From Escherichia coli (GTDB lineage: Bacteria; Pseudomonadota; Gammaproteobacteria; Enterobacterales; Enterobacteriaceae): a DNA stretch of 64,000 nucleotides. Position numbers and translations under genes: made by a program. Location of the stretch: NCBI RefSeq assembly GCF_044324875.1, contig NZ_CP172185.1, one strand, 5' to 3'. Positions 1 through 64,000 of this stretch are shown here, one piece after another. A model generated the notes under the pieces. The model searched no databases and was not told where the DNA came from. It worked only from the letters and a program-made list of their open reading frames with translations. The number at the start of each line of letters is the position of its first letter. The first letter of the stretch is position 1.

Positions 1-698
1 TCGGCAATGGTATACAGGCAATGAGAAGCGCGCTGTTGCAGGGCATTGGGAGTAAAGCCGGTAATCGCCAGCACTTTTCCGCCCACTCGCAGCATCTCAT
101 CTGCCGCCAGGTTTAACTCGCGTCGTACACCGGTGTAAGAAATGGCTAATAACAGATCGTCAGGGGACGACGCCTGTACGGTAGCGAGTAGCGCATGCAT
201 ATCGCGCACTGCGGCAGCATTGAAGCCAATCTTCATCAGCTTCCAGGCAAAGTTTTGCGCCACCAGACCCGAAGCGCCAATACCGGTCAGAATTATCCGC
301 CGCGCAGAGCGCAACATTGTTACGCATTCATGCAGTTTCTCTTCACTATTAACGTTTAGCGTTGCGTACATAGCGGCAGTATTTTCTTTAATCAGTTTTT
401 CGCCGACCAGCCGTAACGGATCATCACCGCGGATTTGGTTATGAATGGGCACGGAGGGCGATTCCGGCTGGCTTGCCAGCGCTTCACTCAACGCCAACTT
501 AAGCGCCGGAAAACCTTTATAGCCGAGTTTTTGCGCGAACTTCACGACGCTGGACTGACTGACTCCGGCTTCGTTGGCCAGTTGCTGAGAGCTTAAATGG
601 CGCGCCGTATCAGGTTGTAGCAGCAGATAATCCGCCAGTTTTTTATCACTCTGGGCAAGCCCCTGGTAACGCTGACGGATACGAAGTAAGCCGTTCAT
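1..698 (-). CDS. yfhH: RpiR/MurR-family transcriptional regulator (HTH plus SIS domain); C-terminal end runs off the window start
   Basis: Minus-strand reading frame from the window edge to ATG at 698-696, preceded by a GAGGAAAG Shine-Dalgarno; N-terminus MNGLLRIRQRYQGLAQSDKKLADYLL is an RpiR-type HTH; synteny next to pgpC/tadA. Confidence 0.75.
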   Translation of the reverse strand, partial: MNGLLRIRQRYQGLAQSDKKLADYLLLQPDTARHLSSQQLANEAGVSQSSVVKFAQKLGYKGFPALKLALSEALASQPESPSVPIHNQIRGDDPLRLVGEKLIKENTAAMYATLNVNSEEKLHECVTMLRSARRIILTGIGASGLVAQNFAWKLMKIGFNAAAVRDMHALLATVQASSPDDLLLAISYTGVRRELNLAADEMLRVGGKVLAITGFTPNALQQRASHCLYTIA

Positions 699-906
699 AT
701 CTTTCCTCGCGATGAAATAGTGGCGACAACAGGCAATATGAGACAAACGCGAGTGAATTTTATATTCCATTGCCGCTAATTTCCATGAATTAAAAATTCC
801 AGTTAGCCATGATGCGGTCGATTGTTGCCGGAAAAGTGATGATCTATCTGTTAGGCTATGTAGTAGCGAAAATTAATCAGGATGTTTCAGTCCAGAGGAG
901 TATGGT

Positions 907-1542
907 TTGGCAACTCACGAGCGTCGTGTGGTGTTTTTTGACTTAGATGGAACATTGCATCAGCAGGATATGTTCGGCAGTTTTTTGCGTTATTTACTGC
1001 GTCGCCAACCGCTGAATGCGTTGCTTGTCCTGCCGTTGTTGCCGATCATAGCCATTGCGTTATTGATAAAAGGCCGTGCGGCACGCTGGCCGATGAGTCT
1101 GCTTCTGTGGGGATGCACTTTTGGTCACAATGAAGCGCGTTTGCAGGCGTTGCAGGCCGATTTCGTACGCTGGTTTCGTGACAATGTTACCGCCTTTCCG
1201 CTGGTTCAGGAGCGATTAACCACCTACCTGTTAAGTTCCGATGCTGATATCTGGTTGATTACCGGCTCTCCGCAGCCGCTGGTTGAAGCGGTTTATTTCG
1301 ATACTCCCTGGCTGCCGCGGGTTAATCTTATCGCCAGTCAGATTCAGCGTGGCTATGGTGGTTGGGTATTGACGATGCGTTGCCTCGGGCATGAGAAGGT
1401 CGCGCAACTGGAGCGTAAAATCGGCACGCCACTGCGGTTGTACAGTGGCTATAGCGACAGTAATCAGGACAACCCGCTGCTTTATTTCTGTCAGCATCGT
1501 TGGCGAGTAACCCCGCGCGGTGAACTCCAGCAACTGGAATAG
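907..1542 (+). CDS. pgpC: phosphatidylglycerophosphatase C (HAD superfamily)
   Basis: 211-aa ORF with HAD motif FFDLDGTL near the N-terminus; TTG start; synteny with tadA/mltF. Confidence 0.85.
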   Translation: MATHERRVVFFDLDGTLHQQDMFGSFLRYLLRRQPLNALLVLPLLPIIAIALLIKGRAARWPMSLLLWGCTFGHNEARLQALQADFVRWFRDNVTAFPLVQERLTTYLLSSDADIWLITGSPQPLVEAVYFDTPWLPRVNLIASQIQRGYGGWVLTMRCLGHEKVAQLERKIGTPLRLYSGYSDSNQDNPLLYFCQHRWRVTPRGELQQLE

Positions 1543-1554
1543 AGTAAAGCATAG

Positions 1555-3656
<2,102 letters not shown>

Positions 3657-3821
3657 TTAGTTAATTCTCTGTGTCGTGCGCGTCCCAGCTTGAAAAAACG
3701 TAATAATAGTGAAAGGTTTACTCATAAATGAGCGGCATTTTGCGTAAACCTGCGCCAGTTGGCAACTTATTACAGCCATTGGCGGCACGCGTTGCTAATT
3801 CGCGATGGTGATTTTATTTCC

Positions 3822-3837
3822 ACGCAAACGGTTTCGT
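3822..3837. promoter_or_regulatory. PurR operator (pur box) in the purL leader
   Basis: ACGCAAACGGTTTCGT matches the 16-bp pur box consensus ACGCAAACGTTTTCNT, about 80 bp upstream of the purL start codon. Confidence 0.7.
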
Positions 3838-3913
3838 CAGCGCATCAGATTCTTTATAATGACGCCCGTTTCCCCCCCTTGGGTACACCGAAAGCTTAGA
3901 AGACGAGAGACTT

Positions 3914-6900
3914 ATGATGGAAATTCTGCGTGGTTCGCCTGCATTGTCGGCATTCCGAATCAACAAACTGCTGGCACGTTTTCAGGCTGCCAGGCTCCCG
4001 GTTCACACTATTTACGCCGAGTATGTCCATTTTGCTGACCTCAATGCGCCGTTAAACGATGATGAGCACGCACAACTTGAACGCCTGCTGAAATATGGCC
4101 CGGCACTCGCCAGCCACGCCCCGCAAGGCAAACTCCTGCTGGTGACCCCGCGTCCTGGCACCATCTCTCCCTGGTCTTCGAAAGCGACCGATATTGCCCA
4201 TAACTGCGGGCTGCAACAGGTTAACCGCCTTGAGCGCGGCGTTGCTTACTATATAGAAGCCGGTACGCTGACCAATGAACAATGGCAGCAGGTTACCGCT
4301 GAACTGCACGACCGCATGATGGAAACGGTCTTTTTTGCTTTAGATGATGCAGAGCAGCTGTTTGCACACCATCAACCGACTCCGGTCACCAGCGTTGATT
4401 TGCTGGGGCAGGGCCGTCAGGCGCTAATCGACGCTAACCTGCGTCTTGGCCTGGCACTGGCGGAAGATGAAATTGACTATTTGCAGGATGCTTTCACAAA
4501 GCTTGGTCGTAACCCGAACGACATCGAACTGTATATGTTTGCCCAGGCGAACTCCGAGCACTGCCGCCACAAAATTTTTAACGCCGACTGGGTTATCGAT
4601 GGTGAACAGCAGCCGAAATCGCTGTTTAAGATGATCAAAAACACCTTCGAAACCACGCCGGATCACGTTCTCTCTGCTTATAAAGATAACGCCGCCGTAA
4701 TGGAAGGTTCTGAAGTGGGCCGCTACTTTGCTGACCACGAAACGGGCCGCTACGATTTCCATCAGGAACCGGCGCATATTCTGATGAAAGTCGAAACTCA
4801 CAACCACCCGACGGCGATTTCTCCGTGGCCGGGCGCGGCGACCGGTTCCGGCGGTGAAATCCGCGATGAAGGTGCCACCGGGCGCGGCGCGAAGCCGAAA
4901 GCTGGTTTGGTTGGTTTCTCCGTTTCCAACCTGCGAATTCCTGGCTTCGAACAACCGTGGGAAGAAGATTTCGGTAAGCCTGAGCGCATTGTCACCGCGC
5001 TGGACATCATGACCGAAGGCCCGCTGGGTGGCGCGGCATTTAACAACGAATTTGGTCGTCCGGCACTGAACGGCTACTTCCGTACTTATGAAGAAAAAGT
5101 GAATAGCCACAATGGCGAAGAGCTGCGCGGTTATCACAAACCGATCATGCTGGCGGGCGGGATCGGCAACATTCGCGCCGATCACGTACAAAAAGGCGAG
5201 ATCAACGTTGGTGCGAAGCTGGTCGTTCTCGGCGGCCCGGCAATGAACATCGGTCTTGGCGGCGGCGCGGCGTCTTCCATGGCGTCTGGTCAGTCTGATG
5301 CCGACCTCGACTTTGCTTCCGTACAGCGCGACAACCCGGAGATGGAGCGTCGCTGCCAGGAAGTGATCGACCGTTGCTGGCAGCTTGGTGATGCCAACCC
5401 AATCCTGTTTATCCACGACGTCGGCGCTGGCGGTCTTTCTAACGCCATGCCGGAACTGGTGAGCGACGGCGGGCGCGGCGGTAAATTCGAACTGCGCGAT
5501 ATCCTGAGCGACGAACCGGGCATGAGCCCGCTGGAAATCTGGTGTAACGAATCCCAGGAACGCTACGTGCTGGCGGTTGCTGCCGATCAGTTACCGCTGT
5601 TTGACGAACTGTGTAAGCGTGAGCGCGCGCCATACGCGGTGATTGGTGAAGCGACCGAAGAACTGCATCTTTCTTTGCACGATCGTCATTTTGATAATCA
5701 GCCGATCGATCTGCCGCTGGACGTCCTGCTTGGTAAAACGCCGAAGATGACCCGCGAAGTACAAACGCTGAAAGCGAAGGGTGATGCGCTGGTTCGTGAA
5801 GGGATCACCATCGCTGACGCGGTGAAACGCGTACTGCATCTGCCGACTGTGGCAGAGAAAACTTTCCTGGTGACCATCGGTGACCGCAGCGTAACTGGCA
5901 TGGTGGCGCGCGATCAGATGGTGGGTCCGTGGCAGGTGCCGGTCGCTAACTGCGCGGTCACTACCGCCAGCCTTGACAGCTACTATGGTGAAGCGATGGC
6001 GATTGGCGAGCGTGCGCCGGTTGCGCTGCTGGATTTCGCCGCCTCTGCCCGTCTGGCGGTCGGTGAAGCGTTAACCAATATTGCCGCAACACAGATTGGC
6101 GATATCAAACGCATTAAACTTTCCGCCAACTGGATGGCGGCGGCAGGCCACCCTGGTGAAGATGCGGGCCTGTATGAAGCCGTTAAAGCCGTGGGCGAAG
6201 AGCTTTGTCCGGCGCTGGGCCTGACGATCCCGGTGGGTAAAGACTCTATGTCGATGAAAACCCGCTGGCAGGAAGGTAACGAAGAGCGCGAAATGACGTC
6301 GCCGTTGTCGCTGGTGATTTCCGCATTTGCCCGCGTGGAAGATGTACGTCACACCATTACGCCGCAGCTTTCTACCGAAGATAACGCACTGCTGCTGATT
6401 GATTTGGGCAAAGGCAATAACGCGCTGGGCGCAACGGCGCTGGCGCAGGTTTATCGTCAGCTTGGCGACAAACCGGCAGATGTACGCGATGTCGCGCAAC
6501 TGAAAGGCTTCTATGACGCGGTTCAGGCGCTGGTAGCACAGCGTAAGCTGCTCGCGTACCACGACCGCTCTGATGGCGGCCTGCTGGTAACGCTGGCGGA
6601 AATGGCCTTTGCTGGTCATTGCGGCATTGACGCGGATATCGCCACTCTGGGTGACGATCGCCTGGCGGCGTTGTTTAACGAAGAACTGGGGGCGGTGATT
6701 CAGGTTCGTGCCGCTGACCGTGAAGCAGTTGAAGCGGTACTGGCACAGCATGGGCTTGCTGATTGCGTCCATTATGTTGGGCAGGCGGTTTCCGGTGACC
6801 GTTTTGTGATTACCGCCAACGGGCAGACTGTATTCAGCGAAAGCCGCACCACGTTGCGTGTCTGGTGGGCAGAAACTACCTGGCAGATGCAGCGCCTGCG

Positions 6901-7801
6901 TGACAACCCGGAGTGTGCCGACCAGGAGCACCAGGCGAAATCAAACGACGCCGATCCGGGCCTGAATGTAAAACTGTCGTTCGATATCAACGAAGATGTG
7001 GCAGCACCGTATATTGCCACTGGCGCACGTCCGAAAGTTGCTGTGCTGCGTGAGCAGGGCGTGAACTCGCATGTTGAAATGGCGGCAGCTTTCCACCGTG
7101 CAGGCTTCGATGCTATCGACGTGCATATGAGCGACCTGCTGGCTGGACGCACGGGCCTGGAGGATTTCCACGCCCTGGTCGCGTGCGGTGGTTTCTCCTA
7201 CGGTGATGTGCTGGGTGCCGGTGAAGGTTGGGCGAAGTCTATCCTGTTCAATGACCGTGTACGCGATGAGTTTGCAACCTTCTTCCACCGTCCGCAAACG
7301 CTGGCGCTGGGGGTATGTAACGGTTGCCAGATGATGTCTAATCTGCGCGAACTGATCCCTGGTAGTGAGTTGTGGCCACGTTTTGTGCGCAATACCTCCG
7401 ATCGCTTTGAAGCGCGTTTCAGCCTGGTTGAAGTAACCCAAAGTCCGTCTCTGCTGTTGCAGGGGATGGTGGGCTCGCAAATGCCGATTGCTGTCTCTCA
7501 TGGTGAAGGGCGCGTGGAAGTGCGTGATGCGGCGCATCTGGCGGCACTGGAAAGCAAAGGGCTGGTGGCACTGCGCTATGTCGATAACTTCGGCAAAGTC
7601 ACTGAAACCTACCCAGCTAACCCGAACGGTTCTCCGAATGGTATTACGGCGGTCACGACTGAAAGTGGTCGAGTCACCATTATGATGCCGCACCCGGAAC
7701 GTGTTTTCCGTACTGTCAGCAACTCCTGGCATCCGGAAAACTGGGGCGAGGATGGGCCGTGGATGCGTATTTTCCGCAATGCACGTAAGCAGTTGGGGTA
7801 A
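3914..7801 (+). CDS. purL: phosphoribosylformylglycinamidine synthase (FGAM synthase)
   Basis: 1295-aa ORF; single-chain large PurL with AIRS-like domains and a C-terminal glutamine amidotransferase (GVCNGCQ catalytic Cys motif). Confidence 0.97.
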
Positions 7802-7858
7802 GCCGTCAACCCATTGGTTTTGCAGCCGGATGAGGCATTAAGCACCAACTACTATTAT

Positions 7859-7885
7859 AAGCTCCCAACTTCGGGAGCTTTTTTG
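7859..7885 (+). terminator. rho-independent terminator of purL
   Basis: GC-rich hairpin AGCTCCCAACTTCGGGAGCT followed by TTTTTTG, about 60 bp after the purL stop. Confidence 0.8.
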
Positions 7886-7999
7886 TGTCTGTAAATCACG
7901 ACAATGGGTGGTTTGCCGTGTCGCTTTCTGGCGACATTTAACTCATTGATTTTAATATTATCTAATAAGTTTATCTTAAGTTGTCTCTTTTTAGCGACA
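7886..7999. promoter_or_regulatory. three GlrR activator binding sites (TGTC-N10-GACA) upstream of glmY
   Basis: TGTCtgtaaatcacGACA at 7886-7903, TGTCgctttctggcGACA at 7919-7936, TGTCtctttttagcGACA at 7982-7999; all have exact 10-bp spacing and lie 90-230 bp upstream of the sigma54 promoter. Confidence 0.8.
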
Positions 8000-8088
8000 C
8001 AGTGGCTGATTTACAGCCAAATAGCGAAGAAGCCATAAATCCCTCAAAGCGGCGTATAATCAGTACGTTACCAAACTATTTTCTTTAT

Positions 8089-8104
8089 TGGCACAGTTAC
8101 TGCA
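8089..8104 (+). promoter_or_regulatory. sigma54 (-24/-12) promoter of glmY, overlapping a possible sigma70 -10 (CATAAT)
   Basis: TGGCAC-agtta-CTGCA matches TGGCAC-N5-TTGCW; predicted start about 12 nt downstream at 8116. Confidence 0.8.
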
Positions 8105-8115
8105 TAATAGTAACC

Positions 8116-8300
8116 AGTGGCTCATTCACCGACTTATGTCAGCCCCTTCGGGACGTGCTACATAAAATTCGAATGACGCACAACAAGGTGCCTGCCGTCC
8201 AACTTCTGATATCAGCGTAGCTATATCAACCATCGGGCGAAACGTCGAGTTAGGCACCGCCTTATTCCATAACAAAGCCGGGTAATTCCCGGCTTTGTTG
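8116..8300 (+). ncRNA. glmY: GlmY small regulatory RNA
   Basis: About 185 nt from the sigma54 start (AGTGGCTCATTCACCGAC...) to an intrinsic terminator with a perfect 12-bp stem AACAAAGCCGGG/CCCGGCTTTGTT (8271-8299); sits immediately upstream of glrK as expected. Confidence 0.85.
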
Positions 8301-8357
8301 TATCTGAACTTCCCCTCGGTTAGCATCAGGCTATTCGCGTCTGACGAGAGTAACACC

Positions 8358-9785
8358 TTGAAACGCTGGCCCGTTTTTCCCCGCTCATTACGACAACTGG
8401 TAATGCTGGCATTTTTGCTGATTCTGCTGCCCCTGTTGGTGCTGGCATGGCAAGCCTGGCAAAGCCTGAATGCACTTAGCGATCAGGCGGCGCTGGTTAA
8501 CCGCACTACGCTTATTGATGCCCGGCGTAGTGAAGCGATGACCAACGCGGCACTGGAGATGGAGCGCAGCTACCGTCAGTATTGCGTGCTGGACGACCCT
8601 ACGCTTGCGAAGGTTTATCAAAGCCAGCGCAAGCGTTATAGCGAAATGCTCGATGCCCACGCAGGCGTACTGCCAGACGATAAACTTTACCAGGCATTGC
8701 GTCAGGACTTGAACAATCTGGCCCAACTTCAGTGTAACAACAGTGGTCCCGATGCCGCCGCCGCCGCGCGTCTTGAAGCCTTTGCCAGTGCCAATACCGA
8801 AATGGTGCAGGCCACGCGCACAGTGGTGTTCTCTCGTGGGCAGCAACTTCAGCGTGAAATCGCCGAACGTGGGCAATATTTTGGTTGGCAATCGCTGGTG
8901 TTATTTCTGGTGAGTCTGGTGATGGTGCTACTTTTCACGAGGATGATTATCGGTCCGGTGAAAAATATCGAGCGCATGATCAACCGGCTGGGGGAAGGGC
9001 GTTCTCTGGGCAATAGTGTCTCGTTCAGTGGACCGAGCGAGTTACGCTCGGTTGGGCAACGTATTCTTTGGTTAAGTGAGCGCCTGTCATGGCTGGAATC
9101 CCAACGTCATCAATTCTTAAGACATTTATCTCATGAATTAAAAACGCCGCTGGCGAGTATGCGCGAGGGCACTGAATTACTGGCTGACCAGGTTGTCGGG
9201 CCGCTTACGCCAGAGCAAAAAGAGGTGGTGAGCATCCTCGATAGCAGCAGCCGCAATTTGCAAAAACTGATCGAACAACTGCTTGATTACAACCGTAAAC
9301 AGGCGGACAGTGCGGTGGAACTGGAGAATGTTGAATTAGCACCGCTGGTGGAGACAGTAGTTTCTGCTCATAGCCTGCCCGCACGGGCTAAAATGATGCA
9401 TACCGACGTCGATCTCCAAGCAACAGCTTGCCTGGCGGAGCCAATGCTGCTGATGAGCGTACTGGATAATCTTTACTCCAATGCTGTGCACTACGGGACT
9501 GAATCCGGTAACATTTGCCTTCGCAGCAGTTTACATGGCGCGCGGGTTTATATTGATGTCATCAATACAGGCACACCCATTCCGCAAGAGGAACGCGCCA
9601 TGATCTTTGAACCCTTTTTTCAGGGAAGCCACCAGCGAAAAGGGGCGGTGAAGGGCAGCGGTCTGGGATTAAGCATTGCCAGGGATTGTATTCGCCGTAT
9701 GCAGGGGGAACTGTATCTGGTCGACGAGAGCGGGCAAGACGTTTGCTTCCGCATTGAATTGCCGTCGTCGAAAAACACGAAATAA
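8358..9785 (+). CDS. glrK: sensor histidine kinase of the GlrK/GlrR (QseE/QseF) two-component system
   Basis: HisKA H-box LSHELKTPL, HATPase motifs, two TM segments; probable TTG start at 8358 (475 aa), the six-frame ORF extends to 8295. Confidence 0.9.
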   Translation: MKRWPVFPRSLRQLVMLAFLLILLPLLVLAWQAWQSLNALSDQAALVNRTTLIDARRSEAMTNAALEMERSYRQYCVLDDPTLAKVYQSQRKRYSEMLDAHAGVLPDDKLYQALRQDLNNLAQLQCNNSGPDAAAAARLEAFASANTEMVQATRTVVFSRGQQLQREIAERGQYFGWQSLVLFLVSLVMVLLFTRMIIGPVKNIERMINRLGEGRSLGNSVSFSGPSELRSVGQRILWLSERLSWLESQRHQFLRHLSHELKTPLASMREGTELLADQVVGPLTPEQKEVVSILDSSSRNLQKLIEQLLDYNRKQADSAVELENVELAPLVETVVSAHSLPARAKMMHTDVDLQATACLAEPMLLMSVLDNLYSNAVHYGTESGNICLRSSLHGARVYIDVINTGTPIPQEERAMIFEPFFQGSHQRKGAVKGSGLGLSIARDCIRRMQGELYLVDESGQDVCFRIELPSSKNTK

Positions 9786-9949
9786 TGTTAAGAGCCTATC
9801 CCATCAGGCTATTTTATTTGCCAGTTCGGCCCCGGGCGGAGCTCGAAATCCTCACGTACGACATGTACGCTCCGGTTTCTCCGCGCTGTCTGTGCCCAAA
9901 CTGCCTGCAACAATTACGCCCACTGGGATAGGCATTAAGTCTGGTGAAT

Positions 9950-10663
9950 ATGCGACACATTTTTCAACGATTATTGCCCCGACGGCTGTGGCTGGCAGGG
10001 CTGCCATGTCTGGCATTGCTGGGTTGCGTGCAGAGTCACAATAAACCAGCCATTGATACGCCAGCAGAAGAAAAAATTCCGGTTTATCAACTGGCTGACT
10101 ATCTTTCTACTGAATGTAGCGACATCTGGGCGCTGCAAGGTAAATCAACCGAAACCAATCCGCTTTACTGGCTGCGGGCGATGGATTGTGCTGATCGTTT
10201 AATGCCTGCGCAGTCGCGTCAGCAAGCTCGCCAATATGACGACGGCAGCTGGCAAAAGACCTTTAAACAAGGGATTTTGCTCGCCGACGCCAAAATTACG
10301 CCGTATGAGCGCCGCCAGCTGGTCGCGCGCATTGATGCGCTAAGTACCGAGATCCCGGCACAGGTTCGCCCTCTGTATCAACTCTGGCGCGACGGTCAGG
10401 CGCTGCAACTGCAACTGGCGGAAGAGCGCCAACGCTACGGCAAACTCCAGCAATCCAGCGACAGCGAGCTGGATACATTGCGCCAGCAACATCACGTTCT
10501 ACAGCAGCAACTGGAACTCACCACCCGCAAGCTGGAAAACCTGACTGATATTGAACGCCAGCTCTCGACCCGCAAACCGGCTGGAAATTTCTCGCCGGAT
10601 ACGCCGCACGAGAGTGAAAAGCCCGCGCCATCCACCCATGAGGTCACTCCTGATGAGCCATAA
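9950..10663 (+). CDS. qseG: outer-membrane lipoprotein QseG (YfhG)
   Basis: Lipoprotein signal peptide with lipobox LLGC; Gln-rich coiled-coil C-terminus; lies between glrK and glrR and overlaps the glrR start by 11 nt. Confidence 0.8.
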   Translation: MRHIFQRLLPRRLWLAGLPCLALLGCVQSHNKPAIDTPAEEKIPVYQLADYLSTECSDIWALQGKSTETNPLYWLRAMDCADRLMPAQSRQQARQYDDGSWQKTFKQGILLADAKITPYERRQLVARIDALSTEIPAQVRPLYQLWRDGQALQLQLAEERQRYGKLQQSSDSELDTLRQQHHVLQQQLELTTRKLENLTDIERQLSTRKPAGNFSPDTPHESEKPAPSTHEVTPDEP

Positions 10664-11987
10664 ACCTGCGCATTTATTATTGGTCGATGACGATCCGGGA
10701 TTGCTGAAACTGCTTGGCCTGCGCCTGACCAGCGAAGGCTACAGCGTGGTCACGGCGGAAAGTGGTGCTGAAGGATTACGGGTACTGAATCGCGAAAAAG
10801 TAGATTTAGTTATCAGCGACCTGCGGATGGATGAAATGGATGGTATGCAGCTGTTTGCTGAAATCCAGAAAGTGCAGCCGGGAATGCCGGTAATTATTCT
10901 TACCGCACATGGTTCTATTCCCGATGCCGTTGCTGCAACACAGCAGGGCGTGTTCAGTTTCCTCACCAAGCCTGTCGATAAAGACGCGCTATATCAGGCA
11001 ATTGATGATGCGTTGGAACAATCCGCGCCAGCCACCGACGAACGCTGGCGCGAGGCGATTGTCACCCGCAGCCCGCTGATGCTGCGTTTGCTGGAACAGG
11101 CGCGGCTGGTGGCGCAATCAGACGTCAGCGTTTTGATTAATGGCCAGAGCGGCACCGGGAAAGAGATTTTCGCCCAGGCTATCCACAACGCCAGCCCGCG
11201 CAATAGCAAACCATTTATTGCTATTAACTGTGGTGCATTGCCCGAGCAATTGCTGGAGTCGGAGCTGTTTGGTCATGCGCGTGGCGCGTTTACTGGCGCT
11301 GTCAGCAATCGCGAAGGTTTATTCCAGGCGGCGGAAGGCGGTACGCTATTTCTCGATGAGATTGGCGATATGCCCGCACCGTTGCAGGTCAAACTGCTGC
11401 GCGTGTTGCAGGAGCGTAAAGTGCGCCCGCTGGGCAGTAACCGCGATATTGATATCGACGTGCGGATTATTTCCGCCACTCACCGCGACCTGCCAAAAGC
11501 GATGGCGCGCGGGGAATTCCGCGAAGATCTCTATTACCGCCTCAATGTTGTCAGCCTGAAAATTCCGGCTCTGGCAGAGCGCACAGAAGACATTCCGCTA
11601 CTGGCAAATCACCTGTTGCGCCAGGCGGCAGAGCGACATAAACCGTTTGTCCGCGCGTTCTCCACCGATGCAATGAAACGCCTGATGACCGCTAGCTGGC
11701 CGGGTAATGTACGCCAGTTGGTCAACGTGATTGAACAGTGCGTGGCGCTGACCTCATCTCCGGTGATTAGTGATGCATTAGTAGAGCAGGCGCTGGAGGG
11801 TGAAAATACGGCGCTGCCAACCTTTGTTGAGGCACGTAATCAGTTTGAACTCAACTATTTGCGTAAGCTGCTGCAAATTACCAAAGGCAACGTCACCCAC
11901 GCGGCGAGAATGGCGGGGCGCAACCGGACAGAATTTTATAAACTGCTTTCCCGACACGAGCTGGATGCAAACGATTTCAAGGAATGA
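10653..11987 (+). CDS. glrR: sigma54-dependent response regulator GlrR (QseF)
   Basis: Receiver domain (LLVDDD...D), AAA+ sigma54-interaction domain (GESGTGKE-like, GAFTGA motif) and C-terminal HTH; internal ATG at 10653 gives 444 aa. Confidence 0.92.
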
Positions 11988-12011
11988 ATTGGCGTTATGT
12001 GTTACGTTTAG

Positions 12012-12386
<375 letters not shown>

Positions 12387-12398
12387 ACCGCGTCAAGG

Positions 12399-12422
12399 GT
12401 TGCCGGATGTTTCCATCCGGCA
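12399..12422. terminator. bidirectional terminator between convergent glnB and hmp
   Basis: Palindrome TTGCCGGATG-tt-TCCATCCGGCAA between the two stop codons. Confidence 0.6.
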
Positions 12423-12430
12423 ACATCAAA

Positions 12431-13621
12431 TCACAGCACCTTATGCGGACCAAAGCATTCGTAATGAATGTTTTCCTGCTTCACGCCCAGATCCACTAAC
12501 TGTTTCGCGGCAAACTGCATGAAGCCAACCGGGCCGCAGAGATAGAACTGCATTGTCGGATCGCTGAACGCACCTTCCAGTTTGCTCAAATCCATCAGAC
12601 CTTCGCTATCAAACTGACCTTTAGCGCGATCGGCTTCGCTCGGCTGACGATACCAGGTGTGCGCGGTAAAGCGCGGCAGTGCTTGCCCCAGTTCCTTAAC
12701 TTCATCGGCAAAGGCGTGAACATCGCCATTTTCTGCCGCATGGAACCAGTTCACTTGTGCTGTGTGGCCAGCTTTTGCCAGCGTGTCGAGCATTGCCAGC
12801 ATTGGCGTTTGACCGACACCGGCAGAGATTAACGTCACTGGTGTGTCATCTGCGACAGCCATAAAGAAATCACCTGCTGGAGCGACTAGTTTCACGACAT
12901 CGCCAACATTGGCGTGATTGTGCAGCCAGTTGGATACCTGCCCACCCTCTTCGCGTTTCACCGCAATACGATAGCCTTTGCCATCCGGTTTGCGAGTCAA
13001 AGAGTACTGACGAATTTCCTGATGCGGGAAACCTTCCGGCTTCAGCCAGACGCCGAGATATTGCCCCGGACGGTATTCTGCCACTGCGCCACCGTCGACC
13101 GGCTCCAGTTCGAAGCTGGTGATAAGCGCGCTGCGCGGTGTTTTAGCCACAATGTGGAAATCGCGAGTACCTTCCCAGCCACCGGCTTTGCTGGCGTTTT
13201 CGTTATAGATTTCCGCCTCGCGATTGATAAATACATTAGCCAGTACGCCATAGGCTTTACCCCACGCGTCCAGCACTTCCTGGCCCGGGCTGAACATTTC
13301 GTCCAGCGTCGCCAACAGGTGTTCACCGACAATGTTGTACTGTTCCGGTTTGATCTGGAAGCTGGTGTGCTTCTGCGCGATTTTTTCTACCGCTGGCAGC
13401 AGCGCAGGCAGGTTTTCAATATTACTGGCGTAGGCGGCAATAGCGTTAAACAGGGCTTCACGTTGATCGCCATTACGCTGGTTACTCATGTTAAAAATTT
13501 CTTTGAGTTCTGGGTTATGAGTAAACATACGGTCGTAGAAATGGGCGGTTAACTTTGGCCCCGTTTCCACCAGTAAAGGGATGGTGGCTTTTACTGTAGC
13601 GATGGTTTGAGCGTCAAGCAT
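12431..13621 (-). CDS. hmp: flavohaemoprotein (nitric oxide dioxygenase)
   Basis: Globin N-terminus [20 protein letters not shown] and NAD-binding reductase domains; start taken at the internal Met (396 aa). Confidence 0.95.
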
Positions 13622-13645
13622 ATGGTCTTCCTTTTTTTGCATCTT

Positions 13646-13670
13646 AATTGATGTATCTCAAATGCATCTT
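13646..13670. promoter_or_regulatory. NsrR operator in the hmp promoter
   Basis: Minus-strand reading AAGATGCATTTGAGATACATCAATT matches the NsrR inverted-repeat consensus (AAGATGCATTT...AAATACATCTT), about 25-50 bp upstream of the hmp start. Confidence 0.65.
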
Positions 13671-13815
13671 ATAAAAAATAGCCCTGCAATGTAAATGGTT
13701 CTTTGGTGTTTTTCAGAAAGAATGTGATGAAGTGAAAAATTTGCATCACAAACCTGAAAAGAAATCCGTTTCCGGTTGCAAGCTCTTTATTCTCCAAAGC
13801 CTTGCGCAGCCTGAA

Positions 13816-13831
13816 GGTAATCGTTTGCGTA
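13816..13831. promoter_or_regulatory. candidate PurR half-site in the glyA control region
   Basis: GGTAATCGTTTGCGTA contains CGTTTGCGT, the reverse complement of the pur box half ACGCAAACG; glyA is a known PurR/MetR target. Confidence 0.4.
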
Positions 13832-13948
13832 AATTCCTTTGTCAAGACCTGTTATCGCACAATGATTCGGTTATACTGTTCGCCGTTGTCCAACAGGACC
13901 GCCTATAAAGGCCAAAAATTTTATTGTTAGCTGAGTCAGGAGATGCGG

Positions 13949-15202
13949 ATGTTAAAGCGTGAAATGAACATTGCCGATTATGATGCCGAACTGTGGCAGG
14001 CTATGGAGCAGGAAAAAGTACGTCAGGAAGAGCACATCGAACTGATCGCCTCCGAAAACTACACCAGCCCGCGCGTAATGCAGGCGCAGGGTTCTCAGCT
14101 GACCAACAAATATGCTGAAGGTTATCCGGGCAAACGCTACTACGGCGGTTGCGAGTATGTTGATATCGTTGAACAACTGGCGATCGATCGTGCGAAAGAA
14201 CTGTTCGGTGCTGACTACGCTAACGTCCAGCCGCACTCCGGCTCCCAGGCTAACTTTGCGGTGTACACCGCGCTGCTGGAACCAGGTGATACCGTTCTGG
14301 GTATGAACCTGGCGCATGGCGGTCACCTGACTCACGGTTCTCCGGTTAACTTCTCCGGTAAACTATACAACATCGTTCCTTACGGTATCGATGCTACCGG
14401 TCATATCGACTACGCCGATCTGGAAAAACAAGCCAAAGAACACAAACCGAAAATGATTATCGGTGGCTTCTCTGCATATTCCGGCGTGGTGGACTGGGCG
14501 AAAATGCGTGAAATCGCTGACAGCATCGGTGCTTACCTGTTCGTTGATATGGCGCACGTTGCGGGCCTGGTTGCAGCTGGCGTCTACCCGAACCCGGTTC
14601 CTCATGCTCACGTTGTTACTACCACCACTCACAAAACCCTGGCGGGTCCGCGCGGCGGCCTGATCCTGGCGAAAGGTGGTAGCGAAGAGCTGTACAAAAA
14701 ACTGAACTCTGCGGTTTTCCCTGGTGGTCAGGGTGGTCCGTTGATGCACGTAATCGCCGGTAAAGCGGTTGCTCTGAAAGAAGCGATGGAGCCTGAGTTC
14801 AAAACTTACCAGCAGCAGGTCGCTAAAAACGCTAAAGCGATGGTAGAAGTGTTCCTGGAACGCGGCTACAAAGTGGTTTCCGGCGGCACTGATAACCACC
14901 TGTTCCTGGTTGATCTGGTTGATAAAAACCTGACCGGTAAAGAAGCTGACGCCGCTCTGGGCCGTGCTAACATCACCGTCAACAAAAACAGCGTACCGAA
15001 CGATCCGAAGAGCCCGTTTGTGACCTCCGGTATTCGCGTGGGTACTCCGGCGATTACGCGTCGCGGCTTCAAAGAAGCAGAAGCGAAAGAACTGGCTGGC
15101 TGGATGTGTGACGTGCTGGACAGCATCAATGATGAAGCCGTTATCGAGCGCATCAAAGGTAAAGTTCTCGACATCTGTGCACGTTACCCGGTTTACGCAT
15201 AA
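13949..15202 (+). CDS. glyA: serine hydroxymethyltransferase
   Basis: 417-aa [19 protein letters not shown]...; PLP-lysine motif [14 protein letters not shown]. Confidence 0.97.
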
Positions 15203-15223
15203 GCGAAACGGTTAATCTGTTGA

Positions 15224-15251
15224 AAAAAGGCTTCCTTCGGGAAGCCTTTCT
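15224..15251. terminator. bidirectional intrinsic terminator between glyA and yphH
   Basis: AAAAAAGGCTTCC-ttcg-GGAAGCCTTTCT perfect hairpin flanked by A and T runs. Confidence 0.8.
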
Positions 15252-15265
15252 ACGTTATCGCGCCA

Positions 15266-16459
15266 TCAAATCTGCCGTAACTGCGCCTCAACATACAAAT
15301 AGCCAATTCCCAGTACCTGTTGTGCGCGGCTTAATTGCCCAAAGCCAATTTTCGTCGCTTTCACGCTCGGTCCTTCGTCGCGGTCGAACGGGTTAAATCC
15401 CGTCTGGCGAATAATGGTATTAAGCCAGTGCTCACCAAAGGCACAACTGCGACCGTACAACCAAATCTGATTAATATTGAGGATGTTGAGGAAGTTATAC
15501 AGACTCAAACCAATGGCATTGGCAGAGCGATCAACCCAGCTGGTGATCCACGGTTCTCCACTCTGCCAGGCAGCGATTAACTGCGCTGTTGTCAGTTTTT
15601 CAGGATCAAGCTGAGTATTAACCGGTTGTGATTTTAGCCATACCCGTGCCTGTTTTTTTAATGCACTTAACGAGGCGACGGTTTCCAGGCAGCCGTAACG
15701 TCCACAGTCGCAGACGACGCCATTCGGATTAACGATGGTGTGACCAATCTGTCCGCTACCATACAAACAGCCGCGATAAATTTGCTCGTTAATCACGAAC
15801 GACGAGCCAATACCGTAATCAACGTTGATCACGCAGAAATCCCGGCCCTGCGAATTATTTTGCCATTTCTCCGCCAGCGCCAGCATCACGCAGTCATTAT
15901 CGACCATCACCCGAATGCCGAGCTTCTCTTCCAGCAGATACTTCACCTCAACCGGCGTTGTCCACGGTGCTTGCGGCATGGTTTGCGACACGCCAGTCAC
16001 CGGATCAACCTGACCGTGGATTGCCAGCGCCAGGTTGATGGTACGGTCCGGCCACAATTTACGGTGGCGATGCCAGCATTTTTCGATTTCGGACAGCAGC
16101 GCCTGCGGCGTCGGTGCATCAATCTGTAAATACTCAAATTCGCCTTTCGGACTTAAACAGGCGTTAGCGACCTGACACTCAATACTGGTAGGCGTCACGT
16201 TCAGGCACAGCGTCCAGTCACCTTCCGGCGCAATCAGCCATGTACCGCTACTATGCCCGCGCGTCTGGCTTTCATCGTCGATATTCACCACCCGTTTTTC
16301 GCTTTCCAGTTCCTGCAAAATATTACTGACCGCCGGAATCGAAATTTGCGCCAGCCGGGCCAGGGTTGATTTATTGGCGCGCTTTTGCCGGTACAGCAGT
16401 TCCAGAATCACGCATTTGTTATGGTGGCGAATCTGTTGATTATTAATGCAGGCTCTCAT
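15266..16459 (-). CDS. yphH: ROK-family (NagC/Mlc-like) transcriptional regulator
   Basis: N-terminal HTH, ROK sugar-kinase-like fold with zinc motif CDCGRYGCLE; 397 aa from the internal Met; divergent from the yphG-B cluster. Confidence 0.85.
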   Translation of the reverse strand: MRACINNQQIRHHNKCVILELLYRQKRANKSTLARLAQISIPAVSNILQELESEKRVVNIDDESQTRGHSSGTWLIAPEGDWTLCLNVTPTSIECQVANACLSPKGEFEYLQIDAPTPQALLSEIEKCWHRHRKLWPDRTINLALAIHGQVDPVTGVSQTMPQAPWTTPVEVKYLLEEKLGIRVMVDNDCVMLALAEKWQNNSQGRDFCVINVDYGIGSSFVINEQIYRGCLYGSGQIGHTIVNPNGVVCDCGRYGCLETVASLSALKKQARVWLKSQPVNTQLDPEKLTTAQLIAAWQSGEPWITSWVDRSANAIGLSLYNFLNILNINQIWLYGRSCAFGEHWLNTIIRQTGFNPFDRDEGPSVKATKIGFGQLSRAQQVLGIGYLYVEAQLRQI

Positions 16460-16576
16460 CTTCACTAAACCTTGTTTAGTTAATTGCGTGATTATTCCGC
16501 GAAAACATTGCCAGATTGTTCAATACACTGCCACAAATCTTTTAATTCAGTATGTCTTGTTAATATTGAGGGCACC

Positions 16577-19500
16577 ATGACTCCAGTAAAAGTGTGGCAA
16601 GAGCGCGTTGAGATCCCGACCTATGAAACCGGGCCGCAGGATATACATCCCATGTTCTTGGAAAATCGCGTTTATCAGGGATCGTCCGGCGCGGTTTATC
16701 CCTACGGCGTGACCGATACGCTGAGCGAGCAGAAAACCCTGAAATCCTGGCAGGCGGTGTGGCTGGAAAACGACTACATCAAAGTGATGATCCTGCCGGA
16801 ACTGGGCGGTCGGGTGCATCGCGCGTGGGATAAAGTGAAACAGCGCGATTTTGTCTATCACAATGAAGTCATTAAACCGGCGCTGGTGGGGCTGCTGGGA
16901 CCGTGGATCTCCGGCGGGATTGAGTTTAACTGGCCGCAACACCATCGCCCGACCACCTTTATGCCCGTTGATTTCACCCTCGAAGCCCATGAAGACGGCG
17001 CACAAACCGTGTGGGTAGGCGAAACGGAGCCGATGCATGGTTTACAGGTGATGACAGGTTTCACCCTGCGCCCTGACCGGGCGGCGCTGGAAATCGCCAG
17101 CCGCGTCTATAACGGCAACGCCACGCCGCGTCATTTCTTGTGGTGGGCCAACCCGGCAGTGAAAGGGGGTGAAGGGCATCAGAGCGTCTTCCCGCCGGAT
17201 GTAACGGCGGTGTTTGATCACGGCAAACGGGCCGTCTCTGCTTTCCCCATCGCCACCGGCACTTACTACAAAGTGGACTACTCCGCCGGAGTGGACATTT
17301 CTCGCTATAAAAATGTGCCTGTTCCAACCTCATATATGGCTGAAAAATCACAGTACGATTTTGTTGGCGCGTGGTGTCACGATGAAGATGGCGGTTTGCT
17401 GCACGTTGCCAACCACCATATTGCGCCAGGTAAAAAACAGTGGAGCTGGGGACACAGTGAATTTGGCCAGGCGTGGGATAAGAGTCTGACCGACAATAAC
17501 GGCCCGTATATCGAACTGATGACCGGTATTTTTGCCGATAACCAGCCTGATTTTACCTGGCTTGATGCGTACGAAGAGAAGCGTTTCGAGCAGTATTTCC
17601 TGCCTTATCATTCTCTGGGCATGGTGCAAAATGCCTCCCGCGATGCGGTGATAAAACTCCAGCGTAGTGAGCGGGGGATTGAGTGGGGGCTGTATGCCAT
17701 CTCTCCGTTGAAAGGATACCGCCTGGCGATCCGCGAAATCGGCAAATGCAACGCGTTGCTCGATGATGCCGTGGCCCTGACACCAGCGACCGCCATCCAG
17801 GGCGTGTTGCACGGTATCAATCCTGAAAGGCTGACCATTGAACTCTCCGATGCCGACGGCAATATCATACTGAGTTATCAGGAACATCAGCCGCAAGAGC
17901 TGCCGTTGCCGGACGTCGCCAAAGCGCCACTGGCAGCACAAGACATTACCAGTACAGATGAAGCCTGGTTTATCGGTCAGCATCTGGAGCAATATCATCA
18001 CGCCAGCCGTTCACCGTTCGATTACTACCTGCGCGGCGTGGCGCTGGATCCGCTGGATTATCGCTGTAATCTGGCGCTGGCGATGCTGGAATATAACCGC
18101 GCCGATTTCCCGCAAGCGGTGGCGTATGCCACTCAGGCGCTGAAACGCGCACATGCGCTGAACAAAAATCCGCAGTGCGGACAGGCGAGCTTGATTCGCG
18201 CCAGTGCTTACGAACGTCAGGGGCAATATCAACAAGCCGAAGAGGATTTCTGGCGTGCGGTCTGGAGCGGCAACAGTAAAGCCGGTGGCTATTATGGTCT
18301 GGCACGGCTGGCGGCGCGTAATGGTCACGTCGACGCTGGTCTGGATTTTTGCCAACAAAGTCTTCGCGCCTGCCCAACCAATCAGGAAGTGCTTTGCCTG
18401 CATAATCTGCTGCTGGTGTTAAGTGGTCGTCAGGACAACGCGCGTTTGCAGCGTGAGAAACTGCTGCGTGATTATCCGCTGAACGCCACTCTGTGGTGGC
18501 TGAACTGGTTCGATGGTCGTAGCGAATCAGCCCTCGCGCAGTGGCGCGGTCTGTGTCAGGGACGCGACGTTAACGCCCTGATGACCGCCGGGCAACTGAT
18601 TAACTGGGGAATGCCCACCCTGGCGGCAGAGATGCTGAACGCACTGGACTGCCAGCGCACGCTGCCGCTTTATCTGCAGGCGAGTTTATTGCCGAAAGCT
18701 GAACGCGGCGAACTGGTCGCAAAAGCCATTGATGTCTTCCCACAGTTTGTCCGTTTCCCGAATACGCTGGAAGAAGTGGCGGCGCTGGAGAGTATTGAAG
18801 AGTGCTGGTTTGCCCGTCATTTACTGGCCTGCTTCTACTACAACAAGCGCAGCTACAACAAAGCCATTGCCTTATGGCAACGTTGCGTAGAGATGTCGCC
18901 GGAGTTTGCCGACGGCTGGCGCGGGTTAGCGATCCATGCGTGGAATAAGCAACACGATTATGAGCTGGCCGCGCGTTATCTTGATAATGCTTATCAGCTT
19001 GCGCCGCAGGATGCACGTCTGCTTTTCGAACGGGATTTGCTGGATAAGTTAAGTGGAGCCACACCGGAGAAACGACTGGCGCGTCTGGAAAATAATCTGG
19101 AAATTGCGCTGAAACGCGACGACATGACCGCAGAACTGCTCAATTTGTGGCATCTCACTGGTCAAGCAGACAAAGCGGCGGATATTCTCGCCACGCGCAA
19201 ATTCCACCCGTGGGAAGGCGGGGAAGGGAAGGTCACCAGTCAGTTTATCCTCAATCAGCTATTACGCGCCTGGCAGCACCTTGATGCCAGAGAGCCGCAG
19301 CAGGCCAGCGAACTGCTTCATGCCGCGCTGCATTATCCGGAAAATTTAAGCGAAGGCCGTTTACCCGGGCAAACTGATAACGACATCTGGTTCTGGCAGG
19401 CGATATGCGCTAACGCGCAGGGCGATGAAACTGAAGCGACGCGTTGTTTACGTCTGGCGGCGACCGGCGATCGCACCATTAACATTCACAGTTATTACAA

Positions 19501-19858
19501 CGATCAGCCGGTTGATTATCTCTTCTGGCAAGGAATGGCGCTGCGACTGCTGGGCGAACAACAAATCGCACAGCAACTGTTTAGTGAAATGAAACAGTGG
19601 GCGCAAGAGATGTCGAAAACCAGTATCGAGGCGGATTTCTTTGCTGTTTCACAACCTGACCTGTTGTCGCTGTATGGCGATTTACAACAGCAGCATAAAG
19701 AAAAATGCCTGATGGTGGCGATGCTGGCGTCCGCGGGACTAGGGGAGGTTGCGCAATATGAATCTGCTCGCGCTGAATTGACGGCGATTAATCCGGCCTG
19801 GCCGAAAGCAGCATTATTCACCACCGTGATGCCTTTTATTTTTAACCGCGTTCACTAA
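16577..19858 (+). CDS. yphG: large uncharacterized protein with C-terminal TPR-like repeats
   Basis: 1093-aa ORF from ATG 16577 (the six-frame ORF extends to 16484); first gene of a co-directional cluster with an ABC sugar transporter. Confidence 0.8.
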   Translation: MTPVKVWQERVEIPTYETGPQDIHPMFLENRVYQGSSGAVYPYGVTDTLSEQKTLKSWQAVWLENDYIKVMILPELGGRVHRAWDKVKQRDFVYHNEVIKPALVGLLGPWISGGIEFNWPQHHRPTTFMPVDFTLEAHEDGAQTVWVGETEPMHGLQVMTGFTLRPDRAALEIASRVYNGNATPRHFLWWANPAVKGGEGHQSVFPPDVTAVFDHGKRAVSAFPIATGTYYKVDYSAGVDISRYKNVPVPTSYMAEKSQYDFVGAWCHDEDGGLLHVANHHIAPGKKQWSWGHSEFGQAWDKSLTDNNGPYIELMTGIFADNQPDFTWLDAYEEKRFEQYFLPYHSLGMVQNASRDAVIKLQRSERGIEWGLYAISPLKGYRLAIREIGKCNALLDDAVALTPATAIQGVLHGINPERLTIELSDADGNIILSYQEHQPQELPLPDVAKAPLAAQDITSTDEAWFIGQHLEQYHHASRSPFDYYLRGVALDPLDYRCNLALAMLEYNRADFPQAVAYATQALKRAHALNKNPQCGQASLIRASAYERQGQYQQAEEDFWRAVWSGNSKAGGYYGLARLAARNGHVDAGLDFCQQSLRACPTNQEVLCLHNLLLVLSGRQDNARLQREKLLRDYPLNATLWWLNWFDGRSESALAQWRGLCQGRDVNALMTAGQLINWGMPTLAAEMLNALDCQRTLPLYLQASLLPKAERGELVAKAIDVFPQFVRFPNTLEEVAALESIEECWFARHLLACFYYNKRSYNKAIALWQRCVEMSPEFADGWRGLAIHAWNKQHDYELAARYLDNAYQLAPQDARLLFERDLLDKLSGATPEKRLARLENNLEIALKRDDMTAELLNLWHLTGQADKAADILATRKFHPWEGGEGKVTSQFILNQLLRAWQHLDAREPQQASELLHAALHYPENLSEGRLPGQTDNDIWFWQAICANAQGDETEATRCLRLAATGDRTINIHSYYNDQPVDYLFWQGMALRLLGEQQIAQQLFSEMKQWAQEMSKTSIEADFFAVSQPDLLSLYGDLQQQHKEKCLMVAMLASAGLGEVAQYESARAELTAINPAWPKAALFTTVMPFIFNRVH

Positions 19859-19954
19859 ACCTTATTAACTGTAATATTTGAGCGGCACGCGCTGCCGCTC
19901 ACGCTCAAATAATTAAAATAAGCCGTTGTAAATAAAAACCCTACAGGAGGTACT

Positions 19955-20938
19955 ATGCCTAAAAAAATGAGAACAACCCGTAATCTATTATTAATGGCTA
20001 CGCTATTAGGTAGCGCACTATTTGCCAGGGCTGCGGATAAAGAAATGACCATTGGCGCAATATACCTTGATACCCAGGGATATTACGCTGGTGTGCGTCA
20101 GGGCGTTCAGGATGCGGCAAAAGATTCTTCAGTACAGGTACAGTTAATTGAAACTAACGCCCAGGGTGATATTTCGAAAGAAAGTACCTTTGTTGATACC
20201 CTCGTGGCGCGTAATGTCGATGCCATTATTTTATCGGCAGTGTCTGAAAATGGCAGTAGCCGTACCGTTCGTCGCGCCAGTGAAGCGGGTATTCCGGTAA
20301 TTTGCTACAACACCTGTATTAATCAAAAAGGCGTCGATAAATATGTCTCGGCGTATCTGGTCGGCGATCCGCTGGAATTTGGTAAAAAACTGGGTAACGC
20401 TGCCGCCGATTATTTTATTGCCAACAAAATTGACCAGCCGAAAATTGCCGTCATCAATTGCGAAGCCTTTGAAGTTTGTGTGCAGCGCCGTAAAGGATTT
20501 GAAGAAGTATTAAAAATCCGTGTTCCCGGCGCGCAAATTGTCGCTAATCAGGAAGGGACTGTTTTAGATAAAGCGATTTCCGTTGGTGAAAAACTAATTA
20601 TCTCCACGCCGGATCTCAACGCCATTATGGGGGAATCGGGCGGTGCGACACTCGGCGCGGTAAAAGCGGTACGTAATCAAAATCAGACCGGAAAAATTGC
20701 TGTTTTCGGTTCGGATATGACCACTGAAATTGCTCAGGAGCTGGAAAACAATCAGGTGCTGAAAGCGGTGGTGGATATTTCCGGTAAGAAAATGGGCAAT
20801 GCTGTTTTCGCGCAAACTTTGAAGGTTATCAATAAACAAGCCGACGGTGAAAAAGTGATTCAGGTGCCTATCGATCTCTATACCAAAACGGAAGACGGTA
20901 AACAGTGGCTGGCAACGCACGTTGATGGTCTGCCCTAA
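19955..20938 (+). CDS. yphF: ABC transporter periplasmic sugar-binding protein
   Basis: Signal peptide, periplasmic-binding-protein type I fold (ribose/LacI-like); strong AGGAGG Shine-Dalgarno. Confidence 0.85.
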   Translation: MPKKMRTTRNLLLMATLLGSALFARAADKEMTIGAIYLDTQGYYAGVRQGVQDAAKDSSVQVQLIETNAQGDISKESTFVDTLVARNVDAIILSAVSENGSSRTVRRASEAGIPVICYNTCINQKGVDKYVSAYLVGDPLEFGKKLGNAAADYFIANKIDQPKIAVINCEAFEVCVQRRKGFEEVLKIRVPGAQIVANQEGTVLDKAISVGEKLIISTPDLNAIMGESGGATLGAVKAVRNQNQTGKIAVFGSDMTTEIAQELENNQVLKAVVDISGKKMGNAVFAQTLKVINKQADGEKVIQVPIDLYTKTEDGKQWLATHVDGLP

Positions 20939-20960
20939 TCGCTGATTCGCAGAGGTCCCT

Positions 20961-22472
20961 ATGTTCACGGCAACAGAGGCAGTCCCGGTAGCAATAGTGG
21001 TAGCTGGAAATAAGCGTTATCCCGGCGTCGTTGCGCTGGATAACGTTAACTTCACGCTCAATAAAGGAGAAGTTCGTGCGCTGTTAGGCAAAAACGGCGC
21101 GGGCAAATCGACCCTCATTCGAATGCTTACCGGCAGTGAACGTCCGGATAGCGGTGATATCTGGATTGGCGAGACGCGACTGGAAGGTGACGAAGCTACG
21201 TTGACTCGCCGTGCCGCTGAACTGGGGGTTCGTGCGGTTTATCAGGAGTTAAGTCTGGTGGAGGGACTGACGGTGGCGGAAAACCTCTGCCTCGGTCAGT
21301 GGCCCCGCCGCAACGGCATGATTGATTACCTGCAAATGGCGCAGGATGCCCAACGTTGCTTACAGGCGCTGGGCGTTGACGTTAGCCCTGAACAACTTGT
21401 TTCAACGCTAAGCCCGGCGCAAAAGCAACTGGTGGAAATTGCGCGGGTGATGAAGGGCGAGCCGCGCGTGGTCATTCTTGATGAACCTACCAGTTCGCTT
21501 GCCAGTGCGGAAGTTGAACTGGTGATCAGCGCGGTTAAAAAGATGTCGGCACTGGGCGTGGCGGTGATTTATGTCAGCCACCGGATGGAAGAAATCCGCC
21601 GCATTGCCTCCTGTGCCACCGTTATGCGCGATGGTCAGGTAGCGGGCGATGTGATGCTCGAAAACACCTCCACGCATCATATTGTGTCGCTAATGCTCGG
21701 GCGCGATCACGTTGATATTGCGCCGGTTTCCCCTCAGGAAATTGTCGATCAGGCTGTGCTGGAAGTCCGTGCGTTACGCCATAAGCCCAAGCTGGAGGAT
21801 ATCAGCTTTACGCTCCGTCGTGGCGAAGTGCTCGGCATTGCTGGCCTGCTGGGGGCAGGGCGCAGTGAATTGTTGAAAGCCATAGTTGGGCTGGAGACGT
21901 ATGAACAGGGCGAAATTGTTATCAACGGCGAGAAAATCACGCGCCCCGATTACGGCGACATGCTGAAACGCGGCATTGGCTATACGCCAGAAAACCGCAA
22001 AGAAGCGGGGATCATTCCCTGGCTGGGCGTTGACGAAAATACAGTGCTGACCAATCGGCAAAAAATCAGCGCCAACGGTGTGCTGCAATGGTCCACCATC
22101 CGCCGCCTGACCGAAGAGGTGATGCAGCGGATGACGGTCAAGGCCGCCAGTAGCGAAACGCCCATCGGCACGCTTTCTGGCGGCAATCAGCAAAAAGTGG
22201 TGATCGGTCGTTGGGTCTATGCCGCCAGCCAGATTTTGTTGCTCGACGAGCCAACGCGTGGCGTCGATATCGAAGCCAAACAGCAGATTTACCGTATTGT
22301 CCGCGAGCTGGCTGCCGAAGGAAAAAGTGTGGTGTTTATCTCCAGTGAAGTGGAGGAGTTGCCGCTGGTGTGTGACCGCATCCTGTTATTACAGCACGGT
22401 ACGTTCTCGCAGGAGTTTCACTCGCCGGTCAATGTGGATGAGCTGATGTCCGCCATTCTGTCTGTGCACTGA
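20961..22472 (+). CDS. yphE: ABC transporter ATP-binding protein, duplicated ATPase (sugar-import type)
   Basis: Two nucleotide-binding domains with Walker A GKNGAGKST / GLLGAGRSE and signature LSGGNQQK. Confidence 0.9.
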   Translation: MFTATEAVPVAIVVAGNKRYPGVVALDNVNFTLNKGEVRALLGKNGAGKSTLIRMLTGSERPDSGDIWIGETRLEGDEATLTRRAAELGVRAVYQELSLVEGLTVAENLCLGQWPRRNGMIDYLQMAQDAQRCLQALGVDVSPEQLVSTLSPAQKQLVEIARVMKGEPRVVILDEPTSSLASAEVELVISAVKKMSALGVAVIYVSHRMEEIRRIASCATVMRDGQVAGDVMLENTSTHHIVSLMLGRDHVDIAPVSPQEIVDQAVLEVRALRHKPKLEDISFTLRRGEVLGIAGLLGAGRSELLKAIVGLETYEQGEIVINGEKITRPDYGDMLKRGIGYTPENRKEAGIIPWLGVDENTVLTNRQKISANGVLQWSTIRRLTEEVMQRMTVKAASSETPIGTLSGGNQQKVVIGRWVYAASQILLLDEPTRGVDIEAKQQIYRIVRELAAEGKSVVFISSEVEELPLVCDRILLLQHGTFSQEFHSPVNVDELMSAILSVH

Positions 22473-22496
22473 TGAATTTTACCGAGGAACCTGAAG

Positions 22497-23495
22497 ATGT
22501 CTGCTTCGTCATTACCATTGCCGCAGGGCAAGAGCGTCTCGCTCAAACAATTTGTCAGTCGCCATATTAATGAGATCGGTTTGCTGGTGGTGATCGCCAT
22601 TCTTTATCTGGTCTTCTCCCTGAACGCGCCGGGCTTTATCTCATTGAATAACCAGATGAACGTGCTGCGCGATGCCGCCACCATTGGGATTGCCGCCTGG
22701 GCGATGACGCTGATTATTATCTCCGGTGAAATTGATGTCAGCGTTGGGCCGATGGTGGCTTTTGTCTCGGTGTGCCTGGCATTTTTGCTGCAATTTGAAG
22801 TTCCGCTGGCGGTGGCGTGTCTGCTGGTGTTGCTGTTAGGCGCGCTGATGGGAACGCTGGCCGGGGTGCTGCGCGGCGTGTTTAACGTACCAAGTTTCGT
22901 TGCCACACTGGGGCTGTGGAGCGCCCTGCGCGGAATGGGGCTGTTTATGACCAACGCCCTGCCAGTGCCGATTGACGAAAACGAGGTACTGGACTGGCTG
23001 GGTGGACAATTTCTCGGAGTGCCGGTATCCGCGCTGATCATGATGGTGTTGTTTGCGCTGTTTGTGTTCATCAGCCGCAAAACCGCCTTCGGGCGCTCGG
23101 TTTTTGCTGTTGGCGGTAATGCCACTGCAGCACAGTTGTGCGGCATCAACGTTCGTCGGGTGCGCATTCTTATCTTTACCCTTTCGGGATTATTAGCGGC
23201 GGTGACCGGCATTTTGTTGGCGGCGCGCCTCGGTTCCGGTAACGCAGGTGCCGCAAACGGTCTGGAGTTTGACGTCATCGCCGCGGTCGTGGTCGGTGGT
23301 ACGGCACTTTCCGGCGGTCGCGGTTCCCTGTTTGGTACATTGCTTGGTGTGTTGGTGATTACGCTAATCGGTAACGGTCTGGTGCTGCTCGGGATTAACT
23401 CCTTTTTCCAGCAGGTGGTGCGCGGCGTCATCATCGTGGTGGCGGTGCTGGCGAATATCTTGCTGACTCAGCGAAGCAGTAAAGCGAAACGCTAA
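22497..23495 (+). CDS. yphD: ABC transporter permease (RbsC/AraH-like)
   Basis: 332-aa polytopic hydrophobic protein immediately after yphE. Confidence 0.85.
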   Translation: MSASSLPLPQGKSVSLKQFVSRHINEIGLLVVIAILYLVFSLNAPGFISLNNQMNVLRDAATIGIAAWAMTLIIISGEIDVSVGPMVAFVSVCLAFLLQFEVPLAVACLLVLLLGALMGTLAGVLRGVFNVPSFVATLGLWSALRGMGLFMTNALPVPIDENEVLDWLGGQFLGVPVSALIMMVLFALFVFISRKTAFGRSVFAVGGNATAAQLCGINVRRVRILIFTLSGLLAAVTGILLAARLGSGNAGAANGLEFDVIAAVVVGGTALSGGRGSLFGTLLGVLVITLIGNGLVLLGINSFFQQVVRGVIIVVAVLANILLTQRSSKAKR

Positions 23496-23560
23496 ACCTA
23501 AACGCCCCTGGCGCGGGTGCGGCAGGGATGAAAATTAATCGTATTGTTAATGAGGGATTT

Positions 23561-24622
23561 ATGAAAACGATGCTGGCAGCTTATTTACCAGGAAATTCGA
23601 CCGTCGATCTGCGGGAAGTTGCGGTGCCGACGCCGGGGATTAACCAGGTACTGATCAAAATGAAATCCTCCGGGATTTGCGGAAGTGATGTCCACTATAT
23701 CTATCATCAACACCGTGCCACGGCAGCGGCACCCGATAAACCGTTATACCAGGGATTTATCAACGGTCATGAACCGTGCGGGCAGATTGTGGCGATGGGG
23801 CAAGGCTGCCGCCATTTTAAAGAGGGCGACCGCGTGCTGGTGTATCACATTTCTGGCTGTGGTTTTTGCCCGAACTGCCGCCGCGGCTTTCCTATCTCTT
23901 GTACTGGCAAAGGAAAAGCGGCTTACGGCTGGCAGCGTGACGGCGGTCATGCCGAATACCTGCTGGCGGAAGAAAAAGATCTGATCCTGCTCCCGGACGC
24001 GCTGAGCTATGAAGATGGTGCGTTTATCAGTTGCGGCGTTGGTACAGCGTATGAAGGGATTTTGCGCGGCGAAGTTTCCGGCAGTGATAACGTGCTGGTG
24101 GTCGGTCTGGGGCCGGTCGGCATGATGGCGATGATGCTGGCGAAAGGTCGCGGTGCAAAAAGGATCATCGGCGTTGATATGCTGCCGGAACGTCTGGCGA
24201 TGGCGAAACAGTTAGGGGTGATGGATCATGGCTATTTAGCAACGACCGAAGGTCTGCCGCAGATTATCGCCGAACTTACCCACGGTGGCGCGGATGTTGC
24301 GCTCGATTGTTCCGGTAATGCCGCAGGTCGCTTACTGGCGTTGCAATCCACTGCTGACTGGGGACGGGTGGTTTACATCGGAGAAACCGGAAAAGTGGAG
24401 TTCGAGGTTAGCGCCGATCTGATGCATCATCAACGGCGGATTATTGGCTCCTGGGTGACCAGTCTGTTCCATATGGAAAAATGCGCCCACGATTTAACGG
24501 ACTGGAAACTGTGGCCGCGTAATGCCATTACCCATCGCTTCACGCTGGAACAGGCAGGAGATGCCTATGCGCTGATGGCGAGCGGTAAATGCGGGAAAGT
24601 TGTGATTAACTTCCCGGATTAA
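23561..24622 (+). CDS. yphC: zinc-dependent alcohol/polyol dehydrogenase (MDR family)
   Basis: GHEPCG catalytic zinc motif, CxxCxxC structural zinc site, GLGPVG Rossmann motif; internal Met start (353 aa). Confidence 0.85.
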   Translation: MKTMLAAYLPGNSTVDLREVAVPTPGINQVLIKMKSSGICGSDVHYIYHQHRATAAAPDKPLYQGFINGHEPCGQIVAMGQGCRHFKEGDRVLVYHISGCGFCPNCRRGFPISCTGKGKAAYGWQRDGGHAEYLLAEEKDLILLPDALSYEDGAFISCGVGTAYEGILRGEVSGSDNVLVVGLGPVGMMAMMLAKGRGAKRIIGVDMLPERLAMAKQLGVMDHGYLATTEGLPQIIAELTHGGADVALDCSGNAAGRLLALQSTADWGRVVYIGETGKVEFEVSADLMHHQRRIIGSWVTSLFHMEKCAHDLTDWKLWPRNAITHRFTLEQAGDAYALMASGKCGKVVINFPD

Positions 24623-24633
24623 GGAGTCAGCGG

Positions 24634-25505
24634 ATGACCATCTATACGTTATCTCACGGGCCGCTAGAGCTGGACGTTTCTGACCGGGGCGGTGTCATCG
24701 AAGGCTTCTGGCGTGACGCGACGCCGCTCTTACGTCCCGGTAAAAAAAGCGGTGTGGCAACCGATGCCTCTTGTTTTCCGCTGGTGCCGTTTGCAAACCG
24801 GGTGAGCGGCAATCGTTTTGTCTGGCAGGGGCGTGAGTATCAACTGCAACCGAATGTTGAGTGGGATGCGCACTATCTGCACGGCGACGGCTGGCTGGGG
24901 CAGTGGCAATGTGTCTCGCGCAGCGAAGATAGCTTGTGTCTGGTGTATGAACATCGCAGCGGTGTTTATCACTATCGGGTAAGTCAGGCGTTTCATTTAA
25001 CGGCAGATACGCTGACGGTGACGCTCTCTGTCACCAATCAAGGGACAGAGACGCTGCCATTTGGTACCGGCTGGCATCCTTATTTTCCGTTGTCACCACA
25101 AACGCGGATTCAGGCGCAGGCGAGCGGTTACTGGCTGGAGCGGGAGCAGTGGCTGGCGGGTGAGTTTTCGAGCAGCTACCGCAGGAGCTGGATTTCAACC
25201 AGCTCGCGCCGTTGCCGCACCAGTGGGTGAACAATGGCTTTGCCGGATGGAATGGTCAGGCCCGCATCGAGCAGCCGCAGGAGGGTTATGCCATCATCAT
25301 GGAAACGACGCCACCTGCACCATGTTATTTCATCTTTGTTTCCGACCCGGCGTTTGATAAAGGATATGCGTTTGATTTCTTCTGTCTGGAACCGATGAGC
25401 CATGCGCCGGATGACCATCATCGCCCGGAAGGGGGTGATCTCATTGCGCTTGCACCAGGGGAATCAACAACTTCAGAGATGTCGTTGCGGGTTGCGTTAC
25501 TGTAA
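24634..25505 (+). pseudogene. yphB: aldose 1-epimerase-family (mutarotase-like) gene interrupted by a 1-nt frameshift
   Basis: N-terminal frame 24634-25230 and C-terminal frame 25164-25505 overlap; total span 872 nt (3n-1); the frame change maps to GAGTTTTCGAG at about 25162-25170. Confidence 0.7.
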
Positions 25506-25531
25506 TTTATAAAATGCCGGATAAGGCGTTC

Positions 25532-26433
<902 letters not shown>

Positions 26434-26987
26434 TTTTTTTCCAGGAGATGCTCCTGCATGGCTTTCAGATATGCATTTTCTGCGCGAAGATAACGCAGCT
26501 CATTCTTCATCTCTTCCGGCGTCATGTTTGCCTCGTTTTCATGGGTATCATCAGAACGGGTCATGCTTTTCTCCTTCCAGCGCCTGATAAAGGCCTCATT
26601 ACCAGATTTGCGGTAGCCTTTTATCCAGTTTTTAACCGTGTTGTGGCTGGGAATGTTAAACCGGGCAGCTACCCGGGGTAGAGACTCAGAATGCCCGAGA
26701 GCATAAAGAACCACGCAAAGTTTATCTTCAGGAGAATAGCTACGCTTGTGTCTGCAATCCAGTGCCCGAGGACCGTGAAGAAGAAAAAGATTAATCCAGT
26801 GTGAGAGGCTGGTGTGAGAAAGTTGAAAGAGTTTTGCCGTAGAAATGATGCCTGCATGACCGGCCAGGTAATGATTTACAGCGGCAAGTTTTACTTCAAA
26901 TGAATGTTTCATAAACTGCACCTTCAGATGTCAGATTATGTCCAACATTTGGGGTGCAGTTCATTCACGCCGCATCCGGCATCTTTC

Positions 26988-27410
26988 CTAACGCCGATCG
27001 AGAGAAATTGCCCCCGGCCCGGTAATTGCCAACAGCAGGAATGCGCCAGCGATACTGACATTCTTCCAGAAATTAATCATATTTGGCCCAACCGCATCGC
27101 CGGTCATATCCCAGTAATGGTGACCAATTACCGCTGTACCCAGCGTGTAGAAAATAAACAGCACCGCCAGCGGACGGGTGAAAAAGCCAAGCACGATTAA
27201 TATCGCGGCGGGCACTTCCATAACTACCGCAATAATCGCTGCCAGCATCGGCATTGGCGCGCCCAGCGAGGCCATATATTGGACCGTACCGTCAAAGCCC
27301 ATCATTTTGGGAAAACCAAAAATAATGAAAATTAAGACCACGGCGATACGGGCAATTAATAACAAAACGGGGCGTGCAGCACCAAAATCAAAATAACGTA
27401 GTGTGTTCAT
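26988..27410 (-). CDS. yphA: DoxX-family inner membrane protein
   Basis: 140-aa hydrophobic ORF from [10 protein letters not shown]...; the six-frame ORF extends upstream to 27482. Confidence 0.8.
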
Positions 27411-27506
27411 AACCAATCCCTTTGCAAGATAATGTGATTTAAACGTAATACACACTCTTGCACCTCGCCACGCCCCAGGCATTGAGATATTCGCTAATTA
27501 TCCTGG

Positions 27507-28718
<1,212 letters not shown>

Positions 28719-29531
28719 TTAAAGATCCAGCCCAGCCGCTACGTGGCGAATGCCGCGAATCGCTAAACCCGCATCAGCGTTGATCATCACACCGCTTAAT
28801 GCGCGATTATTGCGCCGCGATGCCAACATCACATACGGACCCGTAAAATCCGCCGGTTGCGGGAAAAATTGCAGCGGTAAAATGGCGGCAATTTTCTCCG
28901 GCGTCAGAGACTGCATTATCGAGGTTTCACTTTGCCCGAGCGCCTGTGGGCCGCGCAGGTCGCTGGCCATACCACACGGGCCGACGCCATTCACCCGCAC
29001 TTTCGGTGCCAGTTCATAAGCCAGTTGGCGAATAAGTCCGGTTGCGGCATGTTTACTGGCGGTGTACAGCGGGCCACCGCCGCCGGGATACCAGGCGGCA
29101 TTTGACAGTGTGAAAATCATGCTGCCTTCACTGGCGATTAACGCCGGAGCGCAGGCTTTTGCGCCCAGCAGGTAACCGAGTACGTTGACGTTAAACAGCT
29201 CGTGGAAGCCAGTTTCGAGCGTCTCTGCGGGAGTATTAACCAGTGAGGCATTGTGATCCCAGATGCCCGCATTGCCGATAAAACAATCCAGCTTGCCAGA
29301 ACGAGTCAGGATCTGATCGACCGCGCGTTGATAATCGGCATAGCAGGTCACGTTACCTTCCACCGCCAGAATATGTTCGCCAAATCGCTGACGCAGACTG
29401 GCGACTTTTGCCGCCGACAGTTCCAGCGTGGCAACCTGCGCGCCTTCTTCGATAAATCGCTCGACCAGCGCCAGGCCTAATCCCGATCCGCCGCCGGTAA
29501 TAAAGATGGACTCGTTATGCAGATCGCTCAT
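28719..29531 (-). CDS. hcaB: 2,3-dihydroxy-2,3-dihydrophenylpropionate dehydrogenase (SDR family)
   Basis: 270-aa short-chain dehydrogenase with TGGGSGLG cofactor motif and YTASK catalytic motif. Confidence 0.9.
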
Positions 29532-29847
29532 GGCTGCGCCTCCGGTAAGTCGATGAAGATGTCACCACCTTCAACGTGTACTGGATAAGTGGTTAGCGGA
29601 TCGGTGGCGGGCAGGCATAACGCTTTCCCCGTTTTCAGGCAAAAACTGGCGGCGTGCAGCGGGCACTCCACCGTGGCGTCATCTTCCAGATACCCTTCTG
29701 ACATCGACGCATTACCATGGCTGCAACGATCGTTAATGGCATAAAACTCGCCGCCTACGTTGAACAGGGCGATGACGGGCGAGGTATCGATCCGGAGAGC
29801 CTCACCCTCCGGCACATCCGCAACGGGACACGCATAAATTCGATTCA

Positions 29848-29848
<1 letters not shown>
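29528..29848 (-). CDS. hcaC: Rieske [2Fe-2S] ferredoxin component of 3-phenylpropionate dioxygenase
   Basis: 106-aa ORF with Rieske motifs CSHG...CPLH; 4-nt overlap with hcaB. Confidence 0.9.
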
Positions 29849-31760
<1,912 letters not shown>

Positions 31761-31859
31761 CTATTTTTGTGCCATAAGGATGTTGCTGGTTGGTTGCTAA
31801 TATGTGAAATAGTTAATTTCTACCAGCTGAGACGTTTTTTCGATAACAAGGGGAAGGTG

Positions 31860-32750
31860 ATGGAACTACGGCATTTACGCTATTTCGTCGCAGTGGCGCA
31901 GGCACTGAACTTTACCCGTGCGGCGGAAAAACTGCATACCTCACAGCCTTCGTTAAGCAGCCAGATCCGCGATCTTGAAAACTGTATCGGTGTTCCGTTG
32001 CTGGTGAGGGATAAGCGCAAAGTCGCGTTGACGGCGGCGGGAGAATGTTTTCTCCAGGACGCGCTGGCAATCCTCGAACAAGCGGAAAATGCCAAATTAC
32101 GGGCGCGGAAAATTGTTCAGGAAGACAGACAATTAACCATTGGCTTTGTGCCATCGGCGGAAGTGAATTTACTGCCAAAAGTATTACCGATGTTTCGTCT
32201 CAGACAGCCAGACACCTTAATTGAGCTGGTGAGTTTAATCACCACGGAACAGGAAGAAAAAATTCGCCGTGGTGAACTCGACGTCGGCTTAATGCGCCAT
32301 CCTGTTTATAGCCCGGAGATTGATTATCTGGAGCTTTTTGACGAACCATTAGTGGTGGTGTTACCGGTTGATCACCCTTTAGCACATGAAAAAGAGATCA
32401 CCGCCGCGCAACTGGATGGCGTGAATTTCGTCAGTACCGATCCGGCGTATTCCGGTTCGCTTGCGCCGATCGTTAAAGCGTGGTTTGCACAAGAAAACAG
32501 CCAGCCAAATATCGTCCAGGTGGCAACGAATATTCTGGTGACCATGAATCTGGTGGGCATGGGGCTGGGCGTCACTTTGATACCCGGTTATATGAATAAT
32601 TTTAATACCGGGCAGGTTGTTTTTCGTCCCATTGCCGGAAATGTGCCTTCCATTGCTTTACTGATGGCGTGGAAGAAAGGGGAGATGAAGCCGGCATTAC
32701 GCGATTTCATCGCCATTGTGCAGGAACGTTTGGCAAGCGTAACGGCATAA
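31860..32750 (+). CDS. hcaR: LysR-family activator of the hca operon
   Basis: N-terminal LysR HTH MELRHLRYFVAVAQALNFTRAAEKLHTSQPSLSSQIRDLE; divergent from hcaE; internal ATG start (296 aa). Confidence 0.9.
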   Translation: MELRHLRYFVAVAQALNFTRAAEKLHTSQPSLSSQIRDLENCIGVPLLVRDKRKVALTAAGECFLQDALAILEQAENAKLRARKIVQEDRQLTIGFVPSAEVNLLPKVLPMFRLRQPDTLIELVSLITTEQEEKIRRGELDVGLMRHPVYSPEIDYLELFDEPLVVVLPVDHPLAHEKEITAAQLDGVNFVSTDPAYSGSLAPIVKAWFAQENSQPNIVQVATNILVTMNLVGMGLGVTLIPGYMNNFNTGQVVFRPIAGNVPSIALLMAWKKGEMKPALRDFIAIVQERLASVTA

Positions 32751-32909
32751 TTACGCATTATCTTTGCAACATGCGTCACGGATCGCAGTTTTTGAGTGCT
32801 TGTGAACTGGCGTTACAGACATCGGGAAGCAGGCTCGAATATTCTTATTTTTCAACTTGCACCAACATTCGATTAACCCCAGACTAACGCCTCCTGACGG
32901 GAGGGACTC

Positions 32910-34049
32910 ATGGTTTTGCAATCCACGCGCTGGTTGGCGCTCGGCTATTTCACATACTTTTTTAGTTACGGCATTTTTCTACCTTTCTGGAGCGTTTGGC
33001 TTAAGGGGATTGGTTTAACGCCAGAAACCATCGGCCTGTTATTGGGGGCAGGTCTGGTTGCCCGTTTTCTCGGGAGCTTGCTCATCGCGCCCCGCGTCAG
33101 CGATCCTTCTCGCCTGATTTCCGCCTTGCGCGTGCTGGCACTGCTGACACTTCTCTTTGCTGTCGCCTTCTGGGCGGGGGCGCACGTAGCGTGGCTGATG
33201 CTGGTGATGATTGGCTTTAACCTCTTTTTCTCACCGCTGGTACCGTTGACCGATGCACTGGCGAATACGTGGCAAAAGCAGTTCCCGCTTGATTACGGCA
33301 AAGTGCGATTGTGGGGCTCGGTAGCGTTTGTCATTGGCTCGGCGCTGACGGGCAAACTGGTCAGTATGTTTGATTATCGGGTGATCCTCGCGCTGTTGAC
33401 GTTGGGCGTGGCATCCATGCTGCTCGGCTTTCTCATCCGTCCGACGATTCAGCCACAAGGGGCAAGCCGCCAGCAGGAGAGCACCGGTTGGTCTGCGTGG
33501 TTGGCGCTGGTTCGCCAGAACTGGCGCTTTCTGGCCTGCGTTTGTTTATTGCAGGGGGCGCATGCGGCCTATTACGGTTTTAGCGCCATTTACTGGCAGG
33601 CTGCTGGCTACTCGGCCTCGGCGGTGGGCTATTTGTGGTCGCTGGGCGTGGTGGCGGAAGTCATTATCTTTGCGCTGAGTAATAAACTTTTCCGCCGTTG
33701 TAGTGCACGCGATATGCTGTTGATCTCAGCGATTTGCGGCGTAGTGCGCTGGGGCATTATGGGAGCAACTACGGCGTTGCCGTGGTTGATAGTGGTGCAA
33801 ATTCTGCATTGTGGCACCTTCACGGTCTGCCACCTGGCCGCCATGCGCTATATTGCCGCTCGCCAGGGTAGCGAAGTCATCCGTTTACAGGCGGTTTACT
33901 CTGCCGTCGCGATGGGCGGCAGTATCGCGATCATGACCGTTTTCGCCGGTTTCCTGTATCAATATCTGGGGCACGGCGTGTTCTGGGTGATGGCGCTGGT
34001 GGCGCTTCCGGCAATGTTTTTGCGCCCGAAAGTTGTTCCCTCATGTTGA
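32910..34049 (+). CDS. hcaT: MFS transporter (probable 3-phenylpropionate uptake)
   Basis: 379-aa, 12-TM-like hydrophobic protein; synteny after hcaR. Confidence 0.85.
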   Translation: MVLQSTRWLALGYFTYFFSYGIFLPFWSVWLKGIGLTPETIGLLLGAGLVARFLGSLLIAPRVSDPSRLISALRVLALLTLLFAVAFWAGAHVAWLMLVMIGFNLFFSPLVPLTDALANTWQKQFPLDYGKVRLWGSVAFVIGSALTGKLVSMFDYRVILALLTLGVASMLLGFLIRPTIQPQGASRQQESTGWSAWLALVRQNWRFLACVCLLQGAHAAYYGFSAIYWQAAGYSASAVGYLWSLGVVAEVIIFALSNKLFRRCSARDMLLISAICGVVRWGIMGATTALPWLIVVQILHCGTFTVCHLAAMRYIAARQGSEVIRLQAVYSAVAMGGSIAIMTVFAGFLYQYLGHGVFWVMALVALPAMFLRPKVVPSC

Positions 34050-35321
34050 TTCGAGCATTTTGCGGATCTGCTCCTGTTGATGTGTTGTCAGCGTCAGGTC
34101 CGTATAGATCAGCGGTGGTGAAAAGAGCGGTAATGGCATGGTATAAGGAGCAATAATCAGTGCCGCGCCGCGCGGAGCGCCTGTCTGCAAAAATACCTTT
34201 ACCGACATATGTTTAATGTTGAGCGGCAGTAACGTTAGTTCGCGTAGCTGCTGCTCAATCTGCGCTTCTCGCTCGCTATCATTCCCGGTCAGTAGAATAA
34301 TCTGTTTCTCATGCAGGTCGTTTTCCTGCATTAGCCAGGCACCAAAAATCACCGCGACCAGACCGCTTTCCTCATCAGAAAGATGGACGCCGTATTCACT
34401 TTCAAATCCGGCCAGCGCCGCGCGGGTGGTGCGCACCAGGCGTGGATACAGGCGGGCGAACTCTTCCGGCAGGGTGTTATCAATACCGATGGCAAACAAA
34501 CTGCGATTTAACGCCTGGGCGAGGTGGGTATAAAGCTGATCGCACAACCCCTGTTCATCATAAAAACGAACATTTCCCAGCTCACGAAAATGGTTTACCA
34601 GACGTTTGATAGACTTACGCAGTTGTCTGTCCCGCTGATGCGCATCCCGCAGTGGATCGGGAACCCGCAACATGGAAAAAAGTAATGCCATAAACAGTGG
34701 CTCATCAGGCGGTACAGGCTGGAGCGCCCGACGCTGCCAGTGGCGTCCAATTTCCTGCGCTACCTGAAATTCAAGGCAGGATTCCGCCCAGCGACGTTGG
34801 AGCGGATTAAACTGAGGCGTAATTCCAGCGTGGTGTTGCAGCAAACAATATTGCAGATACAGACACAGGAAATGAATATCGCGCGTTTCAAAGCGTTTTT
34901 GCAGCCGTCGGGAGCAGAGATTCACTAACGCTTGTAGATTGGTATCGTCGTAAAAGTTACGCGCAATTCCGCGTCGCTTCAGTTCACTCTTCTGGGCGGG
35001 GGTGAAATGGCTGGTAATAAATGACGGACACAGACGGAAACCACGTCGTAGCCAGTGAAATAAACACAAACGTTGGTTAAGCACTGTACCTTCAACCCGG
35101 TAGCTACCGTCATAACCAGTAGTCAGTGTGAGTTGATGATAGCGCAGGATCTCACGTCCTGTTTCGCTGATATCAAGACTGGCAATATCATCATCCACAC
35201 CATTAAGCTCGCTGAAAGTTGCCGTGGTGGCGGTCAACCCCGGCTGAAAGAGTGTCAGCAAGATCTGGCAGCGGCGCTGGGGAGCCGAAAGGACAGATGG
35301 TGGAGCAAGCGTAGGCATCAT
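34041..35321 (-). CDS. csiE: stationary-phase inducible protein CsiE
   Basis: 426-aa ORF from MMPTLAPPSVLSAPQRR...; 3' end overlaps the hcaT 3' end by 9 nt. Confidence 0.85.
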   Translation of the reverse strand: MMPTLAPPSVLSAPQRRCQILLTLFQPGLTATTATFSELNGVDDDIASLDISETGREILRYHQLTLTTGYDGSYRVEGTVLNQRLCLFHWLRRGFRLCPSFITSHFTPAQKSELKRRGIARNFYDDTNLQALVNLCSRRLQKRFETRDIHFLCLYLQYCLLQHHAGITPQFNPLQRRWAESCLEFQVAQEIGRHWQRRALQPVPPDEPLFMALLFSMLRVPDPLRDAHQRDRQLRKSIKRLVNHFRELGNVRFYDEQGLCDQLYTHLAQALNRSLFAIGIDNTLPEEFARLYPRLVRTTRAALAGFESEYGVHLSDEESGLVAVIFGAWLMQENDLHEKQIILLTGNDSEREAQIEQQLRELTLLPLNIKHMSVKVFLQTGAPRGAALIIAPYTMPLPLFSPPLIYTDLTLTTHQQEQIRKMLEST

Positions 35322-35511
35322 CTGTAGATCTCCCATAAGCATAATTGATAAGAATAGCTAAAGTTTGCTCAGGGAAATGGCGAAGGGAATGCTAATCATC
35401 AGAAATGTTGGCAAGCGTCACAGAATTTTTCTCATCTTAAACTGTTCTGACCAGTGGATTAGCATGTCTTAAGGTGGTTTTGTGAATGATTATCGTGCTA
35501 GCGATCATGGG

Positions 35512-36366
35512 TTAGTTCTGCGGATTCAACGCGCTAAGGATAAAATCCACCATCTGTTCGCGATAAACATCGCCGTGACGATCGGAAAAAGCATCAATGT
35601 GTTCGCCATCCGGGATTAGGATCAACCGTTTTGGCTCTTTTGCCAGGCTATACAACTTTTCGCTGTGCTGCCATGGGATAACGTGATCAGCTTTACCGTG
35701 AATGAGTAAAAGCGGGATCGGGCTGACGCTGGCGATGTAATTTTCGCCGCTGTAACTCTCATCAAGTAAGTAGCCACTGCCGGGAATCATCTGGTTGGCG
35801 ATGGTCGCATAAGAGGCAAATGTGGAGTCGAGGATCACCGCACGTATGTCTTCACGATCACCCTGACCAATAACATCAAGAATATTCGCCCCGCCAATAC
35901 TCTGCCCGAACAGCACCAGCCGTTGTGGGTTTACATCACTGCGATGGCGCACCACATTGATGGCGCTTTGCGTATCGTCTAATAACCCTGCCTGAGAAGG
36001 TTTTCCTTTTGATTTACCGAATCCACGATAATCAAACATAAAAACATTGAAATTACGCTCGGGTAACCAACTGACCAGCGGCCAGTGGGCGGACATATTT
36101 CCGGCATTGCCGTGAGCATGAATAATGGTAGCAATGGCGTTATCAGCAGGGCCCGTCGAAGAAGGGATAAACCAGCCTTGCAGATGAGTACCGTCCTTAG
36201 CCGTAAATTCGACGGATTCCGCCGACCAGGGTTCGGGACCGTAGATTTTGTCGTCAGGGTAATAGAAAAAATTGATGGCGATGCGCGGTATTAAATAAAT
36301 GCAGAAGGCAACAACAAAGAGAATAAACAGAATTTTGAGAACGCGTTTGTTCACTGGCAGCGCCAT
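35512..36366 (-). CDS. yfhR: alpha/beta-hydrolase family protein (putative peptidase/esterase), membrane anchored
   Basis: N-terminal TM helix, HGNAGN oxyanion-hole motif and GQSIGG nucleophile elbow; start at the internal Met (284 aa), the six-frame ORF extends to 36393. Confidence 0.8.
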   Translation of the reverse strand: MALPVNKRVLKILFILFVVAFCIYLIPRIAINFFYYPDDKIYGPEPWSAESVEFTAKDGTHLQGWFIPSSTGPADNAIATIIHAHGNAGNMSAHWPLVSWLPERNFNVFMFDYRGFGKSKGKPSQAGLLDDTQSAINVVRHRSDVNPQRLVLFGQSIGGANILDVIGQGDREDIRAVILDSTFASYATIANQMIPGSGYLLDESYSGENYIASVSPIPLLLIHGKADHVIPWQHSEKLYSLAKEPKRLILIPDGEHIDAFSDRHGDVYREQMVDFILSALNPQN

Positions 36367-36510
36367 AACCTTTCCTTGCGACTTCTTTATCATCCATTAA
36401 TCGGGGAAAGATGGTGGGAGAGTGGCGAAAGAAAGTAAAGCGGTGAGGAAGTATTTCGGAATAGCGCCTGAAAGGCGAGGGCGGGTGAGTGACATCACCC
36501 GCCAGAGTCA

Positions 36511-37314
36511 TTAACGCTTCAGGGCGTCGCTTAACTCGTCACGCATGTTCGCCAGCATGGCTTTAACAACGCGCGGGTTACCAGCAACGATGTTACCGGT
36601 CAGCATGTAGTTATGACCACCGGTGAAGTCGCTGACGATGCCGCCCGCTTCACGAACCAGCAGCTCGCCTGCCGCGAAATCCCACGGACGCAGACCGATT
36701 TCAAAGAAACCGTCAACGCGACCCGCAGCAACGTAAGCCAGATCCAGCGCCGCAGAACCGGTACGACGGAAGTCTGCACATTCGTTGAACAGTTTGCCGA
36801 CGATGTTGATGTAGGTGGTGGCGTACTGTTTTGCTTTGAACGGGAAGCCGGTCGCCAGAATAGTACCGTCGAGATCGCGAGCGGTGCTGCCGCGCAGACG
36901 GTAGCCGTTCAGCTGTGCGCCCTGACCGCGAGTGGCGGTGAACAGTTCGTTACGCATAGGATCGTAAACCACAGCAACTTCAGTGCGGCCTTTGATACGA
37001 ACGGCGATAGATACCGCGAAGTGCGGCAGACGTTTGATAAAGTTGGTCGTGCCATCCAGTGGATCGATAACCCATTGAACATCCTGATCAGTACCTTCAA
37101 GTTCACCGCTTTCTTCGGTGATGATGGTGTGCTGTGGGTAAGATTTACGAATCGTGTCGATAATCACCGCTTCGGCAGCTTTATCTACGTTGGTCACGAA
37201 GTCGTTACTGCCTTTCTGGCTCGCTTCTACAGCGTCCGGGGTTTCATAGTTTTTGGCAATTAAATTACCCGCCTTGCGCGCTGCGCGCACGGCGATGTTC
37301 AGCATCGGATGCAT
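36511..37314 (-). CDS. suhB: inositol monophosphatase
   Basis: 267-aa ORF with IMPase motifs DPLDGT and WDFAAG. Confidence 0.95.
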   Translation of the reverse strand: MHPMLNIAVRAARKAGNLIAKNYETPDAVEASQKGSNDFVTNVDKAAEAVIIDTIRKSYPQHTIITEESGELEGTDQDVQWVIDPLDGTTNFIKRLPHFAVSIAVRIKGRTEVAVVYDPMRNELFTATRGQGAQLNGYRLRGSTARDLDGTILATGFPFKAKQYATTYINIVGKLFNECADFRRTGSAALDLAYVAAGRVDGFFEIGLRPWDFAAGELLVREAGGIVSDFTGGHNYMLTGNIVAGNPRVVKAMLANMRDELSDALKR

Positions 37315-37432
37315 CGGTCTCTCTCACTGGATGTTAAAGAACGGGAAAACGGCGCAGAGTATAGCAGCGAGATCGGCATCTGTCTTCGTTTTATGATAAG
37401 ATGCGCGAATAATCTTTAGACGAAGAAAGACA

Positions 37433-38173
37433 ATGCTGCAAAATATTCGAATTGTGCTGGTGGAGACGTCACACACCGGCAATATGGGTTCTGTTGCCCG
37501 TGCCATGAAAACAATGGGATTAACCAATCTGTGGCTGGTTAATCCACTGGTGAAACCTGACTCCCAGGCGATTGCCCTGGCTGCAGGGGCCAGCGATGTG
37601 ATTGGTAATGCTCATATCGTCGATACGCTCGACGAAGCGTTAGCCGGTTGTAGCCTGGTGGTGGGCACCAGCGCACGCTCCCGCACGCTGCCGTGGCCGA
37701 TGCTCGACCCGCGCGAATGCGGTCTGAAAAGCGTCGCTGAAGCGGCAAATACCCCGGTGGCGCTGGTTTTTGGTCGCGAGCGCGTCGGCTTGACCAATGA
37801 AGAGTTGCAGAAATGCCATTATCATGTCGCGATTGCCGCTAACCCGGAATACAGTTCGCTGAACCTGGCGATGGCGGTTCAGGTTATTGCCTATGAAGTG
37901 CGCATGGCCTGGCTGGCAACTCAGGAAAATGGCGAACAAGTCGAGCATGAAGAGACGCCGTATCCGCTGGTCGATGATCTGGAGCGTTTTTATGGTCATC
38001 TGGAACAAACGCTGCTGGCAACCGGTTTTATTCGTGAAAACCATCCGGGGCAGGTGATGAATAAATTGCGCCGTCTGTTTACCCGTGCGCGCCCGGAAAG
38101 CCAGGAATTGAATATCCTGCGCGGCATTCTGGCTTCTATAGAGCAGCAGAATAAAGGTAATAAGGCCGAATAA
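37433..38173 (+). CDS. trmJ: tRNA (cytidine/uridine-2'-O)-methyltransferase (SpoU/TrmH family)
   Basis: 246-aa [32 protein letters not shown]...; SPOUT fold. Confidence 0.9.
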
Positions 38174-38182
38174 CAGTGGTTG

Positions 38183-38268
<86 letters not shown>

Positions 38269-38442
38269 AGGTACAAACGCCACGATAAAAAAATGGCACT
38301 GAAGGTTAAATACCCGACTAAATCAGTCAAGTAAATAGTTGACCAATTTACTCGGGAATGTCAGACTTGACCCTGCTATGCAATACCCCCACTTTTACAA
38401 TAAAAAACCCCGGGCAGGGGCGAGTTTGAGGTGAAGTAAGAC

Positions 38443-38931
38443 ATGAGACTGACATCTAAAGGGCGCTATGCCGTGACCGCAATGCTTGACGTTGCGCTCA
38501 ACTCTGAAGCGGGCCCGGTACCGTTGGCTGATATTTCCGAACGTCAGGGAATTTCCCTTTCTTATCTGGAACAACTGTTTTCCCGTCTGCGTAAAAATGG
38601 TCTGGTTTCCAGCGTACGTGGACCAGGCGGTGGTTATCTGTTAGGCAAAGATGCCAGCAGCATCGCCGTTGGCGAAGTGATTAGCGCCGTTGACGAATCT
38701 GTAGATGCCACCCGTTGTCAGGGTAAAGGCGGCTGCCAGGGCGGCGATAAATGCCTGACCCACGCGCTGTGGCGTGATTTGAGCGACCGTCTCACCGGTT
38801 TTCTCAACAACATTACTTTAGGCGAACTGGTTAATAACCAGGAAGTGCTGGATGTGTCTGGTCGTCAGCATGCTCACGACGCGCCACGCACCCGCACACA
38901 AGACGCGATCGACGTTAAGTTACGCGCTTAA
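38443..38931 (+). CDS. iscR: Fe-S cluster assembly transcriptional regulator IscR
   Basis: 162-aa Rrf2-family protein [19 protein letters not shown]...; cluster-ligand cysteines C92/C98/C104. Confidence 0.97.
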
Positions 38932-38950
38932 TAAAAAGTATTCAGAATCA

Positions 38951-39027
38951 GGCCGGAGTGTTTAACACTCCGTAAACACGGTCGTACATCCAGCCGGTAG
39001 CCTGGTTCCTTGCATTGAGTGATGTAC
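38951..39027 (+). promoter_or_regulatory. structured iscR-iscS intergenic region (stem-loops preceding the iscS ribosome-binding site)
   Basis: Hairpins CGGAGTG-ttta-ACACTCCG and GTACATC...GATGTAC; established site of RyhB-dependent differential stability of the isc mRNA (coordinates approximate). Confidence 0.45.
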
Positions 39028-39042
39028 GGAGTTTATAGAGCA

Positions 39043-40257
39043 ATGAAATTACCGATTTATCTCGACTACTCCGCAACCACGCCGGTGGACCCGCGTGTTG
39101 CCGAGAAAATGATGCAGTTTATGACGATGGACGGAACCTTTGGTAACCCGGCCTCCCGTTCTCACCGTTTCGGCTGGCAGGCTGAAGAAGCGGTTGATAT
39201 CGCCCGTAATCAGATTGCAGATCTGGTCGGCGCTGACCCGCGTGAAATCGTCTTTACCTCTGGTGCAACCGAATCTGACAACCTGGCGATCAAAGGTGCA
39301 GCCAACTTTTATCAGAAAAAAGGCAAGCACATCATCACCAGCAAAACCGAACACAAAGCGGTACTGGATACCTGCCGTCAGCTGGAGCGCGAAGGTTTCG
39401 AAGTCACCTACCTGGCACCGCAGCGTAACGGCATTATCGACCTGAAAGAACTTGAAGCAGCGATGCGTGACGACACCATCCTCGTTTCTATCATGCACGT
39501 GAATAACGAAATCGGCGTGGTGCAGGATATCGCGGCTATCGGCGAAATGTGCCGTGCTCGCGGCATTATCTATCACGTTGATGCAACCCAGAGCGTGGGC
39601 AAACTGCCTATCGACCTGAGCCAGTTGAAAGTTGACCTGATGTCATTCTCCGGTCACAAAATCTATGGCCCGAAAGGTATCGGTGCGCTGTATGTGCGTC
39701 GTAAACCGCGCGTACGCATCGAAGCGCAAATGCACGGCGGCGGTCACGAGCGCGGTATGCGTTCCGGCACTCTGCCTGTTCACCAGATCGTTGGTATGGG
39801 CGAAGCCTATCGCATCGCAAAAGAAGAGATGGCGACCGAGATGGAACGTCTGCGCGGCCTGCGTAACCGTCTGTGGAACGGCATCAAAGATATCGAAGAA
39901 GTTTACCTGAACGGTGACCTGGAACACGGTGCGCCGAACATTCTCAACGTCAGCTTCAACTACGTTGAAGGTGAGTCGCTGATTATGGCGCTGAAAGACC
40001 TCGCGGTTTCTTCAGGTTCCGCCTGTACGTCAGCAAGCCTCGAACCGTCCTACGTGCTGCGCGCGCTGGGGCTGAACGACGAGCTGGCACATAGCTCTAT
40101 CCGTTTCTCTTTAGGTCGTTTTACTACTGAAGAAGAGATCGACTACACCATCGAGTTAGTTCGTAAATCCATCGGTCGTCTGCGTGACCTTTCTCCGCTG
40201 TGGGAAATGTACAAGCAGGGCGTGGATCTGAACAGCATCGAATGGGCTCATCATTAA
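39043..40257 (+). CDS. iscS: cysteine desulfurase IscS
   Basis: 404-aa [17 protein letters not shown]...; PLP-lysine [12 protein letters not shown]; active-site SSGSACTS. Confidence 0.97.
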
Positions 40258-40284
40258 TCGGTATCGGAATCAGGAGAATTTATA

Positions 40285-40671
40285 ATGGCTTACAGCGAAA
40301 AAGTTATCGACCATTACGAGAATCCGCGTAACGTGGGTTCCTTTGACAACAACGACGAGAACGTCGGCAGCGGCATGGTGGGTGCACCGGCCTGTGGCGA
40401 CGTGATGAAGTTGCAGATTAAAGTCAACGATGAAGGTATCATTGAAGACGCGCGTTTTAAAACTTACGGCTGCGGTTCTGCTATCGCTTCCAGCTCCCTG
40501 GTCACCGAATGGGTGAAAGGGAAGTCTCTCGACGAAGCGCAGGCGATCAAAAACACCGATATTGCTGAAGAACTTGAACTGCCGCCGGTGAAAATTCACT
40601 GTTCTATTCTGGCAGAAGACGCGATCAAAGCCGCCATTGCGGACTATAAAAGCAAACGTGAAGCAAAATAA
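40285..40671 (+). CDS. iscU: Fe-S cluster scaffold IscU
   Basis: 128-aa ORF with GAPACGDVMKL, YGCGSAIASS and LPPVKIHCS motifs. Confidence 0.97.
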   Translation: MAYSEKVIDHYENPRNVGSFDNNDENVGSGMVGAPACGDVMKLQIKVNDEGIIEDARFKTYGCGSAIASSSLVTEWVKGKSLDEAQAIKNTDIAEELELPPVKIHCSILAEDAIKAAIADYKSKREAK

Positions 40672-40687
40672 GAGTTGAGGTTTGGTT

Positions 40688-41011
40688 ATGTCGATTACAC
40701 TGAGCGACAGTGCAGCAGCGCGAGTAAATACCTTTCTGGCTAACCGCGGCAAAGGGTTTGGCCTGCGTCTGGGCGTGAGAACCTCCGGATGTTCAGGTAT
40801 GGCTTATGTACTGGAATTTGTTGACGAACCGACGCCGGAAGACATCGTGTTTGAAGACAAAGGCGTGAAAGTCGTGGTCGATGGCAAAAGCCTGCAATTT
40901 CTGGACGGTACGCAGCTGGACTTCGTAAAAGAAGGCCTGAACGAAGGGTTTAAATTCACCAACCCGAACGTTAAAGATGAGTGTGGTTGCGGCGAAAGCT
41001 TCCACGTTTGA
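40688..41011 (+). CDS. iscA: A-type Fe-S carrier IscA
   Basis: 107-aa [16 protein letters not shown]... with C-terminal CGCGESF. Confidence 0.95.
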
Positions 41012-41106
41012 TGCGCATACCGATAACCCCACCGTGGTCGCCTGCGCGTGGGGTTTGTTTTACCTGATTCGCCGTTATCGCGGCGGATCGCAGCCCTGAG
41101 AATGTT

Positions 41107-41622
41107 ATGGATTACTTCACCCTCTTTGGCTTGCCTGCCCGTTATCAACTCGATACCCAGGCGCTGAGCCTGCGTTTTCAGGATCTACAACGTCAGTATC
41201 ATCCTGATAAATTTGCCAGCGGAAGCCAGGCGGAACAACTCGCCGCCGTACAGCAATCTGCAACCATTAACCAGGCCTGGCAAACGCTGCGTCATCCGTT
41301 AATGCGCGCGGAATATTTGCTTTCTTTGCACGGTTTTGATCTCGCCAGCGAGCAGCATACTGTGCGCGACACCGCGTTCCTGATGGAACAGCTGGAACTG
41401 CGCGAAGAACTGGACGAGATCGAACAGGCGAAAGATGAAGCGCGGCTGGAAAGCTTTATCAAACGTGTGAAAAAGATGTTTGATACCCGCCATCAGTTGA
41501 TGGTTGAACAGTTAGACAACGAGACGTGGGACGCGGCGGCGGATACCGTGCGTAAGCTGCGTTTTCTCGATAAACTGCGAAGCAGTGCCGAACAACTCGA
41601 AGAAAAACTGCTCGATTTTTAA
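41107..41622 (+). CDS. hscB: co-chaperone HscB (J-domain)
   Basis: 171-aa [13 protein letters not shown]...; J-domain HPD motif (QYHPDKF). Confidence 0.95.
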
Positions 41623-41638
41623 TTTCTGGAAGCTAAAC

Positions 41639-43489
41639 ATGGCCTTATTACAAATTAGTGAACCTGGTTTGAGTGCTGCGCCGCATCAGCGTCGTCTGGC
41701 GGCCGGTATTGACCTGGGCACAACCAACTCGCTGGTGGCGACAGTGCGCAGCGGTCAGGCCGAAACGTTAGCCGACCATGAAGGCCGTCACCTGCTGCCG
41801 TCTGTTGTTCACTATCAACAGCAAGGGCATTCGGTGGGTTATGACGCGCGTACTAACGCCGCGCTCGATACCGCCAACACCATTAGTTCTGTTAAACGCC
41901 TGATGGGGCGCTCGCTGGCTGATATCCAGCAACGCTATCCACATTTGCCTTATCAATTCCAGGCCAGCGAAAACGGCCTGCCGATGATTGAAACGGCGGC
42001 GGGGCTGCTGAACCCGGTGCGCGTTTCTGCGGACATCCTCAAAGCACTGGCGGCGCGGGCAACTGAAGCCCTGGCAGGCGAGCTGGATGGTGTCGTTATC
42101 ACCGTTCCGGCGTACTTTGACGATGCCCAGCGTCAGGGCACCAAAGACGCGGCGCGTCTGGCGGGCCTTCACGTCCTGCGCTTACTTAACGAACCGACCG
42201 CTGCGGCTATCGCCTACGGGCTGGATTCCGGTCAGGAAGGCGTGATCGCTGTTTATGACCTCGGCGGCGGGACGTTTGATATTTCCATTCTGCGCTTAAG
42301 TCGCGGCGTGTTTGAAGTGCTGGCGACCGGCGGTGATTCCGCGCTCGGCGGCGATGATTTCGACCATCTGCTGGCGGATTATATTCGCGAGCAGGCGGGC
42401 ATTCCTGATCGTAGCGATAACCGCGTTCAGCGTGAACTGCTGGATGCTGCCATTGCGGCCAAAATCGCGCTGAGCGATGCGGACTCCGTGACCGTTAACG
42501 TTGCGGGCTGGCAGGGCGAAATCAGCCGTGAACAATTCAACGAACTGATCGCGCCACTGGTAAAACGAACCTTACTGGCTTGTCGTCGTGCGCTGAAAGA
42601 CGCTGGCGTAGAAGCTGATGAAGTGCTGGAAGTGGTGATGGTTGGCGGTTCTACCCGCGTGCCGCTGGTGCGTGAACGGGTGGGCGAATTTTTCGGTCGT
42701 CCACCGCTGACTTCTATCGACCCGGATAAAGTCGTCGCTATTGGCGCGGCGATTCAGGCGGATATTCTGGTGGGTAACAAGCCGGACAGCGAAATGCTGT
42801 TGCTGGATGTGATCCCGCTGTCGCTGGGCCTCGAGACCATGGGCGGCCTGGTGGAGAAAGTGATCCCGCGTAATACCACGATTCCGGTGGCGCGCGCCCA
42901 GGATTTCACCACCTTTAAAGATGGTCAGACGGCAATGTCTATCCATGTGATGCAGGGTGAACGTGAACTGGTGCAGGACTGCCGCTCGCTGGCGCGTTTT
43001 GCACTGCGTGGTATCCCGGCGCTACCGGCTGGCGGCGCGCATATTCGCGTAACGTTCCAGGTCGATGCCGACGGTCTTTTGAGCGTGACGGCGATGGAGA
43101 AATCCACCGGCGTTGAGGCGTCTATTCAGGTCAAACCGTCTTACGGTCTGACCGATAGCGAAATCGCTTCGATGATCAAAGACTCAATGAGCTATGCCGA
43201 GCAGGACGTAAAAGCCCGTATGCTGGCAGAACAAAAAGTAGAAGCGGCGCGTGTGCTGGAAAGTCTGCACGGCGCGCTGGCTGCTGATGCCGCGCTGTTA
43301 AGCACCGCAGAGCGTCAGGTCATTGACGATGCTGCCGCTCACCTGAGTGAAGTGGCGCAGGGCGATGATGTTGACGCTATCGAACAAGCGATTAAAAACG
43401 TAGACAAACAAACCCAGGATTTCGCCGCTCGCCGCATGGACCAGTCGGTTCGTCGTGCGCTGAAAGGCCATTCCGTGGACGAGGTTTAA
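41639..43489 (+). CDS. hscA: Hsp70-type chaperone HscA
   Basis: 616-aa [13 protein letters not shown]... with Hsp70 motifs GIDLGTTNS and DLGGGTFD. Confidence 0.95.
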
Positions 43490-43490
43490 T

Positions 43491-43826
43491 ATGCCAAAGA
43501 TTGTTATTTTGCCTCATCAGGATCTCTGCCCTGATGGCGCTGTTCTGGAAGCGAATAGTGGTGAAACCATTCTCGACGTTGCGCTGCGTAACGGTATCGA
43601 GATTGAACACGCCTGTGAAAAATCCTGTGCTTGCACCACCTGCCACTGCATCGTTCGCGAAGGTTTTGACTCGCTGCCGGAAAGCTCAGAGCAGGAAGAC
43701 GACATGCTGGACAAAGCCTGGGGACTGGAGCCGGAAAGCCGTTTAAGCTGCCAGGCGCGCGTTACCGACGAAGATTTAGTGGTCGAAATCCCGCGTTACA
43801 CTATCAACCATGCGCGTGAGCATTAA
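43491..43826 (+). CDS. fdx: [2Fe-2S] ferredoxin (adrenodoxin type)
   Basis: 111-aa [24 protein letters not shown]...; cysteine ligands CxxxxxCxxC...C. Confidence 0.95.
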
Positions 43827-43837
43827 CAGAGGTTAGT

Positions 43838-44038
43838 ATGGGACTTAAGTGGACCGATAGCCGCGAAATTGGCGAAGCACTGTACGATGCGTATCCCGAT
43901 CTTGATCCGAAAACGGTTCGATTCACCGATATGCATCAGTGGATTTGCGATCTGGAAGATTTCGACGACGACCCGCAGGCATCCAACGAGAAAATCCTCG
44001 AAGCGATTTTGTTAGTCTGGCTGGACGAAGCCGAATAA
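43838..44038 (+). CDS. iscX: Fe-S assembly protein IscX
   Basis: 66-aa acidic [27 protein letters not shown]... Confidence 0.9.
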
Positions 44039-44074
44039 TTTCCGCGTCATGCTTCACGCCGCAGATGCGTTGGC

Positions 44075-44200
44075 TGCGCTCGTTCACCCCAGTCACATAG
44101 TTATCTATGCTCCTGGGGCTTCACTCACTTGCCGCGTGATTCGGCCTTTTGGCCTCACCCCTCCGGGGCCAGCGCAAGCGCTGTTCAAAACGCAATGCGT
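44075..44200. repeat. ERIC/IRU repeat element
   Basis: CGCTCGTTCACCCCAGTCAC...ATGCTCCTGGGGCTTCAC match both ERIC primer-site cores (reverse complement of AAGTAAGTGACTGGGGTGAGCG, and ATGTAAGCTCCTGGGGATTCAC); imperfect palindrome in the iscX-pepB spacer. Confidence 0.7.
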
Positions 44201-44282
44201 TTTGTCCTGCAACGCGAATCATTTAGCGGAAAAATCCTGGGGCTGCCAACTGGCGGCCCTTTTACAAAGAAGGATAACTAAA

Positions 44283-45566
44283 ATGACAGAAGCGATGAAG
44301 ATTACCCTCTCTACCCAACCTGCCGACGCGCGCTGGGGAGAAAAAGCGACTTACAGCATTAATAATGATGGCATTACCCTGCATTTGAACGGGGCAGACG
44401 ATCTGGGGCTGATCCAGCGTGCGGCGCGCAAGATTGACGGTCTGGGCATCAAGCATGTTCAGTTAAGCGGTGAAGACTGGGATGCGGATCGCTGCTGGGC
44501 ATTCTGGCAAGGTTACAAAGCCCCGAAAGGCACACGTAAAGTGGAGTGGCCGGATCTGGACGATGCCCAACGGCAGGAACTGGATAACCGCCTGATGATC
44601 ATCGACTGGGTGCGTGACACCATCAACGCACCGGCAGAAGAATTGGGACCATCGCAACTGGCACAGCGTGCTGTTGATCTGATCAGCAACGTCGCGGGCG
44701 ATCGTGTGACTTATCGGATCACCAAAGGTGAAGATCTGCGTGATCAAGGTTATATGGGGCTGCACACGGTCGGACGCGGTTCAGAACGTTCTCCGGTATT
44801 GCTGGCGCTGGATTACAACCCAACTGGCGATAAAGAAGCGCCAGTGTACGCGTGCCTGGTTGGTAAAGGCATCACCTTTGATTCCGGCGGCTACAGCATC
44901 AAACAGACCGCATTTATGGACTCGATGAAGTCGGACATGGGCGGCGCGGCAACGGTTACCGGGGCGCTGGCGTTTGCCATTACGCGCGGACTGAACAAGC
45001 GCGTGAAGCTGTTCCTCTGCTGTGCGGATAACCTGATCAGCGGCAACGCGTTCAAACTGGGCGATATTATTACCTATCGCAACGGTAAAAAAGTTGAAGT
45101 GATGAACACTGATGCGGAAGGGCGTCTGGTGCTGGCCGATGGCCTGATTGATGCCAGTGCGCAGAAACCGGAACTGATCATTGATGCGGCGACCCTCACC
45201 GGGGCGGCGAAAACTGCGCTGGGTAATGATTATCACGCGCTGTTCAGTTTTGACGATGCGCTTGCCGGTCGCTTGCTGGCGAGTGCCGCGCAGGAGAATG
45301 AACCGTTCTGGCGTCTGCCGCTGGCGGAGTTCCACCGCAGCCAGCTGCCGTCTAACTTTGCCGAACTGAACAATACCGGAAGCGCGGCGTACCCGGCAGG
45401 CGCGAGCACGGCGGCGGGCTTCCTGTCGCACTTTGTTGAGAACTATCAGCAAGGCTGGCTGCATATCGACTGCTCGGCGACTTACCGTAAAGCGCCGGTT
45501 GAACAGTGGTCTGCGGGTGCTACGGGACTTGGTGTGCGCACGATTGCTAATCTGTTAACGGCGTAA
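44283..45566 (+). CDS. pepB: aminopeptidase B (M17 leucyl-aminopeptidase family)
   Basis: 427-aa ORF from [15 protein letters not shown]...; M17 motif [12 protein letters not shown]. Confidence 0.93.
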
Positions 45567-45573
45567 ACTAATA

Positions 45574-45673
45574 TGCCGGATGCGGCGTAAACGCCATATC
45601 CGGCCTACAAAGTATTGCAAATTCAACAAATTGTGAATCCCTTGTAGGCCTGATAAGTATGGCGCATCAGGCA
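45574..45673. repeat. BIME: two inverted REP palindromes
   Basis: TGCCGGATGCGGCGTAAACGCCATATCCGGCCTAC and GTAGGCCTGATAAGTATGGCGCATCAGGCAC between pepB and sseB. Confidence 0.85.
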
Positions 45674-45708
45674 CTTGTGCCCCGAACGTTGAATGAATTG
45701 TGGTTCTT

Positions 45709-46485
45709 ATGTCCGAAACAAAAAATGAACTTGAAGACCTGCTGGAAAAAGCAGCAACCGAACCGGCGCACCGCCCGGCCTTTTTCCGTACTCTACTGGA
45801 ATCCACCGTCTGGGTGCCGGGTACGGCGGCGCAGGGCGAGGCTGTGGTTGAAGATAGCGCGCTTGATTTACAGCACTGGGAAAAAGAAGACGGCACCAGC
45901 GTCATTCCTTTTTTTACCTCGTTAGAAGCACTTCAACAGGCGGTTGAAGACGAACAGGCATTTGTCGTAATGCCCGTTCGCACATTGTTTGAGATGACCC
46001 TTGGCGAAACGCTCTTCCTTAATGCCAAACTGCCAACCGGTAAAGAATTTATGCCGCGTGAAATCAGTTTGTTGATTGGTGAAGAAGGAAATCCGCTGAG
46101 CAGCCAGGAAGTACTGGAGGGCGGTGAATCGCTGATATTATCGGAAGTCGCAGAGCCACCAGCACAAATGATTGATTCTCTCACCACCTTATTTAAAACT
46201 ATTAAGCCGGTGAAGCGTGCTTTTATTTGTTCAATTAAAGAGAACGAAGAGTCACAGCCTAATTTACTTATTGGCATTGAAGCCGATGGTGATATCGAAG
46301 AAATTATTCAGGCGGCGGGAAGTGTAGCGACCGATACATTACCTGGCGATGAACCCATCGATATTTGTCAGGTGAAAAAAGGGGAAAAAGGAATTAGCCA
46401 CTTTATTACCGAACATATTGCGCCATTCTATGAACGTCGCTGGGGTGGTTTTTTGCGTGACTTTAAACAGCATCGGATAATCTAA
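45709..46485 (+). CDS. sseB: enhanced serine sensitivity protein SseB
   Basis: 258-aa ORF MSETKNELEDLLEKAATEPAHRPAFF...; synteny between pepB and sseA. Confidence 0.85.
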   Translation: MSETKNELEDLLEKAATEPAHRPAFFRTLLESTVWVPGTAAQGEAVVEDSALDLQHWEKEDGTSVIPFFTSLEALQQAVEDEQAFVVMPVRTLFEMTLGETLFLNAKLPTGKEFMPREISLLIGEEGNPLSSQEVLEGGESLILSEVAEPPAQMIDSLTTLFKTIKPVKRAFICSIKENEESQPNLLIGIEADGDIEEIIQAAGSVATDTLPGDEPIDICQVKKGEKGISHFITEHIAPFYERRWGGFLRDFKQHRII

Positions 46486-46802
46486 AATATGCCGCCCCAA
46501 AGGGCGGCATTCGGGCTTACTTGCTGCTCTGAAGTTTGTTAACCACCAGTAAATTGTTGCCGGAGAGACTCCGGTTATTATTTACCTCGGTTAACAGCGC
46601 ACCAGAAACAATAAGTACGATACAAAAGCACCGTATCTTCATTGTGCGGTCCATGCGAAGACCGCATCACGACAGCACCACTGGCGATATTGCCGCGATA
46701 GCAAGCGCTGAGACGCGCTTGCTCTAACGGTCGCGGAACATCCTTTCCTTAAGCCAGCGCCCGCTTGCGAGACGGCGGAAAGGGCCGCAGTGGATAATAC
46801 AC
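46486..46802 (-). ncRNA. ryfA: RyfA-like RNA copy 1 (putative small-protein toxin mRNA, TimP/RyfA type); 5' end approximate
   Basis: Minus-strand unit between a promoter-like TTGTCA-16-TATTGT (about 46837-46810) and terminator hairpin ATGCCGCCCTTTGGGGCGGCAT plus U-tract (46510-46486); about 310 nt; leader has SD-sequestering CCTTTCC/GGAAAGG stem. Confidence 0.6.
46517..46654 (-). CDS. hypothetical 45-aa small protein with hydrophobic N-terminal segment (candidate type I toxin)
   Basis: ORF MDRTMKIRCFCIVLIVSGALLTEVNNNRSLSGNNLLVVNKLQSSK verified codon by codon; identical in copy 2 except the last residues; no strong Shine-Dalgarno, so start codon uncertain. Confidence 0.35.
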   Translation of the reverse strand: MDRTMKIRCFCIVLIVSGALLTEVNNNRSLSGNNLLVVNKLQSSK

Positions 46803-46865
46803 TAACAGAACAATAATAACTCTCTTTTGCTTGACAAAAAGAGGGTTACTGGCGAGTATTGTCTC

Positions 46866-46962
46866 CGCTGAGACGCGCTTGCATTACTACGGTAATACAA
46901 CCTGCTGGAAAGGCCGCGAACCGGACCAGCAACAAAAAACCGCCTGATTTTGGCGGTTTTTT
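46866..46962 (+). ncRNA. putative sRNA 1, divergent from RyfA-like copy 1 (candidate antitoxin RNA, TimR-like)
   Basis: TTGACA (46831-46836) -17 bp- GAGTAT promoter; about 97 nt to intrinsic terminator AAAAAACCGCC-tgatttt-GGCGGTTTTTT (46935-46962); 5' 17 nt identical to the plus strand at 46706-46722. Confidence 0.5.
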
Positions 46963-47079
46963 GTTGTTTAAAGAAAGTGAATTTACATGTTCAAGTAATA
47001 TCTTTTATTGGTTAGTATTTTTAATATTAAGCGAAAATTGTTTATATTTGTCTGAATTCGGACTAATAAGCTAGGTTAT

Positions 47080-47163
47080 TTTATTACCGAACATATTGCG
47101 CCATTCTATGAACGTCGCTGGGGTGGTTTTTTGCGTGACTTTAAACAGAATGGGATAATTTAA
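47080..47163 (+). pseudogene. duplicated 3' fragment of sseB (about 27 C-terminal codons plus stop), non-functional remnant at the repeat junction
   Basis: TTTATTACCGAACATATTGCGCCATTCTATGAACGTCGCTGGGGTGGTTTTTTGCGTGACTTTAAACAG repeated from 46402-46470, followed by a diverged tail and TAA at 47161-47163. Confidence 0.8.
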
Positions 47164-47480
47164 AACATGCCGCCCCAAAGGGCGGCATTCGGGCTTACCT
47201 GCTGTTCTGAAGGTTGTTAACCACCAGTAAATTGTTGCCGGAGAGACTCCGGTTATTATTTACCTCGGTTAACAGCGCACCAGAAACAATAAGTACGATA
47301 CAAAAGCACCGTATCTTCATTGTGCGGTCCATGCGAAGACCGCATCACGACAGCACCACTGGCGATATTGCCGCGATAGCAAGCGCTGTGAAACACCTGC
47401 ATTTACGGCCATGGAACATCCTTTCCTTAAGCCAGCGCCCGTTTGCGAGACGGCGGAAAGGGCCGGTGTCGATAATACGC
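47164..47480 (-). ncRNA. ryfA: RyfA-like RNA copy 2; 5' end approximate
   Basis: Same architecture as copy 1, shifted by 678 bp; terminator hairpin at 47167-47188; leader diverged from copy 1. Confidence 0.6.
47195..47332 (-). CDS. hypothetical 45-aa small protein, paralogue of the 46517-46654 ORF
   Basis: Same ORF as copy 1 with three C-terminal substitutions (K to N, S to N, K to R); frame and length preserved. Confidence 0.35.
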   Translation of the reverse strand: MDRTMKIRCFCIVLIVSGALLTEVNNNRSLSGNNLLVVNNLQNSR

Positions 47481-47543
47481 TAAATAAACAATGATTACTG
47501 TCTTTCGCTTGACAAAAAGAGAGTTACTGGCGAGTATTGCTTT

Positions 47544-47644
47544 GCTGTGAAGCACCTGCGTTGCTCATGCAACACAAGCCAACCTGCTGGAAAGGCCGCG
47601 AACCAGACCAGCAATAAAAAACCGCCAAATTCGGCGGTTTTTTA
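47544..47644 (+). ncRNA. putative sRNA 2, divergent from RyfA-like copy 2 (candidate cognate antitoxin RNA)
   Basis: TTGACA (47509-47514) -17 bp- GAGTAT promoter; terminator AAAAAACCGCC-aaattc-GGCGGTTTTTT (47616-47645) also serves convergent sseA; 5' region matches the plus strand at 47384-47403 with G-U wobbles. Confidence 0.5.
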
Positions 47645-47659
47645 TTGCCTGTAAAAAGC

Positions 47660-48505
47660 TTATTTCAATGGCTCAACCGGTAAATCTGCCCGTGCGCCCC
47701 ATTCACTCCATGCGCCGTCGTACAGTTTCACGTTTGGCACATCAAGTGTCGCGAGTGCTAACAAAACCACGGCTGCCGTTACACCAGAGCCGCAGCTGAC
47801 GATAATCGGTTTGTCATAGCTGACGCCGCGACCAAAAAATATCGCATCCAGTTCATCGGTCGTTTTTAGTTCGCCTTCGCGCACCAGTTCCGTCCACGGA
47901 ACGTTCAATGCACCGGGAATATGTCCGCGACGTAAACCTGGGCGAGGTTCATCAACTTCTGCGTTAAAACGTGCAGCCGGGCGGGCATCAATAATTTGCG
48001 CCGTATTTTCATGGCTTGCCAATAACACATCGGTGACTTTCACCACGGCTTCAGGATTAAACGTGGCGTTAAACTCTCCTTCCGGCAGCTCTACTGCACC
48101 TTCTTCTAACAGCAGATCATCGCGCTGCCAGCCTGCAAGTCCACCCCCCAGAATCGACACTTTCTCTACACCAAAGGTGCGCAGCATCCACCATGCTCGT
48201 GGGGCTGAGAAAAGATTACCTTCGTCATAGACAATCAGGTGCTTATCCTGGTTAACGCCTAACTCACGCATCGCCACGGCGAACGTTTTCGGGCGCGGCA
48301 GCATGTGCGGAAGCGGGGAAGTGTGATCAGAAAGCGCTTCGATATCAAAAAACACTGCGCCGGGAATATGTCCATTCAGATACTCCTGAGCAACGTTACG
48401 ATCTTCCTGTCCAGGCGACGCCATGCGGGCATCGATAATCTGAATTTCCGGGTCATCAATATGTTCGGCGAGCCAGTCGGCTCCTACAAACCATGTCGTG
48501 GACAT
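47660..48505 (-). CDS. sseA: 3-mercaptopyruvate sulfurtransferase (tandem rhodanese)
   Basis: 281-aa ORF from MSTTWFVGADWLAEHIDDPEIQIIDARM; catalytic Cys motif SCGSGVTA; the six-frame ORF extends upstream to 48664. Confidence 0.9.
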   Translation of the reverse strand: MSTTWFVGADWLAEHIDDPEIQIIDARMASPGQEDRNVAQEYLNGHIPGAVFFDIEALSDHTSPLPHMLPRPKTFAVAMRELGVNQDKHLIVYDEGNLFSAPRAWWMLRTFGVEKVSILGGGLAGWQRDDLLLEEGAVELPEGEFNATFNPEAVVKVTDVLLASHENTAQIIDARPAARFNAEVDEPRPGLRRGHIPGALNVPWTELVREGELKTTDELDAIFFGRGVSYDKPIIVSCGSGVTAAVVLLALATLDVPNVKLYDGAWSEWGARADLPVEPLK

Positions 48506-48711
48506 AGGCATCTCCATTTTTGCCGGGGTTAGGCTAAATTGTCGGATGTTTAGTGAAATGCGACAAGCAAAAGAGGCTGATTTGGCTGTCTGAGCCACAA
48601 TTCTCACTAAAATTCGGATTGTATGGGCGTGATACTGAATTACATAACGTAAATTCTCACGCATAATAATTATTCGACGTTGCTAACGGGCCATTGTGGC
48701 AGGGATGAAAA

Positions 48712-51700
48712 ATGAAAAAGTTACGCGTAGCCGCCTGCATGCTAATGCTGGCGCTGGCAGGGTGCGACAACAACGATAACGCGCCAACAGCGGTGAAAAA
48801 AGATGCGCCTTCTGAAGTTACTAAAGCGGCTTCTTCAGAAAACGTGAGTTCAGCAAAACTTTCCGCGCCGGAGCGACAAAAACTGGCCCAACAGAGTGCC
48901 GGTAAGGCGCTGACATTGCTGGATCTCTCTGAAGTTCAACTTGATGGCGCAGCCACGCTGGTGCTGACGTTCTCCATTCCTCTCGACCCGGATCAGGATT
49001 TCTCACGCGTTATCCATGTCGTCGATAAGAAAAGCGGCAAAGTGGATGGTGCCTGGGAGCTGTCAGATAATCTTAAAGAGTTGCGTTTACGCCACCTCGA
49101 ACCGAAACGTGATTTGATCGTCACTATTGGCAAGGAGGTCAAAGCACTCAACAACGCAACCTTCAGTAAAGATTACGAAAAAACTATAACTACCCGCGAT
49201 ATCCAACCCAGCGTCGGTTTTGCCAGCCGTGGCTCGTTGTTACCTGGTAAAGTTATTGAAGGGCTGCCGGTAATGGCGCTCAACGTTAACAATGTCGATG
49301 TTAACTTCTTCCGTGTTAAGCCAGAATCTCTGCCTGCATTCATTAGCCAATGGGAATACCGCAATTCGCTGGCGAACTGGCAGTCTGACAAACTGCTGCA
49401 GATGGCGGATCTGGTTTATACCGGACGGTTTGATCTCAATCCTGCGCGTAACACCCGTGAAAAATTATTGCTGCCGCTGGGCGATATCAAACCGCTTCAG
49501 CAGGCAGGCGTGTATCTGGCTGTGATGAATCAGGCTGGACGTTACGATTACAGTAATCCCGCGACGCTGTTTACGTTAAGTGATATCGGCGTTTCAGCTC
49601 ACCGTTATCACAATCGTCTGGATATCTTTACCCAAAGTCTGGAAAACGGCGCGGCCCAGCAAGGAATAGAAGTCTCTTTATTAAATGAGAAAGGGCAGAC
49701 TCTGACTCAGGCAACCAGTGATGCTCAGGGGCATGTGCAGCTGGAAAATGATAAAAACGCGGCATTACTGCTGGCGCGTAAAGACGGTCAGACAACGCTA
49801 CTCGATTTAAAACTTCCGGCGCTGGACTTAGCAGAATTTAACATTGCTGGCGCGCCAGGCTATAGCAAACAGTTTTTCATGTTTGGCCCGCGCGATCTTT
49901 ATCGCCCTGGTGAAACAGTCATCCTCAATGGTTTATTGCGTGATGCAGATGGTAAAGCATTGCCCGATCAACCCATCAAGTTAGACGTGATTAAACCCGA
50001 CGGGCAGGTACTCAGGAGCGTCGTTAGTCAGCCGGAGAATGGCCTCTACCACTTTACCTGGCCACTCGATAGCAATGCGGCAACCGGTATGTGGCATATT
50101 CGTGCTAACACGGGCGATAACCAGTACCGGATGTGGGATTTCCACGTCGAAGATTTTATGCCAGAGCGCATGGCGCTGAATCTGACTGGTGAGAAAACCC
50201 CGCTAACGCCGAAAGATGAAGTGAGATTTTCCGTGGTGGGGTACTACCTGTATGGTGCGCCTGCTAATGGTAATACTTTGCAAGGGCAACTTTTCCTGCG
50301 CCCACTGCGTGAAGCTGTGTCAGCCTTACCTGGTTTCGAATTCGGCGATATAGCTGCCGAAAATCTTTCCCGCACGCTGGATGAAGTTCAGTTGACGCTG
50401 GATGATAAAGGGCGTGGCGAAGTTTCTACAGAAAGCCAGTGGAAGGAAACGCATTCCCCATTACAGGTTATTTTCCAGGGTAGTTTGTTGGAATCGGGCG
50501 GTCGCCCGGTGACGCGCCGCGCTGAGCAGGCTATCTGGCCTGCCGATGCATTGCCGGGGATCCGTCCGCAGTTCGCCTCGAAATCGGTTTACGATTATCG
50601 CACTGACAGCACGGTGAAACAGCCCATTGTTGATGAAGGCAGTAACGCCGCTTTTGACATCGTTTATAGCGATGCGCAAGGCGTGAAAAAAGCCGTGTCG
50701 GGCTTGCAGGTGCGCCTGATTCGCGAACGCCGCGATTACTACTGGAACTGGTCAGAAGATGAAGGCTGGCAGTCACAGTTTGATCAAAAAGATCTGATTG
50801 AAAATGAACAAACTCTGGATCTTCAGGCAGATGAAACCGGTAAAGTCAGTTTCCCGGTAGAGTGGGGCGCTTATCGTCTGGAAGTCAAAGCGCCGAATGA
50901 AGCGGTCAGTAGTGTGCGTTTCTGGGCTGGCTATAGCTGGCAGGACAACAGCGACGGGAGCGGTGCCGTGCGACCCGACCGTGTCACGCTGAAACTGGAT
51001 AAAGCCAGTTATCGCCCTGGTGATACCATTAAGTTGCATATTGCCGCGCCAACGGCGGGTAAAGGTTATGCGATGGTCGAGTCCAGTGAAGGGCCGCTGT
51101 GGTGGCAAGAGATTGATGTTCCGGCTCAAGGGCTGGATCTGACGATTCCGGTCGATAAAACCTGGAATCGTCATGATTTGTATTTAAGTACGCTGGTGGT
51201 ACGTCCTGGCGATAAATCTCGCTCTGCGACGCCAAAACGCGCAGTTGGGGTGTTGCATCTGCCGCTTGGCGATGAAAACCGTCGTCTCGATCTGGCGCTG
51301 GAAACCCCCACCAAAATGCGCCCCAATCAGCCATTAACCGTGAAAATTAAAGCCAGCAATAAAAATGGTGAGATGCCAAAACAGGTGAATGTGCTGGTGT
51401 CTGCCGTTGATAGCGGTGTGCTGAATATTACTGATTACGTTACCCCCGATCCGTGGCAGGCGTTCTTTGGTCAGAAACGCTATGGTGCAGACATTTACGA
51501 TATTTACGGTCAGGTCATTGAAGGTCAGGGGCGTCTGGCAGCTCTGCGTTTTGGTGGCGATGGTGATGAGCTGAAACGTGGTGGTAAACCGCCGGTCAAT
51601 CACGTCAATATTGTCGCGCAGCAGGCGCTGCCGGTAACGCTCAACGAACAGGGCGAAGGCTCGGTTACACTGCCGATTGGCGATTTTAACGGTGAATTGC

Positions 51701-53673
51701 GCGTCATGGCGCAAGCCTGGACGGCAGATGACTTCGGTAGCAACGAAAGCAAAGTGATAGTTGCCGCACCGGTGATTGCTGAACTGAACATGCCGCGCTT
51801 TATGGCGAGTGGCGATACCTCGCGTCTGACGCTGGATATCACTAATCTTACCGATAAACCGCAAAAACTGAACGTTGCCCTGACCGCCAGTGGTTTGCTT
51901 GAACTGGTCAGCGTTTCACCCGCAGCCGTTGAATTAGCGCCAGGTGTGCGTACTACGCTGTTTATCCCGGTGCGAGCATTGCCGGGTTATGGCGATGGAG
52001 AAATTCAGGCCACCATTAGCGGGTTAGCGTTACCGGGTGAAACCGTTGCCGATCAGCATAAGCAGTGGAAAATCGGCGTCCGTCCGGCGTTCCCGGCACA
52101 AACGGTTAATTACGGTACGGCGTTACAGCCTGGTGAGACATGGGCGATTCCGGCGGATGGATTGCAAAACTTCTCGCCTGTTACGCTGGAAGGGCAATTG
52201 TTGTTGAGCGGCAAACCATCGCTGAACATCGCACGTTATATCAAAGAGTTAAAAGCGTATCCGTACGGGTGTCTTGAGCAAACCGCCAGCGGCCTGTTCC
52301 CGTCACTTTATACCAACGCAGCCCAACTGCAGGCGTTGGGCATCAAAGGCGACAGTGATGAGAAACGCCGTGCATCGGTCGATATCGGCGTTTCCCGTTT
52401 GCTGCAAATGCAACGTGATAACGGCGGCTTTGCGCTGTGGGATAAAAACGGTGACGAAGAGTACTGGCTGACGGCTTACGTGATGGATTTCCTGGTCCGC
52501 GCAGGTGAGCAGGGGTACAGCGTGCCGACAGACGTCATTAACCGGGGAAATGAGCGTCTGCTGCGCTATTTACAAGATCCGGGCATGATGTCGATCCCGT
52601 ACGCGGATAATCTCAAAGCCAGTAAATTCGCCGTACAGTCTTACGCTGCGCTGGTGCTGGCCCGTCAGCAAAAAGCTCCACTGGGTGCGCTGCGTGAAAT
52701 CTGGGAGCATCGTGCAGATGCCGCTTCTGGTTTACCGCTGCTGCAACTTGGCGTTGCGCTGAAAACCATGGGTGATGCGACGCGTGGTGAAGAAGCAATT
52801 GCGTTGGCGCTGAAAACGCCGCGTAATAGTGATGAGCGGATATGGCTGGGTGATTACGGTAGTCCACTGCGCGACAACGCGTTGATGCTCTCCTTGCTGG
52901 AAGAAAATAAACTGCTACCCGATGAGCAGAACACTTTGCTGAACACGCTTTCGCAGCAGGCATTTGGTGAACGCTGGCTATCGACCCAGGAAAGCAACGC
53001 GTTGTTCCTGGCTGCCCGTACGATTCAGGATTTACCGGGTAAATGGCAGGCGCAAACCTCTTTCTCAGCTGAGCCGCTGACAGGCGAGAAAACGCTAAAC
53101 AGCAATCTGAATAGCGATCAACTTGCCACCTTGCAGGCGACCAACAGTGGCGATCAGCCGTTATGGCTGCGTGTGGATGCCAGCGGTTATCCGCAATCCG
53201 CACCTTTACCGGCGAACAATGTGCTGCAAATCGAGCGTCATATTCTTGGTACTGATGGTAAGAGCAAATCGCTGGACTCGTTACGTAGCGGCGATCTGGT
53301 GCTGGTGTGGTTGCAGGTAAAAGCCAGCAACAGCGTGCCGGATGCGTTAGTCGTTGATTTACTGCCAGCGGGTCTGGAACTGGAAAACCAGAACCTGGCG
53401 AACGGTAGCGCCAGCCTGGAGCAAAGTGGTGGCGAAGTGCAGAACTTACTGAACCAGATGCAGCAGGCGAGCATTAAGCACATTGAGTTCCGTGACGATC
53501 GCTTTGTGGCGGCGGTTGTCGTTGATGAATACCAACCGGTAACGCTGGTGTATCTGGCGCGGGCGGTGACGCCGGGAACGTATCAGGTACCGCAACCGAT
53601 GGTGGAATCAATGTATGTTCCCCAATGGCGGGCGACCGGCGCGGCTGAAGATTTGCTGATTGTCAGACCGTAA
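48712..53673 (+). CDS. yfhM: alpha-2-macroglobulin family lipoprotein (ECAM)
   Basis: 1653-aa ORF with lipoprotein signal (LALAGC) and thioester motif CLEQ (GCLEQTAS). Confidence 0.92.
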   Translation: MKKLRVAACMLMLALAGCDNNDNAPTAVKKDAPSEVTKAASSENVSSAKLSAPERQKLAQQSAGKALTLLDLSEVQLDGAATLVLTFSIPLDPDQDFSRVIHVVDKKSGKVDGAWELSDNLKELRLRHLEPKRDLIVTIGKEVKALNNATFSKDYEKTITTRDIQPSVGFASRGSLLPGKVIEGLPVMALNVNNVDVNFFRVKPESLPAFISQWEYRNSLANWQSDKLLQMADLVYTGRFDLNPARNTREKLLLPLGDIKPLQQAGVYLAVMNQAGRYDYSNPATLFTLSDIGVSAHRYHNRLDIFTQSLENGAAQQGIEVSLLNEKGQTLTQATSDAQGHVQLENDKNAALLLARKDGQTTLLDLKLPALDLAEFNIAGAPGYSKQFFMFGPRDLYRPGETVILNGLLRDADGKALPDQPIKLDVIKPDGQVLRSVVSQPENGLYHFTWPLDSNAATGMWHIRANTGDNQYRMWDFHVEDFMPERMALNLTGEKTPLTPKDEVRFSVVGYYLYGAPANGNTLQGQLFLRPLREAVSALPGFEFGDIAAENLSRTLDEVQLTLDDKGRGEVSTESQWKETHSPLQVIFQGSLLESGGRPVTRRAEQAIWPADALPGIRPQFASKSVYDYRTDSTVKQPIVDEGSNAAFDIVYSDAQGVKKAVSGLQVRLIRERRDYYWNWSEDEGWQSQFDQKDLIENEQTLDLQADETGKVSFPVEWGAYRLEVKAPNEAVSSVRFWAGYSWQDNSDGSGAVRPDRVTLKLDKASYRPGDTIKLHIAAPTAGKGYAMVESSEGPLWWQEIDVPAQGLDLTIPVDKTWNRHDLYLSTLVVRPGDKSRSATPKRAVGVLHLPLGDENRRLDLALETPTKMRPNQPLTVKIKASNKNGEMPKQVNVLVSAVDSGVLNITDYVTPDPWQAFFGQKRYGADIYDIYGQVIEGQGRLAALRFGGDGDELKRGGKPPVNHVNIVAQQALPVTLNEQGEGSVTLPIGDFNGELRVMAQAWTADDFGSNESKVIVAAPVIAELNMPRFMASGDTSRLTLDITNLTDKPQKLNVALTASGLLELVSVSPAAVELAPGVRTTLFIPVRALPGYGDGEIQATISGLALPGETVADQHKQWKIGVRPAFPAQTVNYGTALQPGETWAIPADGLQNFSPVTLEGQLLLSGKPSLNIARYIKELKAYPYGCLEQTASGLFPSLYTNAAQLQALGIKGDSDEKRRASVDIGVSRLLQMQRDNGGFALWDKNGDEEYWLTAYVMDFLVRAGEQGYSVPTDVINRGNERLLRYLQDPGMMSIPYADNLKASKFAVQSYAALVLARQQKAPLGALREIWEHRADAASGLPLLQLGVALKTMGDATRGEEAIALALKTPRNSDERIWLGDYGSPLRDNALMLSLLEENKLLPDEQNTLLNTLSQQAFGERWLSTQESNALFLAARTIQDLPGKWQAQTSFSAEPLTGEKTLNSNLNSDQLATLQATNSGDQPLWLRVDASGYPQSAPLPANNVLQIERHILGTDGKSKSLDSLRSGDLVLVWLQVKASNSVPDALVVDLLPAGLELENQNLANGSASLEQSGGEVQNLLNQMQQASIKHIEFRDDRFVAAVVVDEYQPVTLVYLARAVTPGTYQVPQPMVESMYVPQWRATGAAEDLLIVRP

Positions 53674-55986
53674 ATGCCTCGCCTGTTAACCAAACGCGGC
53701 TGCTGGATAACGCTGGCAGCTGCGCCCTTTCTCCTTTTTCTTGCAGCGTGGGGAGCTGATAAACTCTGGCCTCTACCGCTGCATGAAGTCAATCCCGCAC
53801 GCGTGGTTGTGGCTCAGGATGGGACGCCGCTCTGGCGCTTTGCCGATGCGGACGGCATCTGGCGTTATCCGGTAACAATCGAAGATGTTTCTCCACGTTA
53901 CCTTGAAGCGCTGATCAATTATGAAGATCGCTGGTTCTGGAAGCATCCGGGGGTGAATCCATTCTCGGTGGCGCGCGCAGCATGGCAAGATCTCACTTCG
54001 GGAAGAGTTATTTCCGGTGGCAGCACGCTCACTATGCAGGTTGCTCGTCTGCTTGATCCTCACCCCAAAACATTTGGCGGCAAAATTCGCCAGCTCTGGC
54101 GCGCGTTGCAACTGGAGTGGCATCTGTCTAAGCGTGAAATTCTGACCTTGTATCTTGACCGCGCCCCGTTTGGCGGTACGTTACAGGGGATCGGTGCGGC
54201 AAGCTGGGCTTATCTCGGGAAGTCGCCTGCAAATTTGAGCTATTCCGAGGCGGCAATGCTGGCGGTTTTGCCGCAAGCGCCCAGCCGACTACGCCCGGAT
54301 CGCTGGCCGGAACGTGCCGAAGCCGCGCGTAATAAAGTGCTCGAACGGATGGCTGCGCAAGGTGTGTGGTCCCGTGAGCAGGTAAAAGAATCAAGGGAAG
54401 AACCCATCTGGCTGGCACCCCGACAAATGCCGCAACTGGCACCGCTGTTTTCGCGCATGATGCTCGGTAAAAGCAAAAGCGACAAAATCGTTACTACGCT
54501 GGATGCCGGTCTTCAACGACGTCTGGAAGAACTGGCGCAAAACTGGAAAGGACGATTACCACCGCGCAGCTCACTGGCGATGATCGTGGTTGATCATACC
54601 GATATGCGTGTTCGCGGCTGGGTGGGTTCGGTTGATCTCAACGATGATTCACGCTTTGGTCATGTTGATATGGTCAATGCGATCCGATCGCCAGGATCGG
54701 TGCTCAAACCGTTTGTTTATGGTCTGGCGCTGGATGAAGGCTTGATCCACCCGGCATCACTGCTGCAAGACGTCCCCCGGCGCACCGGTGATTATCGACC
54801 TGGCAACTTTGACAGCGGTTTTCATGGCCCGATCAGCATGAGTGAGGCGCTGGTGCGCTCGCTGAACTTACCTGCTGTGCAGGTGCTGGAAGCCTATGGG
54901 CCGAAACGGTTTGCTGCAAAGTTACGCAATGTTGGATTGCCGTTATATTTGCCCAACGGTGCTGCACCGAATCTTTCGCTCATTCTCGGCGGCGCTGGTG
55001 CAAAACTGGGGGATATGGCGGCGGCCTATACCGCGTTTGCTCGCCATGGCAAGGCAGGTAAATTGCGCTTACAGCCTGACGATCCGCTGCTTGAACGGCC
55101 TTTAATGTCGTCGGGGGCTGCGTGGATCATTCGCCGGATTATGGCTGATGAAGCGCAACCCTTGCCGGATGGTGCCTTGCCGCGCGTCGCCCCACTGGCA
55201 TGGAAAACGGGCACCAGCTATGGCTATCGTGATGCCTGGGCGATTGGGGTTAACGCTCGCTATGTCATTGGGATCTGGACTGGCAGACCGGACGGCACGC
55301 CCGTTGTTGGTCAGTTTGGCTTTGCCAGCGCCGTACCATTGTTGAATCAGGTTAATAATATCTTACTGTCGCGCAGTGCGAATCTGCCGGAAGACCCACG
55401 TCCTGACTCTGTAAGTCGTGGCGTTATCTGCTGGCCGGGCGGACAGTCTTTGCCGGAAGGTGACGGTAACTGCCGCCGCCGCCTGGCAACCTGGCTGCTG
55501 GACGGGAGTCAGCCGCCAACTCTATTACTGCCGGAGCAGGAAGGCATTAATGGCATTCGTTTCCCCATCTGGCTGGATGAAAACGGCAAACGTGTTGCCG
55601 CTGATTGCCCTCAGGCGCGACAAGAAATGATAAATGTCTGGCCGCTACCGTTGGAACCCTGGTTGCCCGCATCAGAACGCCGCGCTGTGCGCTTACCACC
55701 GGCCTCGACAATTTGCCCGCCATACGGTCACGATGCACAACTCCCACTGCAGCTGACAGGTGTTCGCGATGGCGCGATTATTAAACGTTTACCGGGCGCA
55801 GCGGAAGCGACTTTGCCGTTGCAATCAAGTGGAGGGGCAGGCGAACGCTGGTGGTTTCTGAATGGCGAACCGTTAACTGAACGCGGGCGCAACGTGACCC
55901 TGCATTTGATGGATAAAGGCGATTATCAATTGCTGGTGATGGATGAGGTGGGGCAAATCGCGACAGTGAAATTTGTCATGCAATAG
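53674..55986 (+). CDS. pbpC: penicillin-binding protein 1C (bifunctional glycosyltransferase/transpeptidase)
   Basis: 770-aa ORF starting immediately after the yfhM stop; GT51 motifs (EDRWFWKHPG...), transpeptidase SxxK and KTG motifs. Confidence 0.92.
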   Translation: MPRLLTKRGCWITLAAAPFLLFLAAWGADKLWPLPLHEVNPARVVVAQDGTPLWRFADADGIWRYPVTIEDVSPRYLEALINYEDRWFWKHPGVNPFSVARAAWQDLTSGRVISGGSTLTMQVARLLDPHPKTFGGKIRQLWRALQLEWHLSKREILTLYLDRAPFGGTLQGIGAASWAYLGKSPANLSYSEAAMLAVLPQAPSRLRPDRWPERAEAARNKVLERMAAQGVWSREQVKESREEPIWLAPRQMPQLAPLFSRMMLGKSKSDKIVTTLDAGLQRRLEELAQNWKGRLPPRSSLAMIVVDHTDMRVRGWVGSVDLNDDSRFGHVDMVNAIRSPGSVLKPFVYGLALDEGLIHPASLLQDVPRRTGDYRPGNFDSGFHGPISMSEALVRSLNLPAVQVLEAYGPKRFAAKLRNVGLPLYLPNGAAPNLSLILGGAGAKLGDMAAAYTAFARHGKAGKLRLQPDDPLLERPLMSSGAAWIIRRIMADEAQPLPDGALPRVAPLAWKTGTSYGYRDAWAIGVNARYVIGIWTGRPDGTPVVGQFGFASAVPLLNQVNNILLSRSANLPEDPRPDSVSRGVICWPGGQSLPEGDGNCRRRLATWLLDGSQPPTLLLPEQEGINGIRFPIWLDENGKRVAADCPQARQEMINVWPLPLEPWLPASERRAVRLPPASTICPPYGHDAQLPLQLTGVRDGAIIKRLPGAAEATLPLQSSGGAGERWWFLNGEPLTERGRNVTLHLMDKGDYQLLVMDEVGQIATVKFVMQ

Positions 55987-56134
55987 TCTGTTTTGTCCCT
56001 GATTGTTGCTTAAACTAGGTTTATTTTAAAAAAATGTTACCTTCATCAATAGTCAACGGCCCTGTTGCTCATTATAATCCGCGCCATCTCGTACGCTGGT
56101 ACAGACAACAACAGAACAATTTACAGAGGTAAAA

Positions 56135-56566
56135 ATGGCTATTGAACGTACTTTTTCCATCATCAAACCGAACGCGGTAGCAAAAAACGTCATAGGTAAT
56201 ATCTTTGCGCGCTTTGAAGCTGCAGGGTTCAAAATTGTCGGCACCAAAATGCTGCACCTGACCGTTGAACAGGCTCGTGGCTTTTATGCTGAACACGATG
56301 GAAAACCGTTCTTTGATGGTCTGGTTGAATTCATGACTTCTGGCCCGATCGTTGTTTCCGTGCTGGAAGGTGAAAATGCTGTTCAGCGTCATCGCGATCT
56401 GCTGGGCGCGACCAATCCGGCAAATGCACTGGCCGGTACTCTGCGTGCTGATTACGCCGACAGCCTGACCGAAAATGGTACCCACGGTTCTGATTCCGTC
56501 GAATCTGCCGCTCGCGAAATCGCTTATTTCTTCGGCGAAGGCGAAGTGTGCCCGCGCACCCGTTAA
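56135..56566 (+). CDS. ndk: nucleoside diphosphate kinase
   Basis: 143-aa [18 protein letters not shown]... with active-site NGTHGSDS. Confidence 0.97.
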
Positions 56567-56715
56567 TAATTTCGTAAATGCCGCGTGCAAACGTGGCATC
56601 CGTGCGCCAGAATTTGTACAATGCAGCGCCCCCGGACGAGCAGCCGCTCACCGGGGCGTTTCTTTTTTCAACCCTCCAGGGGCCATAACGTGTAATAACG
56701 AGGCCGGAATAGCAT

Positions 56716-57870
56716 ATGTCTGAACAATTAGTCACACCTGAAAACGTCACCACGAAAGATGGAAAAATCAACCTGCTGGATCTCAACCGTCAGCAGATGC
56801 GGGAGTTTTTTAAAGATTTAGGTGAAAAACCCTTCCGCGCCGATCAGGTGATGAAGTGGATGTATCACTATTGCTGCGACAACTTTGATGAGATGACCGA
56901 CATCAACAAAGTGTTGCGCGGCAAACTGAAAGAGGTGGCGGAGATCCGCGCACCGGAAGTGGTTGAAGAACAGCGTTCATCTGACGGCACCATTAAATGG
57001 GCAATTGCCGTTGGCGATCAGCGCGTCGAAACGGTGTATATCCCGGAAGACGACCGTGCCACGCTCTGCGTCTCTTCGCAGGTGGGGTGTGCGCTGGAGT
57101 GTAAATTCTGTTCCACCGCCCAGCAGGGCTTTAACCGCAACCTGCGGGTATCGGAAATTATCGGCCAGGTGTGGCGTGCAGCGAAAATCGTCGGCGCAGC
57201 AAAAGTCACCGGTCAGCGTCCAATCACTAACGTAGTGATGATGGGCATGGGCGAGCCGCTGCTCAACCTGAACAATGTCGTTCCGGCGATGGAAATCATG
57301 CTTGATGATTTCGGTTTTGGCCTGTCTAAACGTCGCGTGACGCTTTCCACTTCCGGTGTAGTTCCGGCGCTGGATAAACTGGGCGATATGATCGACGTTG
57401 CACTGGCAATTTCCCTGCACGCGCCGAACGACGAAATTCGTGACGAAATTGTGCCGATCAACAAAAAGTACAATATCGAAACGTTCCTTGCTGCGGTACG
57501 CCGTTATCTGGAGAAATCCAACGCCAATCAGGGCCGAGTCACTATTGAATACGTGATGCTTGACCACGTTAACGACGGCACTGAACACGCGCACCAACTG
57601 GCGGAGCTACTGAAAGATACGCCGTGTAAGATCAACCTGATCCCGTGGAACCCGTTCCCTGGCGCGCCGTATGGACGCAGTTCGAACAGCCGTATCGACC
57701 GTTTCTCAAAAGTGCTGATGAGCTACGGTTTCACCACTATTGTGCGTAAAACTCGTGGTGATGATATCGATGCTGCCTGTGGTCAGTTGGCGGGCGATGT
57801 TATCGACCGTACGAAACGTACCCTGCGTAAACGGATGCAGGGTGAAGCCATCGATATTAAAGCGGTCTGA
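56716..57870 (+). CDS. rlmN: dual-specificity RNA methyltransferase RlmN (radical SAM)
   Basis: 384-aa ORF with radical-SAM CxxxCxxC (CALECKFC). Confidence 0.93.
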
Positions 57871-58154
57871 TAGCCATTACGCCACGGTTACTTTATGTAC
57901 CGTGGCGTAATCTTTTATGAATGAAGTATTAAGTTGCAATTGTCTGGTCAATATTAACGGTGCGTTTTTGCTGACTTTAAGGCAGTATGTAACGATGCAA
58001 CAGTAAGTTAGCCTTAGTGAATGTGGGCTTTGTCACGAGCACACAGACGGTCTTATACTGTATGATAACGGTTAACTTAACGGATGTTTCGCGGTGTGGG
58101 TGAGCATGATGGTTCACCGGCATCTCAATTCTCATTTAAACGTACCTGCAGCGA

Positions 58155-59168
58155 ATGAATACTGAAGCCACGCACGACCAAAATGAAGCACTTACTACCG
58201 GCGCTCGCCTGCGTAATGCTCGCGAACAACTAGGACTTAGTCAGCAGGCCGTTGCCGAGCGACTTTGCCTGAAGGTTTCCACGGTACGCGACATTGAAGA
58301 AGATAAGGCACCCGCCGATCTTGCTTCAACATTCCTGCGCGGATATATCCGCTCTTATGCGCGTCTGGTACATATTCCAGAAGAAGAACTGCTGCCAGGG
58401 CTGGAAAAGCAGGCTCCACTTCGGGCTGCAAAAGTTGCGCCGATGCAGAGTTTTTCCCTCGGTAAACGCCGCAAAAAACGCGACGGCTGGCTGATGACCT
58501 TCACCTGGCTGGTGTTGTTTGTGGTTATCGGCCTGAGCGGTGCCTGGTGGTGGCAAGACCACAAAGCTCAGCAGGAAGAGATCACCACTATGGCCGATCA
58601 ATCTTCGGCGGAATTGAGCAGTAATAGCGAGCAGGGGCAGAGTGTTCCGTTAAATACGTCGACAACTACAGACCCGGCTACAACGTCCACGCCGCCAGCG
58701 TCTGTGGATACTACCGCAACCAACACGCAAACACCTGCCGTAACTGCGCCAGCACCAGCTGTTGATCCGCAACAGAATGCGGTTGTTTCGCCTTCGCAGG
58801 CAAATGTTGATACCGCCGCGACCCCGGCACCAACGGCAACAACAACGCCAGATGGTGCTGCGCCGTTGCCAACCGATCAGGCTGGCGTGACCACGCCGGC
58901 GGCTGATCCGAATGCGCTGGTGATGAACTTTACTGCCGATTGCTGGCTGGAGGTCACTGATGCTACCGGTAAAAAACTGTTTAGCGGGATGCAGCGTAAA
59001 GACGGTAATTTGAATTTAACCGGCCAGGCACCGTATAAACTGAAAATTGGTGCGCCAGCCGCAGTACAGATCCAGTATCAAGGGAAACCTGTCGATCTGA
59101 GTCGTTTTATCAGAACTAACCAGGTTGCGCGTCTGACCCTCAATGCCGAACAATCACCGGCGCAGTAA
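58155..59168 (+). CDS. rodZ: cytoskeleton protein RodZ
   Basis: 337-aa ORF: N-terminal HTH (Xre-like), single TM helix, Pro/Thr/Ala-rich periplasmic linker, C-terminal domain. Confidence 0.9.
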
Positions 59169-59194
59169 CAGACGGGTAACGCGGGAGATTTTTC

Positions 59195-60313
59195 ATGCAT
59201 AACCAGGCTCCAATTCAACGTAGAAAATCAACACGTATTTACGTTGGGAATGTGCCGATTGGCGATGGTGCTCCCATCGCCGTACAGTCCATGACCAATA
59301 CGCGTACGACAGACGTCGAAGCAACGGTCAATCAAATCAAGGCGTTGGAACGTGTTGGCGCTGATATCGTCCGTGTCTCAGTACCGACGATGGACGCGGC
59401 AGAAGCGTTCAAACTCATCAAACAGCAGGTTAACGTGCCGCTGGTGGCTGACATCCACTTCGACTATCGCATTGCGCTGAAAGTAGCGGAATACGGCGTC
59501 GATTGTCTGCGTATTAACCCTGGCAATATCGGTAATGAAGAGCGTATTCGCATGGTGGTTGACTGTGCGCGCGATAAAAACATTCCGATCCGTATTGGCG
59601 TTAACGCCGGATCGCTGGAAAAAGATCTGCAAGAAAAGTATGGCGAACCGACGCCGCAGGCGTTGCTGGAATCCGCCATGCGTCATGTTGATCATCTCGA
59701 TCGCTTGAACTTCGAACAGTTCAAAGTCAGCGTGAAAGCGTCAGACGTCTTCCTCGCTGTTGAGTCTTATCGTTTGCTGGCAAAACAGATCGATCAGCCG
59801 CTGCATCTGGGGATCACCGAAGCGGGTGGTGCGCGCAGCGGGGCGGTTAAATCCGCCATTGGTTTAGGTCTGCTGCTGTCTGAAGGCATTGGCGACACGC
59901 TGCGCGTATCGCTGGCGGCCGATCCGGTTGAAGAGATCAAAGTCGGTTTCGATATTTTGAAATCGCTGCGTATCCGTTCGCGCGGGATCAACTTCATCGC
60001 CTGTCCAACCTGTTCGCGTCAGGAGTTTGATGTTATCGGTACGGTTAACGCGCTGGAGCAACGCCTGGAAGATATCATCACTCCGATGGACGTTTCGATT
60101 ATCGGCTGTGTGGTGAATGGCCCAGGTGAGGCGCTGGTTTCTACACTCGGCGTCACCGGCGGTAACAAGAAAAGCGGCCTCTATGAAGATGGCGTGCGCA
60201 AAGACCGTCTGGACAACAACGATATGATCGACCAGCTGGAAGCGCGCATTCGTGCGAAAGCCAGTCAGCTGGACGAAGCGCGTCGAATTGACGTTCAGCA
60301 GGTTGAAAAATAA
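59195..60313 (+). CDS. ispG: 4-hydroxy-3-methylbut-2-enyl diphosphate synthase
   Basis: 372-aa [31 protein letters not shown]...; [4Fe-4S] cysteines CPTCSR...C. Confidence 0.95.
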
Positions 60314-60423
60314 TAACGTGATGGGAAGCGCCTCGCTTCCCGTGTATGATTGAACCCGCATGGCTCCCGAAACATTGAGGGAAGCGTTGAGGGTTCATTT
60401 TTATATTCAGAAAGAGAATAAAC

Positions 60424-61698
60424 GTGGCAAAAAACATTCAAGCCATTCGCGGCATGAACGATTACCTGCCTGGCGAAACGGCCATCTGGCAGCGCATTGA
60501 AGGCACACTGAAAAACGTGCTCGGCAGCTACGGTTACAGTGAAATCCGCTTGCCGATTGTAGAGCAGACCCCGCTATTCAAACGTGCGATTGGTGAAGTC
60601 ACCGACGTGGTTGAAAAAGAGATGTACACTTTTGAGGATCGCAATGGCGACAGCCTGACTCTGCGCCCTGAAGGGACGGCGGGCTGTGTACGCGCCGGCA
60701 TCGAGCATGGTCTTCTGTACAATCAGGAACAGCGTCTGTGGTATATCGGGCCGATGTTCCGTCACGAGCGTCCGCAGAAAGGGCGTTATCGTCAGTTCCA
60801 TCAGTTGGGCTGCGAAGTTTTCGGTCTGCAAGGTCCGGATATCGACGCTGAATTGATTATGCTCACCGCCCGCTGGTGGCGCGCGCTGGGTATCTCCGAG
60901 CACGTAACTCTTGAGCTGAACTCTATCGGTTCGCTGGAAGCACGCGCCAATTACCGCGATGCGCTGGTGGCATTCCTTGAGCAGCATAAAGAAAAGCTGG
61001 ACGAAGACTGCAAACGCCGCATGTACACTAACCCGCTGCGCGTGCTGGATTCAAAAAATCCGGAAGTGCAGGCGCTTCTCAACGATGCTCCGGCATTAGG
61101 CGATTATCTGGACGAGGAATCTCGTGAGCATTTTGCCGGTCTGTGCAAACTGCTTGAGAGCGCGGGGATCGCTTACACCGTCAACCAGCGTCTGGTGCGT
61201 GGTCTGGATTACTATAACCGTACCGTTTTCGAGTGGGTGACTAACAGCCTCGGTTCCCAGGGCACCGTGTGTGCAGGCGGTCGTTATGACGGTCTGGTGG
61301 AACAACTGGGTGGTCGTGCTACACCGGCAGTCGGTTTTGCGATGGGCCTCGAACGTCTTGTATTGTTAGTTCAGGCCGTTAATCCGGAATTTAAGGCCGA
61401 TCCTGTTGTCGATATATACCTGGTGGCTTCAGGTGCTGATACACAATCTGCGGCTATGGCATTAGCAGAGCGTCTGCGTGATGAATTACCGGGCGTGAAA
61501 CTGATGACCAACCACGGCGGCGGCAACTTTAAGAAACAGTTTGCCCGTGCTGATAAATGGGGTGCCCGCGTTGCTGTGGTGCTGGGTGAGTCTGAAGTGG
61601 CTAACGGCACAGCAGTAGTGAAGGATTTGCGCTCTGGTGAGCAAACGGCAGTTGCGCAGGATAGCGTAGCCGCGCATTTGCGCACGTTACTGGGTTAA
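60424..61698 (+). CDS. hisS: histidine--tRNA ligase
   Basis: 424-aa [21 protein letters not shown]... with GTG start; class II aaRS motifs. Confidence 0.95.
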
Positions 61699-61715
61699 GG
61701 AAGGAGAAGGACAGC

Positions 61716-62336
61716 GTGGAAATTTACGAGAACGAAAACGACCAGGTTGAAGCGGTTAAACGCTTTTTTGCTGAAAATGGCAAAGCACTGGCTGTTGGGG
61801 TGATTTTGGGCGTTGGTGCACTGATTGGCTGGCGCTACTGGAACAGCCATCAGGTTGATTCTGCACGCTCCGCTTCTCTTGCCTATCAAAATGCGGTTAC
61901 CGCAGTGAGCGAAGGCAAACCGGATAGCATCCCGGCGGCGGAAAAATTTGCTGCTGAAAATAAAAATACTTATGGTGCGCTGGCTTCTTTGGAACTTGCG
62001 CAGCAATTTGTTGACAAAAATGAACTAGAGAAAGCTGCCGCCCAGTTACAACAGGGGCTGGCAGACACGAGCGATGAAAATCTCAAAGCCGTGATAAATC
62101 TGCGTCTTGCTCGCGTTCAGGTTCAGCTCAAGCAGGCTGATGCCGCGCTGAAAACCCTTGATACCATCAAAGGTGAAGGGTGGGCTGCCATTGTTGCCGA
62201 CCTGCGTGGTGAAGCATTGCTGAGCAAAGGTGATAAGCAAGGTGCGCGTAGTGCATGGGAAGCAGGCGTGAAAAGCGATGTTACCCCGGCACTGAGCGAA
62301 ATGATGCAGATGAAAATTAATAATTTGTCCATCTGA
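61716..62336 (+). CDS. yfgM: membrane-anchored TPR-like protein YfgM
   Basis: 206-aa ORF with one N-terminal TM helix; synteny between hisS and bamB. Confidence 0.85.
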   Translation: MEIYENENDQVEAVKRFFAENGKALAVGVILGVGALIGWRYWNSHQVDSARSASLAYQNAVTAVSEGKPDSIPAAEKFAAENKNTYGALASLELAQQFVDKNELEKAAAQLQQGLADTSDENLKAVINLRLARVQVQLKQADAALKTLDTIKGEGWAAIVADLRGEALLSKGDKQGARSAWEAGVKSDVTPALSEMMQMKINNLSI

Positions 62337-62346
62337 GAGGGACCCG

Positions 62347-63525
62347 ATGCAATTGCGTAAATTACTGCTGCCAGGACTGCTTTCCGTTACCCTTTTAAGC
62401 GGCTGTTCGCTGTTTAACAGCGAAGAAGATGTGGTAAAGATGTCCCCATTGCCAACCGTTGAAAACCAGTTTACGCCGACCACGGCGTGGAGCACTTCCG
62501 TTGGTAGCGGCATTGGCAACTTCTATTCCAATCTTCATCCGGCACTGGCGGACAACGTTGTCTATGCAGCGGACCGCGCTGGTTTAGTAAAAGCGCTGAA
62601 TGCGGATGATGGCAAAGAAATCTGGTCTGTCAGCCTGGCCGAGAAAGATGGCTGGTTCTCTAAAGAGCCTGCATTACTTTCTGGCGGCGTGACCGTGTCT
62701 GGCGGGCATGTCTACATTGGCAGTGAAAAGGCGCAGGTTTACGCGCTGAATACCAGCGATGGTACTGTGGCATGGCAAACTAAAGTCGCGGGTGAAGCTC
62801 TTTCTCGCCCGGTGGTCAGCGACGGTCTGGTGTTAATCCACACCAGTAACGGTCAGTTACAAGCGCTGAACGAAGCTGACGGCGCTGTCAAATGGACAGT
62901 TAACCTCGATATGCCTTCGCTCTCTTTGCGTGGCGAGTCTGCGCCGGCAACGGCTTTTGGTGCGGCCGTCGTGGGTGGCGATAATGGTCGCGTCAGCGCA
63001 GTGCTGATGGAACAGGGCCAGATGATTTGGCAGCAGCGTATTTCCCAGGCGACCGGTTCAACCGAAATTGACCGTCTGAGCGATGTTGACACGACTCCCG
63101 TCGTTGTTAACGGCGTTGTTTTCGCGCTGGCCTATAATGGTAACCTGACGGCGCTTGATCTGCGCAGCGGTCAGATTATGTGGAAACGCGAACTTGGTTC
63201 GGTGAATGATTTCATCGTCGACGGCAACCGCATCTATCTGGTCGATCAAAATGACCGGGTGATGGCGTTGACCATTGATGGCGGCGTTACGCTGTGGACA
63301 CAAAGCGATCTGTTGCATCGCCTGCTGACTTCTCCGGTGCTGTATAATGGCAACCTGGTGGTAGGTGACAGTGAAGGTTATCTGCACTGGATTAACGTCG
63401 AAGATGGTCGTTTCGTTGCCCAGCAAAAAGTTGATAGTTCCGGTTTCCAGACTGAACCGGTTGCCGCTGACGGCAAACTGCTGATCCAGGCAAAAGACGG
63501 AACCGTGTACTCTATTACACGTTAA
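62347..63525 (+). CDS. bamB: outer-membrane protein assembly factor BamB (PQQ beta-propeller lipoprotein)
   Basis: 392-aa ORF with lipobox LLSGC and repeated propeller blades. Confidence 0.93.
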   Translation: MQLRKLLLPGLLSVTLLSGCSLFNSEEDVVKMSPLPTVENQFTPTTAWSTSVGSGIGNFYSNLHPALADNVVYAADRAGLVKALNADDGKEIWSVSLAEKDGWFSKEPALLSGGVTVSGGHVYIGSEKAQVYALNTSDGTVAWQTKVAGEALSRPVVSDGLVLIHTSNGQLQALNEADGAVKWTVNLDMPSLSLRGESAPATAFGAAVVGGDNGRVSAVLMEQGQMIWQQRISQATGSTEIDRLSDVDTTPVVVNGVVFALAYNGNLTALDLRSGQIMWKRELGSVNDFIVDGNRIYLVDQNDRVMALTIDGGVTLWTQSDLLHRLLTSPVLYNGNLVVGDSEGYLHWINVEDGRFVAQQKVDSSGFQTEPVAADGKLLIQAKDGTVYSITR

Positions 63526-63546
63526 TCGTCTCTGTCGTTCACTTTG

Positions 63547-63580
63547 AAAACGGCTCCTGGACAGGGGCCGTTTTCCTGTT
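63547..63580 (+). terminator. putative intrinsic terminator after bamB
   Basis: AAAACGGCTCCTGGACAGGGGCCGTTTT hairpin followed by CCTGTTTTT. Confidence 0.5.
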
Positions 63581-63642
63581 TTTAACAACGACACGAATAT
63601 AGCGTGCGTTGTCTGATGATTTATAAAAATGAGGCTTTAAAC

Positions 63643-64000
63643 ATGGTACCTGTGGTCGCGCTTGTCGGGCGCCCTAACGTAGGAAAATCCACGTTATTTA
63701 ACCGTCTAACTCGCACCCGAGATGCGCTGGTTGCGGATTTCCCGGGTCTGACTCGTGACCGTAAGTACGGTCGTGCGGAAATTGAAGGCCGTGAGTTTAT
63801 CTGTATTGATACCGGCGGGATTGATGGCACAGAAGACGGTGTAGAAACCCGCATGGCGGAACAGTCGCTGCTGGCGATTGAAGAAGCGGACGTCGTACTG
63901 TTTATGGTGGATGCGCGCGCGGGCCTGATGCCGGCAGATGAAGCGATTGCCAAACATCTGCGCTCCCGTGAAAAACCGACCTTCCTGGTGGCAAACAAAA
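63643..64000 (+). CDS. der: GTPase Der (EngA), N-terminal part; continues beyond the window end
   Basis: [43 protein letters not shown]... with G1 P-loop GRPNVGKS and DTGG; reading frame open to the window edge. Confidence 0.93.

Follow-up and report, generated by a model that had tools for sequence, protein, structure and literature searches.

Two predicted timPR type I toxin–antitoxin modules in a probably reshuffled array between sseB and sseA of Escherichia coli

Introduction

Between sseB and sseA, the Escherichia coli contig NZ_CP172185.1 carries two direct copies of a ryfA-like module, in which an identical core lies next to strongly diverged segments. What do these modules encode, and how did the array arise? 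We analyzed this interval in a window of 64,000 nucleotides, the whole stretch of DNA to which all positions refer, and compared it with homologous loci. With a probability of about 0.9, the interval consists of two paralogous timPR type I toxin–antitoxin modules, each with its own leader and TimR types, within a polymorphic locus that is reshuffled among one to three modules.

In Salmonella, TimP is toxic upon overexpression and shows Sec-dependent localization to the inner membrane, and repression of timP by TimR has been demonstrated through compensatory mutations and in vitro translation (PMC7667032). Control of Salmonella timP follows a pseudoknot and structural-switch mechanism (PMC11228461, PMC13000454). 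In Shigella dysenteriae, ryfA1 and ryfA2 are arranged in tandem, each with a divergent ryfB (ryfB1 and ryfB2; Fris et al. 2017, PMC5333039), and overproduction of RyfB1 reduced RyfA1 alone (PMC5333039). Tandem ryfA/timP copies are already known, being published as well as annotated by RefSeq in E. coli.

Results

A preliminary description, made from the sequence of the window, had reported a ryfA-like module duplicated between sseB and sseA. A repeat finder applied to the window recovered the second copy as a direct repeat of 300 nt (46402–46701 and 47080–47379) with 98% identity and a spacing of 678 bp. A second block (46898–46961 and 47580–47643) had 86% identity and a spacing of 682 bp. In a base-by-base comparison at offset 678, the longest identical run was 175 bp (Table 1), so the core proposed earlier at 46540–46712 was nearly right, but position 46711 is a mismatch. 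Three substitutions adjoin the core, as had been counted, and the one at 46535 stands; the other two are at 46521 and 46527 rather than at 46519 and 46526. All three are nonsynonymous and fall in the final six timP codons (...NKLQSSK vs ...NNLQNSR), and TimP1 and TimP2 differ in three C-terminal residues. The same comparison placed the other differences at 46471, 46474, 46482, and 46488.

The last 84 nt of sseB (46402–46485) form the opening part of copy 1, and copy 2 starts with an 84-bp duplicate of this 3' end, including the stop codon and with three mismatches. This fragment bears out both the copy of about 80 bp and the breakpoint inside sseB that had been put forward. The reported heavy divergence of the leader and divergent-sRNA segments was also found, the diverged parts being the regulatory ones: 11 of 24 positions differ between the copies in 46711–46734, and the 5' part of the divergent sRNA is likewise strongly diverged. 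Over their whole length, the timP mRNAs of the two modules have 17 differences in 305 positions. The original observation is confirmed, with minor errors in its coordinates.

The repeat is no chance similarity, and it is extremely improbable that a single module was misassembled into two, even though one draft assembly from this lineage (L008) has a contig break within timP2, starting at window-equivalent 47248. The copies differ at seven sites of their common block and carry different leader and TimR alleles, an independent NCBI assembly (L007) shows this layout too, with 99.98% identity across 11 kb, and the same junction is present in 156 complete genomes. As a side observation, the repeat troubles short-read assemblers.

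Table 1. Positions of annotated and predicted features in the sseB–sseA interval
Feature	Position	Strand	Basis
sseB CDS, 258 aa	45709..46485	+	ORF list; RefSeq annotation of homologous loci
G+C-rich hairpin	46489..46510		Terminator-like site, inverted repeat, 3' end of Rfam ryfA match
timP1 mRNA (RyfA RNA), leader type A	46484..46788	-	RF00126, 313.6 bits, model 1–296
timP1 ORF, 41 aa, MKIRCFCIVLIVSGALLTEVNNNRSLSGNNLLVVNKLQSSK	46517..46642	-	Translation; NF040796, 83.9 bits; annotated timP in homologous locus L001
Identical core, copy 1 (most of timP ORF and proximal 5'UTR structure)	46536..46710	-	0 differences from copy 2
TimR1 target site, timP1 5'UTR, mRNA nt 67–83, GCAAGCGCGUCUCAGCG	46706..46722	-	Complement of 46866–46882
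Back-to-back promoter region, module 1	46810..46862		Prediction only
timR1 (RyfB-like antitoxin sRNA), type A	46864..46966	+	Complementarity, terminator hairpin, fold
AT-rich inter-module spacer, 113 bp, 23% G+C	46967..47079		Sequence comparison
sseB' fragment, last 84 nt of sseB with stop	47080..47163	+	Alignment; partial sseB pseudogene in homologous loci L001 and L004
timP2 mRNA (RyfA RNA), leader type B	47162..47466	-	RF00126, 319.2 bits
timP2 ORF, 41 aa, ...VVNNLQNSR	47195..47320	-	NF040796, 84.2 bits
Identical core, copy 2	47214..47388	-	0 differences from 46536–46710
TimR2 target site, timP2 5'UTR, GCAGGUGUUUCACAGC	47385..47400	-	Complement of 47544–47559, one G-U
timR2, type B	47541..47648	+	Sequence, inverted repeat, fold
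sseA (3-mercaptopyruvate sulfurtransferase), right-hand boundary of array	47660..48505	-	ORF list; RefSeq

Both copies were full-length matches to the Rfam RyfA model RF00126 (positions 1–296), as the name given in the preliminary description had implied, with scores far above the gathering threshold of 80 bits (Table 1). They lie between sseA and sseB, where the K-12 annotation also places ryfA/timP. Both ORFs scored above the 45-bit cut-off of the NCBIfam model NF040796 (toxic_TimP), and the hydrophobic N-terminus MKIRCFCIVLIVSGALL is present in both TimP copies. The layout is that of timPR, with a divergent, non-overlapping predicted sRNA upstream of each timP that ends in an intrinsic terminator (46930–46966 for timR1, an inverted repeat; 47611–47648 for timR2). 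The predicted folds of timR1 and timR2 had energies of -37.5 kcal/mol (z = -4.6) and -40.3 kcal/mol (z = -4.0), respectively, and the K-12 homologue of timR2 is annotated as timR (b4811). The TimR 5' end can pair with the leader over 17 nt without mismatch in module 1 and over 16 nt, including one G-U, in module 2. The position of the TimR1 target agrees with the mapped TimR site of Salmonella (PMC7667032). Neither the toxin–antitoxin identity of the module nor the complementarity between its diverged leader and sRNA segments had been noticed in the preliminary description.

The hairpin downstream of sseB is predicted to be a terminator common to sseB on the plus strand and timP1 on the minus strand. 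A consensus scan predicted the timP1 promoter on the minus strand (-35 at 46837–46832, -10 at 46815–46810). Hexamers read from the sequence gave a predicted timR1 promoter on the plus strand (TTGACA at 46831–46836, a 17-nt spacer, GAGTAT at 46854–46859) and a predicted timR2 promoter (TTGACA at 47509–47514, GAGTAT at 47532–47537). The -10 box of timP2 (CATTGT) scored less than the scan required, and all module promoters are at the level of consensus-like matches. The inter-module spacer falls within an Rfam 'IS128' match on the minus strand (46920–47130).

By homology with Salmonella, each module would express from the minus strand a timP mRNA of ~305 nt that encodes a 41-aa inner-membrane toxin, and a TimR sRNA of ~100 nt would be transcribed divergently from the back-to-back promoter region. 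The TimR 5' end would pair with the timP leader ~65–85 nt from its start and break a 5'UTR pseudoknot needed to free the ribosome-binding site, so that toxin translation would be blocked. As the toxin core is identical but leader and TimR are matched within each module, as type A in the first and type B in the second, the main target of each TimR would be its own toxin.

A different role has been suggested by work on the RNA itself: RyfA1 affects ompC and cell-to-cell spread (Fris et al., PMC5333039), ryfA phenotypes of UPEC strain CFT073 were complemented by alleles with a disrupted TimP ORF (PMC8205139), and RyfA and TimR were handled as sRNAs in work on APEC (PMC13188913). The transcripts would then mainly be sibling trans-acting sRNAs with targets that depend on the variable region, the divergent RNAs would be anti-sRNAs, and the ORF would be incidental. 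We consider this unlikely as the main function, as the curated TimP model recognizes two intact ORFs, the ORF and the translation-control structure occupy the most conserved part of the module, and TimP translation, toxicity, and TimR-dependent repression were directly demonstrated in Salmonella. The two roles are compatible with each other, and since the UPEC phenotypes persist with the TimP ORF disrupted (PMC8205139), the RyfA RNA may also be a regulator in its own right.

The predicted specificity of the antitoxins was compared with RNAduplex on site-restricted duplexes; whole-molecule runs produced inflated, gapped duplexes. Cognate energies were -41.7 (A), -39.7 (B), and -36.7 (C) kcal/mol, and non-cognate energies ranged from -8.2 to -30.5 kcal/mol, the latter for type A TimR on the type B leader. 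Leader and TimR types co-varied across 17 loci. The diverged segments are the 5' end of TimR and its predicted binding site in the timP leader, which co-vary in each module, suggesting that the two copies are two type I pairs that are predicted to be mutually orthogonal. Some cross-talk between A and B is possible, as the type B leader and type A TimR still reached -30.5 kcal/mol.

The module types were found in different numbers and orders across genomes. Several loci have one module: it is of type A (as in window copy 1) in E. whittamii, of type C in both Escherichia sp. E1V33 and strain C1 (L006), and of type B (as in window copy 2) in strain Z226-1 (L005). On the basis of match identity, about half of the E. 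coli genomes in a 40-row sample likewise carry type B as their sole module. The order is A-B in the window vs B-A in ST648-type genomes, and three genomes have A-B-C arrays. Together with an orphan type D, types A, B, and C bring the antitoxin specificities observed to at least four. RefSeq annotates timP two or three times, together with a partial sseB, at homologous E. coli loci, and the intact spacer/sseB' junction occurred in 156 of 5,426 complete E. coli genomes.

Approximately 30% of complete E. coli genomes, including K-12, have one timP with a type B leader, and such loci may be products of decay of the array. Coverage of the K-12 junction reached at least 80% in 1,838 genomes, a count in which as many as 156 genomes with several modules are included. 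Such coverage counts overestimate by joining non-colinear pieces, and the approximate numbers were cross-checked against the evenly spaced 40-row sample. At K-12-type loci, timP adjoins an unannotated, non-cognate type A timR copy, and the cognate timR lies ~0.4 kb farther, adjoining sseA.

The sampled outgroups E. whittamii, Escherichia sp. E1V33, Citrobacter, Superficieibacter, Yersinia, Rahnella, and Erwinia all had one ryfA per locus, from which it follows that a duplication occurred within the E. coli/Shigella lineage. This sample came from a search of species-representative genomes with the conserved-hairpin pattern GCGGTCNNNGCANNGACCGCAC, which matched at least 120 stretches, mostly in unrelated Actinobacteria, Burkholderiales, and similar groups; the pattern was too G+C-rich and palindromic, and the usable set comprised 15 enterobacterial loci, without E. 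albertii, E. fergusonii, or Salmonella. Some types may be older than the species, given that A is single in E. whittamii and C is single in Escherichia sp. E1V33.

The 113-bp spacer belongs to each repeat unit, following every non-terminal module in three-module arrays. It was absent after the last module, in single-copy genomes, and in the sampled outgroups. As single-copy loci have no counterpart of the spacer, simple head-to-tail doubling of such a locus does not explain the array. Had 678 bp merely been duplicated in tandem, the spacer should be a decayed sseA 3' fragment; this origin was rejected, since the spacer, at 23% G+C, had no similarity to sseA.

Gene conversion at the locus was supported by direct comparison of strains HCP5S3_I2 and ETEC1738 (the L001/L133 pair), which differed at 10 sites in 2,301 bp and were otherwise identical. 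These differences all fell in one tract (window-equivalent 47125–47268), across which module 2 of ETEC1738 is identical to its own module 1. The earlier suggestion of gene conversion or constraint on the core is therefore upheld for conversion by this single clean tract, and purifying selection alone is insufficient. The core had 6 of 175 differences in E. whittamii and in Escherichia sp. E1V33 and 0–4 of 175 among E. coli modules (BLAST). Purifying selection as the sole reason for core identity was rejected, the divergence of the core resembling that of the flanking genes.

A simple and fairly recent duplication, with the copy nearer sseB as the original and with in-place divergence of leader and sRNA around a constant core, would agree with the junction inside sseB marked by the 84-bp fragment that opens copy 2, and with the single ryfA of all sampled outgroups. 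We regard it as quite improbable. Each of the types A, B, and C is found alone in other genomes or species, the orders A-B, B-A, and A-B-C all exist, and uniform drift after duplication would not yield the jump from 0 of 175 to 11 of 24 differences in adjoining segments. The spacer likewise speaks against it. In addition, TimR terminators and the spacer track position, but leader and TimR 5' parts track type, which indicates recombination between modules. No support was found for an ancestral status of the copy nearer sseB: types are single elsewhere, their order is swapped, three-module arrays exist, and the spacer is in the repeat unit. In any tandem duplication, moreover, neither copy is older.

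Unequal recombination, deletion, and gene conversion would instead rearrange the locus, acting across the near-identical block of ~300 bp that spans the sseB 3' end, the terminator, and the timP core. We tentatively propose, at somewhat less than even odds, that in the E. coli/Shigella spacer one to three timPR cassettes recombine as an array, in place of a single gene that is now and then duplicated, with the core homogenized by conversion and leader/TimR pairs kept distinct by selection.

Discussion

Tandem copies by themselves add little, and the comparative picture is worth more. The diverged parts are the predicted specificity determinants of an RNA antitoxin, which makes the locus a natural series of matched and mismatched leader/antitoxin pairs. 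With A, B, C, orphan D, and the K-12 mosaic, this series would lend itself to work on the evolution of type I antitoxin specificity and the tolerance of cross-talk. The literature searched gave no description of arrays with three modules, of the reversed order, or of the K-12 orphan. Deletions of "ryfA" or "timR" in E. coli would concern one, two, or three toxin genes depending on the strain, along with extra unannotated timR copies.

The modules resemble timPR of Salmonella enterica (PMC7667032, PMC11228461, PMC13000454) in RNA family (RF00126) and toxin family (NF040796). The ORF lies at about +147 of the mRNA here and extends from +145 to +261 in Salmonella, and the 5' end of the divergent antitoxin pairs with the 5'UTR over 16–17 nt here and 18 nt there. 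The Salmonella locus consists of a single module whose toxin has 38 aa, and STM2534 is present as an additional gene between timP and sseA; the window, in contrast, has two modules with two predicted specificities. The pseudoknot and structural switch are the Salmonella mechanism, transferred here by homology.

Other tandem type I loci of E. coli are ldr/rdl, ibs/sib, and zorO-orzO/zorP-orzP, which encode small hydrophobic toxins with neighbouring antisense sRNAs in several near-identical tandem or dispersed copies, and whose antitoxins tell cognate from non-cognate mRNAs. Their toxin and RNA families are unrelated to timPR. The timPR antitoxin is divergent and non-overlapping and targets a pseudoknot-dependent switch, whereas the others act on processed mRNA.

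Among the closest known arrangements is RyfA1/RyfA2 of S. dysenteriae, which has the same locus, the same tandem layout, and a divergent ryfB for each ryfA. The RyfA RNAs there are ~305 nt long and about 95% identical, in line with the 17 of 305 differences here, and both loci have a divergent RNA of ~100 nt with ~17 nt of complementarity across the 'variable region'. The published ryfA2 probe and primer matched exactly at 47381–47405 and 47391–47410, which identifies copy 2 as the RyfA2 allele. The ryfA1 probe, the RT ryfA1 primer, and the RyfB1 primers, which belong to a type C-like allele, had no match in the window within two mismatches. The published oligonucleotides thus ruled out S. dysenteriae as the source of the window, which has the same kind of array with another allele combination: unlike in S. 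dysenteriae, copy 1 carries a third allele, type A. The order also differs, as primer positions suggest that RyfA2 lies beside sseB and RyfA1 beside sseA in S. dysenteriae, but the RyfA2-type copy of the window lies beside sseA.

Tandem timPR modules between sseB and sseA

The window shows the gene order of an Escherichia-type chromosome (pepB, sseB, repeat, sseA, yfhM). The repeat finder returned a direct repeat of 300 nt (46402–46701 vs 47080–47379; 98% identity, 678-bp spacing) and a second block (46898–46961 vs 47580–47643; 86% identity, 682-bp spacing). In a base-by-base comparison at offset 678, the longest identical run was 175 bp (46536–46710), flanked on one side by mismatches at 46471, 46474, 46482, 46488, 46521, 46527 and 46535 and on the other by dense mismatches from 46711 onward (11/24 at 46711–46734). 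Both analyses place a real tandem ryfA-like duplication where the preliminary description had located it; its account of the core and adjacent substitutions also held, apart from three coordinates that were each 1–2 bases out. The Rfam RyfA scan that it called for gave a full-length RF00126 match on each copy (threshold 80 bits). Each of the three core-adjacent substitutions lies within the final six codons of timP and changes an amino acid (...NKLQSSK vs ...NNLQNSR); in TimP, conservation is lower in the C-terminal region than in the N-terminal signal sequence (Andresen et al., PMC7667032).

Features of the sseB–sseA interval (module 1, sseB-proximal; module 2, sseA-side)
Feature	Position	Strand	Remarks
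sseB	45709-46485	+	
RyfA RNA RF00126, copy 1	46484-46788	-	Rfam 313.6 bits, full length
timP1, 41-codon ORF	46517-46642	-	
TTGACA box, module 1	46831-46836	+	weak -10 box 17 nt further on
timR1 intrinsic terminator	46930-46966	+	strong
IS128 RNA RF00125	46920-47130	-	Rfam 210.6 bits, full length
Spacer	46967-47079		113 bp, 23% G+C
Promoter-like site in spacer	47021-47048	+	
sseB' (start of copy 2)	47080-47163		84 nt, duplicates sseB end with stop codon
RyfA RNA RF00126, copy 2	47162-47466	-	Rfam 319.2 bits, full length
timP2, 41-codon ORF	47195-47320	-	
TTGACA box, module 2	47509-47514	+	weak -10 box 17 nt further on
timR2 intrinsic terminator	47611-47648	+	strong
sseA	47660-48505	-	

The second module is not an assembly artefact: the two copies differ in allele, both modules recur in an independent NCBI assembly with 99.98% identity over 11 kb, and among 5,426 complete E. 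coli genomes the intact spacer/sseB' junction occurs in 156. A draft genome of the same lineage (GCA_044153465.1) has a contig starting at window-equivalent 47248, broken inside the timP2 core, so module counts here will tend to come out too low in short-read assemblies.

The feature is a known system, namely tandem timPR (RyfA/RyfB) type I toxin-antitoxin modules. In Shigella dysenteriae, the tandem RyfA1 and RyfA2 share 95% identity, most of their differences lying in a 'variable region', and each ryfA has a divergent ~100-nt ryfB complementary to it over 17 nt (Fris et al., PMC5333039). E. coli genomes with the window's layout carry two timP annotations in RefSeq, together with a partial sseB marked as a pseudogene. 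Copy 2 is an exact match to the published ryfA2 probe and primer, but the window contains no match to the ryfA1 probe or the RyfB1 primers, which rules out the published Shigella strain and indicates a different combination of leader/TimR specificity alleles: type A plus type B here, type B plus type C-like in S. dysenteriae.

Predicted TimR RNAs and leader pairing

The small plus-strand units upstream of each timP are predicted, from their sequence, to be the TimR/RyfB antitoxin sRNAs; these ~100-nt RNAs had fold z-scores of -4.6 (module 1) and -4.0 (module 2). An identical plus-strand 17-mer occurs at 46706–46722 and 46866–46882 (repeat D7), so the minus-strand timP1 leader is perfectly complementary to the TimR1 5' end. 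In module 2, 47385–47400 and 47544–47559 correspond likewise, with one G-U pair. Site-restricted RNAduplex energies were -41.7, -39.7 and -36.7 kcal/mol for cognate A, B and C duplexes, vs -8.2 to -30.5 kcal/mol for non-cognate ones, and leader type and TimR type co-changed across 17 loci. The diverged leader and sRNA segments are matched partners within each module.

Work in Salmonella with compensatory mutations and in vitro translation established that TimR represses timP translation through an 18-nt duplex with the 5'UTR (PMC7667032); TimR binding destabilises a pseudoknot needed for initiation (PMC11228461, PMC13000454). In S. dysenteriae, overproduced RyfB1 lowers RyfA1 but not RyfA2 (PMC5333039). 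By homology, pairing in the window would follow this experimentally established timPR logic, each TimR 5' end pairing with its own timP leader and repressing toxin translation as in Salmonella.

Duplication, recombination and gene conversion

One ryfA per locus was found in all outgroups sampled (type A in E. whittamii, type C in Escherichia sp. E1V33), and the duplication arose within E. coli/Shigella. As proposed earlier, one breakpoint lay inside sseB, as the sseB' fragment shows. The accompanying proposal of an ancestral sseB-proximal copy fails on four counts: each type occurs alone elsewhere and type order is not fixed; TimR terminators and spacer track position whereas leaders and TimR 5' parts track type, which points to recombination between modules; the K-12 locus is a mosaic of type B leader and type A promoter/TimR; and the spacer belongs to the repeat unit, yet nothing corresponds to it beyond the last module or in any single-copy locus.

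Conversion or constraint had been suggested for the identical core. Conversion is directly visible as a tract: over 2,301 bp, HCP5S3_I2 and ETEC1738 differ at just 10 sites, all within window-equivalent 47125–47268, and at every one of them module 2 of ETEC1738 has come to match that strain's module 1, which brings the differences between the two modules in a 309-nt block down from 10 to 0. Purifying selection alone is ruled out as sufficient by core divergence, which is 6/175 in both E. whittamii and E1V33 and 0–4/175 among E. coli modules, about the level of sseB and sseA. The step from 0/175 to 11/24 fits core conversion combined with selection, which we infer, for distinct, internally matched leader/TimR pairs.

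Array architectures in E. coli

Counts of architectures among complete E. coli genomes are approximate, as the similarity tool merges non-colinear pieces into one place: about 3,200 (~59%) have a single module and no spacer, about 1,700 (~31%) are of K-12 type, 392 (~7%) of the type of E. coli isolate 68, and 156 (2.9%) have an intact multi-module junction. Most of the 60 multi-module genomes listed carry an ST648-type junction variant, with order B-A in both typed ones (ST648, EcE.ESBL.COL); three match the window junction closely, and both typed ones are A-B. At least three genomes (GF4-3, MEW and 19KM1831) have three modules in the order A-B-C, with the same AT-rich spacer and an sseB' fragment after each non-terminal module and three timP genes annotated by RefSeq; a pattern search found no TimR after the middle module of GF4-3. 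The two typed single-module genomes are B (Z226-1) and C (strain C1), and, by match identity, a 40-row sample of E. coli genomes included 19 B-like and 4 C-like single-module rows.

In the K-12 type, timP2 has been lost through a 356-bp deletion (window-equivalent 47094–47449) that spared timR2, and module 1 is still followed by the spacer and 14 nt of sseB'. The deletion junction, TTTATTACCGAACA joined to CGGCGG, is common to about 30% of complete E. coli genomes. In MG1655 (NC_000913.3, 2653356–2654158; window-equivalent 46706–46966 and 47450–47648), the leader of the only timP is type B, but the promoter and TimR to which it is joined are type A. The timR directly upstream is thus non-cognate, and it is unannotated; the annotated timR (b4811) is the type B copy, which adjoins sseA and lies about 0.4 kb away from the 5' end of ryfA.

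In the isolate 68 type, module A is accompanied by part of the spacer and by an orphan timR-like unit that represents a fourth type, D; no timP leader matching type D was found in the genome of isolate 68. The orphan unit (about 1190–1330 of the locus; ...GAGTATTGAGTAGACGAGATACACTTGCAGTAATACAACCTG...) carries a TTGACA box of its own, together with the sseA-side terminator.

In the literature searched, which is incomplete, we found no paper on three-module arrays, swapped order or the K-12 orphan timR. What is added to a known system is modest and descriptive: the A+B combination and the polymorphism of the array more widely.

Spacer and neighbouring elements

No sequence similar to the spacer was found in the rest of the window, nor in the single-copy and outgroup loci. 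The RF00125 match corresponds to the inter-module junction, with the spacer flanked by antisense sequence of the timR1 terminator on one side and of sseB' on the other; IS128 RNA may not be an independent sRNA gene. The pepB–sseB spacer (45561–45665) contains REP-like palindromes (inverted repeat I3) and a sub-threshold Rfam naRNA4 match (37.8 bits; threshold 59.5). In E. whittamii (locus L073, 3259–3428), an insertion of ~170 bp, which we take to resemble an ERIC/IRU-type intergenic repeat, separates the stop codon of sseB from the timP terminator.

Follow-up and report, generated by a model that had tools for sequence, protein, structure and literature searches.

Two tandem timP-timR type I toxin-antitoxin modules very probably lie between sseB and sseA in an Escherichia coli chromosome

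A 64,000-nucleotide stretch of E. coli DNA (the window; NCBI RefSeq assembly GCF_044324875.1, contig NZ_CP172185.1) carries two ryfA-like copies, each with a short open reading frame (ORF) on the minus strand. What do these ORFs encode, and how might their translation be controlled? Our analysis indicates that two timP-timR type I toxin-antitoxin modules very probably stand in tandem in the window, with sseB on one side and sseA on the other. Four features of this DNA carry the argument: membership of the ORFs and RNAs in known families, the position of the ORF in the mRNA, the RNA elements with their complementarity, and cognate versus non-cognate pairing between toxin mRNA and antisense RNA.

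Both copies sit between sseB (45700-46485, plus strand) and sseA (47660-48664, minus strand), the conserved chromosomal position of timPR, and gene order around timP is the same in annotated E. coli records. They belong to a 678-bp tandem repeat whose unit boundary falls at a duplicated sseB 3′ end, which the annotation of two-copy E. coli genomes lists as a partial SseB pseudogene:

46484-46786, minus strand: timP-1 mRNA (ryfA), 303 nt, SL2 loop CGCGT ('RyfA1-like' allele)
47162-47464, minus strand: timP-2 mRNA (ryfA), 303 nt, SL2 loop TGTTT ('RyfA2' allele)
47080-47163, plus strand: duplicated sseB 3′ end, 81/84 identical to 46402-46485, repeat-unit boundary

Each mRNA matches Rfam RF00126 (ryfA) at full length over model positions 1-296, with 313.6 bits for copy 1 and 319.2 bits for copy 2 against a gathering score of 80. 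We numbered the mRNAs so that the annotated AUG is +145, which puts landmarks known from Salmonella (C57/C58/G59, the pair G125-C138, and G131 in the loop of SL4) at the same numbers. On this scale the two copies are identical at 287 of 303 positions, and 12 of the 16 differing positions cluster within +53 to +76. We considered whether an Rfam 'IS128' match marks a separate gene with a bearing on the ORF, and rejected this.

In the ORF listing, a 45-codon frame occurs in both copies, as the sequence-only reading had reported: 46517-46654 (minus strand; product MDRTMKIRCFCIVLIVSGALLTEVNNNRSLSGNNLLVVNKLQSSK) and 47195-47332 (minus strand; product ending ...NNLQNSR). Nucleotide comparison also bears out its statement that the three substitutions between them (+252 A/C, +260 G/A and +266 A/G, giving K to N, S to N and K to R) are all non-synonymous and confined to the extreme C-terminus, within the final six codons. 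The ORF is common to both copies because of the duplication, and its recurrence is hence no independent evidence. It is more than a chance frame because it matches a protein family (E = 9e-24) and because the frame is conserved in Citrobacter. Against the NCBIfam model NF040796 ('toxic_TimP', curated cut-off 45 bits), TimP-1 scored 83.4 bits and TimP-2 83.7 bits (E about 1e-23), with residues 5-44 of both 45-aa ORFs covering model positions 1-40. The coding sequences recorded in RefSeq are shorter than the ORFs, at 126 nt:

46517-46642, minus strand: TimP-1 CDS per NCBI, 41 aa, MKIRCFCIVLIVSGALLTEVNNNRSLSGNNLLVVNKLQSSK; the 45-codon ORF reaches 46654
47195-47320, minus strand: TimP-2 CDS, 41 aa, ending ...NNLQNSR; the 45-codon ORF reaches 47332

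Exact matches to the 41-aa TimP-1 sequence are recorded as TimP on at least 1000 contigs, and TimP-2 likewise has an exact match recorded as TimP and is identical to WP_004974226.1, the sseA-proximal TimP of E. coli HCP5S3_I2. timP was found in 5425 of 5426 complete E. coli genomes; RefSeq names it in practically all E. coli genomes, with two entries in two-copy strains. A HMMER search of the 41-aa peptide against 1.84 billion representatives returned only five proteins, all Escherichia-type and none from Salmonella; small proteins are evidently under-called among the representatives searched. Judged by their sequence, both ORFs encode TimP, a known and routinely annotated type I toxin, and this identity is not new.

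The peptides themselves have the traits of the family: a basic N-terminus, a Sec-signal-like hydrophobic segment and a poorly conserved C-terminal half. Basic residues K2 and R4 are followed by 14 uncharged residues (CFCIVLIVSGALLT), with a Kyte-Doolittle maximum of 2.9 across residues 7-17; the charged start noticed earlier thus stands, and the hydrophobic stretch once put at 16 residues shortens to an uninterrupted uncharged run of 14. The N-terminal 16 residues are conserved relative to Citrobacter, and the C-terminal half is unalignable. The proposal that the ORF encodes a type I small membrane toxin, an orthologue of Salmonella TimP, is supported by the NF040796 score above cut-off, the position at +145, the RefSeq name and a cognate TimR.

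MFE folds of both mRNAs contain SL1, SL2, SL3 and SL4, the architecture of RF00126, and are far more stable than shuffles (timP-1, -133.5 kcal/mol, z = -6.3; timP-2, z = -6.4). The following elements could be placed:

46742-46784, minus strand: SL1 of timP-1, lower stem CCUUUCC/GGAAAGG; mini-ORF AUG at 46739-46741
47420-47462, minus strand: SL1 of timP-2; mini-ORF AUG at 47417-47419
46753-46759, minus strand: site 1 of timP-1, CGCUGGC, +28 to +34, in upper SL1
46679-46685, minus strand: site 3 of timP-1, GCCAGUG, +102 to +108, pseudoknot partner of site 1
47431-47437 and 47357-47363, minus strand: pseudoknot sites 1 and 3 of timP-2
46727-46732, minus strand: site 2 of timP-1, GACCGU, +55 to +60
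47405-47410, minus strand: site 2 of timP-2, GGCCGU
46646-46665, minus strand: SL4 of timP-1, GCGGUC-UUCGCAUG-GACCGC, six G-C/A-U pairs
47324-47343, minus strand: SL4 of timP-2, same as in copy 1

SL4, which is invariant across the Escherichia and Citrobacter homologues examined, sequesters a Shine-Dalgarno (SD) sequence, UGGA (+134 to +137), and holds a further AUG, at +133 to +135 (46652-46654 in copy 1), in its loop. Sites 1 and 3 can form a helix of 7 bp (six Watson-Crick pairs and one G-U); the Salmonella mutations M2/M2′ affect its pairs G33-C103 and C34-G102. Site 2 is complementary to the 5′ arm of SL4 (site 4, +122 to +127) in a 6-bp helix that would free the SD, and its C57-G125 pair is the one tested as S2*/S4* in Salmonella. 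The SL4 stem and the site 1-3 and site 2-4 complementarities occur in both copies at the same nucleotide numbers as in Salmonella, which suggests that the switch function established for these pairings there extends to the mRNAs of the window.

Divergently from each timP, and upstream of it, lies a predicted sRNA whose 5′ end is complementary to SL2 and which runs into an intrinsic terminator, as in timPR:

46866-46962, plus strand: TimR-1 antisense sRNA (RyfB1-like), ~97 nt; 5′ end inferred, +/- 3 nt
47544-47643, plus strand: TimR-2 antisense sRNA (RyfB2-like), ~100 nt; 5′ end inferred
46706-46725, minus strand: TimR target in SL2 of timP-1, +62 to +81, homologous to the mapped Salmonella SL2 site
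47384-47403, minus strand: TimR target in SL2 of timP-2, +62 to +81

The TimR promoters were placed by Salmonella homology and pattern: TTGACA-17 nt-GAGTAT at 46831-46859 for TimR-1, whose terminator ends at 46962, and a TTGACA-17-GAGTAT-type promoter at 47509-47537 for TimR-2, whose terminator ends at 47643. A consensus promoter scan of the window flagged neither the timP nor the TimR promoters, the TimR -10 GAGTAT having 3/6 matches. The layout and conserved body of TimR-1 match Salmonella TimR (oligonucleotides EHO-1419/1420). The TimR-1 seed (46866-46882) pairs with timP-1 +65 to +81 at 17/17 Watson-Crick positions, and the TimR-2 seed (47543-47562) pairs with timP-2 +62 to +81 in a 20-bp helix of 17 Watson-Crick and three G-U pairs. 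By ungapped helix counting, used in place of duplexfold, which on long stretches gave extended, uninformative structures, the cognate TimR-timP helices measure 17 and 20 bp and the non-cognate ones 11 and 9 bp. Across Escherichia and Citrobacter there are four allele classes, in which the seed co-varies with the SL2 sequence beside it. Since the SL2 and TimR sequences differ between modules, each antitoxin should control mainly its own toxin. In Salmonella, TimR represses toxin translation and relieves toxicity; in S. dysenteriae, RNA-seq showed the divergent transcripts, and RyfB1 reduced RyfA1 RNA and not RyfA2 (PMC5333039).

As a separate observation, the TimR adjoining timP is non-cognate in about one-third of complete E. 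coli genomes, among them K-12, and the cognate one lies ~370 nt farther away. Such a non-cognate adjacent TimR could matter when timR deletion experiments are interpreted.

How each module would work can be proposed by homology with Salmonella experiments, from which the translation start, membrane targeting, toxicity and switch mechanism are taken. Each ~303-nt ryfA/timP mRNA would encode TimP, of ~41 aa, with a Lys/Arg N-terminus and a 14-residue signal-peptide-like hydrophobic segment, translated most likely from the +145 AUG. The weak SD (UGGA) would be locked in the very stable SL4, and the primary transcript would therefore be mostly inactive, a form presumably held by an alternative pairing of sites 1 and 2. 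For activation, upper SL1 would pair with the SL3 loop in a pseudoknot (sites 1-3), and the single-stranded site 2 would invade the 5′ arm of SL4 (sites 2-4), the mRNA being translatable only when the site 1-3 pseudoknot is present too. TimR, ~100 nt long, would start just upstream of each timP promoter, run in the opposite direction, pair through its 5′ end with the cognate SL2 loop, disrupt the pseudoknot and prevent initiation. Salmonella TimP inserts in the inner membrane and makes the membrane leaky on over-production, and it stays toxic with a C-terminal 6xHis tag; by homology, Escherichia and Shigella TimP are probably toxic as well.

The alternative that survives best, though we consider it improbable, is that RyfA of Escherichia and Shigella acts as a base-pairing regulatory RNA, with TimR as its sponge or partner, and that the ORF is vestigial and has no physiological effect. 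Several experiments point this way. In UPEC CFT073, ryfA alleles with a destroyed ORF still complemented all delta-ryfA phenotypes (stress, fimbrial and macrophage); over-production of RyfA1 in S. dysenteriae lowered ompC mRNA and blocked cell-to-cell spread at normal growth (PMC5333039); and a 2026 APEC paper found little effect of timR loss. Sequence variation fits as well. Among 10 Escherichia alleles pN/pS is ~1, a value that widens the earlier remark that the inter-copy substitutions give no evidence of purifying selection. With only nine summed synonymous differences in codons 2-17, this ratio has little power and speaks neither for nor against coding. Nucleotide diversity (pi) is 0.003 in the nearly invariant SL3-SL4 and 0.023-0.052 in the ORF, so that RNA elements are the most conserved and protein-level constraint is therefore undetectable within the genus Escherichia.

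Beyond the genus, Escherichia, Citrobacter and Salmonella all keep the frame, start and stop although the C-terminal half varies freely, which argues against a vestigial ORF. Citrobacter keeps the frame through an unalignable C-terminal half with indels of 6 and 3 nt, and the timP stop always lies 8 nt 5′ of the terminator stem. Essentially every E. coli genome carries an intact, annotated ORF, and both copies keep every translation-switch element plus a cognate antitoxin, features that a non-coding RNA would have no use for. In E. coli, the host of the FASTBAC-Seq screen, Salmonella timP is toxic, and the small-protein test that came out negative in Shigella was of a 30-aa ORF, which would fit an ORF in another frame from +117/+120 rather than TimP. 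Counting against the timPR explanation, some lineages (E. albertii, E. marmotae and one C. amalonaticus genome) have lost the signals for expression. The cross-genus sample is small: a contig pattern search with the SL4 stem fixed and both AUGs free recovered five species (two Escherichia, three Citrobacter), the pattern being too strict, as it missed Salmonella and even the E. coli representative. For ribosome profiling of ryfA translation in E. coli, a literature search turned up no evidence other than the Salmonella studies. The timPR explanation leaves room for a dual-function RNA, and the regulatory RNA is a rival only if the ORF is irrelevant.

Within the timPR explanation, the start codon needs care. 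The sequence-only reading had the toxin begin at the +133 AUG, and the Escherichia/Shigella product would then be a 45-aa protein (MDRTMKIR...), instead of or beside the 41-aa form; we regard this as a still slimmer prospect. The +133 AUG is in frame, is invariant in 14/14 Escherichia and Citrobacter sequences that keep the region, and sits in the SL4 loop, where it is formally single-stranded. In Bessaiah et al. 2021 the ORF of CFT073 is drawn with 45 aa, from +135 to +270, and 45-aa forms are deposited as hypothetical proteins, that of copy 1 from S. dysenteriae 155-74. But no SD-like sequence lies 5-10 nt upstream of this AUG, a position taken by the GC-rich 5′ arm of SL4, and the codon overlaps the SD. 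In Salmonella, whose start-region sequence we took from published oligonucleotides (EHO-1663, EHO-1331), +133 to +135 reads AAG, within an AAGGA SD, and the AUG is at +145. The +133 AUG thus replaces the AAG of the Salmonella SD, and its conservation can be put down to SD and loop constraints.

The second AUG, at +145, is the likely start. Both the NCBI annotation and the NCBIfam model begin at this Met, the model aligning from residue 5 of the longer form; a Salmonella +145 AUG-to-AAG mutant gave neither protein nor toxicity; and a FASTBAC-Seq screen of Salmonella timP was enriched for start and stop loss-of-function mutations. On these grounds the +133 start is judged unlikely and a 41-aa product probable, and the extension would in any case add Asp-Arg-Thr before a signal-like segment that is itself unaltered. 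The earlier observation that neither ATG has a strong Shine-Dalgarno is right as far as strength goes, with the correction that a weak SD-like GGA lies 7 nt 5′ of the second AUG; the E. coli UGGA is weaker than the Salmonella AAGGA.

The mini-ORFs described earlier behind a strong SD in a CCTTTCC/GGAAAGG stem are indeed present. Their AUG at +46 lies immediately 3′ of GGAAAGG, which pairs with CCUUUCC, and they read MFRDR* (five codons) in copy 1 and 24 aa (MFHGRKCRCFTALAIAAISPVVLS) in copy 2. The SD-like AAGGAAAGG forms the 3′ side of the lower stem of SL1; in Salmonella this stem is needed for translation, as a structural scaffold for the pseudoknot (compensatory mutants M7/M7′). A hok/mok-like scheme, in which toxin translation is driven from AAGGAAAGG and the +46 mini-ORF by coupling or ribosome stand-by, has in its favour the stem-sequestered GGAAAGG followed by AUG in both copies and the upstream ORF coupling known for other type I toxins, but we rejected it as highly implausible: the +46 AUG is missing in Salmonella (+48 is A) and in three Citrobacter sequences, the copies differ (5 vs 24 codons) with the copy 1 mini-ORF stopping at least 80 nt before the toxin start, no conserved upstream ORF reaches the toxin start and is needed for translation as in Hok/Mok, and the Salmonella upstream ORF at +53 is dispensable, its start mutation being without effect. 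Structure-gated translation, as first suspected, thus remains the reading, with the gate moved from GGAAAGG and the mini-ORF to SL4, the pseudoknot and the site 2-4 helix.

Among known systems the closest is timPR of Salmonella enterica (Andresen et al. 2020, PMC7667032; Eleftheraki & Holmqvist 2024, PMC11228461; Eleftheraki et al. 2026, PMC13000454). The window shares with it RF00126, NF040796, the ORF at +145, a divergent TimR directed at SL2, SL1-SL4, the numbering of the pseudoknot sites and site 2-4 helix, and the flanking sseA and sseB. Salmonella TimP has 38 aa, whereas the predicted peptides here have 41 aa and a different C-terminal half; the UGGA that replaces AAGGA creates the additional in-frame AUG at +133; and in place of one module there are two in tandem, with no STM2534-like gene between sseA and timP. 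S. dysenteriae likewise has two tandem ~303-nt ryfA genes, about 95% identical, with a divergent ~100-nt transcript (RyfB1, RyfB2) before each and ~17 nt of complementarity. The two genes differ mainly in a 5-nt 'variable region', for which copy 1 of the window has one of the RyfA1-like versions (CGCGT) and copy 2 the RyfA2 version (TGTTT). Fris et al. 2017 (PMC5333039) treated these RNAs as non-coding ompC regulators and tested only a 30-aa ORF.

More distantly, ZorO-OrzO (E. coli O157:H7), TisB/IstR-1 and ShoB/OhsC also pair a small hydrophobic inner-membrane toxin with an antitoxin; systems of the ZorO-OrzO type share the divergent, adjacent, non-overlapping antitoxin sRNA with ~18 nt of pairing in the toxin 5′ UTR, and zor-orz is likewise a tandem duplicate with pair specificity. 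Unlike timP, which is activated by refolding alone, mRNAs of the ZorO-OrzO type need 5′ processing or a stand-by site, and there is no sequence similarity. Hok/Sok also sequesters the toxin SD in mRNA structure and controls translation by an antisense RNA, but hok depends on 3′ processing and on translational coupling to mok, its upstream ORF, whereas the timP upstream ORF is dispensable in Salmonella and the +46 mini-ORF is non-conserved.

Much of this is already known: TimP/TimR since 2020, the switch dissected in 2024 and 2026, and the Shigella tandem siblings since 2017. A further idea, which we hold tentatively and think unlikely, is that the two tandem modules form orthogonal toxin-antitoxin pairs that differ in function and in translational set-point. 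In site 2, copy 1 carries A56, for which we predict a weaker site 1-2 lock of the inactive form (-2.0 vs -5.9 kcal/mol) together with a stronger SD-freeing site 2-4 helix (-8.2 vs -7.6 kcal/mol). The module order is opposite in strain FDAARGOS_1285. Separately, some loci would fit recombination between modules: shuffled in FDAARGOS_1285, mismatched in K-12-type genomes, and killed in E. marmotae and C. amalonaticus.

If the modules do differ in this way, the copy 1 mRNA would stay longer in the translatable, TimR-sensitive form than the copy 2 or Salmonella mRNA, and recombination between the direct repeats formed by TimR seeds and SL2 targets would shuffle, mismatch or kill modules. The locus also shows that a 41-aa toxin gene is recoverable from raw sequence, in a family where annotation overlooked timP for about two decades.

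The ORF proposed in the sequence-only reading as a type I toxin akin to the Salmonella RyfA product TimP is a correct rediscovery: it carries the RefSeq name and verbatim TimP records, and the window holds two known sibling modules of the known, annotated toxin gene timP. The ORF listing places the same ORF in both ryfA copies, as proposed:

45700-46485, plus strand, sseB, one flank of the ryfA region
46517-46654, minus strand, 45-codon ORF of copy 1, encoding MDRTMKIRCFCIVLIVSGALLTEVNNNRSLSGNNLLVVNKLQSSK
47195-47332, minus strand, 45-codon ORF of copy 2, ending NNLQNSR
47660-48664, minus strand, sseA, the other flank

Around each ORF lies a full-length match to the Rfam ryfA family RF00126 (313.6 and 319.2 bits; gathering score 80). 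By megablast, the timP locus was found in 5,425 of 5,426 complete E. coli genomes, and RefSeq annotates timP beneath the match, twice in two-copy strains, together with a partial SseB pseudogene. About 176 extra matching places beyond one per genome suggest that roughly 3% of these genomes hold more than one copy. Best identity to the same set (n=5,426) is 99.3% for the flank 40000-46400 and 98.8% for the locus 46400-47700. A protein search returned 63 clusters, nearly all of 41 aa and named TimP. Each of the window's 41-aa sequences has exact matches named TimP on at least 999 contigs; all records of the 45-aa forms are 'hypothetical protein' entries, from Shigella dysenteriae 155-74 and one STEC strain.

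Salmonella ryfA encodes a 38-aa inner-membrane TimP that is toxic when over-expressed, causing propidium-iodide uptake and cpxP induction; the divergent sRNA TimR represses it by way of an 18-nt complementary stretch in the 5'UTR (Andresen et al. 2020, PMC7667032). In S. dysenteriae, ryfA1 and ryfA2 lie in tandem and are 95% identical, with a CGCGT-like or TGTTT variable region; each has a divergent ~100-nt RyfB, and RyfB1 acts on RyfA1 only (Fris et al. 2017, PMC5333039). The window copies resemble these siblings, forming a tandem pair with CGCGT in the stem-loop 2 (SL2) variable region of copy 1 and TGTTT in that of copy 2. The same 45-aa ORF has been drawn in UPEC CFT073 (Bessaiah et al. 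2021).

Both copies, with a duplicate of the final 84 nt of sseB, lie in a 678-bp tandem repeat. Numbered from the transcription start, their 303-nt RNAs differ at 16 positions; the differences listed are 12 at +53..+76, one at +23, one in the terminator tail, and three in the last six ORF codons. The copy-copy alignment bears out that these three are C-terminal and all non-synonymous, and that the comparison carries no selection signal. The hydrophobic stretch, first put at 16 residues, spans 14.

We numbered the mRNA with the annotated AUG as +145. The window RNAs then match the Salmonella landmarks C57/C58/G59, the G125-C138 pair and G131 in the SL4 loop, and set G33/C34 opposite G102/C103, as in Salmonella. 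RefSeq gives timP a 126-nt CDS (41 aa); the alignment to the NCBIfam TimP model begins at residue 5 of the 45-codon ORF. The AUG of the longer ORF falls at +133..+135, inside the SL4 loop (UUCGCAUG), and extends into the 3' arm. The published Salmonella oligonucleotides, a +130 forward primer (CGCAAGGACCGCAACATGA) and start-codon mutagenesis primers (CGGTCTTCGCAAGGACCGCAA and GGACCGCAACAAGAAGG), read AAG at +133, which in Salmonella belongs to an AAGGA Shine-Dalgarno (SD) 7 nt upstream of the +145 AUG. Escherichia and Citrobacter have AUGGA where Salmonella has AAGGA. The +133 AUG is invariant in both genera, which would suit a 45-aa product starting there, but this invariance is equally expected from SD and loop constraints, and no SD-like sequence precedes +133 in either copy; we consider such a product very improbable. 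Given the RefSeq and NCBIfam start, the Salmonella AAG at +133, the missing SD, and a Salmonella +145 AUG-to-AAG mutant that makes no protein and shows no toxicity, we take the +145 AUG as the probable start in the window copies, yielding 41 aa.

In Salmonella, timP translation is structure-gated. SL4 traps the SD, the upstream ORF is dispensable, and the lower SL1 stem is required as structure. An essential 7-bp pseudoknot joins site 1 (upper SL1) to site 3 (SL3 loop), and the single-stranded 6-nt site 2 invades site 4 (SL4 5' arm) to free the SD. Pairing of sites 1 and 2 holds the inactive form, and TimR binds the active mRNA at SL2 and disrupts the pseudoknot. All of these switch complementarities occur in both window copies at identical positions, and both RNAs fold far more stably than shuffled controls (z = -6.3 and -6.4). 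Gating, as first proposed for these copies, has its elements in place, but the GGAAAGG stem is very improbable as the gate. The mini-ORFs (MFRDR* in copy 1, 24 aa in copy 2) and the CCUUUCC/GGAAAGG stem are present as described. Neither Salmonella, which has A at +48, nor Citrobacter has the associated +46 AUG that was considered as a gate.

Site 2 (+55..+60) reads GACCGU in copy 1 (46727-46732) and GGCCGU, like Salmonella, in copy 2 (47405-47410). The predicted site 1-2 lock is -2.0 versus -5.9 kcal/mol (copy 1 versus copy 2) and the predicted site 2-4 helix -8.2 versus -7.6 kcal/mol. By prediction, the inactive lock is weakened in copy 1 by A56, where copy 2 and Salmonella have G56.

On the plus strand upstream of each timP promoter, a TTGACA-17 nt-GAGTAT promoter precedes sequence complementary to the adjacent SL2 region. 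Each TimR has a promoter, an SL2-complementary seed, a conserved body and a terminator:

about 46866-46962, plus strand, TimR-1
about 47544-47643, plus strand, TimR-2

Measured as the longest ungapped helix, cognate pairing reaches 17 bp, Watson-Crick throughout (TimR-1 with timP-1), and 20 bp with 3 G-U (TimR-2 with timP-2); non-cognate pairing gives 11 bp (TimR-1 with timP-2) and 9 bp (TimR-2 with timP-1). Across ten loci the seed changes in step with the SL2 allele beside it (CGCGT, TGTTT, CACCC and Citrobacter forms). Nucleotide diversity of the mRNA within Escherichia is far higher in the TimR target (pi = 0.267) than in any other part, and close to nil in SL3-SL4 (pi = 0.003).

A comparison of 10 Escherichia alleles gives a pN/pS of ~0.96 on a very small number of synonymous changes. 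As the copy-copy comparison is also uninformative, coding evidence rests on cross-genus comparison. Citrobacter TimP conserves MKIR[CY][FV]CIVL.VSG.L and is wholly divergent beyond it, its frame kept through 6- and 3-nt indels and its stop 8 nt ahead of the terminator stem; a published oligonucleotide gives the Salmonella N-terminus as MKVRCFCVVLLVSG. By homology to Salmonella, TimP of Escherichia and Shigella is predicted to be translated and is a putative toxin. Over-production of RyfA1 did not slow growth of S. dysenteriae, and a 30-aa candidate fused to gfp was negative in a Shigella small-protein test (Fris et al. 2017, PMC5333039). Each copy also holds an ORF in another frame (29/30 codons, V/MMRSSHGPHNEDTVLLYRTYCFWCAVNRGK, start +117/+120):

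46578-46670, minus strand, other-frame ORF
47256-47348, minus strand, other-frame ORF

Since this ORF (VMRSSHGPHNED...) fits the size of the Shigella candidate and TimP does not, the gfp test probably did not address TimP. In UPEC, ORF-destroying ryfA alleles still complement delta-ryfA phenotypes. Several lineages have lost expression signals, which counts against a required function of TimP. We regard ryfA/timP as likely a dual-function RNA.

Rfam IS128 (RF00125) matches full-length at 46920-47130, minus strand (210.6 bits). Because the match spans the duplicated sseB tail, the AT-rich spacer found only in unit 1 and the TimR-1 terminator antisense, this 'RNA' family looks like a by-product of timP/timR locus architecture and not an independent gene. 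Four other elements are ordinary for this part of the E. coli/Shigella chromosome:

8116-8263, plus strand, GlmY (147 bits)
38932-39041, plus strand, iscRS stability element (132 bits)
45561-45605, minus strand, REP-like partial naRNA4 match between pepB and sseB
60313-60404, plus strand, SroE (117 bits)

The locus is rearranged in other genomes. In E. marmotae (L008 1380-1470) and C. amalonaticus AUH_CA_2023_1 (L007 8060-8150), independent deletions with junctions inside the TimR-seed/SL2-target direct repeat have eliminated both promoters along with timP from +1 to about +64. Both ORFs are still annotated TimP; as 5' truncations abolish translation in Salmonella, these mRNAs should be untranslatable. 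In E. albertii (L009, CP043254.1, around 1560-1600), a 26-nt deletion (+128..+153) takes out the SL4 3' arm, the SD and both AUGs, fusing the remaining frame to the +53 upstream ORF as a predicted 63-aa protein (P0031); eight further places are similar. E. coli FDAARGOS_1285 (L012 1200-2600 against window 46380-47760) has two modules in reverse order, the CGCGT pair adjoining sseA and the TGTTT pair adjoining sseB, each timP with its cognate TimR, which implies module shuffling and not one fixed duplication.

The K-12-type layout, read from E. coli BW25113 (L010 95-602 against window 46787-47650), starts at sseA with a type-2 TimR, followed by a timP promoter with the initial 15 nt of its mRNA; a 357-bp deletion comes next, and beyond it lie the sseB tail, the AT-rich spacer, a type-1 TimR (seed CGCTGAGACGCGCTTGC) and a timP with type-2 SL2 (TGTTT). 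The deletion corresponds to window 47094-47449, the remnant being a deleted second timP, and its junction occurs in about 1,774 of 5,426 complete E. coli genomes. The TimR adjoining timP is therefore non-cognate, and the cognate one (20-bp helix) lies ~370 nt farther toward sseA. Hence, deletion experiments on the 'adjacent timR' could be confounded in K-12-type strains.

Follow-up and report, generated by a model that had tools for sequence, protein, structure and literature searches.

Tandem timPR (ryfA/ryfB) modules between sseB and sseA of Escherichia coli, each with a complementary sRNA that probably prefers its own toxin mRNA

Transcripts of about 100 nt, divergent to each ryfA gene, were detected by RNA-seq in Shigella dysenteriae (Fris 2017, Genes 8:50, PMC5333039), where overproduction of RyfB1 reduced RyfA1 RNA and left RyfA2 unaffected (PMC5333039). 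E. coli studies regard RyfA as a regulatory RNA. In Salmonella, binding of TimR to stem-loop 2 (SL2) of the timP leader eliminates a pseudoknot and shuts off translation (PMC7667032; PMC11228461), the translation of timP requiring a 7-bp pseudoknot between SL1 and SL3 (PMC11228461). The TimR-timP pairing was proven by compensatory mutations, in vitro translation likewise showed the repression, and Salmonella TimP is toxic and is translated once timR is deleted (Andresen 2020, PMC7667032). A continuous 18-nt complementarity at the sRNA 5' end has also been reported, and each timP was found to be preceded by a complementary sRNA particular to its species (Fig. 8B; PMC7667032; PMC11228461; NAR 2026, PMC13000454).

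The window, that is the whole 64-kb stretch of E. coli DNA analysed here, very probably carries two tandem type I toxin-antitoxin modules of the timPR type (older names ryfA/ryfB) between sseB and sseA, with each sRNA preferring its own mRNA. The tandem pair is ryfA1/ryfB1 plus ryfA2/ryfB2; its complementarities are real and its arrangement is already published. As in S. dysenteriae (ryfA1/ryfB1 and ryfA2/ryfB2), ryfA is present in tandem, each copy has a divergent sRNA of about 100 nt, and the 17-nt complementarity between RyfB1 and RyfA1 lies over the 'variable region', whose classes are CGCGT (ryfA1) and TGTTT (ryfA2). With the Salmonella and enterobacterial timP/TimR systems, the window shares the RNA family, the TimP family, the sRNA site in SL2 and the pseudoknot halves (PMC7667032; PMC11228461; PMC13000454); Salmonella and most strains, however, have one module, whereas the window has two of distinct specificities. 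The same context, sseB-timP(x2)-sseA, is found in E. coli genomes, in which timP is annotated twice, and an sseA-sized ORF was located at 47660-48664 on the minus strand. None of the complete E. coli genomes exceeded 98.8% identity across the locus, and a probe with IS1 ends, taken as a sign of a Shigella origin, gave no match in the window. The proposal of an earlier, sequence-only reading that these are cognate antitoxin-sRNA/toxin-mRNA pairs of the TimR-TimP type was well founded, published experiments having dealt with the same arrangement (Fris 2017, PMC5333039; Andresen 2020, PMC7667032).

The mRNA of module 1, timP-1 (ryfA1), was placed at 46484..46788 and that of module 2, timP-2 (ryfA2), at 47162..47466, both on the minus strand. 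Both matched Rfam model RF00126 over its full length (1-296) with 313.6 and 319.2 bits, respectively, against a gathering score of 80. The variable region holds CGCGT in ryfA1 and TGTTT in ryfA2, which are the ryfA1 and ryfA2 classes defined in Fris 2017; that of ryfA2 is the same as the target of K-12 and CE10. Translation gave an intact 41-aa ORF in each copy, TimP-1 (MKIRCFCIVLIVSGALLTEVNNNRSLSGNNLLVVNKLQSSK) at 46517..46642 and TimP-2 (…VVNNLQNSR) at 47195..47320, on the minus strand, which passed the NCBIfam model NF040796 (toxic_TimP, cut-off 45 bits) with 83.9 and 84.2 bits; the equivalent ORF is annotated as timP by RefSeq in E. coli. TimP proteins are characterised by a length of about 40 aa and a hydrophobic, signal-like N-terminal segment. 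At the sequence level, both copies retain the same intact pseudoknot halves, CGCUGGC and GCCAGUG, sequence search placing those of copy 1 in SL1 at 46753..46759 (minus strand, mRNA 30-36) and at 46679-46685 (minus strand, mRNA 104-110), and the SL4 hairpin GCGGUC…GACCGC is present in the Rfam alignment. An ORF upstream of timP overlaps the sRNA site; the copy-1 version is 5 codons long, that of copy 2 has 24, and the corresponding ORF of Salmonella has 8 codons and is dispensable (PMC11228461).

The sRNA1 target in the timP-1 leader (46706..46726, minus strand) has 17/17 identity to 46866-46882 and belongs to the predicted SL2 hairpin, of which it spans the 5' arm, the loop and the first bases of the 3' arm (mRNA positions 63-83). 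Its distance from the TimP AUG, on the upstream side, is 64-84 nt, in agreement with the TimR site of Salmonella, which also lies in SL2 and precedes the RBS by more than 60 nt. The sRNA2 target in the timP-2 leader was found at 47384..47403 (minus strand), also in SL2 (mRNA 64-83). On the plus strand, sRNA1, a RyfB1-type TimR, was assigned to 46866..46962 from its predicted fold and its homology to K-12 timR (b4811), and consists of a seed (46866-46882), a small hairpin, a conserved hairpin (CUGCUGGAAAGGCCGCGAACCGGACCAGCA), a predicted terminator (CCGCC at 46940-46944, GGCGG at 46952-46956) and a U-run to 46962. sRNA2, which is RyfB2 and the TimR annotated in K-12, covers 100 nt at 47544..47643 of the same strand, with a 5'-end seed and a predicted terminator hairpin; it is collinear with K-12 timR b4811 (GCTGTGAAGCACCTGCGTT…GGCGGTTTTTT). 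A conserved TimR motif (CUGGAAAGGCCGC) and a timP 5' end (GCGGCCCUUUCC) were also recorded.

Putative sRNA promoters were read from the plus strand at 46831..46859 (TTGACA 46831-46836, 17 nt, GAGTAT 46854-46859) and, homologous to it in copy 2, at 47509..47537 (TTGACA 47509-47514, 17 nt, GAGTAT 47532-47537); the first of these is kept in K-12 as well as in copy 2. The putative -35 of sRNA1 shares positions with a minus-strand TTGTCA (46837-46832). A scan for consensus promoters and terminators flagged neither the sRNA promoters nor the sRNA terminators of either copy, the sRNA1 promoter being missed because its -10 agrees at 3/6 positions only; these elements are assigned from sequence reading, predicted folds and homology to the annotated K-12 timR.

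Alignment of both units gave a unit length of about 678 bp. Unit 2 starts with a duplicated sseB 3' end (47082..47161, plus strand), a copy of 46404-46483; in E. coli HCP5S3_I2, this fragment bears the annotation of a partial pseudogene of sseB. The duplication junction is crossed by a match to Rfam 'IS128' (RF00125, 210.6 bits; 46920..47130, minus strand), which takes in the terminator of sRNA1, an AT-rich spacer and the beginning of the sseB fragment that was duplicated. Differences between the copies cluster at the seed and target sites: they are absent over 46536-46710, amount to about 11 within the 24-nt segment 46711-46734 and are dense over 46862-46900.

The 17-bp duplex originally proposed for copy 1 was found exactly as described: one 17-mer (CGCTGAGACGCGCTTGC) occupies both 46866-46882 and 46706-46722, so the plus-strand and minus-strand RNAs would form 17 Watson-Crick pairs. 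For copy 2, the proposed 20-bp duplex between 47543-47562 and 47384-47403 was likewise recovered, with 17 Watson-Crick and 3 G:U pairs and no mismatch. Both duplexes are longer than first noted, with 17+3+5 bp for copy 1 and about 22+4 bp for copy 2, and their first pair may fall outside the transcript, because homology to the 5' end of K-12 timR puts the sRNA 5' ends probably at 46867 and 47544. A search of 46480-47660 for direct repeats of 14 nt or more, spaced by no more than 300 nt, returned the copy-1 17-mer alone, and just one other 17-mer recurs off the tandem offset in the whole 64-kb window. Duplexes were predicted between the sRNA 5' 32-35 nt and leader positions 41-115, with opening energies in addition; with RNAduplex on the complete sRNA and leader, the duplexes ran unrealistically from end to end (-66 to -77 kcal/mol), and this seed-region calculation was used instead. 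The cognate duplexes reached -44.0 kcal/mol in copy 1 and -42.9 kcal/mol in copy 2 (-39.5 to -42.9 across calculations), against -22.6 +/- 2.9 and -23.1 +/- 3.2 for 1000 dinucleotide shuffles per sRNA 5' end (z = -7.2 and -6.2, respectively).

The same pairing was also analysed across genera. Seed and target were found at the same positions in 15 distinct modules from Escherichia, Citrobacter, Superficieibacter, Yersinia, Rahnella and Erwinia. Paired cells made up 96%, a fraction favoured upward because the aligned segments were picked on the best-complementarity diagonal, against 80.2 +/- 1.3 with shuffled partners (0/500) and 28-51% with slid registers. Both sides had changed in 10/20 pairs, and the mean duplex energy was -43.8 for cognate and -28.6 for non-cognate combinations. 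No convincing seed was found within 330 nt in 3/18 modules (C. amalonaticus, Y. aleksiciae and Y. similis), which were left out of the set; in Y. similis, a match to Rfam Ysr224 occupies the expected place of the sRNA. The contig search with the SL4 hairpin pattern GCGGTCNNNGCANNGACCGCAC was unspecific, with at least 120 matches, mostly in GC-rich unrelated genomes, and 15 usable enterobacterial loci were among the matches listed. The sequences, the family membership, the energies and this covariation are what the present analysis establishes. It is extremely improbable that the matches have no pairing function and arose by chance or as a side effect of the palindromic stem of SL2. The copy-1 seed includes GCGCUUGC, which is the SL2 3' arm, so any copy of that arm would produce part of the copy-1 match; however, the match takes in the SL2 loop and changes in step with it across the 15 modules, and the compensatory mutations in Salmonella (PMC7667032) count against a by-product. 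A chance origin was rejected on the shuffle statistics and the covariation.

The mechanism described in Salmonella would, by analogy, be valid for both copies. Each unit would produce a minus-strand mRNA of about 305 nt (ryfA), in which a structured leader of about 146 nt precedes the ORF of TimP, a 41-aa inner-membrane toxin, and a divergent plus-strand sRNA of about 100 nt (TimR/RyfB) located some 78 nt past the mRNA 5' end, the 5' end of which is predicted to pair with the loop and 5' arm of SL2 in the leader of its own mRNA. As established in Salmonella, TimR would nucleate at the SL2 loop, invade the stem and displace the 3' arm, the predicted copy-1 sRNA bearing the same GCGCUUGC as the arm to be displaced. 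Opening of SL2 would prevent the SL1-SL3 pseudoknot, leaving the Shine-Dalgarno trapped in SL4, and TimP would stay untranslated because the pseudoknot needed to free the Shine-Dalgarno from SL4 could not form. The presumed specificity determinants are loop UCUCAG and seed CUGAGA in module 1, loop UUCACA and seed UGUGAA in module 2, the loop nucleotides being at mRNA 73-79 and their counterparts at sRNA positions 5-10; since the determinants differ, each sRNA is expected to prefer its own mRNA. We infer in the same way that RyfB2 is specific for RyfA2.

The two specificities are referred to below as target and seed types A1/B1 (module 1) and A2/B2 (module 2). The sequence-only reading held that both partners had changed together in copy 2 and had diversified to avoid cross-talk. 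Divergence after duplication was not borne out, as both types exist singly, in reversed order and beside a third allele; co-variation following an in-situ duplication is not established, because the specificities also occur as single modules or reversed. Strains with a single module at the same locus include O26:H11 (A1/B1) and CE10 (A2/B2). The E. whittamii module is A1/B1-like (2/26 target differences, 0/50 in SL1), strain WWCOL-236 displays the order A2B2-A1B1, the reverse of the window, and a third class (CACTGTGGGGTG) has its own matching seed. From the single-copy alleles, the E. whittamii module, the reversed order and the third allele, the window array may combine two older haplotypes, and class-specific differences reach into SL1 as a linked haplotype. 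We consider it somewhat probable that the specificities are older, discrete timPR haplotypes of Escherichia, either joined by recombination or surviving from an old array, and that later gene conversion homogenised the rest; in the old-array version of this joint reading, most strains lost one unit and gene conversion spared the specificity region.

The 175-nt body of copy 1 differs from that of copy 2 at 1 site and from that of the orthologous A1 module of O26 at 7 sites, which suggests concerted evolution of the tandem copies; however, strong constraint on this body throughout Escherichia (1-12 differences) means that such small counts weigh little phylogenetically. The base-by-base comparison spans only about a dozen modules, and these data fit either order of events (array first or alleles first). 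Among 5426 genomes, A1 was found in 2981, A2 in 1969 and the two-unit junction in 156. The cognate seeds numbered 4549 (B1) and 2096 (B2), and toxin targets seem never to outnumber them. Tandem copies appear homogenised everywhere but at the specificity determinants. A more tentative extension of the older-haplotype reading is that Escherichia might keep at least three discrete, linked timPR specificity haplotypes (target loop, SL1 and seed) held apart by selection. If true, recombinants uncoupling target and seed would be counter-selected, and timPR would represent a small intraspecific incompatibility locus.

Discrimination between the modules proved weaker than first claimed. The sequence-only reading gave sRNA1 and the copy-2 target just some 5 nt in common; this figure cannot be kept, for although contiguous identity is limited to the first 5 positions, 12/17 positions are identical, 3 more can form G:U pairs and 2 are mismatched. 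Cognate partners are favoured by about 10 kcal/mol in hybridisation (-44.0 vs -33.4 and -39.5 vs -29.5 kcal/mol), but the insulation appears less clean than first stated, as B1 can form 15/17 pairs with target 2. The suggested comparison of cognate and non-cognate duplexes favoured the cognate partners by hybridisation, but not for A2 once estimated opening energies were included, the totals being -11.5 for B1-A2 and -11.4 for B2-A2.

K-12 and other strains appear to display such a non-cognate combination. K-12 annotates timR (b4811), and an unannotated, non-cognate RyfB1-type sRNA appears to adjoin its A2-type timP at about 2,653,681-2,653,776 (minus strand). Orphan B1-type antitoxins appear to persist beside A2-type timP in K-12 and about 1570 E. 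coli genomes, a number estimated as B1 minus A1 (4549 - 2981) on the assumption that every A1-target genome has a B1 seed. A literature search of incomplete coverage turned up no account of the orphan sRNA in K-12, nor of allele classes in which seed and target are linked. These strains and the energies of B1 on target 2 (-33.4 kcal/mol, with a total equal to that of the cognate B2-A2) would fit modules that are not insulated, one or both sRNAs repressing both mRNAs and the duplication serving mainly dosage or redundancy. This is unlikely, however: overproduced RyfB1 reduced RyfA1 and not RyfA2 in S. dysenteriae (PMC5333039), both B1-A2 mismatches lie in the SL2 loop, where TimR nucleates, and B2 has 4 mismatches over 17 positions of target 1, its best duplex there being in a shifted register and unfavourable (+8.5) with opening costs. 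The apparent presence of a second, non-cognate and unannotated TimR-like sRNA beside timP bears on K-12 itself and on ryfA/timR deletion studies in UPEC and APEC.

Proposed RyfA targets are ompC in Shigella and, for UPEC and APEC, stress genes and fimbrial genes. RyfA1 and RyfA2 might be mainly trans-acting regulatory RNAs, with RyfB/TimR as titrating anti-sRNAs and not primarily antitoxins. RyfA1 overproduction abolishes ompC mRNA and cell-to-cell spread, a ryfA1 protein was undetected (PMC5333039), and phenotypes of UPEC/APEC ryfA deletions are suppressed by an additional timR deletion. We nevertheless regard this role as rather doubtful, since the ORFs are intact in both copies and passed the TimP model, the leader elements required for TimP translation are intact, and Salmonella TimP is toxic and translated without timR (PMC7667032). 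Regulatory RNA and toxin roles are moreover compatible, and the pairing is identical either way. Fris 2017 (PMC5333039) took RyfA as non-coding, whereas the window copies encode TimP ORFs; the same study gave no RyfB2-RyfA2 pairing, and the other variable-region classes were not tied to RyfB seeds.

The tandem ryfA1/ryfB1-ryfA2/ryfB2 arrangement, the 17-nt complementarity, the selectivity of RyfB1 and the TimR mechanism were known beforehand, and the discovery value of the window is small. Our additions are the seed-target covariation across six genera, the probably old, discrete haplotypes and the weaker discrimination. The remaining worth of the locus is that of a natural specificity experiment on a well-understood RNA switch: two seed/loop variants (three in E. 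coli) on a near-invariant scaffold define the nucleotides by which cognate and non-cognate antitoxins are discriminated.

Sib/Ibs of E. coli K-12 is a multi-copy type I system in which each antisense RNA represses its cognate mRNA only, via a few variable recognition nucleotides. The Sib RNAs are, however, fully overlapping cis-antisense RNAs, whereas the TimR gene is a neighbour of its target gene and does not lie opposite to it. In E. coli O157:H7, zorO-orzO/zorP-orzP are tandem type I modules with a divergent, non-overlapping sRNA showing about 18 nt of complementarity to the toxin 5' UTR; the paralogous sRNAs are discriminated, and the zorO mRNA is activated by processing. The timP mRNA, in contrast, is unprocessed and uses a pseudoknot switch (Eleftheraki & Holmqvist 2024, PMC11228461). 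The zor-orz modules were also cited in Fris 2017. Their toxin and RNA sequences are unrelated to those of the window; both loci consist of tandem modules with a divergent sRNA.

The segment lies in the sseB/sseA interval (megablast against 5426 complete E. coli genomes) and carries two full-length Rfam ryfA RNAs on the minus strand, at 46484-46788 (313.6 bits) and 47162-47466 (319.2 bits), for a gathering score of 80. Within them, 41-aa TimP ORFs (46517-46642 and 47195-47320, both (-)) scored 83.9 and 84.2 bits with the NCBIfam TimP model (cut-off 45 bits). The K-12 RefSeq annotation at this locus comprises ryfA, timP and timR, and some E. coli strains have timP annotated twice, with a partial sseB pseudogene separating the copies. 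The divergent plus-strand sRNA of copy 2 (sRNA2) is collinear with annotated K-12 timR, placing its 5' end at 47544, and that of sRNA1 falls at 46867 by homology. Both display a promoter-like TTGACA-17-GAGTAT and a CCGCC/GGCGG hairpin with a U-run after it, although these sRNA promoter-like sites and terminators were flagged in neither copy by a simple consensus scan. On every feature testable here, the locus belongs to the timPR family. At 46810-46859 the divergent promoters overlap back to back through their -35 hexamers (TTGACA 46831-46836 (+), TTGTCA 46837-46832 (-)), of which the scanner picked up the minus-strand one in copy 1 only. Outside the modules, a marginal Rfam AaHKsRNA22 match (44140-44212 (-), 45.3 bits, gathering score 39.8) sits in a GC-rich hairpin set just upstream of a 505-aa ORF (44049-45566), and resembles a REP or a terminator-like element.

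The sequence-only reading had proposed an exact 17-nt complementarity between sRNA and leader in copy 1 and a copy-2 duplex with three G:U pairs, and interval comparison bore out both. The 17-mer CGCTGAGACGCGCTTGC is identical at 46866-46882 and 46706-46722, while 47543-47562 (TGCTGTGAAGCACCTGCGTT) and 47384-47403 (CGCTGTGAAACACCTGCATT) differ at three positions, each giving G:U in the duplex of plus- and minus-strand RNAs. An independent repeat search of 46480-47660 found no short-range direct repeat other than this 17-mer pair, which has a spacing of 160. Over the whole window just one further 17-mer recurs off the tandem offset, within a coding region: TCGTCGTGCGCTGAAAG, at 42583-42599 and 43450-43466 (+), both copies inside a 634-aa ORF (41585-43489), is probably a coincidental coding similarity. 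Duplex energies of the sRNA 5' ends with their own leaders were -44.0 (copy 1) and -42.9 kcal/mol (copy 2), versus -22.6 +/- 2.9 and -23.1 +/- 3.2 kcal/mol for 1000 dinucleotide shuffles, and both duplexes extend beyond the limits first given for them.

Covariation was evaluated starting from 18 ryfA modules, taken from among the matches listed by one over-broad genome scan and from E. coli records. For 15 of these, leader and divergent upstream region are most complementary at the same place (mRNA about 64-86) and the sRNA starts 64-82 nt past the mRNA 5' end, the sequences being very divergent. An alignment of 15 distinct seed-target pairs (14 module pairs plus a third E. coli allele, from 2009C-3378) had 96% of its cells paired; shuffling the partners gave 80.2 +/- 1.3 (0/500), and sliding the register gave 28-51%. 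Both sides changed in 10 of 20 pairs, loop columns showed up to four Watson-Crick pair types with zero mismatches, and mean duplex energy was -43.8 kcal/mol for cognate and -28.6 kcal/mol for non-cognate combinations. This confirms and quantifies the qualitative report of Andresen 2020 (PMC7667032). In Yersinia similis (record L069), an Rfam Ysr224 match (4361-4467) lies exactly at the position expected for a TimR homologue, upstream of ryfA (4554-4837). Its assigned strand is that of ryfA, and the match to the leader is weakly complementary at this site (12 Watson-Crick, 4 G:U and 2 mismatches of 18); the module may be degenerate, or the strand may have been mis-assigned. A nearly invariant CUGGAAAGGCCGC was also observed in the second hairpin of all TimR homologues examined (46904-46917 and 47584-47597 (+) in the window). 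With one bulge, this motif complements the timP mRNA 5' end GCGGCCCUUUCC in the lower stem of stem-loop SL1 (46777-46788 and 47455-47466 (-)), and it might serve as a second contact or bind a protein; covariation cannot test this contact because both sides are almost invariant.

Specificity between modules is less clear-cut. With A1 and A2 denoting the target types of the two leaders and B1 and B2 the seed types of sRNA1 and sRNA2, hybridisation energies were -44.0 (B1-A1), -33.4 (B1-A2), -39.5 (B2-A2) and -29.5 kcal/mol (B2-A1, in a shifted register). Sharing of 'only about 5 nt' between sRNA1 and the copy-2 target was an understatement: in the homologous register, B1 forms 12 Watson-Crick and 3 G:U pairs with 2 mismatches over 17 positions, and B2 against target 1 leaves 4 of 17 mismatched. 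Both B1-A2 mismatches are in the loop, the site of nucleation. After a simple opening-energy correction, B1-A2 (-11.5) was as favourable as B2-A2 (-11.4). Insulation of the modules is not guaranteed by thermodynamics alone, and negligible cross-complementarity is not established.

The final ~80 nt of sseB open both unit 1 (about 46404-47081) and unit 2 (47082 to about 47660). An Rfam 'IS128' match between the ryfA copies (46920-47130 (-)) takes in the terminator of sRNA1, then an AT-rich spacer and the sseB 3' fragment that was duplicated, and looks like a junction relic of the timPR duplication rather than an independent RNA gene. The units show zero differences across 46536-46710 (TimP N-terminus, Shine-Dalgarno-trapping SL4, SL3) and about 11 within 46711-46734, a 24-nt stretch that holds the SL2 loop and 5' arm, the sRNA target; a second cluster covers the sRNA 5' region (46862-46900). 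The SL2 3' arm GCGCUUGC is common to both copies and exactly contained in the copy-1 seed, and the pseudoknot halves CGCUGGC (mRNA 30-36) and GCCAGUG (104-110) are likewise the same. An upstream ORF over the sRNA site has 5 codons (MFRDR) in copy 1 (46724-46741 (-)) and 24 in copy 2 (47395-47419 (-)), since the stop is lost through the variable region; such a length difference fits the published dispensability of the uORF. Class-specific differences reach into SL1 and are common to E. whittamii, and the 175-nt body of copy 1 differs once from copy 2 and seven times from the orthologous A1 module of O26. Diversification after duplication to avoid cross-talk, as first proposed, is thus not established: in this small sample, haplotype comparison suggests old specificities and within-array homogenisation rather than fresh co-variation.

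Among the 5426 genomes, A1-type targets were found in 2981, B1-type seeds in 4549, A2-type targets in 1969, B2-type seeds in 2096, and the junction diagnostic of two full units in 156. The order A1B1-A2B2 is that of the window and HCP5S3_I2. It is reversed in WWCOL-236 (L127 696-1560), where A2/B2 adjoins sseB and A1/B1 adjoins sseA, each target still beside its cognate seed. O26:H11 has a single A1/B1, CE10 a single A2/B2, and 2009C-3378 and SCPM a third allele with its own matching seed. The target of this third class is CACTGTGGGGTG(C/T)CTG (L126, 2009C-3378, 696-890; L016; L056), and in 2009C-3378 the sRNA promoter region differs (TTGACACAGCCAGG…). K-12-type loci comprise an A2-type timP, an adjacent B1-type sRNA, the IS128 spacer, a 17-nt ryfA 5' stub and a B2-type timR. 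In MG1655 (NC_000913.3), a predicted intact RyfB1-type gene with promoter, seed CGCTGAGACGCGCTTGC and terminator, absent from annotation, lies at about 2,653,681-2,653,776 (-) (also L122 1066-1160), directly beside an A2-type timP, making the pair non-cognate; annotated timR (b4811, B2-type) is ~400 nt further off, past the spacer and the stub of the second ryfA 5' end. The counts suggest about 1570 genomes with such an orphan B1 (4549 - 2981), assuming that every A1 genome carries a B1 seed.

Reading the locus as cognate type I antitoxin/toxin RNA pairs, the core of the interpretation, proved right and has experimental support in the literature. Since the tandem arrangement is published and the locus is a timPR member, the system is already known; modest new points, leads short of a separate discovery, are the formal statistics on covariation, the allele classes and their linked seeds, the reversal of module order and the K-12 orphan sRNA. 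TimP was shown to be encoded by ryfA, and the TimR 5' end to pair by 18 nt with the timP 5' UTR, >60 nt upstream of the RBS, as proven by compensatory mutations and in vitro translation; all enterobacteria examined had, upstream of timP and on the other strand, a complementary sRNA with terminator (Andresen et al. 2020, PMC7667032). TimR attaches to the loop of SL2 and opens this stem-loop, causing loss of the SL1-SL3 pseudoknot needed for translation initiation (Eleftheraki & Holmqvist 2024, PMC11228461; 2026 NAR, PMC13000454). In S. dysenteriae, tandem ryfA1 and ryfA2, 95% identical, were described with variable regions CGCGT and TGTTT, respectively (Fris et al. 2017, PMC5333039); the window carries these same motifs, and the third specificity class corresponds to the CACCC/CCCCC classes of that report. 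RNA-seq revealed there ~100-nt transcripts divergent to each ryfA (ryfB1 and ryfB2, 60% identical), RyfA1 and RyfB1 being complementary over 17 nt across the variable region, and RyfB1 overproduction lowered RyfA1 but not RyfA2, a behavior that its authors likened to zorO-orzO (PMC5333039).

Follow-up and report, generated by a model that had tools for sequence, protein, structure and literature searches.

Probably separate divergent promoters for toxin and antitoxin in a duplicated timP–TimR locus of Escherichia coli

Segment 46810-46862 of the window (the whole 64,000-nucleotide stretch of Escherichia coli contig NZ_CP172185.1 that was analysed) forms the core of a divergent control region, roughly 80 bp long, in a timP/ryfA–TimR/RyfB type I toxin-antitoxin module. 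We consider it likely that this module has separate back-to-back promoters, with the toxin start at a TATTAT element and no -35 hexamer in common. On the plus strand, a sigma-70 promoter (TTGACA, 17-bp spacer, GAGTAT) would start the antitoxin sRNA at about 46865, and the first 17-18 nt of the sRNA would pair with the timP 5′UTR and thereby block translation, a mechanism carried over to this locus from Salmonella. On the minus strand, the toxin mRNA would start from G 46786 by means of a TATTAT -10 hexamer and a weak -35 region at 46822-46817. Control of the toxin would be mainly post-transcriptional. The initial annotation of the segment had proposed divergent back-to-back promoters for a toxin mRNA and an antisense-type sRNA, and this was borne out, the two starts being 79-80 bp apart. 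Its further proposal, that the two promoters overlap in one palindromic -35 element, did not hold.

The duplicated locus

Two copies of the ryfA-timP/sRNA unit lie between sseB and sseA as a tandem duplication with a period of 678 bp, and the duplicated unit takes in the 3′ end of sseB. The Rfam model RF00126 (ryfA) gives two full-length matches on the minus strand, at 46484-46788 for copy 1 (313.6 bits) and at 47162-47466 for copy 2 (319.2 bits), against a gathering score of 80; an IS128-like stretch (Rfam) is located between the two ryfA RNAs. The timP mRNAs are assigned to 46484-46786 (RyfA1, with +1 placed by homology to the Salmonella GGCCC start) and 47162-47464 (RyfA2), both on the minus strand. 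Each contains a timP coding sequence for a 41-residue toxic inner-membrane protein, at 46517-46642 in copy 1 and 47320-47195 in copy 2, also on the minus strand. These match NCBIfam NF040796 toxic_TimP (“small toxic inner membrane protein TimP”) with 83.9 and 84.2 bits respectively, for a cutoff of 45. The segment is matched in 5,425 of 5,426 complete E. coli genomes, and timP is annotated twice (PGAP) in the best-matching ones (98.8% identity). The locus, both transcripts and both 5′ ends are already known: the locus was described earlier in Salmonella as timP/TimR (PMC7667032) and in Shigella dysenteriae as the siblings ryfA1/ryfB1 and ryfA2/ryfB2 (PMC5333039). TimP toxicity and its translational repression by the sRNA were demonstrated experimentally in Salmonella only (PMC7667032).

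Traces of rearrangement are found in and around the locus. The sseB 3′ fragment is repeated at 47080-47160, downstream of copy 1, where it marks the duplication boundary; the annotation of the closest genome lists it as a pseudogene. The K-12 locus (NC_000913.3 2653356-2654158) derives from the two-copy locus by deletion or recombination. In it, ryfA combines a copy-2-type target hairpin with a copy-1-type promoter and an adjoining RyfB1-type sRNA, and TimR lies 400 bp away, beside an orphan timP promoter that has just 15 nt or so of ryfA after it. The Rfam IS128 consensus opens with TTTAGCGTATTATCGACACCGGCCCTTTCCGCCG, which is this orphan K-12 timP promoter and 5′ end, and finishes at the two-way terminator that also serves the RyfB1-type sRNA; the IS128 match in the window (46920-47130, minus strand) has a non-homologous 5′ part made of the sseB fragment and the ryfA2 3′ end. 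In Escherichia marmotae (locus L123, about 1058-1205), a GCAGGTGCTTCACAGC/GCTTGC junction joins the antitoxin seed straight to the target hairpin of ryfA. The fusion corresponds to a deletion through a shared 16-nt repeat. With both promoters gone, along with the 5′ end of the sRNA and some 70 nt at the 5′ end of ryfA, timP is left there without a promoter of its own. Elsewhere in the window, a minus-strand match to Rfam AaHKsRNA22 (RF02902) at 44140-44212 scores 45.3 bits, just above the gathering score of 39.8, and the same element is present in E. whittamii (locus L067, 913-985).

Promoters and starts of the two RNAs

The copy-1 antitoxin promoter was read correctly by the initial annotation: TTGACA is at 46831-46836 and GAGTAT at 46854-46859 on the plus strand, with a spacer of exactly 17 bp. 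The sRNA downstream is by homology a RyfB1-type TimR paralogue of about 100 nt (46865-46964, plus strand) with an intrinsic terminator at its end. In copy 2, the same hexamers at 47509-47514 and 47532-47537, again 17 bp apart, precede the RyfB2-type sRNA TimR (47544-47643, plus strand), homologous to the 100-nt timR of K-12 (b4811). The Salmonella TimR 5′ end is CTACGGTGTGCC..., and the 40 nt before its +1, ATCATATTGACATTTGCTCCCTTAAAAGGGAGTATTAATC, comprise TTGACA-17-GAGTAT, then 5 nt and the +1 (Andresen 2020, Table S2; PMC7667032); the -35 also agrees with the Salmonella oligonucleotide EHO-1349. The K-12 RefSeq timR 5′ end lies 7 nt past the homologous GAGTAT. From the homology to these Salmonella and K-12 starts, we infer that the copy-1 sRNA has its +1 at about 46865.

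Comparison of the locus over 15 lineages covered Escherichia, Salmonella, Citrobacter, Superficieibacter, Yersinia, Rahnella, Erwinia and three metagenome relatives. The motif CTTGAC is invariant in 15 of 15, with nAnnAT at a fixed distance of exactly 17 bp in every lineage, and the sequence of the spacer is unrelated between lineages. The sRNA promoter thus combines the two hexamers, the 17-bp spacing, a 5′ end 6-8 nt past the -10 and conservation in relatives. Relatives were searched for in several ways. A scan of a genome collection with the ryfA hairpin pattern GCGGTCNNNGCANNGACCGCAC was unspecific and returned GC-rich hairpins from many phyla; it yielded at least 15 usable Enterobacterales loci, with no Salmonella among the matches listed. 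Three of 15 hairpin-scan loci (L070, L079 and L115) were left out for their rearranged ryfA 5′ ends, and an S. flexneri locus (L127) full of indels was discarded. Of two metagenome scans, the one that used the conserved ryfA 5′ end recovered 46 loci, mostly from E. coli, with three other lineages besides; the one that used a Salmonella/Citrobacter-type promoter pattern gave no matches. The TimP protein search retrieved Escherichia and Shigella only. The ROSE supplement of E. coli start sites has no entry for the locus.

As in timPR loci, the sRNA gene is divergent from and adjacent to timP, and the 5′ end of the sRNA is complementary to the timP 5′UTR. Residues 46866-46882 of the copy-1 sRNA are perfectly complementary over 17 nt to 46706-46722 on the minus strand, a target site at +65 to +81 of the timP1 5′UTR. 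Complementarity of the copy-1 site with the non-cognate copy does not exceed 8 nt. In copy 2, the sRNA and the 5′UTR are complementary over 16 nt with one G-U pair by our own reading. Cognate sRNA/timP duplexes exceed non-cognate ones in strength by about 10-15 kcal/mol, each sRNA favouring its own copy. The predicted fold of the copy-1 sRNA leaves the 5′ seed mostly open, with a weak three-pair stem only, and contains the terminator; the homologous terminator of K-12 carries a very strong Term-seq 3′ end, at 2653679(-). An Rfam scan of the sRNAs returned no matching family, only sub-threshold noise.

The toxin mRNA starts elsewhere than initially annotated. In Salmonella, timP RNA was cloned and transcribed from GGCCCTTTCCGCCGTC with TATTAT located 7 nt upstream, the 40 nt upstream of the +1 finish with ...GAGGTATTATCTTTCCC (Andresen 2020, Table S2; PMC7667032), and the oligonucleotide EHO-1348 reads ...GGTATTATCTTTCCC and then GGCCC (PMC7667032). 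The G of GGCCC homologous to the Salmonella +1 is 46786 in copy 1 and 47464 in copy 2. The Salmonella timP ORF extends from +145 to +261 of the transcript (PMC7667032), and the ATGs at 46642 and 47320 are both exactly at +145 when counted from these two positions. Both K-12 RefSeq ryfA and the Rfam model begin at GCGGCCC, 2 nt before that G, and a 5′-triphosphate-enriched start site of K-12 matches the annotated ryfA start (Kim 2012, Table S2). Across 46810-46862, K-12 and copy 1 differ by a single base. On the joint evidence of the Salmonella +1, K-12 annotation, Rfam model and K-12 5′-triphosphate site, the timP/RyfA 5′ end is taken to correspond to 46786-46788. It would be driven by the TATTAT hexamer at 46799-46794 (minus strand, 7 nt before GGCCC), which is the conserved GTATTATC element. 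A RyfA start served by this element, downstream of the promoter initially favoured, was the very outcome that the initial annotation had named as speaking against its assignment. Direct reading and the lineage comparison place the copy-2 counterpart TATTAT at 47472-47477 on the minus strand.

A -10-like hexamer is present 6-7 nt before GGCC or GGGCC in 14 of the 15 lineages (TAnnAT, or TACACT in two Yersinia). The exception is the metagenome contig PPYF01188455.1, where TTTTAT replaces TATTAT and the key A at position 2 is lost. The antitoxin promoter of this contig is intact (TTGACT-17-GAATAT), and its toxin gene may be silenced.

The timP promoter has a poor -35, with 2/6 matches: placed by its 17-bp spacing from TATTAT, the putative and weak -35 region is GAGTTA at 46822-46817 on the minus strand. 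It falls inside a block, GrGwrAyTATT, common to Escherichia, Salmonella and Citrobacter-like sequences. An extended -10 (TGn) was considered for timP and rejected, a TG directly abutting TATTAT in copy 1 and a CG in copy 2. The discriminator between TATTAT and the +1 is GC-rich, CCACTGC here and CTTTCCC in Salmonella, as expected for a stringently controlled promoter; RyfA is reportedly repressed more than 4-fold by ppGpp in late stationary phase Salmonella (PMC3963941).

The candidate shared -35 hexamer

All the hexamers quoted in the initial annotation are present, including the putative palindrome CTTGACAA at 46830-46837 and 47508-47515. On the minus strand of copy 1, TTGTCA (46837-46832) is followed after a 16-bp spacer by TATTGT (46815-46810). 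This pair had been read as the RyfA promoter, its -35 overlapping that of the sRNA. It would place the start at about 46802-46804, which is 16-18 nt before the mapped 5′ end, so that timP does not start 6-9 nt past TATTGT. The candidate (46810-46837, minus strand) is not the mapped timP promoter; it occupies -51 to -24 of the real one, and TATTGT, at -29 to -24, lies inside the spacer of the real promoter. The arrangement was also said to be kept in copy 2, which holds for CTTGACAA and the plus-strand hexamers; the minus-strand “-10” of copy 2 is CATTGT, with 3/6 matches.

The opposite-strand TTGTCA is explained by the sRNA -35 itself, since TTGACA is nearly self-complementary and here has an A next to it. 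The “palindrome” is the 7-mer TTGnCAA, which arises whenever TTGACA is followed by A. This is the case at 5 of the 12 TTGACA sites in the whole window, and in only 6 of the 15 lineages. A scan for consensus promoters found 5 promoter-like sites in 3.5 kb, TTGTCA-TATTGT among them, for 4.0 +/- 1.8 in shuffled sequences. It does not pick up the plus-strand sRNA promoter, because GAGTAT matches only 3/6. In the AT-rich spacer, about 13% of positions offer a 4/6 -10-like hexamer at 16-18 bp. By count of consensus matches, the rejected pair (5/6 and 4/6, 16-bp spacer) scores level with the validated sRNA promoter (6/6 and 3/6). The minus-strand hexamer pair does not rise above chance. The hexamer with a -10 at 16-18 bp was not found conserved in relatives, and judging from these lineages a shared -35 is not a conserved property of the timP–TimR system.

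The pair could still act as a minor upstream timP promoter (P2) in the K-12-type Escherichia lineage, both present copies included, although we regard this as unlikely. Such a promoter would give an mRNA about 17 nt longer, and polymerase bound at the sRNA promoter would exclude P2 through the overlapping -35. The hexamers and their spacing are promoter-like (9/12 matches with a 16-bp spacer), and the geometry is created jointly in this lineage by a gap 3 bp shorter (32 vs 35 bp) and by TATTGT in place of TATTCA. However, such hexamer pairs occur at chance frequency in the region, copy 2 has CATTGT (only 3/6), and the geometry is missing in Salmonella, Citrobacter and the other Escherichia lineage, which have ATGTCA or AAGTCA, 19 bp and TATTCA. 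The start-site data point in both directions: the K-12 data of Cho et al., obtained without 5′-triphosphate enrichment, put the ryfA 5′ end “upstream of the sRNA” (cited via Kim 2012, Table S2), whereas the 5′-triphosphate-enriched K-12 start of the same table is the annotated one. Northern blots report a single size of timP transcript, a 17-nt difference being below their resolution. The mirror-likeness of the arms of the region, which is above chance, also favours P2, and it seems improbable to us that the 3-bp shorter spacer and a newly evolved dyad symmetry created, in the K-12-type lineage, a secondary timP promoter overlapping the antitoxin -35. If they did, a fraction of toxin transcription would be possible only with the antitoxin promoter unoccupied, adding a transcriptional layer to the coupling of toxin and antitoxin. 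Our limited literature search found no description of transcriptional coupling of that kind for type I systems.

The dyad symmetry itself is centred on the sRNA -35, which is flanked by a 12-nt inverted repeat, TAACTCTCTTTT at 46817-46828 and AAAAGAGGGTTA at 46837-46848. The repeat is 11/12 here (92% complementary) and 12/12 in K-12, and just 8 of 500 shuffled sequences attain its score. Mirror similarity between the arms of the region extends out to TATTGT (alignment score 5.0, vs -6.2 +/- 3.1 in shuffles), and the entire 46810-46862 can be viewed as a gapped palindrome. The repeat could be an operator or the trace of an inverted duplication. As an operator, it would be bound by a dimeric regulator lying over the sRNA -35 and spacer and over the timP -35 region, and controlling both promoters. 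Its near-perfection, its rarity in shuffles and the fact that it spans exactly the two -35 regions favour this view, which we nevertheless hold to be very improbable. The repeat decays to 9/12 in both copy 2 and E. whittamii (manual count) without compensating changes, it has no counterpart in the other Escherichia lineage, in Citrobacter, in Salmonella or in more distant genera, and it matches no known regulator motif. Moreover, timP mRNA is reportedly expressed under all conditions tested in Salmonella (PMC7667032). The symmetry is confined to the K-12-type Escherichia lineage. Separate promoters, the reading we prefer, leave its above-chance occurrence there unaccounted for.

Promoter interference and comparison with known systems

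The initial annotation had suggested that RNA polymerase occupancy at one promoter would exclude the other and couple toxin and antitoxin transcription inversely. This is unsupported for promoters that are separate, with -35 regions 8 bp apart (46822-46817 for timP and 46831-46836 for the sRNA). The starts are separated by 79-80 bp (80 bp in copy 2) and the two -10 hexamers (46794-46799 and 46854-46859) by 54 bp; relative to the opposite promoter, each -35 occupies about -43 to -50. Since the real timP -35 region is 8 bp away and the starts 79-80 bp apart, this geometry does not imply obligatory exclusion of polymerase. Some competition between the upstream contacts of polymerase at one promoter and the -35 contacts at the other is conceivable. 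Separate divergent promoters were reported to be unaffected by direct polymerase clashes, and in true bidirectional promoters, which share a -10, competition requires high promoter activity (PMC12825309). The Salmonella deletions begin at +1 according to the recombineering oligonucleotides (PMC7667032, Table S2) and, read that way, the timP and timR deletions retain both promoters; when either gene was deleted, the other RNA was not substantially changed (PMC7667032). In the RyfA/TimR literature searched for UPEC, APEC, Shigella and Salmonella, we found no description of the native promoters and no test of interference.

The distance from the sRNA -35 to the timP -10 varies from 19 to 36 bp over the 15 lineages. 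At 32 bp, the present locus falls between the 35-36 bp of the other Escherichia lineage, Citrobacter and Superficieibacter and the shorter distances of Yersinia and Erwinia (25-26 bp) and of Rahnella (19 bp). In the Rahnella loci (L100, L068 and L030), no more than 19 bp separate the timP -10, TATGAT, from TTGTCA, and the distance between the starts is about 65 bp. Judged on this spacing, the two -35 regions of Rahnella must physically overlap, which would affect the principal timP promoter.

Beyond correct annotation, the significance of these results is slight: the toxin promoter would be the conserved TATTAT rather than hexamers mirroring the antitoxin promoter. With the promoters separate, the published evidence continues to assign TimP regulation chiefly to the RNA level. 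Matching of hexamers, used by itself, overlooked the real sRNA -10 (GAGTAT, 3/6) yet accepted a chance pair.

The closest known system is timP–TimR of Salmonella Typhimurium (ryfA/STnc2070; PMC7667032, PMC11228461). Both loci have the ryfA RNA fold, the TimP ORF at +145 and the sseA/sseB neighbourhood. In both, the divergent sRNA pairs by its 5′ end with the 5′UTR more than 60 nt upstream of the ribosome-binding site, the sRNA has TTGACA-17-GAGTAT and timP has TATTAT 7 nt before GGCCC. Unlike Salmonella, the present locus comprises two tandem copies with differing seed and target sequences, and TimP is 41 aa long rather than 38 aa. Salmonella has ATTGACAT, hence no opposite-strand TTGTCA, and is also devoid of the 12-bp inverted repeat. 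The ryfA1/ryfB1-ryfA2/ryfB2 locus of Shigella dysenteriae is likewise a tandem ryfA pair, with a divergent sRNA of about 100 nt before each ryfA, complementary to its own copy (Fris et al. 2017, PMC5333039). That study treated ryfA as non-coding and left promoters and starts unmapped (PMC5333039), and the likeness drawn here is by description.

Among the other type I modules of E. coli, tisB-istR-1, shoB-ohsC, zorO-orzO and dinQ-agrB (listed in PMC7667032) are also divergent, adjacent and non-overlapping, and their sRNAs also pair inside the toxin 5′UTR. Unlike theirs, timP mRNA is translatable without processing (PMC11228461). Bidirectional promoters (PMC12825309) have in common with the present region divergent transcription from one short AT-rich sequence, and the notion that a polymerase bound in one direction can preclude binding in the other. 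However, bidirectional promoters share a symmetric -10 with a -35 on either side and have close starts, whereas here a single symmetric -10 was not found and the two -10 hexamers are 54 bp apart.

What the first reader, a model, noticed from the sequence alone, without database searches (positions are those of the whole stretch)
46963..47079. AT-rich 117-bp spacer present only between the two modules
The segment after the sRNA 1 terminator is about 80% A+T and has no counterpart after copy 2, which abuts sseA directly. It may be a remnant of the original sseB-sseA spacer or an inserted fragment, and it could carry a curved-DNA or nucleoid-protein binding element separating the modules.
Basis: seen in the sequence. 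Interest (0 to 1): 0.3.

Follow-up and report, generated by a model that had tools for sequence, protein, structure and literature searches.

The report
AT-rich linker between tandem toxin-antitoxin modules
The 117-bp AT-rich stretch is the non-coding joint left between tandem copies of a small toxin-antitoxin module (timP/ryfA plus its sRNA) in E. coli; it is already catalogued as part of the doubtful "IS128" RNA and shows no sign of a function of its own.

Summary
Window 46963-47079 is 76% A+T (not 80%), the most AT-rich 117 bp of the window, and lies between two copies of the timP(ryfA)/sRNA type I toxin-antitoxin module. Copy 2 ends 11 nt before the sseA stop codon.

The segment is the inter-unit linker of a tandem array. 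It occurs in 2241 of 5426 complete E. coli genomes, always at this locus, and never in single-module genomes, outgroups, plasmids or phages. It appears twice in three-module arrays.

Its first ~28 nt are a decayed continuation of the repeat (p≈0.01). The remaining 89 nt match nothing.

It sits between two convergent terminators and has no promoter above chance. It diverges faster than synonymous sites, with AT-biased changes.

Its minus strand matches Rfam IS128 (210 bits). In K-12 that model corresponds to a deletion-scar transcript, strand-specific Northerns did not detect IS128, and its helices show no covariation.

Curvature and H-NS, IHF or Fis motifs are not enriched. An in vitro SELEX study does flag the K-12 sseA-ryfA region as H-NS-bound.

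Verdict: a known, ordinary, probably functionless junction of low interest. The surrounding polymorphic array is more interesting than the spacer.

The parts
46402..46485 (+). 3' end of sseB (last 84 bp); start of repeat copy 1
   Evidence: sseB ORF ends 46485; D1
46484..46788 (-). ryfA-1 / timP-1 mRNA (toxin transcript of module 1); timP ORF 46517-46642
   Evidence: Rfam RF00126, 313.6 bits; ORF; timP annotated in the near-identical ETEC1738 locus
46866..46962 (+). sRNA 1 (RyfB1/TimR-type antitoxin sRNA, type-1 box 46866-46882 identical on the same DNA strand to the box at 46706-46722 inside ryfA-1; because the two RNAs are read from opposite strands they are complementary there)
   Evidence: D3 (17-nt repeat); 100% identical to K-12; corresponds to IS129/ECS011 detected by Northern (PMC3175480); the 5' end is inferred by homology to K-12 timR
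46930..46966 (.). Bidirectional intrinsic terminator of sRNA 1 (A6-stem-loop-stem-T6); left boundary of the spacer
   Evidence: I5 (15-nt arms, 100% complementary); invariant in 9 variants (helix 5)
46963..46990 (.). Soft left part of the 'spacer': decayed continuation of the repeat, a copy of the terminator-sseA gap plus the last sseA codons
   Evidence: 13/24 ungapped in-register identities with 47648-47671, permutation p=0.008
46991..47079 (.). Orphan AT-rich core (89 bp, 76% A+T) with no detectable homologue; contains the imperfect palindrome GTCTGAATTCGGAC (47047-47060)
   Evidence: no significant similarity to anything tested; composition; palindrome coordinates read directly from the sequence
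46920..47130 (-). Match to Rfam RF00125 'IS128 RNA' (covers terminator, spacer and 51 nt antisense to the sseB remnant)
   Evidence: 210.6 bits, gathering score 80, model 1-209
47080..47163 (+). sseB' remnant (84 bp copy of the sseB 3' end); start of repeat copy 2
   Evidence: D1; annotated as partial sseB pseudogene in ETEC1738 and others; shares strain-specific variants with the resident sseB
47162..47466 (-). ryfA-2 / timP-2 mRNA (module 2; timP ORF 47195-47320); its terminator at 47167-47188 faces the spacer
   Evidence: Rfam RF00126, 319.2 bits; terminator scan
47544..47648 (+). sRNA 2 (= K-12 timR b4811 homologue, type-2 box) with its terminator at 47611-47648; followed by 11 nt and then sseA
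   Evidence: alignment to the K-12 timR annotation; I4
47660..48505 (-). sseA (3-mercaptopyruvate sulfurtransferase)
   Evidence: 846 nt, translation starts MSTTWFVG as in K-12

Best explanation
The 117 bp is the inter-unit linker, or junction scar, of a tandem array of timP(ryfA)/timR-type type I toxin-antitoxin modules. The array was inserted between sseB and sseA.

One ancient illegitimate joining event fused a point just inside the 3' end of sseA to a point 84 bp before the end of sseB. About 89 bp of DNA of unknown source lies at the joint. Since then, unequal homologous recombination between modules has expanded the array to three units, contracted it to one, and shuffled it. The linker is always carried between units.

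The linker lies in a transcriptional dead zone between two convergent terminators, the bidirectional sRNA-1 terminator and the ryfA-2 terminator. It has no promoter, ORF or conserved RNA structure of its own. It has no homologous partner for gene conversion and evolves at or above the neutral rate under AT-biased mutation. That keeps it, and in this lineage makes it more, AT-rich. Any H-NS binding is most likely a passive consequence of its composition.

Shown: the anatomy, the distribution, the lack of constraint, and the lack of homologues. Inferred: the single joining event, the recombinational dynamics, and the absence of function.
For: 1. Anatomy. The segment is flanked by direct repeats of the module and bracketed by terminators on both sides.

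2. Distribution. It is present in 2241 of 5426 E. coli genomes, always chromosomal and at one locus. It is absent from every genome where the locus collapses to about 820 bp; there the spacer is the only uncovered part of the query, with 92% coverage.

3. Absence elsewhere. It is absent from Escherichia, Salmonella and Citrobacter outgroups, from plasmids and from phages.

4. Three-module arrays. Strain MEW carries module 1 - spacer - sseB' - module 2 - spacer - sseB' - module 3 - sseA. The two spacers differ at 3 of 118 positions, and there is no spacer after the last module.

5. Recombination. Specificity cassettes are swapped between positions while the linker stays put. The sseB' remnant shares strain-specific variants with the resident sseB, which indicates gene conversion.

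6. Residual homology. The first ~28 nt retain in-register similarity to what follows the last module.

7. No constraint. Window vs K-12, the spacer is 11.9% divergent, against 4.7% and 7.1% at fourfold sites of sseA and sseB. Six of the 8 window-specific changes are G/C to A/T. Indels break every ORF.

8. No promoter. One 9/12 promoter-like site was found, at chance level.

9. No RNA structure support. There are 0 compensatory pairs in the IS128 helices, and the changes that do occur break pairs.

10. Literature. IS128 was not detected with strand-specific probes (PMC3175480), and its overexpression gave no phenotype (PMC4606813).
Against: 1. The origin of the 89-bp core is unexplained. A plain tandem duplication predicts that the same sequence follows the last module, and it does not.

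2. Two sub-blocks are nearly invariant among the 9-13 variants sampled: around 46995-47007 and around 47040-47066, which includes the palindrome GTCTGAATTCGGAC. With so few and such closely related sequences, this cannot be told apart from shared ancestry.

3. Two independent deletions (K-12-type and L084-type) removed toxin 2 but both spared the spacer. Their left endpoints lie within 20 bp of each other.

4. Genomic SELEX flags H-NS binding in this K-12 intergenic region.

5. Absence of function is inferred from sequence only. No expression or binding data for a two-module strain were available.
Confidence: 0.7

Rival explanations
1. The spacer is the body of a genuine small RNA, IS128, transcribed on the minus strand and ended by the bidirectional terminator at 46930-46966. 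Alternatively it is a functional 3' extension of ryfA-2 produced by read-through.
For: - It gives a full-length match to Rfam RF00125 at 210.6 bits against a gathering score of 80.
- The minus strand ends in a strong hairpin followed by a U-run.
- In K-12 the ryfA-2 promoter is retained and points into the spacer across the 356-bp deletion.
- An RpoS-holoenzyme SELEX peak is reported in the sseA-ryfA spacer (PMC5493296). By my own coordinate conversion it lies near that promoter.
Against: - In the intact two-module window there is no promoter for it. The model's 5' ~50 nt align to the antisense of the sseB remnant with non-canonical pairs. ryfA-2 also has its own terminator upstream of the spacer.
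- Strand-specific Northerns in K-12 detected only the opposite-strand RNA (IS129/ECS011, which is sRNA 1), and the authors call IS128 an artefact or condition-specific (PMC3175480).
- Overexpression gave no phenotype (PMC4606813).
- The family's helices inside the spacer show no compensatory change, and several variants break them.
- The sequence evolves faster than synonymous sites.
Confidence: 0.1
2. The spacer is a nucleoid-protein (H-NS-type) binding or nucleation site. It either silences the flanking toxin or sRNA promoters or insulates the two modules from each other.
For: - At 76% A+T it is the extreme of the 64-kb window.
- The K-12 sseA-ryfA spacer region is marked as containing an H-NS site in genomic SELEX (PMC3946193 Table 3).
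- Wedge-model curvature is moderately high, at the 97.5th percentile.
- The segment is retained in the two deletion derivatives.
Against: - There is no A-tract phasing (p=0.62) and no match to the H-NS high-affinity motif or the IHF consensus. The Fis-like pattern occurs at chance level.
- The SELEX result is in vitro and not resolved to this segment.
- Both neighbours present their 3' ends to the spacer, so no promoter lies within about 100 bp on one side and 390 bp on the other for it to silence.
- There is no sequence constraint.
- 59% of E. coli genomes, and all outgroups, run the module without it.
Confidence: 0.12
3. This rival concerns origin only. The whole 117 bp is ancestral sequence: either the original stretch between the sRNA terminator and sseA, later deleted after the last module, or a fully decayed sseA 3' fragment plus a longer sseB fragment. 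It would not be foreign or filler DNA.
For: - The first 24-28 nt keep in-register similarity to the terminator-sseA gap and the sseA end.
- Salmonella and Citrobacter do have 45-100 bp between the sRNA terminator and sseA, so a longer ancestral gap is conceivable.
- Gapped alignment of the consensus spacer to the copy-2 downstream region gives z≈1.95.
Against: - Beyond position ~28 the in-register identity is 25%, equal to expectation.
- There is no significant similarity to sseB upstream of -84, to the Salmonella or Citrobacter gaps, or to module sequences.
- The right boundary is abrupt, falling from 100% identity to random at 47079/47080.
- No genome, single- or multi-module, has the sequence after its last module.
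Confidence: 0.2

Closest known systems
Rfam RF00125 'IS128 RNA' (predicted sRNA between sseA and sseB; per PMC3175480 it was first reported, together with an overlapping antisense partner IS129, in that paper's reference 9, which from my own knowledge is Chen et al. 2002)
   Same: It covers the same DNA. The window matches the whole 209-nt model on the minus strand at 210.6 bits, spanning the terminator, the spacer and the start of the sseB remnant. K-12 scores 261 bits.
   Different: In K-12 the model's 5' hairpin spans a 356-bp deletion scar and starts at the orphaned ryfA-2 promoter. The window has the undeleted arrangement, so the 5' quarter of the model aligns to non-homologous DNA. Expression of IS128 was not confirmed, and its structure has no covariation support here.
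ryfA1/ryfA2 with ryfB1/ryfB2 'sibling sRNA' locus of Shigella dysenteriae (Fris et al. 2017, PMC5333039)
   Same: The architecture matches: two ryfA genes, each preceded by a divergent ~100-nt sRNA with a copy-specific complementary box (window boxes D3).
   Different: In the passages I retrieved from that paper by term search, the DNA between the two modules is not discussed, and 'sseB' does not occur in its main text. I did not verify that the window is S. dysenteriae.
timP-timR type I toxin-antitoxin system of Salmonella (Andresen et al. 2020, PMC7667032)
   Same: The modules on both sides of the spacer are homologues: a small toxic membrane protein mRNA plus a divergent repressor sRNA.
   Different: The Salmonella loci examined here (subsp. 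arizonae and diarizonae) have a single module and nothing resembling the spacer. The spacer lies outside both transcription units.
Other tandemly repeated type I TA loci of E. coli (zor-orz, sib/ibs, ldr/rdl); named from my own knowledge and not examined here
   Same: They are small toxin plus sRNA modules that occur as tandem, diverging copies separated by short non-coding linkers.
   Different: They are different, unrelated sequences. No comparison of their linkers was made.

Membership tests
Rfam RF00125 IS128 RNA | Covariance-model score at or above the curated gathering score (80 bits) | tested here: met
   210.6 bits, E=1.9e-48, model positions 1-209
Rfam RF00125 IS128 RNA | Located in the sseA-sseB intergenic region | tested here: met
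Rfam RF00125 IS128 RNA | Conserved secondary structure supported by compensatory changes | tested here: inconclusive
   Across 9 distinct variants and 35 pairs there are 0 pairs with changes on both sides, and covariation equals the shuffles (254/500). Variable cells in the spacer helices are unpaired; only the terminator is invariant. Variation is too low for a firm rejection.
Rfam RF00125 IS128 RNA | Exists as a discrete transcript with its own promoter | not testable with these tools
   No promoter above chance lies on the minus strand upstream of the spacer in the window. Published strand-specific Northerns in K-12 were negative (PMC3175480).
Junction (novel joint) of a tandem duplication / inter-unit linker of a tandem array | Lies exactly between two direct repeats of the unit | tested here: met
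   (D1, D2; spacing 678-682)
Junction (novel joint) of a tandem duplication / inter-unit linker of a tandem array | Absent from single-unit loci; present once per extra unit | tested here: met
   There is no hit in 3185 E. coli genomes or in the outgroups. Three-module strain MEW has two copies.
Junction (novel joint) of a tandem duplication / inter-unit linker of a tandem array | Joint sequence derivable from the two ends of the duplicated segment | tested here: inconclusive
   The first ~28 nt are derivable (13/24 in register, p=0.008). The sseB' remnant is derivable (98%). The 89-bp core is not.
Intrinsically curved / H-NS-Fis-IHF binding element | Helically phased A-tracts or strong predicted curvature | tested here: not met
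   AA/TT 10-11 bp periodicity gives p=0.62 and sits at the 61st percentile of the window. The wedge-model maximum is 38.7 degrees per 30 bp, the 97.5th percentile; its parameters were recalled from memory and are indicative only.
Intrinsically curved / H-NS-Fis-IHF binding element | Consensus binding motifs above composition expectation | tested here: not met
   H-NS TCGATAAATT (up to 2 mismatches): 0 hits. IHF: 0 hits. Fis-like pattern: one palindromic site at 47073-47087 (GGTTATTTTATTACC), scored once on each strand (2 hits), against a shuffle mean of 2.4.
Intrinsically curved / H-NS-Fis-IHF binding element | Demonstrated protein occupancy | not testable with these tools
   Only an in vitro genomic-SELEX flag exists for the whole K-12 sseA-ryfA spacer (PMC3946193). 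No supplementary ChIP tables were available.
Mobile or dispersed repeat remnant (REP/ERIC/MITE/IS fragment) | Other copies elsewhere in the genome or on mobile DNA | tested here: not met
   There is one locus per genome in 2241 genomes. The few genomes with two places are consistent with three-module arrays, as confirmed for strain MEW and suggested by the single-piece match of spacer-module-spacer in two further strains. There are no phage hits, and the only 'plasmid' hit is a 4.9-Mb record that I take to be a chromosome filed as a plasmid. Nothing else in the window matches.
timP/timR type I toxin-antitoxin module | Belongs to the toxin mRNA, the antitoxin sRNA or their promoters | tested here: not met
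   The spacer lies beyond the terminators of both sRNA 1 (46930-46966) and ryfA-2 (47167-47188).

The most novel reading that the evidence does not exclude
The linker may not be inert. As a conserved H-NS-nucleating heterology that travels with every unit of the array, it could silence or insulate neighbouring orthogonal toxin-antitoxin modules. It could also set the frequency of array expansion and collapse. Alternatively, it could yield a condition-specific minus-strand RNA (IS128) with a role in module cross-talk.
Probability: 0.08. Interest if true: 0.4.

Novelty: already known. Interest (0 to 1): 0.15.

Why it matters
On its own the spacer matters little. It is junction DNA that is already catalogued under a doubtful name.

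It is useful in two ways. First, it is a clean marker of array history at the sseB-sseA locus. Its presence in 41% of E. coli genomes, against about 3% with two or more intact modules, shows that most strains, K-12 included, descend from a multi-module array that later lost a toxin gene.

Second, it explains away an Rfam family. In K-12, IS128 corresponds to the orphaned ryfA-2 promoter reading across a deletion scar into this linker. That is relevant for anyone using IS128, or the K-12 timR and ryfA annotation, as a reference.

Tried and rejected
1. Ancestral spacer. Local, glocal and anchored alignments of the window and consensus spacer to the sRNA-terminator-to-sseA regions of Salmonella arizonae and diarizonae and of four Citrobacter loci gave a best p of 0.04 uncorrected among 12 tests. 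This was rejected as not significant.

2. Decayed longer sseB fragment. A 9-nt match (ATATTTGTC) lies nearly in register with sseB upstream of -84. The overall scores equal the shuffles, with p of 0.3-0.56.

3. Decayed ryfA or leader-promoter remnant. This was suggested by 'TAGCTTATTA' resembling the ryfA 5' leader and by the L084-type junction. The p-values were 0.3-0.65 against four module types.

4. Mobile or foreign fragment. No hits were found in phages or plasmids, and none elsewhere in E. coli chromosomes or in the window.

5. Metagenome scan with the 16-nt conserved palindrome pattern TTTGTCYGAATTCGGA. 

6. Small ORFs. The 71-codon plus-strand ORF at 46859-47074 and the 21-codon ORF at 46950-47015 are broken by indels in K-12 and other variants.

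7. In vivo H-NS/Fis ChIP tables (PMC3064808). No supplementary files are held.

8. S. Typhimurium context (STM2534). The TimP look-up returned only arizonae-type loci, so this was not pursued.

9. E. fergusonii, E. marmotae and E. ruysiae were not recovered by the single genome-contig scan and remain unchecked.

Full report
**What is there**

The window carries pepB, sseB (ending at 46485), two tandem copies of a small module, and then sseA on the minus strand with its stop codon at 47660-47662. Each module holds a minus-strand ryfA RNA (Rfam RF00126: 46484-46788 and 47162-47466, more than 310 bits each). That RNA encodes the 41-aa TimP toxin, which is annotated as timP in near-identical E. 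coli genomes.

Each module also holds a divergent plus-strand sRNA of about 100 nt. The sRNA carries a 17-nt box that is identical, on the same DNA strand, to a box inside its own ryfA. Because the two RNAs are read from opposite strands, they are complementary there (D3: 46706-46722 = 46866-46882). Copy 2 has a different, matching pair of boxes. This is the timP/timR type I toxin-antitoxin system of Salmonella (PMC7667032), and the ryfA1/ryfA2 with ryfB1/ryfB2 locus of Shigella dysenteriae (PMC5333039).

**Check of the observation**

The direct repeats are 46402-46701 vs 47080-47379 (98%) and 46898-46961 vs 47580-47643 (86%). Between them, after the perfect bidirectional terminator at 46930-46966, lie the 117 bp at 46963-47079.

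- A+T is 76.1%, not 80%. This is still the most AT-rich 117-bp stretch of the 64-kb window, because only windows overlapping it reach this value.
- Copy 2 begins with an 84-bp copy of the sseB 3' end. Its terminator is followed by only 11 nt before the sseA stop.
In the true register and without gaps, 46967-46990 is 13/24 identical to the 11-nt gap plus the last sseA codons. Expected identity is 0.30, the permutation p is 0.008, and 0.17% of 595 other offsets do as well. Beyond that point identity is 25%, which equals chance.
- The repeat thus runs about 28 nt into the 'spacer'. The unmatched core is 46991-47079 (89 bp, 76% A+T).

**Distribution**

- blastn finds the spacer in 2241 of 5426 complete E. 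coli genomes. It is always chromosomal and always at this locus, mostly at 88-92% identity.
- It is absent from phages. The only 'plasmid' hit is a 4.9-Mb record that I take to be a chromosome filed as a plasmid.
- In the remaining genomes the locus collapses to about 820 bp with one module, and the spacer is the only part of the query left uncovered.
- Outgroups with a single module have no trace of it: E. whittamii, E. albertii, Salmonella arizonae and diarizonae, several Citrobacter, and Superficieibacter.
- Many Enterobacteriaceae, and some E. albertii, have an empty site of 46-55 bp.

**Contexts in which the spacer occurs**

1. Intact two-module arrays, as in the window. The 84-bp sseB' remnant gives 5586 places in 5425 genomes. 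This means only about 150-160 genomes (about 3%) have two or more full modules.

2. Three-module arrays. Strain MEW has module 1 - spacer - sseB' - module 2 - spacer - sseB' - module 3 - sseA. The three interaction boxes differ, the two spacers differ at 3 of 118 positions, and no spacer follows the last module.

3. K-12-type loci. A 356-bp deletion (window 47093-47449) removed ryfA-2 but left the spacer, 13 nt of sseB', the ryfA-2 promoter and sRNA 2.

4. L084-type loci. The spacer runs straight into the promoter of an orphan sRNA of a fourth type.

In strain EC200461 the two specificity cassettes sit in the opposite order while the linker is unchanged. The sseB' remnant there carries the same strain-specific variant as the resident sseB. 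Together these facts describe one ancient joint that has since been carried along by unequal recombination and gene conversion between units.

**Function**

- The spacer lies between two convergent terminators: the sRNA-1 terminator, which is symmetrical with A- and T-runs on either side, and the ryfA-2 terminator at 47167-47188.
- The promoter scan finds one 9/12 plus-strand site inside it, at chance frequency.
- The ORFs that cross it are broken by indels in other strains.
- Between the window and K-12 the spacer is 11.9% divergent, against 4.7% and 7.1% at fourfold-degenerate sites of sseA and sseB.
- Six of the 8 differences between the window and the consensus of 12 variants are G/C to A/T. 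This raises A+T from 72% in the consensus to 76% in the window.
- This is the pattern of unconstrained DNA under the usual AT-biased mutation.

**The IS128 family**

The minus strand matches Rfam RF00125 'IS128' over the whole model (210.6 bits), so the segment is already catalogued. In K-12 the model (261 bits) starts at the orphaned ryfA-2 promoter. Its 5' hairpin spans the 356-bp deletion scar, then it runs through the spacer to the bidirectional terminator. In the intact window that 5' part aligns to the antisense of sseB' with non-canonical pairs.

Shinhara et al. detected only the opposite-strand RNA (IS129/ECS011, which is sRNA 1) with strand-specific probes, and called IS128 an artefact or condition-specific (PMC3175480). 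Overexpression of IS128 gave no phenotype (PMC4606813). On 9 distinct variants the family's structure shows no compensatory change, and the changes inside the spacer helices break pairs.

**Nucleoid proteins and curvature**

- A-tracts are not helically phased (p=0.62).
- A wedge-model curvature profile peaks at the 97.5th percentile of the window. Its parameters were recalled from memory, so this is indicative only.
- There is no match to the H-NS high-affinity motif or the IHF consensus. The one Fis-like pattern occurs at chance level.
- Shimada et al. flag the K-12 sseA-ryfA spacer as containing an H-NS site by genomic SELEX. They identify TTGTCA-16-TATTGT as its RpoD promoter (PMC3946193), which is the ryfA-1 promoter found at 46837-46810.
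- H-NS binding to this AT-rich DNA is therefore plausible. It is shown only in vitro, is not resolved to the 117 bp, and has no obvious target, because both neighbours present their 3' ends to the spacer.

**Origin of the 89-bp core**

This is unresolved. It is not significantly similar to any of the following:
- the Salmonella or Citrobacter terminator-sseA gaps;
- sseB upstream of -84;
- any of four module types on either strand;
- the rest of the window.

A plain tandem duplication would place the same sequence after the last module, and that is never seen. The alternatives are filler DNA captured at an illegitimate joint, import of a module plus flank from an unsampled relative, or loss of the distal copy early in the array's history. 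The metagenome scan intended to widen the search used too short a pattern and returned only chance hits. E. fergusonii, E. marmotae and E. ruysiae were not sampled.

**Verdict**

The feature is real, correctly located and correctly described as specific to the multi-module arrangement. It is best explained as the functionless, freely drifting linker of a tandem toxin-antitoxin array (confidence about 0.7). It is already present in public resources as part of IS128.

The rivals are less likely: a true IS128 sRNA (0.1) and an H-NS silencer or insulator (0.12). The further reading that the whole 117 bp is ancestral sequence concerns origin only (0.2) and does not compete with the functional explanation.

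The more noteworthy things are around the spacer: a polymorphic array of one to three orthogonal modules, and a K-12 locus whose annotated timR belongs to a lost second module.

Noticed in passing
window 46706-46722 / 46866-46882 (type 1) and about 47386-47402 / 47546-47562 (type 2); L004 and L086 (type 3); L084 1110-1150 (type 4): The toxin-mRNA and sRNA interaction boxes come in at least four co-varying types, while the rest of the module is 86-98% conserved. They behave like exchangeable specificity cassettes of orthogonal toxin-antitoxin pairs.
   Followed up: partly
L085 (E. coli EC200461) vs window 46700-46905 and 47380-47580: The two specificity cassettes occupy swapped positions (type 2 first, type 1 second). 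The position-specific terminators and the linker are unchanged, so recombination shuffles cassettes within the array.
   Followed up: partly
L228 (E. coli strain MEW, NZ_CM192120.1) 940-2900; also hits H120 and H122: This is a three-module array with three different boxes (types 1, 2, 3) and two linkers. About 3% of complete E. coli genomes have two or more intact modules, with a maximum of three.
   Followed up: partly
L001 (K-12 MG1655, NC_000913.3 2653340-2654160): The annotated timR (b4811, next to sseA) is the sRNA of a lost second module, 400 bp from ryfA. K-12 ryfA carries the matching type-2 box. The sRNA directly adjacent to ryfA (type-1 box, 100% identical to window sRNA 1, equal to IS129/ECS011) is unannotated and has no cognate toxin mRNA in K-12.
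   Followed up: partly
L001 1216-1424 (Rfam IS128 in K-12) vs window 47093-47449: The Rfam IS128 model's 5' hairpin is formed by sequences brought together by the K-12-type 356-bp deletion. In K-12 the family therefore corresponds to a deletion-scar transcription unit driven by the orphaned ryfA-2 promoter.
   Followed up: yes
window 47080-47163 and L085 1085-1168: The non-functional 84-bp sseB remnant stays 98-100% identical to the resident sseB 3' end and shares its strain-specific variants. This is concerted evolution by gene conversion. In a few strains (L212, L218) its first 10 nt are decaying.
   Followed up: partly
L089, L091, L090, L086 (loci that encode exactly the SseB protein of the E. 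albertii type strain; the species of these assemblies was not shown); L005 3259-3432 (E. whittamii): These loci, which I take to be E. albertii, are polymorphic for the module. Two have an empty site of 46 bp, one has a single type-3 module, and one has an IS1 in the 3' end of sseA. E. whittamii has an ERIC-like element, recognised by eye only, inserted between the sseB stop and its terminator.
   Followed up: no
L217 (E. coli 2022CK-00450) 188-900: An IS1A element is inserted at about position 20 of the spacer. What happened to module 1 and sseB upstream was not examined.
   Followed up: no
L083 (E. coli P276M) 2020-2650: This is a K-12-type locus with an unusually dense cluster of substitutions over the sseB 3' end, timP, sRNA 1 and the spacer (spacer only 80% identical), and sseB is annotated as a pseudogene. 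It may be an import from a divergent lineage, local decay or an assembly problem.
   Followed up: no
window 45561-45605: A sub-threshold Rfam hit to naRNA4 (37.8 bits against a gathering score of 59.5) lies in the pepB-sseB intergenic region. It was not looked at further; a REP-type palindrome is only my guess.
   Followed up: no
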